This document shows positions 1-40,837 of a stretch of DNA of 40,837 bases, in pieces. The notes under the pieces are model-generated. The model worked only from the letters and a program-made list of their open reading frames with translations. It made no database searches and was not told the DNA's origin. Position 1 is the first letter of the stretch. The number at the start of each line of letters is the position of its first letter. A program made the translations under genes and the position numbers. The stretch comes from a virus: positions 1-40,837 of IMG/VR virus record IMGVR_UViG_3300001202_000004. The stretch is one strand, 5' to 3'.

Positions 1-49
1 GACTGTCCTCCCAGAGCCGTAGGAAAGGCTCCGCGAATATGAAGCATTT
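1..49. repeat. 49-bp terminal overlap identical to 40789..40837 (closure of a circular or circularly permuted contig)
   Basis: Bases 1-49 (gactgtcctcccagagccgtaggaaaggctccgcgaatatgaagcattt) are repeated exactly at 40789-40837. A single reading frame (portal) runs across the join. Confidence 0.95.
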
Positions 50-542
50 TATCTTGCGCAACTTTTCGCTGTGTCCCAGTCTCCGCGTCGTAATAGCTAT
101 ACTCTAGGCGTCCTGTAGATCTTAGCCTCCGGACTGTTACGACAGCAGGATTAACCGGGAGAAGGCTGGAGATCTCCCCTTCGCGGACGCTGGGAACTAT
201 TCGCGCGTAGGCGCTTCCGTGTAGCTCTATGGCGCTCGCCATATATTCCCAGAATTCCGGTGCTGTTAGATCGAAGTTAGGATCTGATTTTAAAATATTA
301 TACAAGTGATGATTTGTAGCGGGCTGGATCTCGCCGTTTTTCTTTGCGTTAAAGACGCCCAGTGAGAGCGTAGATATCGTCCCGGCAATCACTATCTGAC
401 TAGCCCAGACAGCGGACAAGCCTAAGACTGTCTCCGGCGTAAGAGGACGGATAAACGGATCGCGTCCGGGATAATATCCCTCCGACGTGTCTATTCTTAA
501 CTTTGTTCGTAAGTAACCAAAACCGCGAGACAAGATACTCAT
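1..542 (-). CDS. Portal protein, N-terminal part (continues at 40788 across the contig junction)
   Basis: I translated it by hand. ATG at 542..540 lies 2 nt after the terminase stop codon. The product MSILSRGFGYLRTKLRIDTSEGYYPGRDPF...KVAQDKMLHIRGAFPTALGGQS runs in frame into the 40089..40835 ORF. The joined gene is 1242 nt (413 aa). This part is absent from the ORF track because it is cut by the window edge. Confidence 0.9.
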   Translation of the reverse strand, partial: MSILSRGFGYLRTKLRIDTSEGYYPGRDPFIRPLTPETVLGLSAVWASQIVIAGTISTLSLGVFNAKKNGEIQPATNHHLYNILKSDPNFDLTAPEFWEYMASAIELHGSAYARIVPSVREGEISSLLPVNPAVVTVRRLRSTGRLEYSYYDAETGTQRKVAQDKMLHIRGAFPTALGGQ

Positions 543-544
543 AG

Positions 545-2425
545 CTAAAAACTTTCTAACCAATCTTCGACACCTCCGCCCCGCGTCGTTTCTAAAGTGA
601 TAGCCGCTCCCGTCGCCATGCACAAGGCTATAGCGGCGTCGATTTTATTGAGACTTGTTTCCTTATCGAGCCAATAGTTACCCCAGCGATCATGCGCCGG
701 GACAGCGGCGGCGATAGCAGATAATAAAACCGGGTTACTAAACAAGCGGATCCTTTGCTCTAAAATAAGCTCCTCGAGAAGCTGGACACTTTGCGGCATC
801 CATAAGCCCTTTATATCCTTCTCTGCTTTGCCCTGAGCTATGCCATATTCGATCATAGCCTCGTTAGCCTTCCCCTTTTTAATACCGCCCTGCGGGTGCT
901 CTATAACGTCGTATGACGACGCGAGAAGCCGGAGCTCGTCCTCGAAGCGCTCGAAGGCGTATCTATCGTAAGCGATAGTCTGGAGATCGTAATCCCGGAC
1001 GTCGTCCGCTACGGATTGCGCTACGTCAAAGTAAGATATTCTCTTCCCCGGTAATGCCCTGATATATCCGGCGTCATACCATTTTCTATAGGGTTTTTGA
1101 TCGCGTTGCTCTCTGGCGTCCATCGTATCGAGCGGCGTCCAGACTTCGACCCATGCGTCGAAAGTAGGTTTCTTTTTCGTTATGATCTCGCCCTCTCTAT
1201 TCCTCTTTGTGATCTGCTTAAATCCAGTAGGGACGACTATAGCTTTCGCTGTTAGATCGCGAGACTGCGATAGATCCAGACCCAGATAGGCTCGCTTCCC
1301 AGCGTGTAGATCCCGAAAGCGGAGCTCCGCTGGATTGTATTTCTTAAGAATAGGCGACAGAGACTTACGTGGCATCCACGCCTTAACAGCGTCAGTCCAT
1401 TGGCAGAAATGAAGACGGAGGATCCCGTTAAGTTTTCCCGGTTGCGTTACAGCCTGATTAACGACACCTGCTAGATAATCCTCCTCTAAGATCACACCTA
1501 GGAGCGGATTAGCTTTTATATGACAAGAAGGATCTGTAAGAGGATCGTCGCCGGGATCTAACGCGCAGACATAAGCGAAAGTCGTGTCGTCTATGATTTC
1601 ACCTAGATAGTGAGGATCCTCGTCTGTCGCGTCGACGTTACCAGCGGCGACCCGGATCGCGTGGGAATGTTCCTCCCAGCAAATAGAATTCCTATCGCTT
1701 CCGCTATTCGTAATCATTAGGAGGAGAGGGTTACGCCTAAACTTAAATCCTCGTTCTAGTTGCTCTAGGATTTTGCGAGACGTCATTTCGTGGACTTCGT
1801 CCGCTAAGGCCATATGTGGACGCGGGCCAGCTCCAGACTTAGCGAAGCCTTTAGAGACTGGGCGGAAGAAGGATCCTTTACGAAGGTAAGCGATATTTGT
1901 CTCCGATCCCTCGCTCCCGGATATGTGGACGCGGCGCGAGATCTCCGGAGATTTCCTAACCATTTTACAGGCGTCTTTAAAAAGGATCTTCGCTTGATCT
2001 AAGTTAGAGGCCGCGCTGTAGATCTCCGCTCCCGGCTCGTTATCAGACATTAATCCATAGAGGCCAATGGCGGCGGCTAGCGGGCTCTTCCCGTTGCCCT
2101 TTCCTATCTCAATAAACGCGCGGCGGAAGCGGCGGCGTCCGTTAGGTTTAAAAAATCCAAAGATATTCATTACTATAAATTTCTGGACAGGCTCTAATTT
2201 AAACGATTGCTTGTCGAATTGTCCTTCGCTTAAGCGGAGCTCGCTCTCGATAAACCGGACAGCGCGGAGAGCCTTCGTTAGATCGAAAGTAATATCCTTC
2301 CGCTTTAGATCCGCGAGGAAGCGGCGAGCCGCGTTCCTTACATGCGGGCCAGCGACGACGACGCCTTTCATCACGTCCCGCGCATAGAGCCTTGCGAAGT
2401 TGATCTCTTTTTTCTTCTTAGCCAT
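545..2425 (-). CDS. terL: Terminase large subunit
   Basis: 626 aa. P-loop-like IGKGNGKSPLAA and Walker B-like ALADEVHE are followed by a C-terminal nuclease-like region. It sits between the small terminase and the portal. Confidence 0.9.
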   Translation of the reverse strand: MAKKKKEINFARLYARDVMKGVVVAGPHVRNAARRFLADLKRKDITFDLTKALRAVRFIESELRLSEGQFDKQSFKLEPVQKFIVMNIFGFFKPNGRRRFRRAFIEIGKGNGKSPLAAAIGLYGLMSDNEPGAEIYSAASNLDQAKILFKDACKMVRKSPEISRRVHISGSEGSETNIAYLRKGSFFRPVSKGFAKSGAGPRPHMALADEVHEMTSRKILEQLERGFKFRRNPLLLMITNSGSDRNSICWEEHSHAIRVAAGNVDATDEDPHYLGEIIDDTTFAYVCALDPGDDPLTDPSCHIKANPLLGVILEEDYLAGVVNQAVTQPGKLNGILRLHFCQWTDAVKAWMPRKSLSPILKKYNPAELRFRDLHAGKRAYLGLDLSQSRDLTAKAIVVPTGFKQITKRNREGEIITKKKPTFDAWVEVWTPLDTMDAREQRDQKPYRKWYDAGYIRALPGKRISYFDVAQSVADDVRDYDLQTIAYDRYAFERFEDELRLLASSYDVIEHPQGGIKKGKANEAMIEYGIAQGKAEKDIKGLWMPQSVQLLEELILEQRIRLFSNPVLLSAIAAAVPAHDRWGNYWLDKETSLNKIDAAIALCMATGAAITLETTRGGGVEDWLESF

Positions 2426-2900
2426 AGAATTCGCTTTGATCCTCTTCGTCGTCGACGAGAGGGCTTGCTTCTATTCGTGTTCTGGCGCTAGGCGTCATTC
2501 CAAACTCCGCCGCGTATTTTATCATGTCCTTCATGGCTGTATTTGCGAGCCCGACAAGAGGATTTTGGATTAAGTTTCCGTTTGTCGTCTCTGTCACAAG
2601 GCCGCCGTGAATAGACTTTTTAGAGCGAGCCAGCTTATTTAACTCCTCCTCTGCCTTCCTCCAGCGAGCATAACATTGACAGTAAGCGGCCAAGGCGGCG
2701 CGATCCACGCCAGACAATAAACCTAGATTAAAGAGCTCCCTACAAACTCGCTTCCACTCTGTTTTCCCATAAGACGCAAGGTGAGCGGGAGCCGTCGGAA
2801 TACGGATCTTAGGTTTAGGCTCGTTCTTTGGAAGAGCGCGCTTTCCGGGATTTCCTTTAACGAGTTTTAAGGACGTAGGTTCTTTTTTTGGGCCGGGCAT
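2418..2900 (-). CDS. terS: Terminase small subunit, P27 family-like
   Basis: 160 aa. The N-terminus MPGPKKEPTSLKLVKGNPGKRALPKNEPKP and the CQCYARW segment are typical of P27-type small terminases. It overlaps terL by 8 nt. Confidence 0.8.
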   Translation of the reverse strand: MPGPKKEPTSLKLVKGNPGKRALPKNEPKPKIRIPTAPAHLASYGKTEWKRVCRELFNLGLLSGVDRAALAAYCQCYARWRKAEEELNKLARSKKSIHGGLVTETTNGNLIQNPLVGLANTAMKDMIKYAAEFGMTPSARTRIEASPLVDDEEDQSEFYG

Positions 2901-3082
2901 ATCTGCCTTTAACGCGCTTCTCTGAAAAAATCGACCCCCCCTATGCTATCTTGCGGCGAGATTTTTTTTCGGGAGCCACCGCTAGAACGTCGAAGACGTA
3001 TAGAGTTTAACCCTCCCCCCTCCCCTTTATGTCCCGTCTATGCTACAGAATAAAAATAATTTAAACGCGGGAGCGCTGTCTT
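2901..3082. promoter_or_regulatory. Divergent intergenic region upstream of terS; candidate packaging (cos/pac) site and late promoter region
   Basis: 182-bp non-coding gap. It contains a C7 run (2935-2941), a C/T run (3011-3029), two CTATGCTA copies (2941-2948 and 3038-3045) and an A/T-only inverted repeat gaaaaaatc...gattttttt flanking the first copy. Confidence 0.35.
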
Positions 3083-3460
3083 ATGGCCTACGGGAAGCTT
3101 ATCAATGGAGAGGATTACGTCTCTCTTAAGGCCTATAATAGAGGAGGGAGAGAGTTGTTCTATGTCTTAAAGGAGATAGATCTGGGCGAGGATAGGATAG
3201 TCGAGGAGGGTTTTGTAACAGATTTCGGCTCTATCCCACGGATCGCAGACAAACTGTTAGGAATAAATACGCGCGAAGGAAGCCTCTCCTATCTTACCCA
3301 TGATTACAACTATAGACGCCATAACAAGAGCCGGGCTCGCGCAGATCTGGAGCTTCGTTTAGATCAAAAGAGAGAGGGAGTAGGGGCGGCGGAGAGAGCC
3401 GTCGTCTTCTGGAGCTTAAGGCTCTTTGGTTTCCCGGCTTATAATCAATGGAAAAATTGA
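3083..3460 (+). CDS. DUF1353-like protein; lone plus-strand gene
   Basis: 125 aa with GFVTDFGSIPR...LTHDYNY, matching the G-x-x-T-D-G-x-S-I-P ... HD motif pattern of DUF1353. It is convergent with the early operon. Confidence 0.6.
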   Translation: MAYGKLINGEDYVSLKAYNRGGRELFYVLKEIDLGEDRIVEEGFVTDFGSIPRIADKLLGINTREGSLSYLTHDYNYRRHNKSRARADLELRLDQKREGVGAAERAVVFWSLRLFGFPAYNQWKN

Positions 3461-3486
3461 GAGCCTTCCACTCTCCCGGATATGGG

Positions 3487-3520
3487 GACTATAAAACCTT
3501 AGCCTTATAGTCTTGATTAT
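3487..3520 (+). terminator. Possible terminator hairpin after the DUF1353-like gene
   Basis: gactataa (3487-3494) and ttatagtc (3505-3512) form an 8-bp stem with a 10-nt loop, followed by ttgattat. The stem is AT-rich and the U tract is imperfect. Confidence 0.3.
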
Positions 3521-3610
3521 AGCGGGCTCCATATCTTCCCTTGGTATATGTTGCGAGGCTTGCACTCGCTCCGCTCTCGCCGTCCGACACTAACGAGAGC
3601 TCTGATTAGA

Positions 3611-4210
3611 TTAGCTCTCTATCTTGTCAATAGCGAATTCACGTAACGAGACAGGAAAGCGCTCTTGTAGATAGGCGTCCGCTTGCTCCTTAGTAGTAAA
3701 GGATAAAGCCTCCTCTTTATCTGTTGTTAACGGAGCGCTCGCTCCGGCTTCGCTGAGATATTGTTTAGGCTCCGAAGACTTCTTACGGATATAGAATTTA
3801 TAGGATCCCGTCTTAGTCTTTAACGTACCTTGTCGGATAGCCTCATTCTTAAGACGATCCTCTTCCGGGAAGGGAGTAGGTTTAACTATATTGCTCTTAA
3901 GGGACTGGACTGTCGCTCCAGCCATATTCTCTATATAGACAGCCTCCGCTCTAAAGACATTATCGAAAAACTCCTCGTCCGGAGCGGCTTTTATCTCTCC
4001 TTCCTTAACCCATTCCCTAGGAGGGTTAACAGTGCCAACTAGGAAGATTATAGGCGAAGCATGTGGAGCCGCGTTAACGTCTTCGAATTGTACTCTATAA
4101 CCACCGTTAGCGCTGTTAGTGATATAAGGTTTCGTCGTGTAATGGAGAGTTGTAACGGTATCTAGACCGTCTGTTTTTTGAACGGCCTTAACCGTGAATA
4201 AATGCGACAT
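3611..4210 (-). CDS. Hypothetical protein (last gene of the early operon)
   Basis: 199-aa ORF with the upstream RBS aggagcgattt before the ATG. No motif recognised. Confidence 0.6.
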   Translation of the reverse strand: MSHLFTVKAVQKTDGLDTVTTLHYTTKPYITNSANGGYRVQFEDVNAAPHASPIIFLVGTVNPPREWVKEGEIKAAPDEEFFDNVFRAEAVYIENMAGATVQSLKSNIVKPTPFPEEDRLKNEAIRQGTLKTKTGSYKFYIRKKSSEPKQYLSEAGASAPLTTDKEEALSFTTKEQADAYLQERFPVSLREFAIDKIES

Positions 4211-4298
4211 AAATCGCTCCTGTTTTAGTAGTTGTTGTAAACGCCTTACGGCGGCGCGGATCGCTCCTCACAACAGCTAGATAATACAGAATTTAATT

Positions 4299-4541
4299 TT
4301 ATTCAATCCCCTGATACACCGCTTGAAGAGTAACTATAATCTGTTTACACATCTCGACGGCCTGAGCGATAGGTATAGTAACCCATTCGCGAGCTTTATT
4401 AGGCCAGTTTACCTCTTGCAATTCATTTTGTTGTGCGAATAAAACGAGGAGCATAAAGGTATGAGCTGTGCTCTCGTTAAACCAGAAGTCCCCAAAAACT
4501 CGCCCATCTTGAAGGAGGGCGTCTCTGTTTATTGTGTCCAT
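4299..4541 (-). CDS. Hypothetical protein
   Basis: 80-aa ORF whose start abuts the stop of the upstream gene, consistent with coupling. Confidence 0.5.
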   Translation of the reverse strand: MDTINRDALLQDGRVFGDFWFNESTAHTFMLLVLFAQQNELQEVNWPNKAREWVTIPIAQAVEMCKQIIVTLQAVYQGIE

Positions 4542-5026
4542 TATAGTTTCCTTACGATTAGACTAGATGTGCTGGGCATCCCATTTGCGGATCTATCGTT
4601 AAGATAAATGGCTCTTGAAACACCAGCCCAGCGACCTATGACGCCGATCTTTATCGTATGTGTTCCTGCTGGTAGCTCTTCTGTGACTGTCTGATAAGGG
4701 ACAGGCTGCATAAAGTTGACCCCACCATTACCAAACTGCACTTGAAACGTGTCTTCGTGACAAGTATTAGTCCCTGTCCCTCGATTAGCGGGCTCGTCGT
4801 CTATATATAAAGCTAGTCCCATTACATGCTGAAAGGCTCCGTTAAGAACGCCCTCAATTAACAGCTTCGAGGGAGTGTCTAATTCTATCTCCGCAGTTAG
4901 TACTACAACAGGATCCGGAGAGTTAATCGTCTGTTTCGCCGCTGAGTTGATAACAGCGGTGCTCTTGGCACCAGTGACTGAAGGCGCAGACGACGTGCCG
5001 GAAGAGGATCTTCTAGCGCCCGGCAT
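4541..5026 (-). CDS. Hypothetical protein; Ser/Thr-rich N-terminus and beta-rich C-terminal domain
   Basis: 161 aa. The low-complexity N-terminus is followed by LLIEGVLNG...LPAGTHTIKIGV...SSLIVRKL, which resembles jelly-roll or knob-type domains. The resemblance is weak. Confidence 0.5.
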   Translation of the reverse strand: MPGARRSSSGTSSAPSVTGAKSTAVINSAAKQTINSPDPVVVLTAEIELDTPSKLLIEGVLNGAFQHVMGLALYIDDEPANRGTGTNTCHEDTFQVQFGNGGVNFMQPVPYQTVTEELPAGTHTIKIGVIGRWAGVSRAIYLNDRSANGMPSTSSLIVRKL

Positions 5027-5289
5027 TAGACAGCGCTCCAGATCGTGACAGATCGCCCTATTAGAAAAACCGGATCCGAACCTATAACATGTTCATACGG
5101 AGGCCAATGCGTCCCGGATGGGAAGCGAACCCCTGTATCATTACTCTCTGGAGCGGTTTCGCCCTCGTATAAACAAGCGTCGTGTTTTTGATCTATGTTC
5201 TGGATCATTACATGGTCACCGGTCTGATGCCCTAGCGCCTGAAAGTCGACTGGACGCCATACTAAATCATTTTCGCGGATTGTTTGCAT
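5026..5289 (-). CDS. Hypothetical protein
   Basis: 87-aa ORF with RBS aagggac upstream. It follows a 69-bp AT-rich gap. Confidence 0.5.
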   Translation of the reverse strand: MQTIRENDLVWRPVDFQALGHQTGDHVMIQNIDQKHDACLYEGETAPESNDTGVRFPSGTHWPPYEHVIGSDPVFLIGRSVTIWSAV

Positions 5290-5315
5290 AAGATTTGTCC
5301 CTTTATCTATTTTCG

Positions 5316-5344
5316 CCTATATAGCGATTTATATTACGTGTCTA
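5316..5344 (-). promoter_or_regulatory. Possible internal promoter ahead of the ORFan block 5289..3611
   Basis: On the minus strand the sequence reads TAGACA-N17-TATAGG (or N15-TATATA), inside the only sizeable gap in this part of the operon. Confidence 0.25.
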
Positions 5345-5358
5345 TTTTTTAATCTTGG

Positions 5359-5745
5359 TTAAAACTTTGTAGAGTGCTTGTCGAAGCGAGCGTTATACTC
5401 TTCCAGCGTCTCGACTGTGTCGTCGTATGTTATCAGTCGATCCATACCGTTATCCAGAGCGTCCCGGAGAGAGAGCTCTCCGTCGTTAGCCTTAAGGATC
5501 GAGACGAAGGCTTTACGGAAGATTTGATCTAGATTTAAGAATATTAAGTGTCCGTCTCTCTTCCCGCGTTCATGCAAGACAAGGGAGCCGTGAAAATGCT
5601 CCACTATACATTGCCTATGTTCTGCGCATCCTACTACGCGGACGTGTGTCCCTTCGTCGTTATGTTGCGTCTCTGGAAGAGCTGGATCCTGTTTTATCAT
5701 GGTAACGGGTAGCTCGATCATTTTAAACTCTATATCGCCGCTCAT
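5359..5745 (-). CDS. Hypothetical protein; translationally coupled partner of the DUF2384-like gene
   Basis: 128 aa. Its ATG overlaps the upstream stop (ATGA at 5742-5745). No recognisable catalytic motif. Confidence 0.55.
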   Translation of the reverse strand: MSGDIEFKMIELPVTMIKQDPALPETQHNDEGTHVRVVGCAEHRQCIVEHFHGSLVLHERGKRDGHLIFLNLDQIFRKAFVSILKANDGELSLRDALDNGMDRLITYDDTVETLEEYNARFDKHSTKF

Positions 5746-5993
5746 TCTTCTTTGTACCCGTCTTTATCTAGAATATCATTGTTCGCTATGTCGTCAGATC
5801 CCAAAAGTTTTATAACGTGCCTTTTTACCTCGTTAAACCGTCCGCGACTAATCATAAGGCTGGGACTTATGCCATTAAATGCGCTATTTCTCCTCTGGAA
5901 CCATTGTAGTATAAACCACTTATCGAAAGTCGTTCGCTTCTCGATAAACAGCATTAGACCGAAAGCCTGATTTACTCTATTTATCTCGTCCAT
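5742..5993 (-). CDS. Small protein with an Xre/MbcA/ParS-type antitoxin toxin-binding (DUF2384)-like segment
   Basis: 83 aa. WFQRRNSAFNGISPSLMISRGRFNEVKRHVIKLL fits the DUF2384 pattern W-l..pn.alggrsP..l..t..G...V...L. No HTH domain is attached. Confidence 0.45.
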   Translation of the reverse strand: MDEINRVNQAFGLMLFIEKRTTFDKWFILQWFQRRNSAFNGISPSLMISRGRFNEVKRHVIKLLGSDDIANNDILDKDGYKEE

Positions 5994-5997
5994 AATA

Positions 5998-6339
5998 TTA
6001 AACCCTTAACCCTACCTTTTTCATTAACTTCTCCTTTTTACGGCGGAGGATCCGTCTATGATATCGCAATCCTTTTAAGATATTAAAATGGAGCCACTCA
6101 CAAGGAACACGATATCCTCCGGCTATGTCATTATGCACAAACTTGTGACAGTCGTTACAGATACAAGCTCCATTCTCTACAACGAAGCGGAGCTCTGGAT
6201 AGGTGTTAGCGCATTGAATATGATGAGCGTGGAGCTCTTTGGTATTATCACAAATAACGCATATTCGCCCGGCGAGGAGAATAACGGCGAGCCTCCAGAT
6301 CCTATATAGTTTAGATTGTCTCCAGTTATCATCACTCAT
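5998..6339 (-). CDS. HNH endonuclease
   Basis: 113 aa with CVICDNTKELHAHHIQ...NGACICNDCHKFVHN, a CxxC...HH...N...CxxCH HNH zinc-finger arrangement. Confidence 0.8.
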   Translation of the reverse strand: MSDDNWRQSKLYRIWRLAVILLAGRICVICDNTKELHAHHIQCANTYPELRFVVENGACICNDCHKFVHNDIAGGYRVPCEWLHFNILKGLRYHRRILRRKKEKLMKKVGLRV

Positions 6340-6340
6340 A

Positions 6341-6619
6341 TTAGTAAATCTTTCCTCTACCCTCTATGATCGCTTGTATCTTACGCCGGGCGGCTTTATT
6401 TAAGCCATTAACGGCCTTTTTAGCCGCTGTTTCTACGCCGCCTCTGGGCGTCCCGTCTACAGTCGTCTTTATGTCGATCCCGTAGACCTTCACGCGGACA
6501 ATGTCATGTTTAGACCGTCCACGCTCGACATATTCCAGATAGACCCTATTGTCTGGATCCTCCGCGCACCATGCCCGGACGGCGGCTTCTATTGCGCGTT
6601 TATTTTTGGATCGAGACAT
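6341..6619 (-). CDS. Hypothetical basic protein
   Basis: 92-aa ORF tightly packed between neighbouring genes. Confidence 0.5.
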   Translation of the reverse strand: MSRSKNKRAIEAAVRAWCAEDPDNRVYLEYVERGRSKHDIVRVKVYGIDIKTTVDGTPRGGVETAAKKAVNGLNKAARRKIQAIIEGRGKIY

Positions 6620-6635
6620 AACAGGAGCGTCTCTA

Positions 6636-7544
6636 CTACTTTTTTACCCTCTTGGCGAGTAATTCCTCTGGGAGCTCCGATTTGTAACCCCATGCCTCAA
6701 ACCATTCTACAATAATATTTTTTTGATTTTCCTCCTCTTTTAGACGATATGCGTCCTCCGATACTCTTTTAAAGAGCGTCTCTGGAGCTGCTTTAATAAG
6801 CTTGACTTCTTTAGGTTTTAACACTCTCTCCCAGTGTTTAAGAGCGGCGGGCGTTTGGCACGTTGTTAAAAACCAAGCGTTGTATTTTGAGTTAGACGGC
6901 CTATTAGATAAGGAGTTTAGTATATCGTTTCTATGGCGTAACGCTTTCCTTATCTGTGACCAATCCCCGCCGCGCTCCTGTCCAAATAAACGAGATTTTA
7001 TTCTCTCCATATCAATGATAATGTCATTTTCTGATTTATGTTTATTGCAGTAAGTCGTCTTCCCGGAGGCCGCTGGGCCATATAAAATAGTTAAATGAAT
7101 AGCGCTAGGCCTTAGCTCTGGAAAGAACAACTCTTTAGGCGGGGCAAGCTCGATAACTTCCTCCTCGATAGGCCAGCCGTCGTCGTCAAAACGCATCTTC
7201 CGACGTCCTGTTTTTTCGAATGACTGTTGATCCCTGTCATGGTGTAGTTTGCAAAGGCTATCGAGGTTATTTGGATCGACGAATAGATCCCAATCCCCCT
7301 TATGAGCGACGGTATGATTAGCTACTGTAGCGGCGACGACATAACCTTCCGCCTTGCACATATGGCAGAGAGGCTCCTTCTGTAGCTGGCGCTTACGGAG
7401 CCGCTTCCAGATCCCTAATCCGTACCATTTAATATACACACTACGATCAACCATTAGCGGCGGCGCGTATGGCGGAGGATCATAGGGATAGATATTATAA
7501 AAGCCGCTGTCCCGGCGTTTAGAGAGAGAGCTGTTAACCACCAT
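6636..7544 (-). CDS. HNH endonuclease fused to a P-loop kinase/ATPase-like domain
   Basis: 302 aa. The N-terminal half has CHMCKAEG...ANHTVAHKGDWDLFVDPNNLDSLCKLHHD (HNH). The C-terminal half has the Walker A motif ILYGPAASGKTT followed by IIIDMERI, resembling AAA_33 or polynucleotide-kinase-type folds. Confidence 0.7.
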   Translation of the reverse strand: MVVNSSLSKRRDSGFYNIYPYDPPPYAPPLMVDRSVYIKWYGLGIWKRLRKRQLQKEPLCHMCKAEGYVVAATVANHTVAHKGDWDLFVDPNNLDSLCKLHHDRDQQSFEKTGRRKMRFDDDGWPIEEEVIELAPPKELFFPELRPSAIHLTILYGPAASGKTTYCNKHKSENDIIIDMERIKSRLFGQERGGDWSQIRKALRHRNDILNSLSNRPSNSKYNAWFLTTCQTPAALKHWERVLKPKEVKLIKAAPETLFKRVSEDAYRLKEEENQKNIIVEWFEAWGYKSELPEELLAKRVKK

Positions 7545-7554
7545 ACGAGATAGC

Positions 7555-7827
7555 TCATTTACCGAAGGCCTTATGTAGCTCGTCGGAGTGTTGGACGAGC
7601 ATTATATTAAACGTATTTAGAGACATACTCAAAGCTAAGTTAAAATCCTTATTCGAGAAGGCCGCTACTGCGCGAGCGTGCTCTAGCATTAGCTCCGCTA
7701 TCGCATTACATAAACCGGGCATTACTTTCTCTACGTCGCCGTCGGAGCGTGCTTTTAACGCTGTTATATATTTACGGATCTCGTCGTCCTCGATCTTAGC
7801 GTAATCGTCTAATTCTTTACCCTTCAT
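7555..7827 (-). CDS. Hypothetical protein
   Basis: 90-aa ORF with RBS aggagaaaatc before the ATG. Confidence 0.5.
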   Translation of the reverse strand: MKGKELDDYAKIEDDEIRKYITALKARSDGDVEKVMPGLCNAIAELMLEHARAVAAFSNKDFNLALSMSLNTFNIMLVQHSDELHKAFGK

Positions 7828-7842
7828 GATTTTCTCCTCTTG

Positions 7843-8052
7843 CTATGGCTCTAGCCCGGCGGCGACGTGGATCGCGTGTTTTTGTATTCTTTGCCAAAGA
7901 GCGTTAGATAAACTCCATTGACCTTTTTTCTCCGCCTTTCTTACAAGGCGCTTTAATTTAATAGGGACTGACGCCCAATGATATTTGCAAAACCAAAACA
8001 AGTAATTTTCCCGTGTGGAGCCTTCGCAAAATAATACTTCGCATCTTTTCAT
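7843..8052 (-). CDS. Hypothetical Cys-rich small protein
   Basis: 69 aa with CEVLFCEG...FCKYHW, a possible zinc-binding motif. It overlaps the upstream stop. Confidence 0.45.
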   Translation of the reverse strand: MKRCEVLFCEGSTRENYLFWFCKYHWASVPIKLKRLVRKAEKKGQWSLSNALWQRIQKHAIHVAAGLEP

Positions 8053-8519
8053 TTTATAGCCTCCAGATATTGAGTTAGAATAGGCCGGATATCGCCCGGC
8101 TTTACTGTGTTGAATAAGAGCCTCTTAATCTCTGTGACAGCCACGTTAAACCTCTGGGGGTCTTGGCGGCATTTATCACGACGCGCCTTATCTGCCCCTA
8201 GGAGCTTATGTATTTCGCGGAGGATCTTCTGTTGTGCGAGATCCGCCGTCGAAGGCCAAGCCGGGGAGCCTGTCTGAGCGAGGAGCTCTAGCGTCGACGT
8301 CTCTGTCCCGACGAATATAGGGAAGAATTGAGAACCGGATATGATCGAGACATAGATCCGGCCTGTTTTCATATATTCCTTATGTTCTTCGTCCGTAAGC
8401 TCGACGGCTAGGACGTTATGAGAGCCGTTAGTGAAGACGTCCAGATCCGCGACGTCGTCGACGTCCGGAGGAGCCTTAAAAACCATGTTGCACCCTTCAA
8501 ATTTTACTGGAGATCCCAT
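8049..8519 (-). CDS. Hypothetical protein
   Basis: 156-aa ORF coupled to both neighbours. Confidence 0.5.
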   Translation of the reverse strand: MGSPVKFEGCNMVFKAPPDVDDVADLDVFTNGSHNVLAVELTDEEHKEYMKTGRIYVSIISGSQFFPIFVGTETSTLELLAQTGSPAWPSTADLAQQKILREIHKLLGADKARRDKCRQDPQRFNVAVTEIKRLLFNTVKPGDIRPILTQYLEAIK

Positions 8520-8779
8520 TATGTAAAAACCTCCAGAAGTCCGTTATCAGATAAGACCTCGATTAGATCTTCGTGTAGCGCCAGCGAGGCGACAGCTCCG
8601 TCGAGAGTGATCCTTAATATCACGTTATCTGGGTTACAGACATAATCTAGGATCGCCTCCGCCTCTCCGGCGTTAATAGGAGCTCCCTCTATTTCAGACA
8701 TAGCCTTTATTAAGGTTCCTAATGATCCTAGCTTTACGTCTATAGATCTGACTACTTTTGCGTTGTCTACGGTTTCCAT
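8519..8779 (-). CDS. Hypothetical acidic protein
   Basis: 86-aa ORF coupled to both neighbours. Confidence 0.45.
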   Translation of the reverse strand: METVDNAKVVRSIDVKLGSLGTLIKAMSEIEGAPINAGEAEAILDYVCNPDNVILRITLDGAVASLALHEDLIEVLSDNGLLEVFT

Positions 8780-9102
8780 TTTTTAAGCTCTCCTTTGGCT
8801 TGGTTTCTTCTGAATTCTGTATATTTCATCATATGCGCTTTACGAGCTTTCTCCAGATCCGGCGCGGGGAAGTGATCCGGGACACCGTCCTTTAACCACG
8901 TCGTAACGCTCTCCCGCATTTCTGGAGTGACAGGCTTTAACCCTTTTTCCGTTAAGCTTATTCTCTTCTTCCCGGACTTGGCGGAAAATTTTAGCATGAC
9001 GGCGAAAGTAGATCTCTTATATCCCAGCCGCTCGCGAGCGTTACGGAAAGCCCGGCCAATAGCGAGCCTCTCCTTCTTTGTCTTTGTGTTGTTGTTAATC
9101 AT
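8767..9102 (-). CDS. Putative HTH DNA-binding protein
   Basis: 111 aa. LAIGRAFRNARERLGYKRSTFAVML resembles an Xre-type helix-turn-helix. Confidence 0.5.
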   Translation of the reverse strand: MINNNTKTKKERLAIGRAFRNARERLGYKRSTFAVMLKFSAKSGKKRISLTEKGLKPVTPEMRESVTTWLKDGVPDHFPAPDLEKARKAHMMKYTEFRRNQAKGELKKWKP

Positions 9103-9103
9103 G

Positions 9104-9415
9104 TTATTTTACCCTCTTAAATAAGGAGATCCAGCGAGGAGAGCGCTTAGGACGCGTAGCGAGATCCCCCTCCAGCTCCTCTATACGGCTCTGGGCGGCG
9201 TAGAGAGCTCTCTGGAGCCTCTCCAGCTCTTCCCCTTGTTCTTTAGCGAATTGAACGCCGGAAGCTATCACGGCGGTTAATTCTCGCGTTATGGTGTAAT
9301 CCTGAGCCGCTAATTCGAGGATCTTTTCGATCTTCTCTATATCCTCGTCGTAATACGCGCTTACAGGAGCGGCCTTAGCTGGATAACGGGCGTCATATGA
9401 GAGAAGATATTTCAT
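9104..9415 (-). CDS. Hypothetical coiled-coil protein
   Basis: 103-aa ORF containing LERLQRALYAAQSRIEELEGDL. Confidence 0.45.
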   Translation of the reverse strand: MKYLLSYDARYPAKAAPVSAYYDEDIEKIEKILELAAQDYTITRELTAVIASGVQFAKEQGEELERLQRALYAAQSRIEELEGDLATRPKRSPRWISLFKRVK

Positions 9416-9657
9416 TTAACTAAGGAGAGGCCTTTATCGTTTATTATATATCTTTTATTTGTATGATTTGGGTTAAATACTTCGACTAAACCCTTCTTCC
9501 TTAATTGCGCGAGGACGCGAGAGTGATACGAGGCGTCTGTCGCTCCTAAGTCCATAGGCCGCGCGTAACCTCCTATCTCCTCTTTATAATCTCTCAATTC
9601 ACGGAGTAATTCCGCCTGTCTTGCAGTTAGTTTAATATCTCCTCGCTTTATTTCCAT
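9412..9657 (-). CDS. Small winged-helix (MarR-like) DNA-binding protein
   Basis: 81 aa. LTARQAELLRELRDY...YHSRVLAQLRKKGLVEV follows a wHTH pattern. Confidence 0.5.
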   Translation of the reverse strand: MEIKRGDIKLTARQAELLRELRDYKEEIGGYARPMDLGATDASYHSRVLAQLRKKGLVEVFNPNHTNKRYIINDKGLSLVK

Positions 9658-10553
9658 CCTAAGGCCTCCCAGTGTTCTCCGTTAAATAGATTTCTATATT
9701 CCGCTGGGCAAGTCCTAGGATCTGGAGCCGCTGGAGGCCATTCTCCGCCTGTACTGTTACAGAAGTCCGCTCTAAGCTTCCACGCCGCCGCTTCACTCTC
9801 CTCGCGGGTGCTTACTTGGTCATATACCCCTTTTTCGAGATAAACTCCAAACAACTCGCCACCTATGACGCGATCTAAAGCCTTCATATAGCCGCGCTCC
9901 TGTCCGGAGTTATCTTTTTTGTGTTGTTGTGGCATTGAATAAAACCACAGACAGGCGTGGGCAATCCGGGAGGCGGGTATAGGCTCTTTTTTGCGTGTCG
10001 CGATCCGCTTCATTGCGGCGAGTGCCTTCTTTTTACTATGACGCCCTTTAATCTCCGTAGGAGTGCTATCTAAGACTATTTTCCAGAGCTTTTCGAATAT
10101 ATCTTTAATAGATTTCTCGGAAGGATCTTTCCCGGATTGTTTATTACTGTTAGCCTCCTCCTGTGAGGGAGTGTCACCTCCCTCTGGTGAAGTAGTGTCA
10201 CCCCCCTCTAGCGATACCCCTCCCATTTTGGGACGTGTCAATTCTAGAGATTTTATCTTCTCTAAATCCATATCATATTCGATAGTAAACCCGTTAGAGC
10301 ATTTGCGGCGGCCTACTTCGAGGAGGATCCCTCTGGCGACGAGATCTTTAATATGTCTCCGGACGGTATTTATCCCCACTTCCGTCTCCGCCGCTATTGA
10401 CGGCTTAGATAGCCATATTCCACCGCCGTCGTGATTAGCGACGTCCGCGAAGACGAGGAGAATAGATTTAGCTGTAGGAGAGCCCGCTTTCCGGGATCTA
10501 ATGAGGGCGGTTACTTCCCAGCTCATAGGGAAACCCCTATATATAGCTTGCAT
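9648..10553 (-). CDS. Replication initiator-like wHTH protein (start may be 10526)
   Basis: 301 aa. The N-terminal FADVANHDGGGIWLSKPSIAAETEVGINTVRRHIKDLVARGILLEV is a typical phage or plasmid replication HTH. It lies directly downstream of dnaB. The linker contains the tandem peptide EGGDTTSP/EGGDTPSQ. Confidence 0.6.
   Translation of the reverse strand: MQAIYRGFPMSWEVTALIRSRKAGSPTAKSILLVFADVANHDGGGIWLSKPSIAAETEVGINTVRRHIKDLVARGILLEVGRRKCSNGFTIEYDMDLEKIKSLELTRPKMGGVSLEGGDTTSPEGGDTPSQEEANSNKQSGKDPSEKSIKDIFEKLWKIVLDSTPTEIKGRHSKKKALAAMKRIATRKKEPIPASRIAHACLWFYSMPQQHKKDNSGQERGYMKALDRVIGGELFGVYLEKGVYDQVSTREESEAAAWKLRADFCNSTGGEWPPAAPDPRTCPAEYRNLFNGEHWEALGWK
10167..10290. repeat. Iteron-like tandem repeats plus AT-rich tract inside the initiator gene (candidate ori)
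   Basis: agtgtcacctccctctggtga (10170-10190) and agtgtcaccccccctctagcga (10194-10214) match at 18 of 21 positions with a 24-bp period. A third GTGTCA..TCTAGAG copy sits at 10235-10249. An AT-rich stretch follows at 10249-10290. Confidence 0.4.
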
Positions 10554-10561
10554 AGCTCAAA

Positions 10562-10590
10562 TTGAGCCCTTATATAGTTTTTCATAATTT
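10562..10590 (+). promoter_or_regulatory. Possible plus-strand promoter TTGAGC-N17-TAATTT
   Basis: The hexamers at 10562-10567 and 10585-10590 have 17-nt spacing. They lie about 55 nt upstream of a plus-oriented terminator. Confidence 0.25.
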
Positions 10591-10644
10591 ACCTGCCTTT
10601 TCATGTGTGCTTGTAAGTTGTCGTCTTTATCCTGAAGACATTTA

Positions 10645-10680
10645 AGCCCGCTCTTGGTCGCCCCTAGGAGCGGGTTTTTC
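10645..10680 (+). terminator. Plus-strand intrinsic terminator-like hairpin inside a minus-strand operon
   Basis: agcccgctc (10645-10653) pairs with gagcgggtt (10668-10676), giving 7 G/C-rich bp plus G-U and A-U pairs, with a 14-nt loop. The T5 run lies only on the plus strand. Confidence 0.45.
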
Positions 10681-10713
10681 ATTGCGCTATAAATGCCTCT
10701 TTTGTCAAATCTA

Positions 10714-12192
10714 TTAAAATGGGAGATCCTCGTCGAAGCCTTGGCCGTCCTCGTCGGAGAGCTCCGTTATAATATCGTAAGGGAGGAAGCAATTAAGCAT
10801 AGTCGAGCCCAGCGGGCCGCCTTTATTCTTCGCTACTATTACCTCCATTTTGTTTTTACTGTCCGCGATATCCTGATAATAGGTTTTCTTTTTTTCCGCG
10901 TTAGAAGGCTCTCCGCTGTCTATCAAGACTTTCTCCTTCCGGGTTAATAATAGGACTATATCCGCCGCGTCCTCGATCCCGGAGGAGCCTTTTAAATCTT
11001 GGATCTGGGGACGGCGGCCTTCTCGCTCGTCCGTCTTTCGCGATAACTGAGCGAGGAGCATTACGTGAATATCCATCTTTTTCGCCAGAGCTTTTAATTC
11101 CCGGCATATCTCCGCATAGTATTTAACGTCGTTCCTTGGATCCTCGCAATCCTTTCCGCTCATTAGGTTAAGATAGTCGACGACGATCATATCGAGGCCG
11201 CCTAATTGCTTCTCCATAGCGCGAGATCTCTTAGCTATCTGGGAGTGAGTTAGCCCAGAGCTCTCGTCTAAGATGATCCCCTCCGGAATATTCTCCGTCG
11301 CCGCGAGGAGCTTAGCTCTTCTAGCCGGGCCTACGTCGTGTTTAGCAATTTTGTTATATGTTATCCCAAACGTCTTCCCGGCGGCGGCGGAAGCGGCTCT
11401 TTCTCCTAATTCAAGCGCGGGCATTTCTTGAGTGAAGAAGCCAACTTTACCGGGGAGGCTCTCGTCGTCCAGAGAAGGGATCCCCTTAGCGATATTACGA
11501 GCGATATTCGTCGCGAGGGACGTTTTACCCATAGAAGGCCGCCCAGCGACGACGGAGAGTTTACCACGGCCAAAACCAGAGAGCTTTGCATCAAGCGCGG
11601 CGTAAGAGCTTGGAAGCCCCATAGGCCTCTCTAAGCCGATTACAGAGATAGAATTATAAGACGCCTCTTTTAGTGTTATAAAGGACGTATCGCTGGGGAG
11701 GACGCCCTCGATAGCGGAGAGCTCCTTTCTAGCGTTAGATATGATATCCGCCGCCATATCGTCGCTGTCTCGATCTCTGGAGGCCTTAAGGATATCTTGG
11801 GCAAACCTTATGCACTCTCGCCGCCCCGCCATTTCAACGACAAGACGAGCATAATCCGGCGCTGTAGATAATGGAGGACAGTTATCGAGAAGGAGAGCGA
11901 GATATTCCACGCCGCCTATATCTAATAGTCGCTCGTCTCTGGCGTAACGATTTTTTAAATATATAGCATCCGCCAAGGCCGCGCGGCGTGAGCGGTTATA
12001 AATCACGTTACAAATATCGACATGAATAGGGTTGTAAAAATGCTTAGGCTGGACGAGATCTCTTATCTCTGGATAGACTTCCAGATTATTAGCTAGGAGA
12101 GCTCCTAAGACGGCTTGTTCCGCCTCTTGTGACTGGGGGACGTTTTTAAGATCCTCGTCGCCTATAGGGATATATTCGTCGCCGTAACTCAT
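10714..12192 (-). CDS. dnaB: Replicative DNA helicase DnaB
   Basis: The N-terminus has PQSQEAEQAVLGALL, the Walker A motif is GRPSMGKTSLATNIA and the Walker B motif is MIVVDYLNLM. The preferred start at 12192 forms an ATGA overlap with the upstream stop. The ORF-track start is 12228. Confidence 0.9.
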   Translation of the reverse strand: MSYGDEYIPIGDEDLKNVPQSQEAEQAVLGALLANNLEVYPEIRDLVQPKHFYNPIHVDICNVIYNRSRRAALADAIYLKNRYARDERLLDIGGVEYLALLLDNCPPLSTAPDYARLVVEMAGRRECIRFAQDILKASRDRDSDDMAADIISNARKELSAIEGVLPSDTSFITLKEASYNSISVIGLERPMGLPSSYAALDAKLSGFGRGKLSVVAGRPSMGKTSLATNIARNIAKGIPSLDDESLPGKVGFFTQEMPALELGERAASAAAGKTFGITYNKIAKHDVGPARRAKLLAATENIPEGIILDESSGLTHSQIAKRSRAMEKQLGGLDMIVVDYLNLMSGKDCEDPRNDVKYYAEICRELKALAKKMDIHVMLLAQLSRKTDEREGRRPQIQDLKGSSGIEDAADIVLLLTRKEKVLIDSGEPSNAEKKKTYYQDIADSKNKMEVIVAKNKGGPLGSTMLNCFLPYDIITELSDEDGQGFDEDLPF

Positions 12193-12605
12193 CTTGTAAA
12201 CTCTCTGACCTTGGAAATAAAATTCCATGCGTGGTCGTTAGTCATTTTATTAATCGCCCGGCGGCTCCGGCGATTATGAGATATGTCGAGAGATCTCTCT
12301 ACGAGCTCCTCGTCGAGATCCAGTAAAGCGTCGAGGATCTTACTTAAGGTATCTTGTTTTTCTTCGCCGTAATACAAGATCTCATAACTCTTCTTCTTTC
12401 CGGGGAGGCGGCGGAGATATCCAGCCTCCTCCAGAGCGACGACGGCGTTATGAATACTGGACTTCGATCCTATCCCTAGCACGTCCTTAATTACGTCATA
12501 CGACGGCGCGGAGCCGCTCTCTGTTATGTTGTCCCGGATAACCTCGAAGACGCTTTGCTGTTGTGGAGAGATTGAAAACACCATATCAACCGCGCTCCCG
12601 TTCAT
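12189..12605 (-). CDS. LexA-type winged-helix DNA-binding-domain protein
   Basis: 138 aa. ISPQQQSVFEVIRDNITESGSAPSYDVIKDVLGIGSKSSIHNAVVALEEAGYLRR parallels the LexA N-terminal domain. There is no S24 peptidase domain. Confidence 0.6.
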   Translation of the reverse strand: MNGSAVDMVFSISPQQQSVFEVIRDNITESGSAPSYDVIKDVLGIGSKSSIHNAVVALEEAGYLRRLPGKKKSYEILYYGEEKQDTLSKILDALLDLDEELVERSLDISHNRRSRRAINKMTNDHAWNFISKVREFTR

Positions 12606-12930
12606 ACCAATTCTTTAACGCGGCGGATGTTGTTATTATATGATGCAAGCGCTTATTTCGTGATGTGGCGGCGGCGGCCTTCTGGGACAGATAGCCTATA
12701 AGCCAAAACCAATCCCAAACAGTTTTGACATTATCGTGAGCTTGCCCCCAGCGGAGTTTCTGGTGTTCCGCTTCCCGGACGACGGCTTTAATAAAATCGT
12801 CTGTCTCCGGAGTATTAACTAAATTATGAAGGCGGAGGATCTCTTCTCGCGCTAACTTCATAATCCTAATCTGATTAACTGACGATACGCTAGGATCTTG
12901 CGCTCGTTCTAATTCTGCTAAAATGTCCAT
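12586..12930 (-). CDS. Hypothetical protein
   Basis: 114-aa ORF. The KLRWGQAHD...WDWFWLIGYL segment is vaguely like phage NTP-pyrophosphohydrolase-like families, but I cannot support that call. Confidence 0.45.
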   Translation of the reverse strand: MDILAELERAQDPSVSSVNQIRIMKLAREEILRLHNLVNTPETDDFIKAVVREAEHQKLRWGQAHDNVKTVWDWFWLIGYLSQKAAAATSRNKRLHHIITTSAALKNWYERERG

Positions 12931-12945
12931 TATCCAACCTCCAGC

Positions 12946-13311
12946 TTAAACTCTGTTATATGCGGTTAAGGCATTTTGAAGCTCGTTCATGATGTGGCTA
13001 GGAACGGGCCTACTTGAACAAACCACCTCCTCTGTAGCTTTGATTAACCTGTCAAGCTTATCGGGGTTCTTGCCAGATAGGACGTTGACGCATTGGACTA
13101 TCCGGGCGGCTCTTTTTTCAACACCATTCCAATTAATTCCCAAAGCAGTTTGCGGCCCGGAATATGGTAATTTAAACATAGCGCAAACCCCAGCGGCTCC
13201 GTTATTGTTGGTTATTTTAACGGGGTATAATTCGCCGGGCGCAAATTCCCTAACTTCCCAAGGCTCGCCATATTCACTCGTTGATGCCTTCCGCTCTTGC
13301 TTGCTTGTCAT
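12946..13311 (-). CDS. Hypothetical protein (start trimmed to the internal Met)
   Basis: The track ORF (to 13449) overlaps RusA by 136 nt. The internal start MTSKQERK at 13311 abuts the RusA stop instead. Confidence 0.5.
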   Translation of the reverse strand: MTSKQERKASTSEYGEPWEVREFAPGELYPVKITNNNGAAGVCAMFKLPYSGPQTALGINWNGVEKRAARIVQCVNVLSGKNPDKLDRLIKATEEVVCSSRPVPSHIMNELQNALTAYNRV

Positions 13312-13312
13312 A

Positions 13313-13906
13313 TCATGGCTCCAGTTTAAATTCTTTGTTCGTCCATGGGAAGACACTGTCCGCCCAAGCTTTAACCTCCAGAGGATCCACGGCCTTAACG
13401 CGAGCGCGAAGTCCTTCTCTTTCGCTGTAAATCTTCGCGCCTGTCCCAAATACGACTTGAACGTCGTCCGTATATGCGAGCGTATTAAGTGCGTCTTTAA
13501 GGAGCTTCTCGATATTGTCTTTATCCGGCTTCTTAAGATAGGCCACTTCCCCCATTACCTTCGCCATGCGATTATGCTTAGGCTGGAGAGGCGGCTCGTA
13601 ATATGCGCACCAATCGACGGAAACAGCTCCCCGGAGTATCTGGAAGTCTCTCGCGGCGGAGATTTGCGTCTCTGTCTCTGATTTTATCATGTCCTCGAAT
13701 TCTTTAGTCGTAGATCCGTAAGCCATAGGACGGAGGGATCTTAGCGAGTAATGTTTTAACGACTTAAATCCTGTCTCGCTCTCAGGATCTGGGACTTCGT
13801 GTATATGGAAAGGGACGTCCTTATTCCTAGGAACTGTCCGGAAGAGCGCTCGCCCCTTCCCTTTAAAGGCATAGGGAAACCATAGATCTAAGACAGGCTT
13901 CCCCAT
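13313..13906 (-). CDS. rusA: RusA-family Holliday junction resolvase
   Basis: PDKDNIEKLLKDALNTLAYTDDVQVV matches the RusA D-x-D-N..K...DAL...DD.qV catalytic segment. At 197 aa it has a longer N-terminus than E. coli RusA. Confidence 0.7.
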   Translation of the reverse strand: MGKPVLDLWFPYAFKGKGRALFRTVPRNKDVPFHIHEVPDPESETGFKSLKHYSLRSLRPMAYGSTTKEFEDMIKSETETQISAARDFQILRGAVSVDWCAYYEPPLQPKHNRMAKVMGEVAYLKKPDKDNIEKLLKDALNTLAYTDDVQVVFGTGAKIYSEREGLRARVKAVDPLEVKAWADSVFPWTNKEFKLEP

Positions 13907-13910
13907 TAGA

Positions 13911-14456
13911 CTAAGCCTCCGCCGTCTCTTTGGCGTTCTTTTGACCTGTCGCCGTTTTAGCGGCGGCGGTCTCCAGAGAGACGGGCTGTGGAGCCTTCTT
14001 TGTTGTCGCGGGCTTGGACTTCTTATTGGCGGCCTTAGCCGCTTTTAGTTTATCCTTCCGCTCTTGTTCGGAGGCTTTGTATTTTGCCTTAGCCTCCGCG
14101 ACTAGATCCTTACCCGGACGGAATTCCGAGAAGGGGAGAGAGAATTGATCGAACATAGCCTTAACTGTGTCGCCAGCGTCGTCTCCTATCTTGTCGTGTA
14201 CGTTAACGACGTTCTTATCCATGAAGTCTAAAACAAGTTTAAGCTGTTTTAGTGCCTTCGTGTCGACGCCTTCTTTACGAGCGTCCTTGAGGAGATCCCG
14301 CCGCTCTTCTTGAAGCGGTTTAATCTTCCGGGCGTAGATCCCTTTCTCGCTCGCTATCTCCTTCTGGATCCGGGTTAACCCGTCGATCCATTTGGCATGT
14401 TCCGCGAGATCCGGAAAATTCGCCTTAACGAACTCGTCTACATCTGTCTTTTCCAT
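13911..14456 (-). CDS. GapR/DUF2312-like DNA-binding protein with a Lys/Ala-rich tail (weak call)
   Basis: LLKDARKEGVDTKALKQLKLVLDF resembles the GapR core y.eAK..GfD.K.lk. The C-terminus is basic and low in complexity. Confidence 0.35.
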   Translation of the reverse strand: MEKTDVDEFVKANFPDLAEHAKWIDGLTRIQKEIASEKGIYARKIKPLQEERRDLLKDARKEGVDTKALKQLKLVLDFMDKNVVNVHDKIGDDAGDTVKAMFDQFSLPFSEFRPGKDLVAEAKAKYKASEQERKDKLKAAKAANKKSKPATTKKAPQPVSLETAAAKTATGQKNAKETAEA

Positions 14457-14470
14457 AGTTTCACCTTTAG

Positions 14471-14496
14471 AAAAATAAACGCGGATCCGCCGCGCG
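14471..14496 (-). terminator. Short GC hairpin plus U tract between the RHH gene and the early operon
   Basis: The minus strand reads CGCGG-CGGAT-CCGCG followed by TTTATTTTT. The stem is only 5 bp. Confidence 0.35.
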
Positions 14497-14527
14497 CGGA
14501 TATGGAGAGAGATCTCCGTATTCTATT

Positions 14528-14680
14528 TTATGGATTATAGCGCTCTGCACCTTGCTTTAAAAAGCGGATCGCCTGAGCTGTAAAGCTCCGTCCCTCCTCC
14601 GTCGCGATTGCTTGGATAAGCTCTACGAGAGGATCCGGGATATTCAAACTTTTCATAGTATGATATTTTTTGGTCGCCAT
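14528..14680 (-). CDS. Ribbon-helix-helix (Arc/CopG-like) small regulator; below the ORF-track size cutoff
   Basis: Hand translation gives MATKKYHTMKSLNIPDPLVELIQAIATEEGRSFTAQAIRFLKQGAERYNP (50 aa). The pattern is a beta-strand followed by two helices. It is the first gene of the leftward block. An alternative start is at 14656. Confidence 0.6.
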   Translation of the reverse strand: MATKKYHTMKSLNIPDPLVELIQAIATEEGRSFTAQAIRFLKQGAERYNP

Positions 14681-14939
14681 TTTTTCGTCCTGTTTTCCTG
14701 AATTAACGAAGCTCCGTTAGTATATATTCGGGATATACGCAATAATAAAAATAATTATTTTTTATATTGACGGTTTTATATCTTTTCGAGTAGAGGATCT
14801 TCAGCGACCAAAAACAGGATAAGACGAAGACGTGAAAAATCGACCTTCCTATATAAAAAATATCGCCGCCGGGATCTTTTCCGTCGGGCTCTTCCTGTTA
14901 GCGGTTTATATTGGAACCTTATAGGAGGCCGGAAAAATA
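14681..14939. promoter_or_regulatory. Divergent early control region
   Basis: 259-bp AT-rich gap between the leftward RHH gene and the rightward block. It contains the inverted repeat GTATAT-N7-ATATAC (14720-14738), TTGACG at 14768-14773 and repeated GGTTT(T)ATAT motifs near 14771 and 14902. Confidence 0.5.
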
Positions 14940-15263
14940 ATGGATAAAATATTAAAAGTTAATCCGCCGGGAAGAGAGATAGGCGTCGCGGATATGGTGT
15001 TTTCTGAGGCATTTAAAGACGTAGTCACTATTGAGGTTCAAAATTTAGTAAAGGAGCGGCGTGAGAGTTTATGGGCTGGAGATAATGCGGAGAGCTTCCA
15101 GTCTGGCAGTCTGGAAACTTATATAGGCCTAACTCTAGCAGTACGCGGATATCTCAAAACCGTGAAAGACACTAAAGAAACGCCGGAAGATATCGCGTCC
15201 GTCCTAACTGATAGCTTACAGGAAATAATATATATAGAAGCCCGGAAGGAGGGGCGGTTATAA
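14940..15263 (+). CDS. Hypothetical protein
   Basis: 107-aa ORF with RBS taggaggcc upstream. It is the first gene of the rightward block. Confidence 0.55.
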   Translation: MDKILKVNPPGREIGVADMVFSEAFKDVVTIEVQNLVKERRESLWAGDNAESFQSGSLETYIGLTLAVRGYLKTVKDTKETPEDIASVLTDSLQEIIYIEARKEGRL

Positions 15264-16276
15264 TGGGTAAAATATTAAAGATAACAGATCTCGCTATAGA
15301 CGAGAAAGTCACTAAGCCGGGCCTCTACAGGATGCCGCTCCCTCTATATCATAGTGATTGCGCTTGGAAGGAGAGCGTCTCTTCCGGGGACGCTTTCAAA
15401 CTCGCGGAGAATGGCGAGGAATACTGGGAGGACAGTTATTACAATCCCAAAAACCAAGACGATAAGAGCCGCGTTAAGCTCCATAAGGACGCCTTCCGAT
15501 TTGGAACCGCCGCCCATACTAAAATCCTTGAGCCTCAAAAATGGATCGAAGATTATATTCCCCGGCCTTCTAAATGGAAGACGTGGAGGAGCGAGGACGC
15601 TAAACACTGGCGCTGGGTTCAAGAATATCAAAAAGGCTTAACCACTATCGCTATGAGCGACGTCGTCCATATCGACGCAATGGCGGAACGGATCCTTAAA
15701 CACTCTCTCGCTAGTACGCTGTTTGAAGTAGGCGAGCCGGAGATCTCTCTCTTTATGGAAACCGCGCTAGGCGTTGTTTTAAAGGCTCGTCCGGATATGC
15801 TTCCGATCTACGAGGATAAGAAAACGAATAAAGTCCGGATCGCGGATAACATATTTAGCGACTATAAGACCTGCTACGATAACTCGCCGGAGGCTTGCAC
15901 TAAAGCGATAGAGAATAACGGTTATGACGTGAAGCTTGCGAATTGTGCTTTTGTCGCCTGTCGCTTGTTTAACTGGAACTTTGGAGATCTAGACTTCGTC
16001 CTCGTCTTCCAGAAGACACTCCCTCCTTACGGAATAACAGTTATGGAGCTCGGTAACGATCACATGCACAAACTCGCGGCCTTGGCTCTACATGGCGCTA
16101 ACCAATTCGCAAAAGGACGCCAAGTAATGGGCGGCGAATGGGACGGCTACACGGACGAGATCGTTAAATATTATCCGCCCGGATATTCGAGGCGGACGAT
16201 AGAGAGGCTCGATAAGCGGATTAACTCCGGAGAGCTTCCTAACTTAGATGGTAAAATGAGGATCGTTACACCATGA
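15263..16276 (+). CDS. PD-(D/E)XK exonuclease, RecE/DUF3799-like
   Basis: FRFGTAAHTKILEPQKW, EISLF...LKARPDMLP, SDYKTC and NNGYDVKLANCAF match the G.a.H..iLEp / E / D / D-x-K / Y..Q motif series of exonuclease VIII-type nucleases. Confidence 0.7.
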   Translation: MGKILKITDLAIDEKVTKPGLYRMPLPLYHSDCAWKESVSSGDAFKLAENGEEYWEDSYYNPKNQDDKSRVKLHKDAFRFGTAAHTKILEPQKWIEDYIPRPSKWKTWRSEDAKHWRWVQEYQKGLTTIAMSDVVHIDAMAERILKHSLASTLFEVGEPEISLFMETALGVVLKARPDMLPIYEDKKTNKVRIADNIFSDYKTCYDNSPEACTKAIENNGYDVKLANCAFVACRLFNWNFGDLDFVLVFQKTLPPYGITVMELGNDHMHKLAALALHGANQFAKGRQVMGGEWDGYTDEIVKYYPPGYSRRTIERLDKRINSGELPNLDGKMRIVTP

Positions 16277-17685
16277 CAGAGAAAAACAACACGACAGTAG
16301 CAGTAAGGAAACCCGCGCAGACTATAGGAGCTGTCGAGGAGAGCGCGGATCTATGGGAAACCGCGCAGAGGCTATTCCAATCTAAAATAGCTCCTAAGTC
16401 TATCAAGAGCGCGAAGTCTCTTCTCTATGTCCTTATGATGGGGCAAGATATGGGCTGGACGGCGACCCAGTCCCTCTCGAATATCACGGTTATAAACGAT
16501 AAGCCCTCCGTCTACGCGGACGGATTAACGGCGATCCTACATAGAGCCGGGCATAAGCTCGAAGAGAAATTCGAAGGATCTGTCGAAGGCGGAGACTACA
16601 AAGTCACTTGCACCATAACGCGGAAAGATACTGGGAGCGTGATAACGAGAACCTTTTCTGTCGATATGGCGAAGAGAGCCGGGCTCTGGGAAACGGAGCC
16701 AATGGTTACGCGCCGCAAAAAAAGAGAGCACGGAGGAGGAACCTATGAAACGGCTAACGATAGCCCTTGGTATAAATACCCGGAGCGCATGATCTGGAGG
16801 AGAGCTATAAGCTGGGCAGTCCGGGACGCTTGCTCCGATGAAATGAACGGATTGCAAGTCGTCGAAGAAATGGAGGATCACGCTATGACGATCCGACTGG
16901 ATGCGCTAGACGCGGAAGCTCCTTCTCGACTAGAGCAAAAGCTCGCCAAGCATAACGCCCCTGAAACGCCCATAGAGAGCGACGAGGACGAAGTGAGCGA
17001 AGACATAGAAGACGCCGTTATCGTGGATAGCGCCAGCGGAGACGTAGAGGAGAGCGAGAAAAAGCTCGTTCTCTCCGGAAACCCTCTTAACTTCGACGAG
17101 GATCTCGCGGCCTTTATTGATTTCTATGGGACGACAGAGCCCGGACTAAAGCCGGAGGAGCCGGAGGTTATCTATTTCCGTAAGGTTACATATCGCGTCT
17201 ATCGAGACGTCATAATTAACCCGGATCCGGATCTCCCGGACGGGAAGCAGGAGAGGCCAGCTCTTAACGACGAAGGTGTCTTTTGCGTATTTACTGGAGA
17301 CGTGCTAAACAAGATCGCGCCTCTTGATAAAGAGAATTCTCCCGGAGACGTTGCTTCCCACAAGGCAGACGTCGAGGAGAAGAAGGCGGCGACAGAGGAC
17401 GATACCCCCTCCGTCGCCGCTACTAAGAAAAAAACAAAACCTAAAACCAAACGTAAAGCGAAAAAGAATGACACTCCGTTACTAACGCCAGACGCTAAGG
17501 ACTGGATAGAGTTTATAAACGAGGACGGCGTCCCAGCGGAGGATCTTCTGACACAATGGGAGAGGGAGAAAGTTACGGCATGGTATGAGAAGCTAACAGA
17601 GCCGCAACGCCGCCATTTAACTAAATTGTTTAACGAGAGGATCGAGGCGCTTCACAATCAGAGAAGAGCGGAGGAGAGCGGATAA
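16273..17685 (+). CDS. recT: RecT-like single-strand annealing protein with a long charged C-terminal extension
   Basis: Residues of about 30-200 (LMMGQDMGWTATQSLSNITVINDKPSVYADG...SPWYKYPERMIWRRAISWAVRD) follow the RecT-family pattern. It is coupled to the exonuclease gene. About 270 extra acidic and basic residues follow. Confidence 0.6.
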   Translation: MTEKNNTTVAVRKPAQTIGAVEESADLWETAQRLFQSKIAPKSIKSAKSLLYVLMMGQDMGWTATQSLSNITVINDKPSVYADGLTAILHRAGHKLEEKFEGSVEGGDYKVTCTITRKDTGSVITRTFSVDMAKRAGLWETEPMVTRRKKREHGGGTYETANDSPWYKYPERMIWRRAISWAVRDACSDEMNGLQVVEEMEDHAMTIRLDALDAEAPSRLEQKLAKHNAPETPIESDEDEVSEDIEDAVIVDSASGDVEESEKKLVLSGNPLNFDEDLAAFIDFYGTTEPGLKPEEPEVIYFRKVTYRVYRDVIINPDPDLPDGKQERPALNDEGVFCVFTGDVLNKIAPLDKENSPGDVASHKADVEEKKAATEDDTPSVAATKKKTKPKTKRKAKKNDTPLLTPDAKDWIEFINEDGVPAEDLLTQWEREKVTAWYEKLTEPQRRHLTKLFNERIEALHNQRRAEESG

Positions 17686-17775
17686 ATGGCTATACGTCCG
17701 GGGAATAATAAGGAGCGCTTCTGGTATATCGTCGGAGCCTTTCTCGTCGGGATAATCTTAATCATGGGAGTTTAA
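17686..17775 (+). CDS. 29-aa single-pass membrane peptide (below the track cutoff)
   Basis: The ATG directly follows the recT stop. The product is MAIRPGNNKERFWYIVGAFLVGIILIMGV. Confidence 0.4.
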   Translation: MAIRPGNNKERFWYIVGAFLVGIILIMGV

Positions 17776-17778
17776 GCT

Positions 17779-17982
17779 ATGTTAATAGCAATACAACATC
17801 CGGAGACTAAAGTCTTCGCGCAGTTTTCAGACGTAGGAAACGGCTTATATAGAAACTGGAATTTAACCGGGACAGGACATATTCCTACTCTATTCACTAA
17901 CGAGACAGACGCCCACGAAGCGAGGAGCGACGGAGGGCTCGAAGACAGCTACGATATAGTGCGTCTCCGTGTGGAGAGGTAA
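17779..17982 (+). CDS. Hypothetical protein
   Basis: 67-aa ORF tightly packed with its neighbours. Confidence 0.45.
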   Translation: MLIAIQHPETKVFAQFSDVGNGLYRNWNLTGTGHIPTLFTNETDAHEARSDGGLEDSYDIVRLRVER

Positions 17983-18213
17983 ATGGCGCAAACTATAACC
18001 AAATTTGTAGAGATCCCTTATATCGGCTCCCCTCGCTGGAAACATGGGATCCACCCTAAAGGGATCGAATTTCTGGAGCATTTTGGATCTGTAAATTTCT
18101 TTGGAATAATTGCGAGCTTTACCATTAACGACGGAGCCTACACGGACGCGAGATCCTGTCTTAAAATGCTAGAGGCCGCTCTTAACTATCGGGAGATCTG
18201 GGAGCGTGGATAA
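17983..18213 (+). CDS. Hypothetical protein
   Basis: 76-aa ORF that starts immediately after the previous stop. Confidence 0.45.
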   Translation: MAQTITKFVEIPYIGSPRWKHGIHPKGIEFLEHFGSVNFFGIIASFTINDGAYTDARSCLKMLEAALNYREIWERG

Positions 18214-18826
18214 GGATTTAGTTAATTATTTAAACAAGGCAGGATCTTTCCATTTAGATCCGGATCTCCCTTTATCGCGGGAGGATATAGAACACCTTAA
18301 GCCCGGCACGATTGCCCGGCTCCGTCGTAATGGACGCGCTCATATGGGAAGAGCCCGGAAGATTAACGTCGCACTAAAGGCAATTAACGACAATATCAGC
18401 GACCCAAAGTTTAAGCGGGCTCTTATCGAGATCGAGGACTTCGATCCTATCGAGGTTTACGAGGAGCATAACTGGACTTGTCCACATTGCTTCCGACGTG
18501 TGGACGTTACCAAAGGAGGGAGAGATCCGGATAGTTGCGTCCTAGGCCATATGATTAATTTCGCTCATAGCGGAGGCCATACCCGGAGAAACTGCGGGCC
18601 TTGGCATTATTCATGCAACGCCGCCGTAGCCTCTGTTATAGAGACGCCCAGAGAAGCGAAGATCCGCCGCCATAGGAGAGCCGCTGGGGAGCTCGACGGA
18701 GAAGCGGACTATAAGCCTAGAAAAAAACTGAAGATACAAGGGCGCTCATTTGGCGCTAGTAACGGCGGATCTCGCTGGCCTAAGCGTAAGCTCCCGTCGC
18801 GAGGATTTCAGAAGAGGAAAAAATAA
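18206..18826 (+). CDS. HNH endonuclease
   Basis: WTCPHCFRRVD...CVLGHMINFAHSGGHTRRNCGPWHYSCN shows the CxxC...H...N...H..CN arrangement. The C-terminal tail is basic. Confidence 0.65.
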   Translation: MDKDLVNYLNKAGSFHLDPDLPLSREDIEHLKPGTIARLRRNGRAHMGRARKINVALKAINDNISDPKFKRALIEIEDFDPIEVYEEHNWTCPHCFRRVDVTKGGRDPDSCVLGHMINFAHSGGHTRRNCGPWHYSCNAAVASVIETPREAKIRRHRRAAGELDGEADYKPRKKLKIQGRSFGASNGGSRWPKRKLPSRGFQKRKK

Positions 18827-18987
18827 TGGATATAGATAAATTTAGGAAGGCTCTGGAGATCGAGCGGAGCGTAGCAGAAAAGAAGAGCCGGGATCCTAAA
18901 AGTCCGGGAGACGAGGTTATAGCCTTCGCGGCGGCGGCGTGGACGCTGGGCGCGATCATACGAGCCCTAGGCGAGACAGAGACTTAG
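18826..18987 (+). CDS. 53-aa hypothetical protein (below the track cutoff)
   Basis: TAATG overlap with the HNH stop. The product MDIDKFRKALEIERSVAEKKSRDPKSPGDEVIAFAAAAWTLGAIIRALGETET fills the gap exactly. Confidence 0.4.
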   Translation: MDIDKFRKALEIERSVAEKKSRDPKSPGDEVIAFAAAAWTLGAIIRALGETET

Positions 18988-18991
18988 AATA

Positions 18992-19324
18992 ATGGCGGAT
19001 CGTACCAAACCCTCCGAATATAAAGCGGCTCTCTCTGGAGCGGAGATAACGAAAGTCCGTCTAGGCGTTAACGATAGCATATACGGGCCGGGATATCTGG
19101 AAGTTACTAAGACAGTCTTTAAAGCTGGGGGATCCTTTATTTATCCAGCCTTCTACGCGGACAATGCTAACACCTATCGAGACGATAAGACTGGCGAGCG
19201 GAAGAAGTTTAGCGAGGGCGTCACGGCTCCCAAGGGAGGCTTTAAGGACGGATCCCACGCTATCCGGGAGATAAGGCAGAAGCTCGATCTCAAATTTAAA
19301 CAGAGCAAATTTAACAAGATCTAA
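18992..19324 (+). CDS. Hypothetical protein upstream of the Top6A-like gene
   Basis: 110-aa ORF. No motif recognised. Confidence 0.5.
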   Translation: MADRTKPSEYKAALSGAEITKVRLGVNDSIYGPGYLEVTKTVFKAGGSFIYPAFYADNANTYRDDKTGERKKFSEGVTAPKGGFKDGSHAIREIRQKLDLKFKQSKFNKI

Positions 19325-19334
19325 GGAGAAAACA

Positions 19335-20264
19335 ATGAAAGAGCAATTCGATAACTGGACACCTAATCCAGAAAATCGATCTATTATAGACGCCGCTAAC
19401 AATGCGCTAGACGAGCTTCGCGGCTTCGAACCTACACTTAGATCTGTTTATTATAATCTCGTTACCTATAAAATTATCGAGAATAAACAGACTGAATATA
19501 AAAGGCTGGGAGATATCTTAACTAAAGCTCGTAACGCCGGGCTCGTCGACTGGCGAGCCTTCGAGGATAAAGGCCGCGTCCTCGACAGGCCTTACTTTCA
19601 AGAGGAACCCTCTGTCGTATTGAGCGACATTCACACCCTTATTAACTTCGATATGTGGGCGAGACAGGACGTTTATGTCGAGGTATGGGTTGAAAAACAA
19701 GCGCAAGAGGGCGTTGTCCGGCGAGCGTGTGACGAGTTTCGCGTCCCTTGGCTATCATGTAAAGGATATCTCTCCGCGACAGCGGCCTACAATGCTGGGA
19801 AACGATTTAGACGAGCGGCCAATTATGATAATAAACGCCCTGTCCTTATACACCTAGGAGATCATGATCCTAGCGGTATAGATATGACGCGAGATAATGG
19901 AGCCCGGATAGAGAAATACGGAGAGCTCTACGATATAGAGGTTAACAGGATTGCTCTTAATATGGATCAAGTCGAGAAGCATAATCTCCCGCCGGATCCC
20001 GCAAAACTTTCCGACAGTAGAGCGAAGGAATATATAGCAGATCACGGAGAGCGGAGCTGGGAACTAGACGCGCTTAAACCCCAGACCCTACTCCCTATAA
20101 TTAAAAACGCTATTAAAGGATATATAGATCCGGAGATCTGGGAACAAACAAAACAGGAAGAGCGGGAGATCCGTAACGCTCTCCGCTGGATAGGCGAAAA
20201 CCCGGACGAAGCTATCGAGCTAGTCGAGCGAGAGATCGCTCCAGAATATGACGACGAGGAGTAG
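19335..20264 (+). CDS. Stand-alone Spo11/topoisomerase VI subunit A-like protein (5Y-CAP winged helix plus Toprim)
   Basis: LRSVYYNLV (R36, Y39/Y40), VWVEKQ (E120) and LGDHDPSG (D176/D178) occur in the canonical order and spacing. CKGYLSATAAYNAGKRF and NRIALNMDQVEKHNL also parallel Top6A segments. Confidence 0.65.
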   Translation: MKEQFDNWTPNPENRSIIDAANNALDELRGFEPTLRSVYYNLVTYKIIENKQTEYKRLGDILTKARNAGLVDWRAFEDKGRVLDRPYFQEEPSVVLSDIHTLINFDMWARQDVYVEVWVEKQAQEGVVRRACDEFRVPWLSCKGYLSATAAYNAGKRFRRAANYDNKRPVLIHLGDHDPSGIDMTRDNGARIEKYGELYDIEVNRIALNMDQVEKHNLPPDPAKLSDSRAKEYIADHGERSWELDALKPQTLLPIIKNAIKGYIDPEIWEQTKQEEREIRNALRWIGENPDEAIELVEREIAPEYDDEE

Positions 20265-20270
20265 TAAGCC

Positions 20271-20765
20271 ATGCGTAACAGTCATTTAAAAACCGAATTA
20301 AAACACGCGAGGGAGAAGGCGTTACACGAAGGCCTCCGTCCATTTATATCCTTCTTCACGCTCTGTCAGATTATGGAAAGAGACACGTATCTTCTTAACT
20401 TAATAAAGAGAGCCGGGATCGCACTAAAGGACGAGAGGCGTAGGAGACGAGAGGCGGAGGAGATTATCTTAGATCTACAAAATCAGCTCCGCAAATACGA
20501 GGAGAATACAGGCGAGGCCGCATTTTACTCCGTATCTATAGGTTATCGAATAAGCGCGGTGGAAGATGAGGCTCTCCAGAGGGATCTCGCCGAAATGCTT
20601 AACAAAGATAACCAAAAAATGAGGAAGGCCGGGAATAGATTAGCAATCGCCGCGACGCGCGTTATCGACACTTACGACGGGATCCATAGGCTCTCTCTAG
20701 AATTAAGAGAATGGTTTACCGTCATAGCGGAGGAAGGGAATAGGGATCGTTTTAAGCCATTATGA
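20271..20765 (+). CDS. Ead/Ea22-like protein
   Basis: The C-terminal AGNRLAIAATRVIDTYDGIHRLSLELREWFTVIAEEG resembles the conserved Ead/Ea22 C-terminal block, preceded by a coiled coil. Confidence 0.4.
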   Translation: MRNSHLKTELKHAREKALHEGLRPFISFFTLCQIMERDTYLLNLIKRAGIALKDERRRRREAEEIILDLQNQLRKYEENTGEAAFYSVSIGYRISAVEDEALQRDLAEMLNKDNQKMRKAGNRLAIAATRVIDTYDGIHRLSLELREWFTVIAEEGNRDRFKPL

Positions 20766-20980
20766 GAGACGCTTATTATATCCCTGTAGGATCTCTCCTA
20801 CGGCGCTGTACTGTACTAACTAAACGGAGGCGGAGGATAGACGGCGTCTTAAATTGGAAGATCCGTCCTTCCGGATGGACTAAAGGCTTCGTCTATATTC
20901 CGGAGGATCGCGTGTTTAGCCCGGACGAAGTAGAAGGCTTAGGAGGACGTGACGTTAAGCGGCCAAAACTTAAGAGCTAA
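20762..20980 (+). CDS. Hypothetical basic protein
   Basis: 72-aa ORF with a 4-nt overlap on the upstream gene. It is the last gene of the rightward block. Confidence 0.4.
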   Translation: MRDAYYIPVGSLLRRCTVLTKRRRRIDGVLNWKIRPSGWTKGFVYIPEDRVFSPDEVEGLGGRDVKRPKLKS

Positions 20981-20981
20981 A

Positions 20982-20999
20982 ATGTTTCACGTGAAACAT
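20982..20999. promoter_or_regulatory. Perfect 18-bp palindrome ATGTTTCACGTGAAACAT at the convergent junction
   Basis: It starts 1 nt after the stop at 20980. The half-site AATGTTTC recurs at 21132-21139, just beyond the o-spanin stop. Confidence 0.5.
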
Positions 21000-21147
21000 A
21001 CGAGGATCTCCACTTCTGCGACGATCCTTTTAGGCTGTTTTATATAAACTGGATTATTCCTACGAACTCCGTTCCTCTTATTATAAAGCTCCACGTCCTC
21101 GAAGGTATGAGAGACGCGGAAGACGAGATACAATGTTTCGTAGGATC

Positions 21148-21579
21148 CTAATCAAAAGGATTAATAGTTAAGGAGGGATCTCCCTCCTTTATCGCCTTAT
21201 CGAAGGCGTCCCGGATTTCCTCGACAGATCCGTCCCAGTCCTCCCGGTTATCTATATTCGTCTTCTCGTTACCCTTAACCGTATCGGAGAGCGTGTCGAA
21301 GTCGTTTTTAAGGATAGGCCAATGGGCTCCGTAAGCGGCGTCTTGCTCCACTACGTCGCGAATAGTGTTAAATGTCCCGGAGGAAGTGTCGTTAGGGCTG
21401 GACGTAGCCAATAGCGCCGGAGGTACTACCTGACAAACCGGAGGAGCTGGGAGCTTGTCCAGCAAGCGACGGGCTTCCGAAAATCGCCTTATATCTACTA
21501 CGGGCGTCGTCGCGCATCCTGTCACTAAGAAAAGCGGGGTCATTAATACAAGTGTTAGGAATAGTCTCTGCATCGTCAA
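21148..21579 (-). CDS. Outer-membrane spanin (o-spanin) lipoprotein
   Basis: The signal peptide has the lipobox LFLVTG-C. There is a Pro-rich segment LPAPPVCQVVPP. It begins inside the i-spanin gene in another frame, with a 188-nt overlap. Confidence 0.7.
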   Translation of the reverse strand: MTMQRLFLTLVLMTPLFLVTGCATTPVVDIRRFSEARRLLDKLPAPPVCQVVPPALLATSSPNDTSSGTFNTIRDVVEQDAAYGAHWPILKNDFDTLSDTVKGNEKTNIDNREDWDGSVEEIRDAFDKAIKEGDPSLTINPFD

Positions 21580-21925
21580 AACCTTTTTTATAGCCTTCGC
21601 TCTTTCCTTCGAGCTTGCCCTGAATATATGCCGCCTCCCGGACGGCTTCTATATTAGCCGCGCTCTGTCCAGATACGCGGATCTCTATCTTCTCTTTAAC
21701 CGCTGTCGCGATATCGTCAATCTTCCCGGAGATAATATTGGATTTCTCGTCGAGCTTTATTCCGGCTCGCTTCTCCTCCTCGATACGCTCGTTATATCCA
21801 ATCTCCTGTTGATAACCGTCGTACATGGCCTTAGCTAACAGGACAGTCCCTACGGACAAGACTGATAAGATAGCGTAAATAATTATTTTTTCGCCTGTTA
21901 CCATTTTACGCAAAGCCTCCCGCAT
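21392..21925 (-). CDS. Inner-membrane spanin (i-spanin)
   Basis: An N-terminal TM helix IIIYAILSVLSVGTVLLA is followed by charged helical regions. It lies directly downstream of the endolysin. Confidence 0.65.
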   Translation of the reverse strand: MREALRKMVTGEKIIIYAILSVLSVGTVLLAKAMYDGYQQEIGYNERIEEEKRAGIKLDEKSNIISGKIDDIATAVKEKIEIRVSGQSAANIEAVREAAYIQGKLEGKSEGYKKGFDDAETIPNTCINDPAFLSDRMRDDARSRYKAIFGSPSLAGQAPSSSGLSGSTSGAIGYVQP

Positions 21926-22676
21926 CCTCTAGCCGCTCTATGAGTTTCGATATTTTCATATATTTAAAAGTGCTCTTTAATACAAGTCCGTTTGGATCTG
22001 CGAGGCCTACGGGGATCGTCTTAGCGGAGTAAACTCCATACTTAGCGAGAGCGACCTCCTTATCTCTCCGGCTCCAGAGGACGCGGTTAGCTCTCCAGAT
22101 ATCAATAGCGCCAGCAATGTCCCCGGATCGAGCGAGCTTCCGCGTCATTGGCTTGTTGATATCTCCAGCATTGTAAGCAAGGGAGACGAGAGCGTCGAAT
22201 TCGTGGGGTTTAAGCTTCGCGGCCTTGGCGGCTCCGCCCATAAGGTTATAGACTATTCGCTCGTATTTAGGGAGGATCTTCTGAAATAGATCTATAGATC
22301 TCTCTAGAGTGATCCGGCCTTTAAATGTGTTAGGATTTATGTCCGCTCCAGCGGCGGCGGTTACACCGGGGCCGATTGTCCAGATCCCTTCCGTGTCGAG
22401 ATATCTATTAAGGATAACGGCCTCTTTAGCGATTATCTCACAACACCCCCGGAGGGAGGTTCTAGGCTTACTCTTGTTCATAACGGGGATATCTTTCCGG
22501 ACAGGCGTTATAATTCGTTGCTGTCTCTGATTTGCGCCGCCCAGATCACGCGGGGGAAGTTTTTGTTCCGGATATGCCTTAACAGGCTCTCGCGGCTCCT
22601 GAGCGATTACAGGAGAGGGGTTATCGAGCTCCCGCCCTAACAGGCTTCGAAGTAGGAGCTCGATAAACTTTATCAC
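21906..22676 (-). CDS. Endolysin, GH24 (T4-type) lysozyme with an N-terminal extension
   Basis: IAKEAVILNRYLDTEGIWTIGPGVT carries the E...D...T catalytic triad context. HEFDALVSLAYNAG is also present. Confidence 0.85.
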   Translation of the reverse strand: MIKFIELLLRSLLGRELDNPSPVIAQEPREPVKAYPEQKLPPRDLGGANQRQQRIITPVRKDIPVMNKSKPRTSLRGCCEIIAKEAVILNRYLDTEGIWTIGPGVTAAAGADINPNTFKGRITLERSIDLFQKILPKYERIVYNLMGGAAKAAKLKPHEFDALVSLAYNAGDINKPMTRKLARSGDIAGAIDIWRANRVLWSRRDKEVALAKYGVYSAKTIPVGLADPNGLVLKSTFKYMKISKLIERLEDAGGFA

Positions 22677-22972
22677 TTAAAGAGGTTCTCTCTTACCATA
22701 ATAACGACAGTGTGAGGATCTGTGTCGTAATCTATCCCGCACTCTGACGTAGCAGGATCCCCGTCGTAAGCGACGTTAAGACCGTCCTCCTCTAAAGCCA
22801 TAGTCCCCAGATAAGCGTCGCGCGGATTACAGTTAGGATTATAACGAAGGATCCCGTCCTTAAGCGTTATGTCCGTAGGCGTTGCGAAGTTTCTGTCGAC
22901 GGATAATCCTGCTATTATTTTCTTCCGATCTTTTTCAGTAATCATAAAAGTCTCTCCTAAAGATTGCGCCAA
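22673..22972 (-). CDS. Hypothetical protein
   Basis: 99-aa ORF coupled to the endolysin gene. Confidence 0.5.
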   Translation of the reverse strand: MAQSLGETFMITEKDRKKIIAGLSVDRNFATPTDITLKDGILRYNPNCNPRDAYLGTMALEEDGLNVAYDGDPATSECGIDYDTDPHTVVIMVRENLFK

Positions 22973-23011
22973 TATTGGCGAGGAGAGTGTTAACCATGAA
23001 ACGGCATAACG

Positions 23012-23284
23012 TCAAACGCGGTTATATTTAACCTTAATAAGAATGATGATCGCGACGAGTAGCATATTAACGCATGACTTCCAAACAACACCGCCCAGAG
23101 CGGAGACGGGAACTATAATAAATATCGTATTAATCAACACGGCGAGGCCTAAGACAGCAAGAGCGAGCCGGAAGATCCAGAAGGCGAAGCGCTCCCAGCC
23201 GTCTCCACAAAGCCCCGCTTGATGAATAATTGACAGCGCTAATATAAATAATATTACGCTCGCGATTTGATCCGCTATTATCAT
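23012..23284 (-). CDS. Membrane protein with 3 predicted TM helices; holin/antiholin candidate
   Basis: 90 aa, almost entirely hydrophobic segments. Confidence 0.5.
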   Translation of the reverse strand: MIIADQIASVILFILALSIIHQAGLCGDGWERFAFWIFRLALAVLGLAVLINTIFIIVPVSALGGVVWKSCVNMLLVAIIILIKVKYNRV

Positions 23285-23289
23285 AGGAC

Positions 23290-23637
23290 TTACTCCGACG
23301 GTTTAAGACGTGCTCCTTTGTCTTCCCCTAGGATTTTAGATTGTGCTTTAGTTATAGCCGCCTCTCCCGCTGTACCGCAAATAAAGCCGGAGGCTAAATA
23401 AGCATAGGCTGGGATCGTTACAAATTGCTCTACGAGAGATCCTAAAAGACCTCCTAGGAAGACGGCGGCGAAAATTCCGGCGGAGGCTTGGATCGCTCTA
23501 AGCTTCCAGTTTTTCTCCGGGGCGATAAGTCCCTTAACGACGGCTCCACAAAATCCGGCTATTCCTAAGACTTGGATATTCATTCCTATCTCTTTCCAGA
23601 TTGCTAGAAGTCCGGTTACGTTTTGCTCGTCGCTCAT
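23290..23637 (-). CDS. Membrane protein with about 3 TM helices; holin candidate
   Basis: 115 aa with hydrophobic helices and a charged C-terminus (EDKGARLKPSE). Confidence 0.55.
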   Translation of the reverse strand: MSDEQNVTGLLAIWKEIGMNIQVLGIAGFCGAVVKGLIAPEKNWKLRAIQASAGIFAAVFLGGLLGSLVEQFVTIPAYAYLASGFICGTAGEAAITKAQSKILGEDKGARLKPSE

Positions 23638-23653
23638 AATAATATCAACCTAT

Positions 23654-23688
23654 AAAAAAAAGGAGCCGGATAAAATCTACAGGCTCCT
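23654..23688 (-). terminator. Intrinsic terminator inside the late block
   Basis: The minus strand reads AGGAGCC, a 14-nt loop, then GGCTCCT followed by T7-8. Confidence 0.55.
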
Positions 23689-23728
23689 CTTAATCTGATT
23701 TACTTAAAATAGTAAAGATGATTTATAA

Positions 23729-24076
23729 CTAGCTCGCGCTATCGTTACCCTCTCCGGCGAGGGCGGCGGCTTCCGCTTGTTGCGCTTTAGCGGCGGCGAT
23801 CTCTTTATCGAGCTCTAACCCTACAACATTAAACGCGGCGAGGGCGTTAGCTGTAGCCTTGCCAAGTGCGGAGCGTCCGTCGATCTTAACTAATAGATTA
23901 AAAAGAATAACGGCGTAGGAGGCCGCCTTAGCGCCAGCGAGAGCGAGTTTAAGTCTATAGGCGGAGGCGGCGGCGATTGCTGTAGCTGTCTCTGTCGCCT
24001 CTGTTGTTAGAGCCTCCAGCTCTGTTTTATCCTCTGGGGATAATGCCGCGAGTTGTTCTTGTGTAAGTTGATCCAT
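23729..24076 (-). CDS. Ala-rich hypothetical protein with one hydrophobic helix
   Basis: 115-aa ORF. Confidence 0.45.
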   Translation of the reverse strand: MDQLTQEQLAALSPEDKTELEALTTEATETATAIAAASAYRLKLALAGAKAASYAVILFNLLVKIDGRSALGKATANALAAFNVVGLELDKEIAAAKAQQAEAAALAGEGNDSAS

Positions 24077-24130
24077 GATAAAGTCCTGTTTAGTGTTTGC
24101 GAGAGAAGGCTTAAACTATTTATGAGCGCG

Positions 24131-24379
24131 CTACAATACTAGAGTAATGACTTTAGCGGCGACGCCTCCCAGCGTCCAGAAGCTAAGATCTAGCCAAGAT
24201 CCTAGAGCGGCCTTGGCGGCGGAGAGAGTTACGCGATCTCCCTCTTCTGTTAATTCCCGGACAAAGCCTACGCCAAAACCAGCTAGAGCGGATCCTATAA
24301 CTCCTCCATAATAAAACATTAATAAGATTAGGATCGCGGCGGCGAAGTGTGAGCCTTGATCTATATATTGTTTTTTCAT
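24131..24379 (-). CDS. Small membrane protein (2-3 TM helices)
   Basis: 82-aa hydrophobic ORF. Confidence 0.5.
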   Translation of the reverse strand: MKKQYIDQGSHFAAAILILLMFYYGGVIGSALAGFGVGFVRELTEEGDRVTLSAAKAALGSWLDLSFWTLGGVAAKVITLVL

Positions 24380-24750
24380 TTTGAGCCCTTCTCTTTAAGT
24401 GCTTTCTCTAACCTCTTGTCTACGAGCCGCTCGATCTGGGCCAGCGTGGACTTATCGAGATCCTTTAAGACAGATCGAACGCCTATAACGACAGTCCTAT
24501 CGTAAGCCGTCCGCGTGTCTTCGTGATGGTAAACGACACGGAAGGAGAGCTTATCGCCCTCGACTTCACCTCCGACTGAGACGCTGTCCGCATGATCCGG
24601 GAACTTCTTTTTAACCATTTCTTTAGAGGAGTTACAAATAACATGGAATTCGCTCTCCTCGATAAAGCCGTCGTCGTCCTCCTTTATCAGCTTCACTATA
24701 TGAGAGCGGAGCGTAGAGATAAGTTTATCGTATGTCTTGCCGTCCATCAT
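24376..24750 (-). CDS. Hypothetical protein downstream of the host-specificity gene
   Basis: 124-aa ORF with 4-nt overlaps on both sides. Confidence 0.5.
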   Translation of the reverse strand: MMDGKTYDKLISTLRSHIVKLIKEDDDGFIEESEFHVICNSSKEMVKKKFPDHADSVSVGGEVEGDKLSFRVVYHHEDTRTAYDRTVVIGVRSVLKDLDKSTLAQIERLVDKRLEKALKEKGSK

Positions 24751-27700
24751 TTTTTAAACTCCGTTAGTCCTATATATTGATTACTAACATTAGGGACAAA
24801 TCCCGTAATAGTCGAGGAGGCTGTAATCCGCGACGCCCAGACATAAACTCTATATTGTACCGGGCCAGCTGGAGGCTCGTCGAAGAAGGGAAGAGAGTTA
24901 CCAAAACGGATCGTGTTAAACCTTTCGTTAGCCGTGTTATCTCCGTCTAAAACATATTGTCCGAATATTCGCGTCGCTACAATATGGCCTGTTGATCTCT
25001 GGACTTCCGCGAAGATCTCGACGAGTGTTACATTATCAGAAGATCCTCCGACGTTACCAAGAGAAGACACTCCAAACTCTAAGGAGACGTCGATCTTTAT
25101 AGGACTTCCAGTAGCCGGGGAAGTGTGGTTTTGCGTTAGGATCCACGTCTTCGCGGCGGAGCCGCCGTTATTATTAAACGCCATGTTAGTATTTTCGTCT
25201 TCAAATCTAAACGACGGGACTGTGACGGCGTTGTCACCTATATGTAGAGTTTCAACCTGTAAGTCTCCTATGTGAGCGCTTTGGATCGTCCCGTCGAGGA
25301 TTAGATTATCCGCCGCAATACGAGCAGAAGAGACAGCTCCTCCGGCGGCGTTAGTGTAAGAGACGAGCTCTAACACGGCGTTGTTACCTCCAGCTCCAGC
25401 GCGGAAGAGGATCCCAGCGGCGGCTCCCTGTTCTAGTGTAGATATCGCTGTAGTGTGGAGCGCGACGGTTGCCGAATTATCTCCTGTCGTCGACGTTAGC
25501 GTCGTGATCTGGGAGGCCTGTCCAGCTTGAACTATATTAATCTCGTTTATGCTCGCTGTATTTAACGTCGCGTCGACCTCTGGGCCTGTAGCCGGGCGAG
25601 CGGAAAACCCTCCCCAGATAACCGTTTTAGCGGCGCGGGTTACTCCAAATAGTGACGAGTTAGTCATTCCGTGAAGAAGGAAACCGTCCCAGTTTGCGGG
25701 AGGCTCGAAGCCTATATCATGAACATGTTGAAACTTAACCCACTGTCCAGAAGGGAAACCCTCCGCGTGAAAAGATAAAGCCCTAAACCTTACTCCGGAA
25801 TTTCCATCTAAGTGTGTAACATATAATCCAGCGCCAGACCATGATCCAGAGACAAGATAGACCCACGCTTCTAAGACAAAATACCGAGTAGGCGTAAACG
25901 GAGTTATAACTCCAGACTGAGAGGCAGACCCTAAGCCGCCGTTACTGCTACCTACGGAGCTTAAATACATACCTGTGTCTTGATTAGTCACAGAAGACTG
26001 TCTTGAGGCGTTTGCAAAACGTGTGATCGACGTCTCTCTTATGTAGGTTCCTGTCCCCTCTTGGATATAACCTACAGGACGCGGGGCTCCTTGGTTCCAT
26101 CTTGTGAAGCGTCCGTTACGGAGCCAATCATCCGCTCCTATCACTGTCTCTAAACTTGTGATCGAGAGGGCGGCGTCTCCTGTTGTTTGCTGGAGTGTCG
26201 TTATCGAGGAGGCGTTAACTCCTACGTCCGTCGTTAATTCTGTGATCGACGTTGCTTGCTCTCCTGTTGTCGTATTTAAGGCGGTTATGCTTGATGTATG
26301 CCCGGAGACTGTTGTGTCTAATGTTTCTACGGAGAGGGCTGTCGTCGCTGTCGTCGTGTTTAGATCACTAATAGCGGAGGAATTCTCTCCGGACGCTGTC
26401 TCTACAGTTAACAGCCTTGTCGCGTGATCTGCCGTAAGATTGTCTAATATATTGATCTGCGATAAGACTTGCTCCTCCGCTGTGACGTCTTCTATGTATA
26501 ACTCCGCTAAGTGAGTAGCGCCGCCTGTCTGGGCGTTACCAAAATTTAACCACGCGAAAGGCTGTAGGTAGTATGTTCCTATAGGGAAGGAAGAACCAAA
26601 GCCGGACGCGGCCTCGCCCGTTATAGCGTTTCCAGATCTCCTCTCCCAACCGTCTCCGGCGGAGAGAGTTATATTAGCAAAAGCACTATTGACATTAGCA
26701 AGGAGCACTCCATCCGCGTTATAAGCTCTATATCCAGCGTAATAGCGGGCGGCGGTTCCTGTGTTTTTAATAACCGCGTGGACGCGGTAAGTCCGGGACG
26801 TGTCTATAGGTACGAGCGACGAGTAAACATCTCGTCTATTATGTATTCCTGCGACTGTCAGAATATTAAGCTCGCCGTCATGCTCCTCTGTATATTCATA
26901 TTGAGCTCTGTCTGATACGCTTACTGAGAACGCCGCCGTCGTATACCAACCGTCTAAAGTCCCTGCCTCGAAGGAGCCGTTAGGCGTAATCCCTATAGTT
27001 GTGGCTGTTATCGAAAGAGATGTTAAGCGAGTAACTTCGTCCGCTTGAGTTTGCTGGAGTGTCGATATTTCCGTAGTGTGTTCTCCTGTTGTTGTTTGAA
27101 GATTAGAAATATCTATCGCCGTTTCTGCTGTCGCTTGCTGTACTGTAGTGATGTTAGAAGCGTTCTCTCCCGCAGTTACGAATAACTCGTTAACCCGGAG
27201 GACTTCGTCCGCGCTCGTTTGCTGGAGCGTCGATATCTGCGAGGTGTGTTCTCCTGTTGTTGTCGTAAGAGTGTTTAACGTGATTGCTTGCGTAGCAGTC
27301 GTCGTGTTTAGAGTTAATATAGAGGAGCTGTTATCTCCGGACGTTGTCTCGACGGACGATAGTCTAGTCGCGTGATCTAAAGTCACTATGTCCAGATCGT
27401 CGATACGAGAGCTTTGCTCCACTTCTGTCGAAGCGTCTCTAAAATTTAATCCGTCGACATAAAGAGAAGAGCCTATGCTGGCGACCTCTGTAATATCTGC
27501 GAATAATGCGACACGGATAGCAACCGTCCCCGGCTGGAAGTTTGTTAAAGGCGGCGTCGCGTCTTGGCCTTCTCCTTGTAATATTCCAGATATCCCAATC
27601 CAGTCGTCGGAACTATCAATAACGGGAAAGGCTGAATATCTTGGGGAAGAGATAACATTTCCGAACGCATCAAAACAGTAGACACCTAGATTAACTATAT

Positions 27701-30158
27701 GTCCTGTCGTAGATGTTGTTTTAAATGATCCCTCTAATATATATGATTTGGACGGATCTACCTGAATAATCCCTGTGCTATATATATTAACTCGTCCGGG
27801 GAGATTAACACAAAGCACATTAGGACGGCCTTCAAACTCGCTCCTGAGCTCCGCAACGTTATCAAGAGATGTAGTAGAGAATAAGTTGTTACTCCACCCG
27901 TCTAGCGTACCTGTAGCAAAATCTCCGTTAGGAAGGAGGCCGGAGAGAGAAGCGCTTACAGCCAAGCTTGTTAATCGAGAGGCTTCGCCGTCGACAAACT
28001 CCTCTAACGTCTCGATCCCTTGTAAGTTACTATCTATCCGCCCTGATAATAAATTATCCGCCGCCTCTCCCGTTGTCGCGATTTGGCTTATCGAAGTAGA
28101 TAACGTCGTGTTTAATGTTTGCATTGCCGTAATTATGGCTTGATCCGCGTCCGCGAGCGCCGCGTCCGCTTGCTCTAGAGGAGCGACAGCAAGATTTATA
28201 CTCACATCTACTTGCGTAAACATATTAACTATATCGCTATGTGTGATCCCTCCTAAGCTCTGCGCATCCGGGACGCGGAGAGGGATTGCTGTAGGCGCGT
28301 TAGCTCCATATCCCTCCGTAGGCGGCTCTCCTACACCGGGCGTTGTGACATATCCCACATAGTAGCGAGTAGGGTTATCCGTCGAAGAACGGGAAGCGGC
28401 CTCGTCTGTCGTCGCTTGATATGTGACGTCTCCGCCTTCACCGCTGGGATCGTCGTAGTAGATATAATAAAGGGTTTCGAGATCTAATCCTGTTATAGAT
28501 CCGCCGTTAATCGCCGTCGAAGTATTAGAAGCGTTAATCCTTTCGTGATCTGATATATCTATAGAGCCGTCGTTAATTCCAGAGATAATAATTCCTCTAA
28601 CATATGTCGTTAGATTAACGAGAGAGGCTCTGTCGTCTCTCCCAGAGAAGGCGGAAGCGAGGCGATCATAATCCTCTCCGAATGTTAGCGTCGGGATCTG
28701 GGGAGGCGTCGTCGTAGATCCCATAGCGAAGGCGTCGCGACCTTCTGATACTGAGCGGAAGACGACAGCGACAGAGAAGTCCAGAGGATCCAGCGTCTTA
28801 GACGTTAGCTCGTAGTTACCTTGCAATCCTATATCCGGCATATTCAAAGTTACGACGCCGCCTACAGGAATAACACGGACGACAGGCTTCATTGTAAGAG
28901 ATATGTCTGTCAGCTCGCGAGCGTTAACGAGATCATAGCCCGCGATCTGGGCGGCTTGTTGTGGATCCGTAACAAGCGAGTATTGATACTCCCGGCGGAA
29001 GAGCTCTCCGTCCGCGTCTATATAAGTTTGAGACTGGACAGCGGATCCGGGGACATATTCCCAGTTATGTTCCGGAGACATATATCGAGGAATGACTGAA
29101 TTAATCTTATCCCGGATCCCTTGGGAGGCTGGGATATCTATATCGCCGGGAGCTAAGTCCTCTTGCGTGAATGTGGCGAGGGAGATCTTAGGCGCGTCAT
29201 ATGAGACAGAGATCTTCCCTAAATTATGCGCCGGGCGAGCTCCTCCTGCTTCCAGTATAAGGCGGAAGTTATTGAACTTATCAGCGGGCTCGAATATCCG
29301 TCCGTTAACTTCCCAGCCATTAGCGTCGCAAACATTTGCCCAGTCGACAAAGGCCTCCATATCTATTCCGGACGCGGGAAGGCCTACGCCAAAGATCCGG
29401 ACAGGAGATCCGTCGACAGTGACGTAGCGGCCATAGAGGTAGGTTATCGCGTGGGCGGAAGGATTAGTCGAATAAGTGTAAGTCGTCTCGTCCCCTAAGC
29501 GGTTAGGGCCGTCGCCGCCGGGATAGGTGCTATCACGACGAGGATCGTAAGCGAGGACGCCTTTTATTGTTCCTGTTAGATCTGGAAGACCTCCTTGGAA
29601 TTTCCTTTGATCTTTATCCCAGCGGAGAGAGAATATCCCAGCGGCCTTCCCTGAGAGCCTATAGGAAGCTCCCCAGTTAGGAATAGAGCCATTAATTCCG
29701 GATAAGGCTGTCGTCTCCCGGACGCGTCCAAGCTGGGAAGAAAAAGCCATATTCTCGCCGTAATATCCTCCCGCCTGTCCGCTTACGCCTATATAGGCTC
29801 CGTCTGAGGAGTAGCCTTCCACTTCTTGCACCGGGCCGCAATCTGAATAAACGTAGACGAGATCTCTGTTAGGGTTAGGTATGTCCTTATATTCCGCTCC
29901 GTGGGCGGCGTCGTGGACTAACACTCCTCCAGATCTAAAGCGCCCCATAATATACGGGGAGGGAGCGGACGTATCTATTATTGATTTGGAGACTTGACCT
30001 CCGGATGGTTGCGGCTTGGTCAATGCCTGAGCCGCTGTATTAGCTACTCCCGCGATTGCTGTAGCGGCGGCGGCGAAAGGCTGTCCTCCGGGGACAAAAG
30101 CCAAAACCACGGCGGCGACGCTTGCGATCTTTCCTACGACTTTTAGAGCCTTAGCCAT
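24747..30158 (-). CDS. Host-specificity / central tail fibre protein (GTA g15 / lambda J-like N-terminus, modular C-terminal half)
   Basis: 1803 aa. It has an Ala-rich N-terminus and a conserved tail-tip region. After that come three repeats of a Thr-rich helical repeat segment followed by a PNG-x-F..G.L.GW beta-sandwich module. Confidence 0.85.
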   Translation of the reverse strand: MAKALKVVGKIASVAAVVLAFVPGGQPFAAAATAIAGVANTAAQALTKPQPSGGQVSKSIIDTSAPSPYIMGRFRSGGVLVHDAAHGAEYKDIPNPNRDLVYVYSDCGPVQEVEGYSSDGAYIGVSGQAGGYYGENMAFSSQLGRVRETTALSGINGSIPNWGASYRLSGKAAGIFSLRWDKDQRKFQGGLPDLTGTIKGVLAYDPRRDSTYPGGDGPNRLGDETTYTYSTNPSAHAITYLYGRYVTVDGSPVRIFGVGLPASGIDMEAFVDWANVCDANGWEVNGRIFEPADKFNNFRLILEAGGARPAHNLGKISVSYDAPKISLATFTQEDLAPGDIDIPASQGIRDKINSVIPRYMSPEHNWEYVPGSAVQSQTYIDADGELFRREYQYSLVTDPQQAAQIAGYDLVNARELTDISLTMKPVVRVIPVGGVVTLNMPDIGLQGNYELTSKTLDPLDFSVAVVFRSVSEGRDAFAMGSTTTPPQIPTLTFGEDYDRLASAFSGRDDRASLVNLTTYVRGIIISGINDGSIDISDHERINASNTSTAINGGSITGLDLETLYYIYYDDPSGEGGDVTYQATTDEAASRSSTDNPTRYYVGYVTTPGVGEPPTEGYGANAPTAIPLRVPDAQSLGGITHSDIVNMFTQVDVSINLAVAPLEQADAALADADQAIITAMQTLNTTLSTSISQIATTGEAADNLLSGRIDSNLQGIETLEEFVDGEASRLTSLAVSASLSGLLPNGDFATGTLDGWSNNLFSTTSLDNVAELRSEFEGRPNVLCVNLPGRVNIYSTGIIQVDPSKSYILEGSFKTTSTTGHIVNLGVYCFDAFGNVISSPRYSAFPVIDSSDDWIGISGILQGEGQDATPPLTNFQPGTVAIRVALFADITEVASIGSSLYVDGLNFRDASTEVEQSSRIDDLDIVTLDHATRLSSVETTSGDNSSSILTLNTTTATQAITLNTLTTTTGEHTSQISTLQQTSADEVLRVNELFVTAGENASNITTVQQATAETAIDISNLQTTTGEHTTEISTLQQTQADEVTRLTSLSITATTIGITPNGSFEAGTLDGWYTTAAFSVSVSDRAQYEYTEEHDGELNILTVAGIHNRRDVYSSLVPIDTSRTYRVHAVIKNTGTAARYYAGYRAYNADGVLLANVNSAFANITLSAGDGWERRSGNAITGEAASGFGSSFPIGTYYLQPFAWLNFGNAQTGGATHLAELYIEDVTAEEQVLSQINILDNLTADHATRLLTVETASGENSSAISDLNTTTATTALSVETLDTTVSGHTSSITALNTTTGEQATSITELTTDVGVNASSITTLQQTTGDAALSITSLETVIGADDWLRNGRFTRWNQGAPRPVGYIQEGTGTYIRETSITRFANASRQSSVTNQDTGMYLSSVGSSNGGLGSASQSGVITPFTPTRYFVLEAWVYLVSGSWSGAGLYVTHLDGNSGVRFRALSFHAEGFPSGQWVKFQHVHDIGFEPPANWDGFLLHGMTNSSLFGVTRAAKTVIWGGFSARPATGPEVDATLNTASINEINIVQAGQASQITTLTSTTGDNSATVALHTTAISTLEQGAAAGILFRAGAGGNNAVLELVSYTNAAGGAVSSARIAADNLILDGTIQSAHIGDLQVETLHIGDNAVTVPSFRFEDENTNMAFNNNGGSAAKTWILTQNHTSPATGSPIKIDVSLEFGVSSLGNVGGSSDNVTLVEIFAEVQRSTGHIVATRIFGQYVLDGDNTANERFNTIRFGNSLPFFDEPPAGPVQYRVYVWASRITASSTITGFVPNVSNQYIGLTEFKK

Positions 30159-30179
30159 AACTTACCTCATTAACTGTTA

Positions 30180-30587
30180 TCACAGTCTATAGGCGCTCTT
30201 TATATTTTCTGGAAGGATAAACTCTAAGACGTTGCTCTCTTCGTGAAACCCTAAAACCCAACGCCCCCCAGATATTAAAATCGCATCTAAGTTATTTTCG
30301 CCGGGGACGATAAGAAGATCTCCGACGACGGAGGAGGCGACTGGGATCCTAGGGAAGTAATTAGCGAGAAGATCCTCGCACGTCTCGACGTTCATTTTCT
30401 TAAGAGATCTAACGGCTCCCACCATAGAGGAATAGCGCGGAGGCCTTGGCGGCTTGTGTCCCATTTGTAGAGCGTGATAACGAGCGACCTTTAAACAATC
30501 TACAGAGCCCCACTTAAAAGGACGATCCTTAAAATGATCCCGCGTAGCGTTAAACGCTTGAACTCTTATCTGTAGATCTGTCCTCAT
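30180..30587 (-). CDS. Tail-associated NlpC/P60-family cell-wall peptidase (GTA g14-like)
   Basis: 135 aa. The FKWGSVDCLKVARYHA cysteine motif and the position between the DUF2163-like and host-specificity genes both support the call. Confidence 0.7.
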   Translation of the reverse strand: MRTDLQIRVQAFNATRDHFKDRPFKWGSVDCLKVARYHALQMGHKPPRPPRYSSMVGAVRSLKKMNVETCEDLLANYFPRIPVASSVVGDLLIVPGENNLDAILISGGRWVLGFHEESNVLEFILPENIKSAYRL

Positions 30588-31231
30588 TATCTAAAAAAAC
30601 TAAAGCCGGAGGAGAAAGATCCGCCGCCTGTAGATCCCCCGGAAGATCCTGTCGTACCTGAATTACGAGGGCGCGTCTCTGTCCCCCAAGCGACCTCAAC
30701 TTCTATCCCGGTCATATTATCGAGGCCTCGCTCTCCCGCGTGGATTCGCTTATGATTTTCCTCCGATAGTCTATTCCCGTCATTACCTTGGAAAAATATC
30801 TCCGACGAAGCGACAAGCCTCATATCTATAAGACGGCCTTCCGAGCCCTCCCTAAAAGTAGGGATATCGACGACGCCGAAGAAGTAACCTTCGTAGTTAG
30901 TTATAACGCCTAACTGTTGGTTTTTTTCATAGAGCCAGATTGAAACCGGAGAGAATTGCATATCTGGGGACGTTAAGAACTGGGAAGACATATTTCCGTT
31001 AGGAAGGAAGGTTATCGAGGACGCTGGGACTTCGTCGCCTGTCCCTTCTGTTAGAGCTTCCGCTCCGGCAATAGTGCCAAAGGAGGGATCTTCTGACCTA
31101 TAAACATAACTTTCGTTATCTCCCTCGCCACTGAAAACAACAGCTCCGCCGTCGCAGATCCTTATAGTATGATTAGGGAGCTCCAGCTTAATTAAAATAC
31201 CTACTGTGATATACGGCGCGTCGAAAATTAT
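30587..31231 (-). CDS. DUF2163/GTA g13-like tail protein; the conserved N-terminus has no canonical start codon
   Basis: The frame is open from 31252 down to the track ORF start at 30991. It encodes ..IIFDAPYITVGILIKLELPNHTIRICDGGAVVFSGEGDNESYVYRSEDPSFGTIAGAEALTEGTGDEVPASSITFLPNG-MSSQF. There is no ATG, GTG or TTG in that stretch. The start is therefore uncertain (ATA at 31231, ATT at 31228, or a -1 slip from the upstream gene). Confidence 0.6.
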   Translation of the reverse strand: MIFDAPYITVGILIKLELPNHTIRICDGGAVVFSGEGDNESYVYRSEDPSFGTIAGAEALTEGTGDEVPASSITFLPNGNMSSQFLTSPDMQFSPVSIWLYEKNQQLGVITNYEGYFFGVVDIPTFREGSEGRLIDMRLVASSEIFFQGNDGNRLSEENHKRIHAGERGLDNMTGIEVEVAWGTETRPRNSGTTGSSGGSTGGGSFSSGFSFFR

Positions 31232-31827
31232 TTTCTCTCCCTTAGAGTAAACTCAATTCCTAAGAATTGCTCGACGGAGATATTCCACTCTAAAGGATCC
31301 CCGTCGATTAAGCCTTCTATAACTGGTATTCTAAAATTGCAAACATTGCCAGCTTGGAAGATCTCGCGAGCCGGAGGCCAAATATCTACATTGCTTACTC
31401 CGCTGGCTGTGGCGGTTTTTGCTGTCCTGATAAAATGTATATAGCTTGTCCCATCTGGGCCAGTAACTGAAAATGGCTGGCCTTCTAGATAACTAAATCC
31501 CGGAGTAAACCCTTCTAACCTAAGTGTCGTTCCTGTCTCCCCATCAAACCTAATAACAGGGGAGCCCACATTGTTACCCGGATCAATACCGCCAAGCGGA
31601 AAAGGCATCCTTAAGCCTTGGTTTTTTGCTTGCATTAACGCAGTAACAAACCTCCGTCCTTCGTCCTTATTGCGCATAGGCGGCATTACAACGGAGATTT
31701 GAAGCTTAGATCCGGCTCTGTTTATCCGTTGCTCAGCGCCGCCCAGAGGAGGCGTTAGCGTGGAGCCATAATCGACAAGGGAGACAGAATAGTCCGCCGG
31801 AGCTGGAGTAGTAGGAAGATTAATCAT
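31228..31827 (-). CDS. Distal tail protein (GTA g12-position)
   Basis: 199-aa ORF immediately after the tape measure gene. The call rests on synteny. Confidence 0.6.
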   Translation of the reverse strand: MINLPTTPAPADYSVSLVDYGSTLTPPLGGAEQRINRAGSKLQISVVMPPMRNKDEGRRFVTALMQAKNQGLRMPFPLGGIDPGNNVGSPVIRFDGETGTTLRLEGFTPGFSYLEGQPFSVTGPDGTSYIHFIRTAKTATASGVSNVDIWPPAREIFQAGNVCNFRIPVIEGLIDGDPLEWNISVEQFLGIEFTLRERK

Positions 31828-31828
31828 T

Positions 31829-34390
31829 TTATCGGCCTCGTCGTGTTAGTGATTGTCGCGACTTCTTTCCAGAATATTGATTATAAGACGAGACGCCTTT
31901 TACTGTCGTAACCTCTGCGATAGGGGCGGCGACAGAAGCCGCTCTCTTGTCGACATAAGGTTCGAATAGCGGAGAAGGCTGGAGCTCGATCTTTAGAGAA
32001 CTCCGTCCCGTTATAGCCGCCGCGCTGGAGGCGAAAGAACTCGCACCAATAGGAGACAGGCTGGAGCCTTGCGTCTCGAAGGAAGGCTTCGCGAAACCGT
32101 TAATCGTATCACTGGAGGAGCTGGAGCTAGAGGAGCCTTTCGAGAATATGCTCGATATAGCTCCGACGGCTCCGCCTAACTTTCCTAATGTGCTATCCTT
32201 CCCGAATATGGATCCTAGAGCTCCACCTATTCCGGACGCTATAGAGCCCAGATCTCCGGCCTTGATACCATTAATCAAACCTTGAAAGGCTCCTAATATA
32301 TTTGTGAAGGCGTCGACGCCTGTCGCTCCTGTCTTTGCGAGCTCCGCCGCTGTCTTGCGAGCTTCTTCCTGTAACCCGGTTAGAGTGTCTCTGGAGGCGA
32401 CGACTTTCTCCGCCATAGCGCGAGCCTCTTCTCCCGTCCCTTGGAAGCCTCCCTGTAGGATCCGGATCTTCTCCGCGACGATATCATACTCCGCCTGAGA
32501 GACGCGCAGAGCTTCGACGAGGAGCGCGTTATTAGCGATCTCTTCCTCTATGCTCGTTACGACGTCGTTATGAGCGGAGGCGGCCTGAGCGGCGGCTCTG
32601 GCGAGCTCCTCCGCGTGGCGGATAGTCTCCTCCGTCGCTTTCTCTACGGCCTCTCTCTCCAGATCCGCCGCGTTCTGGGCGGCTTCCATAGCCGCGCGGC
32701 TATCGAGTATAGATCCAGCCATAACGCGAGCGGCTTCCGCTGTCCCAGTGTAGCCGTCTTCGACGAGGCGGATCGTCTCCGCTGTTAATTCATATTCGCG
32801 CTGGGAGACTTTTAACGCCGCTGTTAGCCGGGCGTTGTTTTCGATCTCTTCCTTCGTCGACGCGACGGCGGATTTATGAGCGGCCATGATATCAGAAGAT
32901 CTCTTCTTCGCGGCCTTGGCGGCGGCCTCTTGTTCTTTAGTGAGAACGACTGTCGTCTCTGTGACTTTGACAGCTTCGCCGCCCAGCTCTTTATAGCGCT
33001 TCTGGAGATCTATAGAGGCTCTCTCGTTATCGAGGAGCGCGTCGCGAGCGGCCTTAACTGCGCGGCCTGTCTTCGCCATATTCTCCGCGATCTTCTTATT
33101 AAGACCAAGCTGTCCAGCGGCGCGGCCTACCGGGTTAGAGTTTAACGCGACGAAGGCTCTCGCTTGCTTCTTAAGGAGTAACTCCTGTTGTTCTAGACGA
33201 GCCTTGATATTCTCCCGGATCGCCTCTGCCTCTTTTAACTGAGCTCTCGCGCCTTCCAGAGTTGTCGCTCGTTCGCGATCCAAAAGAGACTTGTTATCCC
33301 CTATCAATCCGTAGAGCTCGTCTCTTGCTTTTTTATTATCTCGTATCGCCGGGGATAGCGTTTTATATCCCATATAGAGAGCTGTTAACCCGGCGGCGAC
33401 AAGGCCTATAGGGCCAAGTATAGCGATTAGCGCGGCGGCGGTTCCTCCTAATGCTGTCGCTCCAGAGAGGACAGCGAAGGCGGCGGAGAGCGGCGCTAAG
33501 ACTGTCATAAGCGTACCTATCCCAGCGACGAGAGGGCCAATAGCGGCCAAGACGGCGGCGGCTATTACAATAGTTTTTTGCATCCCCGGAGAGAGATTAT
33601 TAAATCCGTCTAATACGCGAGTGAGAGCCGCTGTAAGAGGAGGAAGGATCTTAAGGGAAAACTCTCCTATGATCCTTCCAAAACGTGCGTAGGCGTCCTC
33701 TAGATCCGATCCGGGGACGGCATCCTGAGCGGCCTTCGCGGATCCGGCGTATTGTTTCTCCAGCTCTTTAAGGATTATATTCTGAGCTCCGGCGGCGTTC
33801 CCGGCGGCGACCATATCTTTAACCATTTTTTTCTGTTGCTCTGAGAACTGAATTCCCACGCGGGAGAGAGCTGTTAAGCCTAAGACTGGATCGTTAAGTG
33901 CTTTTCCGACGGCTATAGTAGAAGCCTTAAGATCTTGATCCAAACGCTCCGACAGATCTAGCGCGGCCTGTTGCGCTCTATCGAATGTTGTCCCGGAGAC
34001 GTTCCCAAACGTAAGCATATTAGCCGTAACTTTTCTAAGGACTTCGTCCGCGTTAAAATTACTTAAACCCTCTAGCTCGATAGCGGACTTCTTTAATTCC
34101 GCAGACGTTTTGCCGGAGGCGGATCCCATAGACTTAAGACCCGCTTCGACTTGCGCCATTGCCTCTCTATGATCTTTCCCGGCTTTCGTGCTCGATATTC
34201 CAATTAGCGCCAGAGGAGCCGTAAATCCGATAGAGAGAGCAGAGCCTATGCGCTTGGTACGCTCGCCCATTTTTTTAAAGTTACGCTCTGTCCGCTTGAT
34301 CTCGCGAGCGACCTTGTCCGTCCCTTTTTCAAAGGCCGCCGTATCAGCTCCGAATACCGCCCGGAGGGCTCCGATAGTTGCGCTCGACAT
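31829..34390 (-). CDS. Tape measure protein
   Basis: 853 aa, Ala-rich and helical, with a central hydrophobic block and an internal duplication. It follows the G/GT chaperones. Confidence 0.9.
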   Translation of the reverse strand: MSSATIGALRAVFGADTAAFEKGTDKVAREIKRTERNFKKMGERTKRIGSALSIGFTAPLALIGISSTKAGKDHREAMAQVEAGLKSMGSASGKTSAELKKSAIELEGLSNFNADEVLRKVTANMLTFGNVSGTTFDRAQQAALDLSERLDQDLKASTIAVGKALNDPVLGLTALSRVGIQFSEQQKKMVKDMVAAGNAAGAQNIILKELEKQYAGSAKAAQDAVPGSDLEDAYARFGRIIGEFSLKILPPLTAALTRVLDGFNNLSPGMQKTIVIAAAVLAAIGPLVAGIGTLMTVLAPLSAAFAVLSGATALGGTAAALIAILGPIGLVAAGLTALYMGYKTLSPAIRDNKKARDELYGLIGDNKSLLDRERATTLEGARAQLKEAEAIRENIKARLEQQELLLKKQARAFVALNSNPVGRAAGQLGLNKKIAENMAKTGRAVKAARDALLDNERASIDLQKRYKELGGEAVKVTETTVVLTKEQEAAAKAAKKRSSDIMAAHKSAVASTKEEIENNARLTAALKVSQREYELTAETIRLVEDGYTGTAEAARVMAGSILDSRAAMEAAQNAADLEREAVEKATEETIRHAEELARAAAQAASAHNDVVTSIEEEIANNALLVEALRVSQAEYDIVAEKIRILQGGFQGTGEEARAMAEKVVASRDTLTGLQEEARKTAAELAKTGATGVDAFTNILGAFQGLINGIKAGDLGSIASGIGGALGSIFGKDSTLGKLGGAVGAISSIFSKGSSSSSSSSDTINGFAKPSFETQGSSLSPIGASSFASSAAAITGRSSLKIELQPSPLFEPYVDKRAASVAAPIAEVTTVKGVSSYNQYSGKKSRQSLTRRGR

Positions 34391-34399
34391 ATGTCTCTC

Positions 34400-35076
34400 C
34401 TACTCTTTTCCTAAGGCCTTAAATGCGTGAAACCACAAACCTAAGCCCTCTTGCGCCGGGATCTCGCCGCCGCTCTGCCCCTTCGCCTTACTAAGAGGCT
34501 CGCCTGTTTTCAAGTCTACGAGATATTTATAGACCTCCGGCTTATCCATCCGGGAGAATAGAGCTGTTAAAAATGCTGTCTGGACAGAGAGGTTATGAGC
34601 CGCGTTATGGCGCATAGTCGCGCCTTGCATAATCGCTTCGTATGTCCTGAATGTTTGCTTCCAGAAGTCTTCCGGATTAAATCCCGCCGCCGTCCATTCT
34701 GACAGGAGGGAAAAATAATAAGAGCGTCCCCAGCCTTTAAAGCTGGGATCGCGTTCTATTTTTTTTTTGGAGAGCCGTCCGCGTTAATCTTGTCTGGATA
34801 GGCGACGTGTAACGCGCCAATAATGGACTTGCCTATAGCGTCCATCCCTTGCTCCTCGATAAGCTTCCCGACGTCCCGGAGGGTTATCTCTGGATGATGC
34901 TCCAGCAAGGCCGCCCAGAGGAGGACGCGGATCGTCCTCGACTGTTTCATTCTGTCTTTATTTTCTAAGACAGAACTAATGTCCTCTTGAAAGACCTCCT
35001 CCGCTTCGCAGACCGCGTTAACGTCAAACTGGAGAATGTGCTTTTGATCTCCTAACGGGAAAGTCTTAACGCTCAT
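34400..35076 (-). CDS. Tail assembly chaperone GT-like fusion made by -1 programmed frameshift
   Basis: The -1 frame is open from the A10 run through to 34400. It reads ..KKKIERDPSFKGWGRSYYFSLLSEWTAAGFNPEDFWKQTFRTYEAIMQGATMRH... Coordinate arithmetic confirms the frame relation. Confidence 0.7.
34756..35076 (-). CDS. Tail assembly chaperone G-like (GTA g10-like)
   Basis: 106 aa. It sits between the major tail and tape measure genes and ends CCA-AAA-AAA-AAA-TAG. Confidence 0.75.
   Translation of the reverse strand: MSVKTFPLGDQKHILQFDVNAVCEAEEVFQEDISSVLENKDRMKQSRTIRVLLWAALLEHHPEITLRDVGKLIEEQGMDAIGKSIIGALHVAYPDKINADGSPKKK
34759..34768 (-). promoter_or_regulatory. A10 slippery tract for the G/GT -1 frameshift
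   Basis: Ten consecutive A residues on the coding strand (T10 on the plus strand) lie immediately before the G stop codon. Confidence 0.7.
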
Positions 35077-35078
35077 TT

Positions 35079-35510
35079 TTAGCTATCGCCCTGAGAAGGA
35101 AGGCCGGAAACCTTAAGCGTAAATGATGCTGTCCGTTCGGATCCAGTGTCCGCGTCGTTAGGTGAATACGCGATAACAGCGACAGAGGCGGCGACAGTTT
35201 GATCCGGATCTCCGGGCATTGCTAATTCAGCGGGGCGCTTCTCTCTACTTGCCCAGTGCTCGCGGAGAAGGATATCGTCCGCATTGCCGGGGACGTAAGT
35301 AATAGTCCCAGCCATTTCGCCGGGATTAAGGCGAGCGACTAAAAAGCAATCGACACCGCCGTCCTTTTGATCCGTTGTATCAACAGTCGACGCGGTTAAG
35401 TTTGGAGGCGTAACCGTCTTAATTCCCAAGAGCTCTTGTAACGCTCCGGCGCTGTTGGTTAATTTGAGAGTATTACCTCCGCCTAATATTCCTTCGACTA
35501 CGCTCGACAT
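35079..35510 (-). CDS. Major tail protein
   Basis: 143 aa. Supported by its position and a TP901-1/GTA g9-like pattern (VDTTDQKDGG...GTITYVPG). Confidence 0.7.
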   Translation of the reverse strand: MSSVVEGILGGGNTLKLTNSAGALQELLGIKTVTPPNLTASTVDTTDQKDGGVDCFLVARLNPGEMAGTITYVPGNADDILLREHWASREKRPAELAMPGDPDQTVAASVAVIAYSPNDADTGSERTASFTLKVSGLPSQGDS

Positions 35511-35589
35511 ATGTCTCTCCAGTGTTACGCATTAAAAACAATAGGTGAGAATTCGCATAAATTATAAAATTTAACAAGAGGGAATTATC

Positions 35590-36048
35590 TTAAGAGGCTG
35601 GAGCCGCCTTCGCTTTGTAATAGACCATAAAGTCTATAGAGGCGTGATAGACGCGAGCTCCGCCTTTTAGATCCTCGACTGGAAGATCTCGCGAGCTATC
35701 CATATAAAACCTCTCGAAGATCGTCGAGCCGAATTCTACAGGCGCGAAAGCTGTCTTAGACGGCGTTAGGAGCCCCCTTAGAGCCGTCGTCATTTTGTCG
35801 ATCTCTGTTACTGTATTCCCGAAGAGATCAAACTGGACGCGAGCGGGCTCCAGAAGGCTCCGGCCTCTTTGCTCTAACACCTCGACGAGGGAGACAAGAC
35901 GGAGAGTGATAGCCGGGAGATCCTGTATATTTGGCCGCGTTACCCATGATATTAAAGGATCATTGTCCTTACTGTGTTTTCCCACTGTCAGAGCGAGCGC
36001 GGGCTTAGAATGAAGATATCCTATAAGGTCTACTCTAAAGCTACTCAT
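35590..36048 (-). CDS. Tail completion protein (DUF3168 / HK97 gp11-like)
   Basis: 152 aa. Supported by synteny after the gp10-like gene. Confidence 0.6.
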   Translation of the reverse strand: MSSFRVDLIGYLHSKPALALTVGKHSKDNDPLISWVTRPNIQDLPAITLRLVSLVEVLEQRGRSLLEPARVQFDLFGNTVTEIDKMTTALRGLLTPSKTAFAPVEFGSTIFERFYMDSSRDLPVEDLKGGARVYHASIDFMVYYKAKAAPAS

Positions 36049-36052
36049 ATCG

Positions 36053-36499
36053 TTATCCTCCAGCCTTAAGCTTCGCGGCGTCGCGAGCGATCTTTCGCTC
36101 CTGTCTCTCGATAGCTTTGTAGAGTTGATCCCACAAGCCCTCTTGAAAATTAACCAAGACTTCGAACTTCTTAGCGTCCCACGCTGGGCGGAGATATGGG
36201 CTCGCTCCGTGGTGTATTGTTCCGAATTCTTGAGGGATTGCTTGCCGGGCGGATCTGTCCGGGCCTACATATATTTCGACAGGGGATTTTTTAGAGGCGC
36301 GAGGTTTTACTTTTGTGGAGATCTCTATCTTATCGGAGAGCTCTCCGGATCTTTCTGGAGCCTTATGCTTCGCGAAGACCTTTACAGGCTCCAGAGCTTT
36401 AAACATTGTCCGTCTAGTTAGACTTTTTGCTGTTGCTGTTTTTAGTTGAAACAGCAGAGCTTCCATCTCCCTTGCCCCCTCTATTTTTACTGTCAGCAT
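36053..36499 (-). CDS. HK97 gp10-family tail-head joining protein
   Basis: The N-terminus MLTVKIEGAREMEALLFQL and the HHGASPYLRPAW segment are typical of the gp10 family. Confidence 0.7.
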   Translation of the reverse strand: MLTVKIEGAREMEALLFQLKTATAKSLTRRTMFKALEPVKVFAKHKAPERSGELSDKIEISTKVKPRASKKSPVEIYVGPDRSARQAIPQEFGTIHHGASPYLRPAWDAKKFEVLVNFQEGLWDQLYKAIERQERKIARDAAKLKAGG

Positions 36500-36632
36500 T
36501 TTCTACAACCTTTATAAATCCGGCGGCGACGTCGGCGTCCGGGTTAGGATGCTTATAGACGGCTCCCTTAGGTTTTACAAATTGATCGCCGTGTCCGTTA
36601 GTGTGTTTCTTTAGGGTTTTAACTGTTTTCAT
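36414..36632 (-). CDS. Small basic hypothetical protein (start trimmed to Met17)
   Basis: MKTVKTLKKHTNGHGDQF... is preceded by RBS GAGAGG. It overlaps the gp10-like gene out of frame by 86 nt. Confidence 0.4.
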   Translation of the reverse strand: MKTVKTLKKHTNGHGDQFVKPKGAVYKHPNPDADVAAGFIKVVENADSKNRGGKGDGSSAVSTKNSNSKKSN

Positions 36633-36649
36633 GGGGATAGACCTCTCGT

Positions 36650-36991
36650 TTAATTGCGGGCTTCCGCGACGACGAGCCACTCCCGGCGGCGGCGATCACC
36701 CTCCGCCGCGCTTACTATATCCCAGTCCTTCCCGTCAAACCGTAATCTGTGAGTGTCTGGTGCGATACCAGAGCTAAACTCCGTATATCTGAAATATATA
36801 GTCGCTGGGAGCGAGGCTTGTTCCTGAGCGGCTCCTACGCGGCGCTCTCCGCCTGTCCCGCGCTGGACTTCCGCCCAAAGCTTCTTGTTAGGAGATCCAC
36901 TATTCCACGATACAACTTCCTCCTTCATAGCGTTTCTGGAGGCGGAGCGAGTTAAGATCTCGACGCGCTTATCGTACTTCCCGGCGGCCAT
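36650..36991 (-). CDS. Head closure / head-tail adaptor protein (HK97 gp9-like)
   Basis: 113 aa. YDKRVEIL...WAEVQRGTGGE follows the pattern of head-tail joining proteins. Confidence 0.7.
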   Translation of the reverse strand: MAAGKYDKRVEILTRSASRNAMKEEVVSWNSGSPNKKLWAEVQRGTGGERRVGAAQEQASLPATIYFRYTEFSSGIAPDTHRLRFDGKDWDIVSAAEGDRRRREWLVVAEARN

Positions 36992-37509
36992 TACGAGAGC
37001 TCGTCTCTATCTAGATCTAACAGAGCTCTCGTCGTCATATGGATAGAGGACGAGATCGTCCCTACGGCGACTGTCTCGCGGTTTTCGTACCAGTGACCAA
37101 TAAGCAATAGCGCGGCCTGTTGTATATGCTCCGGGACGGCGTCGCTTTCGTCGCCTATCTCGACAGTGATATAGACTAAGGACGGGTGCAAGATCTCTGG
37201 GAAGGATAGTCCTATAGCTGGATAGATCCTACTCCCTACTAACCGGAGCTCCTCTATATCCATATTTTGCTCGTTACCCTCCGGATCCGTGTAGAGGACT
37301 GTCGTTATACTCGATACAGGCTCGACGGGGATCTCGACGCGATCTCCGAAACAATGGACGGAGTAAGTCTCCGGACGCGCGGAGTAAATCTTCCCAGTGT
37401 ATCTTTCGCAATATGTCGTAGCGGCCTTAATATAAACTTCGAGAAGTGCATCTTCTTCGTCCTCGTCGATCTTACATTGTGTCTTAACTAATTCGAGATC
37501 TGTAAACAT
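36991..37509 (-). CDS. Head-tail connector (gp6-like)
   Basis: MFTDLELVKTQCKIDEDEEDALLEVYIKAATTYCERYTG is a typical gp6-like N-terminus. Confidence 0.75.
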   Translation of the reverse strand: MFTDLELVKTQCKIDEDEEDALLEVYIKAATTYCERYTGKIYSARPETYSVHCFGDRVEIPVEPVSSITTVLYTDPEGNEQNMDIEELRLVGSRIYPAIGLSFPEILHPSLVYITVEIGDESDAVPEHIQQAALLLIGHWYENRETVAVGTISSSIHMTTRALLDLDRDELS

Positions 37510-37577
37510 TTTAAAGCCTATTGTTAAATTAGAGGAGAAGCGAAGATCCGCTCCCCCGGTATTGGTTTTTAAGAGAG

Positions 37578-37985
37578 CTACTCTTCCTCTTCGCTGGCGA
37601 GTAATTCTGTAGCGGAGGCGACTAGGGCCGCCATATCGAGATTAAGCTGGCCGGAGAGCTCTTCGACACGTTCGGAAGTCAAGCCCGCTAGAGTGTCGAC
37701 TGTGTCGATCCCGGCTTCGACTAGCTTCTTCGCCGTCCCTTCTCCTACGCCTTTAATGTCGATTAATTTTTTTGCCTCTGGAGCTGGAGCTTTATCCTCC
37801 GGAGGTTTTGCTCCGACAGAGAGAGATCCTTTTTTAAATTCTTCGATCTCTTCTTTTGTGGCTTCCCGGAGGACTTTGGGGATCAAGTGCTTAACTACGG
37901 ATGCCGTCGCCTCTCTGTAGTCGCCTGTCTTATAAGACTTGTCGCCTTCATGGTTTCGTAGTGTTACAAAAAGCTTTTTAGTCAT
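37578..37985 (-). CDS. Helix-hairpin-helix domain protein in the head module
   Basis: 135 aa containing IDIKGVGEGTAKKLVEAGIDTVDTLAGL, an HhH motif. Confidence 0.55.
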   Translation of the reverse strand: MTKKLFVTLRNHEGDKSYKTGDYREATASVVKHLIPKVLREATKEEIEEFKKGSLSVGAKPPEDKAPAPEAKKLIDIKGVGEGTAKKLVEAGIDTVDTLAGLTSERVEELSGQLNLDMAALVASATELLASEEEE

Positions 37986-38010
37986 TATCTTCTCCTGTTG
38001 ATTTTACATA

Positions 38011-38040
38011 ATAAAAAAGCGGAGGATCTCTCCTCCGCTT
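38011..38040 (-). terminator. Strong intrinsic terminator after the major capsid gene
   Basis: The minus strand reads AAGCGGAGGA-GAGA-TCCTCCGCTT followed by TTTTTTAT, giving an 8-10 bp stem and a 4-nt loop. Confidence 0.75.
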
Positions 38041-38066
38041 CCTTTTACTGTTTTTTAAGACGAAGT

Positions 38067-39386
38067 CTAGGCGGCGATAGCCGTAGGCGGATCTAAGTCA
38101 CCAGTGACAAAGGCCTCAGGACGATAGATCGCCAGAGCGAGACGCTCTTCACATAGGATCGTAACGAGGTTTTTCCGGAAGTTATCCTTATCCTCTGTCG
38201 ACGCCATAACCGTCGCGTCCATTCTGTCGAATATCTGCGCGGCCATGCCAAAGGCTCCCGTTAAGAAGGTGTTAATCCCTTGGGCCTGTGTCGCAATTAC
38301 AGGAGCGCTCCACAATGTCGGGCGGATTGTCCCTTGTGGATTTCCGATAATGTAACGGCCTTCGCTGTCCTTAGTCGTTTCGATATCCGCCCAGTTAGTA
38401 GGATGGATAATAATCCCGGAAGCTGGGAACTCCGCTAGAGACGCCTGTAAAAGCGCTAGGCGGATAACGTCGATATTTGACTGATCTGCCACTTCAAACG
38501 CTGGAGCGAAGGCTGTAGCGCCGGAGGCCAGCCCTAGAAGGTTCTGTCCTGTCCCGTCGCCGTTTAGAAGCTGTTGTTCCTCTTTGAATTTCAACATATA
38601 ACGAAGACGTCCGTCGATCATAGAACGAAGGCCAGCGGCGTCGTCTAGGATCTCCATAGAAGCCTCCATGAAGTGAGCGATCTTACGGACTTTAGTAGTC
38701 ACAAGATCAAACTTAAGAGAACTCTCCGGCTTTAATTCGCCTTCCGCTACCATAGCCGCATTATTCTCGTAGCCTGTCTCTTGGACATACTCGATAGAGG
38801 ACGCGCTAGTCTGGCCTTGAGCGAGAAGATCCCGGATCGTTAGGCGTTGATTAGGAAGCGTCGCCATAGGGGACACGATACGTTGACTATCGACGAGATC
38901 CCCGGCGGAGCCTAAGGCGTCCGTCGTAAGAGACGTAATCGTCTTACAGTTAACGACGATCTTAGAAGCCGCGCCCATTCCGCCTTGCCCTGTAATGGCT
39001 TTAAACTCTTCCGCGTTAATGAACTTTTGACCCGCCGTTAGAGTAACTTCTGTCTGTTGCCCTACGTTAGCGAATTTCTGCTCTAAGGCTTTGAACGCTG
39101 TATTAGTCTCGTTCATATTCGTAAGAGCTTCGTCGAGCTCTTCCTTAAAACCTTTAGTCGCCTTCTCGCCGCTCTCGACTTGGCCTAATGCCTTTTCCGC
39201 TTTGTCGCGGACGTCGGAGAGTTTCGCGTCGAAGGATTTTCCTAATTCGGAGATCGCGTCTTTGATATCTTCCATTGAGACGGCTTCGTCTTCCTTATAT
39301 TCCATAAGAGGGCCAGCGGCGGATAGGTGAGCCATACCGAGCATAAGACCGGAGATAAAGGCGCTACGTGATAATAGTGTTTTCAT
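38067..39386 (-). CDS. Major capsid protein, HK97 fold, with an N-terminal delta/scaffold-like region
   Basis: 439 aa. A coiled N-terminal region is followed by a conserved capsid core (TIRDLLAQGQTSASSIEYVQE...). The start is uncertain: the first 27 aa look signal-peptide-like, and Met28 or Met38 are alternatives. Confidence 0.85.
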   Translation of the reverse strand: MKTLLSRSAFISGLMLGMAHLSAAGPLMEYKEDEAVSMEDIKDAISELGKSFDAKLSDVRDKAEKALGQVESGEKATKGFKEELDEALTNMNETNTAFKALEQKFANVGQQTEVTLTAGQKFINAEEFKAITGQGGMGAASKIVVNCKTITSLTTDALGSAGDLVDSQRIVSPMATLPNQRLTIRDLLAQGQTSASSIEYVQETGYENNAAMVAEGELKPESSLKFDLVTTKVRKIAHFMEASMEILDDAAGLRSMIDGRLRYMLKFKEEQQLLNGDGTGQNLLGLASGATAFAPAFEVADQSNIDVIRLALLQASLAEFPASGIIIHPTNWADIETTKDSEGRYIIGNPQGTIRPTLWSAPVIATQAQGINTFLTGAFGMAAQIFDRMDATVMASTEDKDNFRKNLVTILCEERLALAIYRPEAFVTGDLDPPTAIAA

Positions 39387-39421
39387 TTACTTACTTTCTT
39401 TGGTGTGAGGGATAGCCTCGA

Positions 39422-40102
39422 TTAAGTGATTAACGCTCGAATATCCTTAAGGATCTCCGCCGCGTCATTGTTTGGCTTGTCTGGATCCCCCAGACCTTTC
39501 TTGAGGTTTACACGGATAGCCCGCTCCGCCTCTGAGTTAGTGAGATTACAATTCTCTTTAAGAATTATCTCCCACTCTCTCTCGCTCAACCGCTCCCCGG
39601 TTGCAAGCTTTGTGCGAATATCAGTTAGCGATTTAACCGCCGTCATATTCGCGTAAGGATCCATCCCGATAGGGACGAAACTTATCTCTTTCAAATCTAA
39701 TTCTTTGATCTTACGGATCCCGCGCTCTTTAGTAGCGCCGCCGGGCGGGACGATATATCCGATAGACATAGATCTCGCTAGGCCTTTTTTCATTAGCGTA
39801 TAGGCTTTTTTAGAAAGCTCCGACATAGTCGGGACGACTGTCCCTGCAACCCAGAGGCCTTCTTTTCTTTCTTCTAAGTCCGTGATCCCGCCGATAACGT
39901 CCTCCTCCCTGTGTCGCCAGAGGAAAGGGATTATCCGGTTTTGCTCCCGGCGCTCTTTAATCGTTTTACTGTACGCGCCGGGGAGGATCATATCGCCGCC
40001 GTGATCGACCTTATTAAAGATCGAGGCGATACCTTCGAAAGCTCCTTCGTCGGAGACTTCCTTAAACTGTAAGTCGAAAACAGAGTTATTATTCGTCGAC
40101 AT
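39422..40102 (-). CDS. Prohead protease (HK97 family)
   Basis: The start at 40102 (MSTNNNSVFDL) is preceded by AGGAGGAG. FEGIASIFNKVDHGGDMILPGAY and SIGY are typical of S78-family prohead proteases. Confidence 0.8.
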   Translation of the reverse strand: MSTNNNSVFDLQFKEVSDEGAFEGIASIFNKVDHGGDMILPGAYSKTIKERREQNRIIPFLWRHREEDVIGGITDLEERKEGLWVAGTVVPTMSELSKKAYTLMKKGLARSMSIGYIVPPGGATKERGIRKIKELDLKEISFVPIGMDPYANMTAVKSLTDIRTKLATGERLSEREWEIILKENCNLTNSEAERAIRVNLKKGLGDPDKPNNDAAEILKDIRALIT

Positions 40103-40837
40103 TATCTTCTCCTCCTGTGATACTGCCGTCCGCCTCCGCGACAGGAATATTTTGCATTTGTACCCTTGCAACGCCGCCGCCGTCAATAGCTGGACGATCT
40201 TCTAAATCTCTGACCTCGTTTATAGTCATAAGTCCGTTACGTGTCATTTTCTCGTAGAAGTTAGCGCGAGCGACGGTATCTCCCCGGAGGAGATCCTCGA
40301 TATTAAATTTAATATACATCCCACGGCTTCGCTCTTGTGGAGTTAGGAGCTGTTTCATTAAAGCTTTTTCTATCCGCTTAACGCGGCGGCGGAGAGTGAA
40401 TTTAATAAAGGCTAAGACCTGTTGCTCCAGTCCAGTCCCCCACGAAGTAGACTTCTCCGTGTGTCCGATCATAAACGGAGGGACGCCAAAGATCCGCGCG
40501 ATCTCTAGGACAGAGAAAGAGCGGCTCTCTAACATTTGGGCGTCCTTGGCAGAGATCGATAGCTGTGACCAAGAGACGCCATTATCTAGAATAACCGGGA
40601 CGCCGTCGTTAATTGCTCCCTGATATTCTGAGCGGAGGATCGTCTTAAGCTTGTTCCGTTGTGCTTTGTCCAGAGGCTTATCTACGGATAAGACACCAGA
40701 AGGCCTCATTCCCTGAGCCCATTGTCTCCCGGCGGCCATATCCGCGTTATGGGCGGATCTAAACACTCCCGCCGCCGCCTGTAGGGGAGACTGTCCTCCC
40801 AGAGCCGTAGGAAAGGCTCCGCGAATATGAAGCATTT
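40089..40837 (-). CDS. Portal protein, C-terminal part (joins 542..1 across the junction)
   Basis: It is in frame with the hand-translated N-terminal part. The HK97-type portal motif GVPPFMIGH...STSWGTGLEQQ is present. Confidence 0.9.
   Translation of the reverse strand, partial: MLHIRGAFPTALGGQSPLQAAAGVFRSAHNADMAAGRQWAQGMRPSGVLSVDKPLDKAQRNKLKTILRSEYQGAINDGVPVILDNGVSWSQLSISAKDAQMLESRSFSVLEIARIFGVPPFMIGHTEKSTSWGTGLEQQVLAFIKFTLRRRVKRIEKALMKQLLTPQERSRGMYIKFNIEDLLRGDTVARANFYEKMTRNGLMTINEVRDLEDRPAIDGGGVARVQMQNIPVAEADGSITGGEDNVDE
40789..40837. repeat. Second copy of the 49-bp terminal overlap
   Basis: Exact copy of bases 1-49. It looks like an assembly-overlap signature, not a biological terminal repeat. 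Confidence 0.95.

Follow-up and report, generated by a model that had tools for sequence, protein, structure and literature searches.

The locus studied here raises the question of what a phage might do with a protein resembling the A subunit of Topo VI and its relative Spo11 when no B subunit accompanies it. The window, that is the whole 40,837-nt stretch of DNA analysed, assembles into a complete, closed phage genome (circular, ~40.8 kb) whose ends overlap exactly over 49 nt, and it encodes TerS/TerL, an HK97-type capsid, a protease, tail genes and a lysis cassette. A megablast search with 10 kb of the window against phages gave no match, and the phage is therefore new at the nucleotide level; it is a novel HK97-type siphovirus in which the gene of interest, referred to below as Mini-A, is expressed from a rightward early operon (Table 1). 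Counts from a scan for promoters and terminators between 14.3 and 21.3 kb were not above shuffled expectation. The exonuclease, the RecT-like annealase and RusA listed in Table 1 correspond to the nearby RecE/RecT and RusA functions named in the original prediction, which had been made from the letters of the sequence. Weak matches of the 164-aa downstream protein to JetC/SMC (E ~2e-3) were judged to be coiled-coil noise, and the label 'Ead/Ea22-like' given to it earlier has been dropped, since neither an Ead/Ea22 match nor any other family match was found.

Table 1. Features of the Mini-A gene and of its surroundings in the window
Feature	Position	Strand	Remarks
RusA	13313-13906		near Mini-A
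PDDEXK (DUF3799, RecE-like) exonuclease	15263-16276	+	Pfam DUF3799, E = 8.5e-9; upstream, in the operon of Mini-A
RecT-like annealase	16273-17685	+	PHROG 561, E = 1.2e-20; upstream, in the operon of Mini-A
HNH/endonuclease VII-like protein, 206 aa	18206..18826	+	PHROG 338/8660, E ~2e-6; in the operon of Mini-A
110-aa ORF	18992..19324	+	upstream of Mini-A, same operon; no family match
Shine-Dalgarno AGGAG	19324..19328	+	6 nt ahead of the Mini-A ATG; read directly from the sequence
Topo mini-A gene, 309 aa	19335..20264	+	truncated winged-helix 5Y-CAP, then Toprim domain
5Y-CAP motif L-R-S-V-Y-Y-N-L, residues 35-42	19437..19460	+	
R36 codon	19440-19442	+	
Y40 codon	19452-19454	+	predicted catalytic tyrosine
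Toprim strand 1 motif V-W-V-E-K, residues 117-121	19683..19697	+	
E120 codon	19692-19694	+	putative metal-binding residue, Toprim strand 1
Toprim acidic motif L-G-D-H-D-P-S-G, residues 174-181	19854..19877	+	contains D176 and D178
T2BI box W-E-L-D-A-L, residues 242-247	20058..20075	+	contains E243
164-aa ORF	20271..20765	+	downstream of Mini-A, same operon; noise-level matches only

The Mini-A ORF is present as described in the original prediction, with each of the motifs listed for it at the predicted residues, and further segments (CKGY... at residue 142 and NRIALN... at 204) were also confirmed on the sequence. The protein has 35 residues before R36, as against ~100 before R102 in Methanosarcina mazei Top6A, and ends in a short acidic tail, PEYDDEE, found in only about one-third of its relatives. 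The WELDAL box, directly preceded by S241, had gone unmentioned in the original prediction.

The product of this gene is almost certainly a Topo mini-A, a stand-alone Topo VI-A/Spo11-like protein without a B subunit; it shows all the published defining features of the family, is homologous to the Mini-A of phage NP1 and has a model that matches Top6A structures alone at E < 1e-3, so that this part of the original prediction is upheld. Topo mini-A was first defined by Takahashi, Da Cunha, Gadelle, Forterre et al. (NAR Genom Bioinform 2019/2020; PMC7671362) as a virus-encoded protein of ~300 aa, lacking a B subunit and carrying RxxYY, E, DxDxxG and a C-terminal xWELDAL T2BI box, the last of which sets the family apart from Topo VI and Topo VIII (PMC7671362). 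At 309 aa the window protein is close to its relatives, which cluster near 300 aa, rather than to Top6A at ~400 aa; the R-x-x-Y/F-Y motif takes the form R36-S-V-Y39-Y40, the Toprim signature is made up of E120 followed by D176-H-D178-P-S-G181, and the C-terminal box reads S241-WELDAL. The gene lies in a complete circular phage genome, and a Pfam scan of 29 window ORFs, among them nearly every ORF of 156 aa or longer, detected no HATPase/GHKL domain, in agreement with the earlier claim that the genome has no GHKL ATPase. The PHROG 6247 profile ('DNA topoisomerase') matches the protein over its full length (E = 9e-89), and tblastn finds 40.7% identity over 86% of its length to a protein of Pseudomonas phage NP1 (E = 6e-52) that Figure 2 of PMC7671362 gives as an example of a Mini-A.

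The window protein is thus a clear new member of an already known, very large viral family, from which it shows no essential difference; it is a divergent member, at most 59–60% identical to any entry of the large database searched and at most 47.5% identical to proteins of deposited phages. The rarity implied by the original prediction did not hold, as the family comprises ~11,800 clusters at 50% identity, and both PHROGs and GenBank already name it 'DNA topoisomerase'. Pfam has no model for it, and in the literature searched, up to a December 2024 review, no Mini-A had been characterized biochemically or genetically and no published assay was found. Two papers that connect 'topoisomerase' with Queuovirinae (on retron Eco2 and on daunorubicin) proved to be unrelated to Mini-A.

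Structural similarity to Top6A had been proposed as a test of the prediction, and such similarity was found. AF2 models of the complete protein (pLDDT 91.8) and of its Toprim half (pLDDT 92.4) show the Toprim strand/helix topology. The top three Foldseek matches, which were also the only PDB matches at E < 1e-3, were M. mazei Top6A chains, solely those of the DNA-bound E342Q protein; apo Top6A structures and Spo11 were absent from the top 50. Against M. mazei Top6A the whole protein gave E = 6.4e-5 (probability 1.00, 318 aligned columns, TM 0.33) and the Toprim half E = 2.9e-5 (TM 0.58, rmsd 5.4 Å, 178 columns). The predicted fold of the window protein is thereby shown to be a winged helix followed by a Toprim domain, superposable at the level of the models on solved Top6A. 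The BFVD viral structure library yielded nothing significant, only weak Toprim primases.

No direct sequence route from the window protein to Top6A was found with Pfam, NCBIfam or phmmer, nor did a Mini-A HMM find Top6A among PDB sequences. The window protein lies below the Pfam thresholds that define the Top6A/Spo11 family, with no match to PF04406 (TP6A_N) or PF21180 (TOP6A-Spo11_Toprim) at E values up to 10, and sub-threshold matches occurred in 4 (PF04406) and 1 (PF21180) of 46 relatives. Comparison of Mini-A and Top6A by hhalign, at two profile depths, was non-significant when taken alone (P = 0.004 to 0.018, probability 2.5–8.7%, with shallow profiles of Neff ~2.2–3.5), and the global mode gave nonsense. 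In the extended hhalign alignment R36/Y40, E120, D176/D178 and another two blocks line up with Top6A: TLRQLYY of Mini-A stands opposite TLREMYY of Top6A, the spacing of R36 and Y40 equals that of R102 and Y106 in M. mazei Top6A, E120 is aligned with E202 in the Top6A segment IAIET, and the D176/D178 motif is aligned with FTDGDP (D254/D256). WELDAL was not paired with the Top6A box KKAEQQA by hhalign, and the equivalence of E243 with the Top6A clasp glutamate therefore rests on the published alignment. The family link between Mini-A and Top6A comes only from the fold search together with this register of motifs.

Top6A (M. mazei 9O0G/2Q2E; M. jannaschii 1D3Y), the best and sole significant structural match, has in common with Mini-A the order of winged helix and Toprim domain, the catalytic Arg/Tyr, the Toprim E and DxD and the T2BI glutamate. 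The window protein is, however, ~60–90 aa shorter, lacks the N-terminal 5Y-CAP segment by which Top6A binds Top6B, has no Top6B/GHKL partner and carries WELDAL in place of K-K-x-E-Q-Q-A. Absence of the full 5Y-CAP N-terminal part and of a B subunit has been reported for all Mini-A (PMC7671362). Spo11 has the same catalytic core, with a chemistry that serves breakage and not strand passage, and mouse SPO11 alone is reported to make double-strand breaks in vitro (PMC11922746). Unlike Mini-A, Spo11 is eukaryotic, retains the full 5Y-CAP and acts with partners (Top6BL/Rec102-Rec104-Ski8) and many regulators; no direct sequence or Foldseek match connects it to the window protein. Topo VIII, a plasmid-borne type IIB topoisomerase, has an RVELNAM box and a GHKL B-like moiety that is either fused to it or adjacent; neither is found in the window protein.

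Conservation of the catalytic residues, on which the prediction also depended, was assessed in 150 cluster representatives that are 34–49% identical to the window protein. R36, Y40, E120, D176, D178, P179, G181, G144 and K224 are invariant in all 150, and E243 is kept in 148. In one relative (P0365) an intein is inserted one residue upstream of E120; among the fusions found in relatives, the others being a single DUF1643 fusion and DnaJ-type Zn-finger tails, only this intein was informative, as an active-site marker, and fusion partners were set aside as functional clues. The invariant residues and the active-site intein indicate selection on catalysis. The idea that Mini-A is a catalytically silent DNA-binding or architectural protein keeping the Topo VI-A fold, which fits the Topo VI A subunit, not known to be active without its B subunit, and the name 'DNA binding protein' that some GenBank records give to relatives, is highly improbable given this strict invariance across ~150 diverse clusters and an intein at the active-site motif.

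We favour the explanation that Mini-A makes regulated breaks or nicks that feed phage DNA replication, and put its probability as a whole at about 0.4. Two copies of Mini-A would form a dimer with hybrid active sites, in which Y40, placed by R36, would attack the DNA backbone with the assistance of Mg2+ coordinated by E120, D176 and D178 in the Toprim domain of its partner, leaving a 5'-phosphotyrosyl protein–DNA link. This Tyr/Mg cleavage chemistry is the part that we regard as probable. The T2BI glutamate of Top6A touches the catalytic Arg and Tyr (PMC7671362) and has a clasp function (PMC13040014), and E243 is its predicted counterpart in Mini-A. Contact between R36 and E243 of WELDAL may thus form an 'electrostatic clasp' that restrains cleavage as in Topo VI, so that cutting would not be constitutive but would depend on a gate, probably the bending or supercoiling of DNA. 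Such an enzyme would break or nick phage DNA during its replication, in a regulated and possibly reversible way, and the breaks or nicks could start or feed recombination-dependent or rolling-circle replication through the neighbouring exonuclease, RecT and RusA functions. This last step, the feeding of recombination and replication, is tentative, and we would lean against it if it had to stand by itself. The roles suggested in the original prediction, breaks that serve replication or recombination, attack on the host chromosome or resolution of concatemers, are likewise speculative. Recombination genes are a minority of Mini-A neighbours elsewhere, and the association with RecT and the exonuclease in the window phage may therefore be incidental.

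The nearest neighbours of Mini-A at 82 loci include primases, helicases, polymerases, RecT/RecE/Sak4, RusA and integrases, and PaMx25 and RcRudolph carry it between ligase/RecA-like/RecB or Cas4/DNA polymerase genes. Clustering of the neighbours by blastp found no family in more than eight of the 82 loci. The 110-aa and 164-aa flanking proteins had been proposed as partners of Mini-A; phmmer searches of all ORFs of 86 Mini-A loci gave no match for the former and one partial, non-adjacent match for the latter, and tblastn found neither in 50,697 phage genomes. With no such recurrence, their candidacy as partners or as a 'Mini-B' was rejected. Mini-A sits in replication/recombination modules without a fixed partner.

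The same neighbourhoods bear on the view, the default reading in PMC7671362, that Mini-A is a genuine ATP-independent topoisomerase whose dimer cleaves and religates DNA, relaxing supercoils or unlinking replicated phage genomes, possibly with a non-canonical 'Mini-B' partner from host or phage. A position in replication modules beside polymerases, helicases and primases is what this view would lead one to expect, whereas the lack of a recurrent neighbour and the loss of the N-terminal 5Y-CAP part that binds Top6B both count against it. Strand passage by type II enzymes normally requires an ATP-operated gate, and the ORFs tested yielded no GHKL gate and no ATPase gate of another kind; with no ATPase gate, ATP-driven strand passage by Mini-A would not occur. 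We therefore consider a topoisomerase unlikely.

Medvedeva et al. (bioRxiv 10.1101/2021.07.29.453957) put forward for Asgard skuldviruses, which encode Mini-A and no other replication protein, the idea of a replication-initiator nickase that would nick one strand at a specific origin, stay linked to the 5' end and prime rolling-circle replication in the manner of an HUH Rep. Two loci agree with it: the closest relative of the window protein (P0002, 59% identity) belongs to a small integrase-bearing island, at whose boundaries no tRNA or att repeats were found, with an AAA_25 protein as the sole replication-type neighbour, and in another (P0004) Mini-A adjoins a DUF3854/DUF5906 primase-helicase. 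Top6(A-E342Q) with Mg2+ also nicked DNA more readily than it cleaved both strands (PMC13040014). Many Mini-A phages, however, have full replisomes, and a further initiator is not obviously needed in the window phage because a DnaB helicase and a protein resembling an HTH_36 initiator are encoded in its genome; an initiator nickase thus appears quite unlikely.

Phage early-operon genes often encode takeover or anti-defence functions, and Mini-A is also found on plasmids and islands, so that a weapon or counter-weapon has to be considered, which would break host chromosomal or competitor DNA, interfere with Toprim defences (Wadjet/JetD, Gabija) or be a Toprim nuclease that works by hydrolysis, with a nucleophile other than the Tyr. 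JetD/MksG and GajA cleave hydrolytically and are not known to use a catalytic Tyr, and R36 and Y40, invariant in every representative, would be needless in a purely hydrolytic nuclease. As is predicted for Mini-A, these proteins are Toprim cutters, dimeric and acting on bent DNA, and such distant Toprim dimers do serve as defence nucleases (PMC13040014); they belong, however, to multi-protein defence systems, whereas Mini-A is surrounded by phage replication and recombination genes and not by JetABC or GajB. PADLOC, whose models include JetD and GajA, gave no match for the window protein, and Foldseek returned Top6A and not JetD, MksG or GajA. A covalent single-turnover enzyme would, by our reasoning, also be a poor degrader of DNA, and we judge this explanation improbable.

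To return to regulated breaks or nicks, the reading can be taken further: Mini-A may be a self-contained, ATP-independent, Spo11-like maker of protein-linked breaks or nicks, by means of which recombination-dependent or rolling-circle replication would be set off in phages and small integrative elements, and the conserved R36–E243 clasp would be its built-in safety catch. In this extended form we hold the proposal to be doubtful. The window copy, in an otherwise undescribed phage, is a clean example of a Mini-A that shares its operon with an exonuclease and RecT, and it does not settle function. Cultured phages with Mini-A, namely NP1/PaMx25, the Chi-like Salmonella phages, Listeria phage LWP01 and Rhodobacter phage RcRudolph, are better experimental entry points.

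Among phage protein families that have a clear catalytic core and yet no known function, Mini-A is one of the largest, and in it the Topo VI/Spo11 DNA-cleavage module takes its minimal form in nature. What it targets and how it is restrained without a B subunit bear on phage replication and recombination, on the evolution of type IIB topoisomerases and on the control of Spo11-type breaks. If it is indeed a self-contained maker of breaks, Mini-A would be a viral counterpart, and possibly an evolutionary precursor, of the Topo VI cleavage core and of the meiotic double-strand break machinery.

The ORF on which the original prediction was based was confirmed, and each motif quoted from its product lay at the residue that had been assigned to it (see table); a further motif, S-WELDAL at residues 241–247, had been missed. 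An AGGAG ribosome-binding site is located 6 nt before the ATG, immediately past the stop codon of the preceding gene. The product had no match in Pfam, NCBIfam or PADLOC, PHROG 6247 ('DNA topoisomerase') matched it over its full length (E = 9e-89), and tblastn found homologues in 84 deposited phages, where they are labelled 'DNA topoisomerase', 'DNA topoisomerase VI', 'DNA binding protein' or hypothetical. The homologue in Pseudomonas phage NP1 (40.7% identity, E = 6e-52; tblastn) is an exemplar of Topo mini-A (Mini-A), defined as a virus-encoded protein of ~300 aa with the motifs R-x-x-Y/F-Y, E and DxDxxG, and set apart from Topo VI and Topo VIII by a C-terminal T2BI box, xWELDAL (Takahashi et al., 2019; PMC7671362). 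All of these features are present in the window protein, the S-WELDAL motif being diagnostic, and the core reading of a stand-alone Topo VI-A/Spo11-like protein is thus correct. The protein joins a family that had been described before and is very abundant; when 1.84 billion cluster representatives were searched exhaustively by profile, 11,826 Mini-A representatives were returned at E 1e-3, 7,428 at 1e-10 and 2,469 at 1e-30. The window protein ends in an acidic tail, PEYDDEE, and about one-third of its relatives are also acidic-tailed.

Features of the window protein and of the surrounding phage genome
Feature	Position	Strand	Annotation
Mini-A gene	19335..20264	+	309 aa
LRSVYYNL	residues 35-42		read from sequence
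VWVEK	residues 117-121		read from sequence
CKGY...	residue 142		read from sequence
LGDHDPSG	residues 174-181		read from sequence
NRIALN...	residue 204		read from sequence
TerS (Terminase_4), TerL			Pfam/PHROG
HK97-type capsid, S78 prohead protease			Pfam/PHROG
Long tail proteins; lysozyme			Pfam/PHROG
DnaB; HTH_36 initiator-like protein			Pfam/PHROG
302-aa protein	6636-7544	-	weakly matches AAA_33 (P-loop kinase-like; E = 2e-4)
LexA-type DNA-binding protein	12189-12605	-	Pfam/PHROG; 138 aa; gene overlaps dnaB start
RusA	13313-13906	-	Pfam/PHROG
PDDEXK/DUF3799 exonuclease	15263-16276	+	operon, first listed
RecT-like annealase	16273-17685	+	operon, second; followed by small ORFs
HNH/EndoVII-like protein	18206-18826	+	operon, after the small ORFs
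110-aa ORF, Mini-A gene, 164-aa ORF, 72-aa ORF		+	operon end, in this order
Lysis cassette	21148-22676	-	convergent with Mini-A operon
o-spanin-like ORF	21148-21579	-	LFLVTGC lipobox; overlaps i-spanin-like ORF
i-spanin-like ORF	21392-21925	-	N-terminal transmembrane segment
Lysozyme (PF00959)	21906-22676	-	lysis cassette

At the level of sequence, the tie between Mini-A and Top6A is weak. A Mini-A HMM retrieved no Top6A from the PDB sequences, and sub-threshold Pfam matches were limited to TP6A_N in 4 of 46 members and the Top6A Toprim model in one of the 46. Annotated Top6A proteins were gathered for alignment with a fragment of Methanosarcina mazei Top6A, itself taken from the output of a PDB search with yeast Spo11, whose sequence had been checked against PDB chain 8urq_A (E = 1.8e-265). 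Comparison of the two profiles by hhalign gave P values of only 0.004 to 0.018, despite which the extended alignment placed four blocks in register (Mini-A TLRQLYY with Top6A TLREMYY, VWVEK with IAIET, HLGDHDP with VFTDGDP, and RIALNMDQ..PPPNP with GITPSDI..LPTD). In M. mazei numbering (PMC13040014), R36 of the window protein corresponds to R102, Y40 to Y106, E120 to E202 and D176/D178 to D254/D256; the predicted catalytic tyrosine is Y40 rather than Y39, because it is Y40 that aligns to Y106. WELDAL was not aligned by hhalign to the KKAEQQA box of Top6A, and the equivalence of E243 to M. mazei E342 rests on the published T2BI alignment (PMC7671362). An AlphaFold2 model of the whole protein, built on 46 homologues, had a pLDDT of 91.8 and a pTM of 0.84, and Foldseek against the PDB returned three hits at E < 1e-3, all of them A subunits of M. 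mazei Topo VI in complex with DNA (probability 1.00, E = 6e-5 to 4e-4, ~318 aligned columns), with a global TM-score of only 0.33. As domain orientation was suspected to be the cause of this low score, residues 103–265 were modelled separately (pLDDT 92.4); the same three chains were the sole hits at E < 1e-3, now with a TM-score of 0.58 and an rmsd of 5.4 Å.

Conservation was assessed in 150 sequences, the window protein and 149 cluster representatives 34–49% identical to it. R36, Y40, E120, D176, D178, P179, G181, G144 and K224 are invariant in all 150, and E243 is kept in 148. In the relative P0365, a Hint/LAGLIDADG intein of 360 aa interrupts Mini-A; it parts the W of the Toprim 'VWVEK' motif from the C-E-K that follows, with a single residue between the insertion point and the catalytic E120. 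Inteins are typically located in catalytic motifs. Together, the invariant residues and the intein at the active-site motif argue strongly that Mini-A is under selection for catalysis. One of the 150 sequences naturally has Gln in the E243 column; the same change, E342Q, renders M. mazei Topo VI hyper-cleaving (PMC13040014). Several relatives (P0332, P0347, P0331, P0246/P0249/P0256/P0287) are Mini-As with additional regions. Such regions in the family include C-terminal DnaJ-type CxxCxGxG zinc-finger clusters, an N-terminal DUF1643 domain, and C-terminal extensions of ~150 aa with a shared acidic terminal motif, 'DYEP(K/E)DP..EE..FGD'.

The first 49 nt of the window (1–49) are repeated exactly at its end (40789–40837), which makes the window a complete genome of ~40.79 kb, assembled as a closed circle; the ORF at 40089–40835 (-) reaches the junction and was probably cut by the linearization point. 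Its ORFs were annotated by Pfam and PHROG scans. For TerL and the capsid protein, identity to deposited phages does not exceed 56%, and phages of Alphaproteobacteria supply most of the closest matches; megablast of 10 kb of the window gave no match. No integrase was found among the ORFs scanned. The claim that no B subunit is encoded stands for all ORFs tested, none of the 29 scanned having a GHKL/HATPase domain. The rightward operon holding Mini-A begins near 14940. At 470 aa, its RecT-like annealase is unusually long: a RecT core at about residues 50–260 is followed by a C-terminal extension of ~200 aa in which acidic residues and lysines abound.

The genes flanking Mini-A had been put forward as candidate partners, a proposal that did not hold. 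In 86 Mini-A loci the 110-aa upstream protein had no homologue and the 164-aa downstream protein had a single partial match, not adjacent to Mini-A; neither had a match in 50,697 phage genomes or a family assignment in database scans, leaving the 'Ead/Ea22-like' label on the 164-aa gene unsupported. The context sample comprised 80 IMG/VR loci and additional phage, metagenome and plasmid loci; when all neighbours were clustered by blastp, the most widespread families reached no more than 8 loci out of 82. A PHROG census of 256 proteins, the nearest neighbours on the same strand with a length of 140 aa or more, gave DNA primases, helicases, polymerases and thymidylate synthase, as well as RecT/RecE/exonuclease VIII/Sak4, RusA and integrases; a recurrent partner did not emerge, and GHKL proteins were absent. 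In phages and other mobile elements alike, Mini-A is therefore a module of one gene, placed in regions of DNA metabolism. In phage PaMx25 it has a ligase on one side and a RecA-like ATPase with a RecB exonuclease on the other, in RcRudolph it sits between Cas4 exonuclease and DNA polymerase genes, and another close relative adjoins a DUF3854/DUF5906 primase-helicase. The closest relative (P0002, 59% identity) is in an integrase-bearing island (locus L084:5158-19037), where a P4-type integrase is followed by HTH_91, AAA_25, Mini-A and then an LPD38 'polyvalent' protein of 1,945 aa; a search of the island for att repeats and tRNA was negative. Homologues are also present on 34 plasmids, including Vibrio campbellii pLMB96 (locus L088), so that the family, contrary to its first description, is not strictly viral. 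A divergent group (26–30% identical) on 26 Streptomyces plasmids, including S. noursei pNO33 (L089:7029-7862), retains RQVYY, the Toprim E and DLDPSG, with VQAEAL replacing WELDAL.

For the window protein, the modelled fold and the full type IIB cleavage residue set are established, and no ATPase subunit was found among the ORFs tested. By analogy with the established enzymology of Topo VI and Spo11, and with the 2026 Topo VI–DNA structures (PMC13040014), Mini-A would act as a homodimer with hybrid active sites, in which Y40, aided by Toprim-bound metal, would attack the phosphodiester to form a 5'-phosphotyrosyl link, and the R36–E243 contact may hold back cleavage as long as the DNA lacks the appropriate bend or supercoiling. 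Since mouse SPO11 is described as able to make DSBs in vitro by itself (PMC11922746), a lone A-type subunit can suffice for DNA cutting. We found no experimental paper on Mini-A in the literature searched, and the topic was still termed unexplored in a December 2024 review; published suggestions are a topoisomerase-like function (PMC7671362) and a role as rolling-circle initiator (bioRxiv 10.1101/2021.07.29.453957). Our favoured role, held tentatively at a probability of about 0.3, is that Mini-A makes regulated breaks or nicks on replicating phage DNA that would seed recombination-dependent or rolling-circle replication, because the gene shares an operon with the exonuclease and RecT here and because replication and recombination genes dominate Mini-A neighbourhoods elsewhere. 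As a route to the function of Mini-A, the present locus offers no advantage over cultured phages with the same gene.
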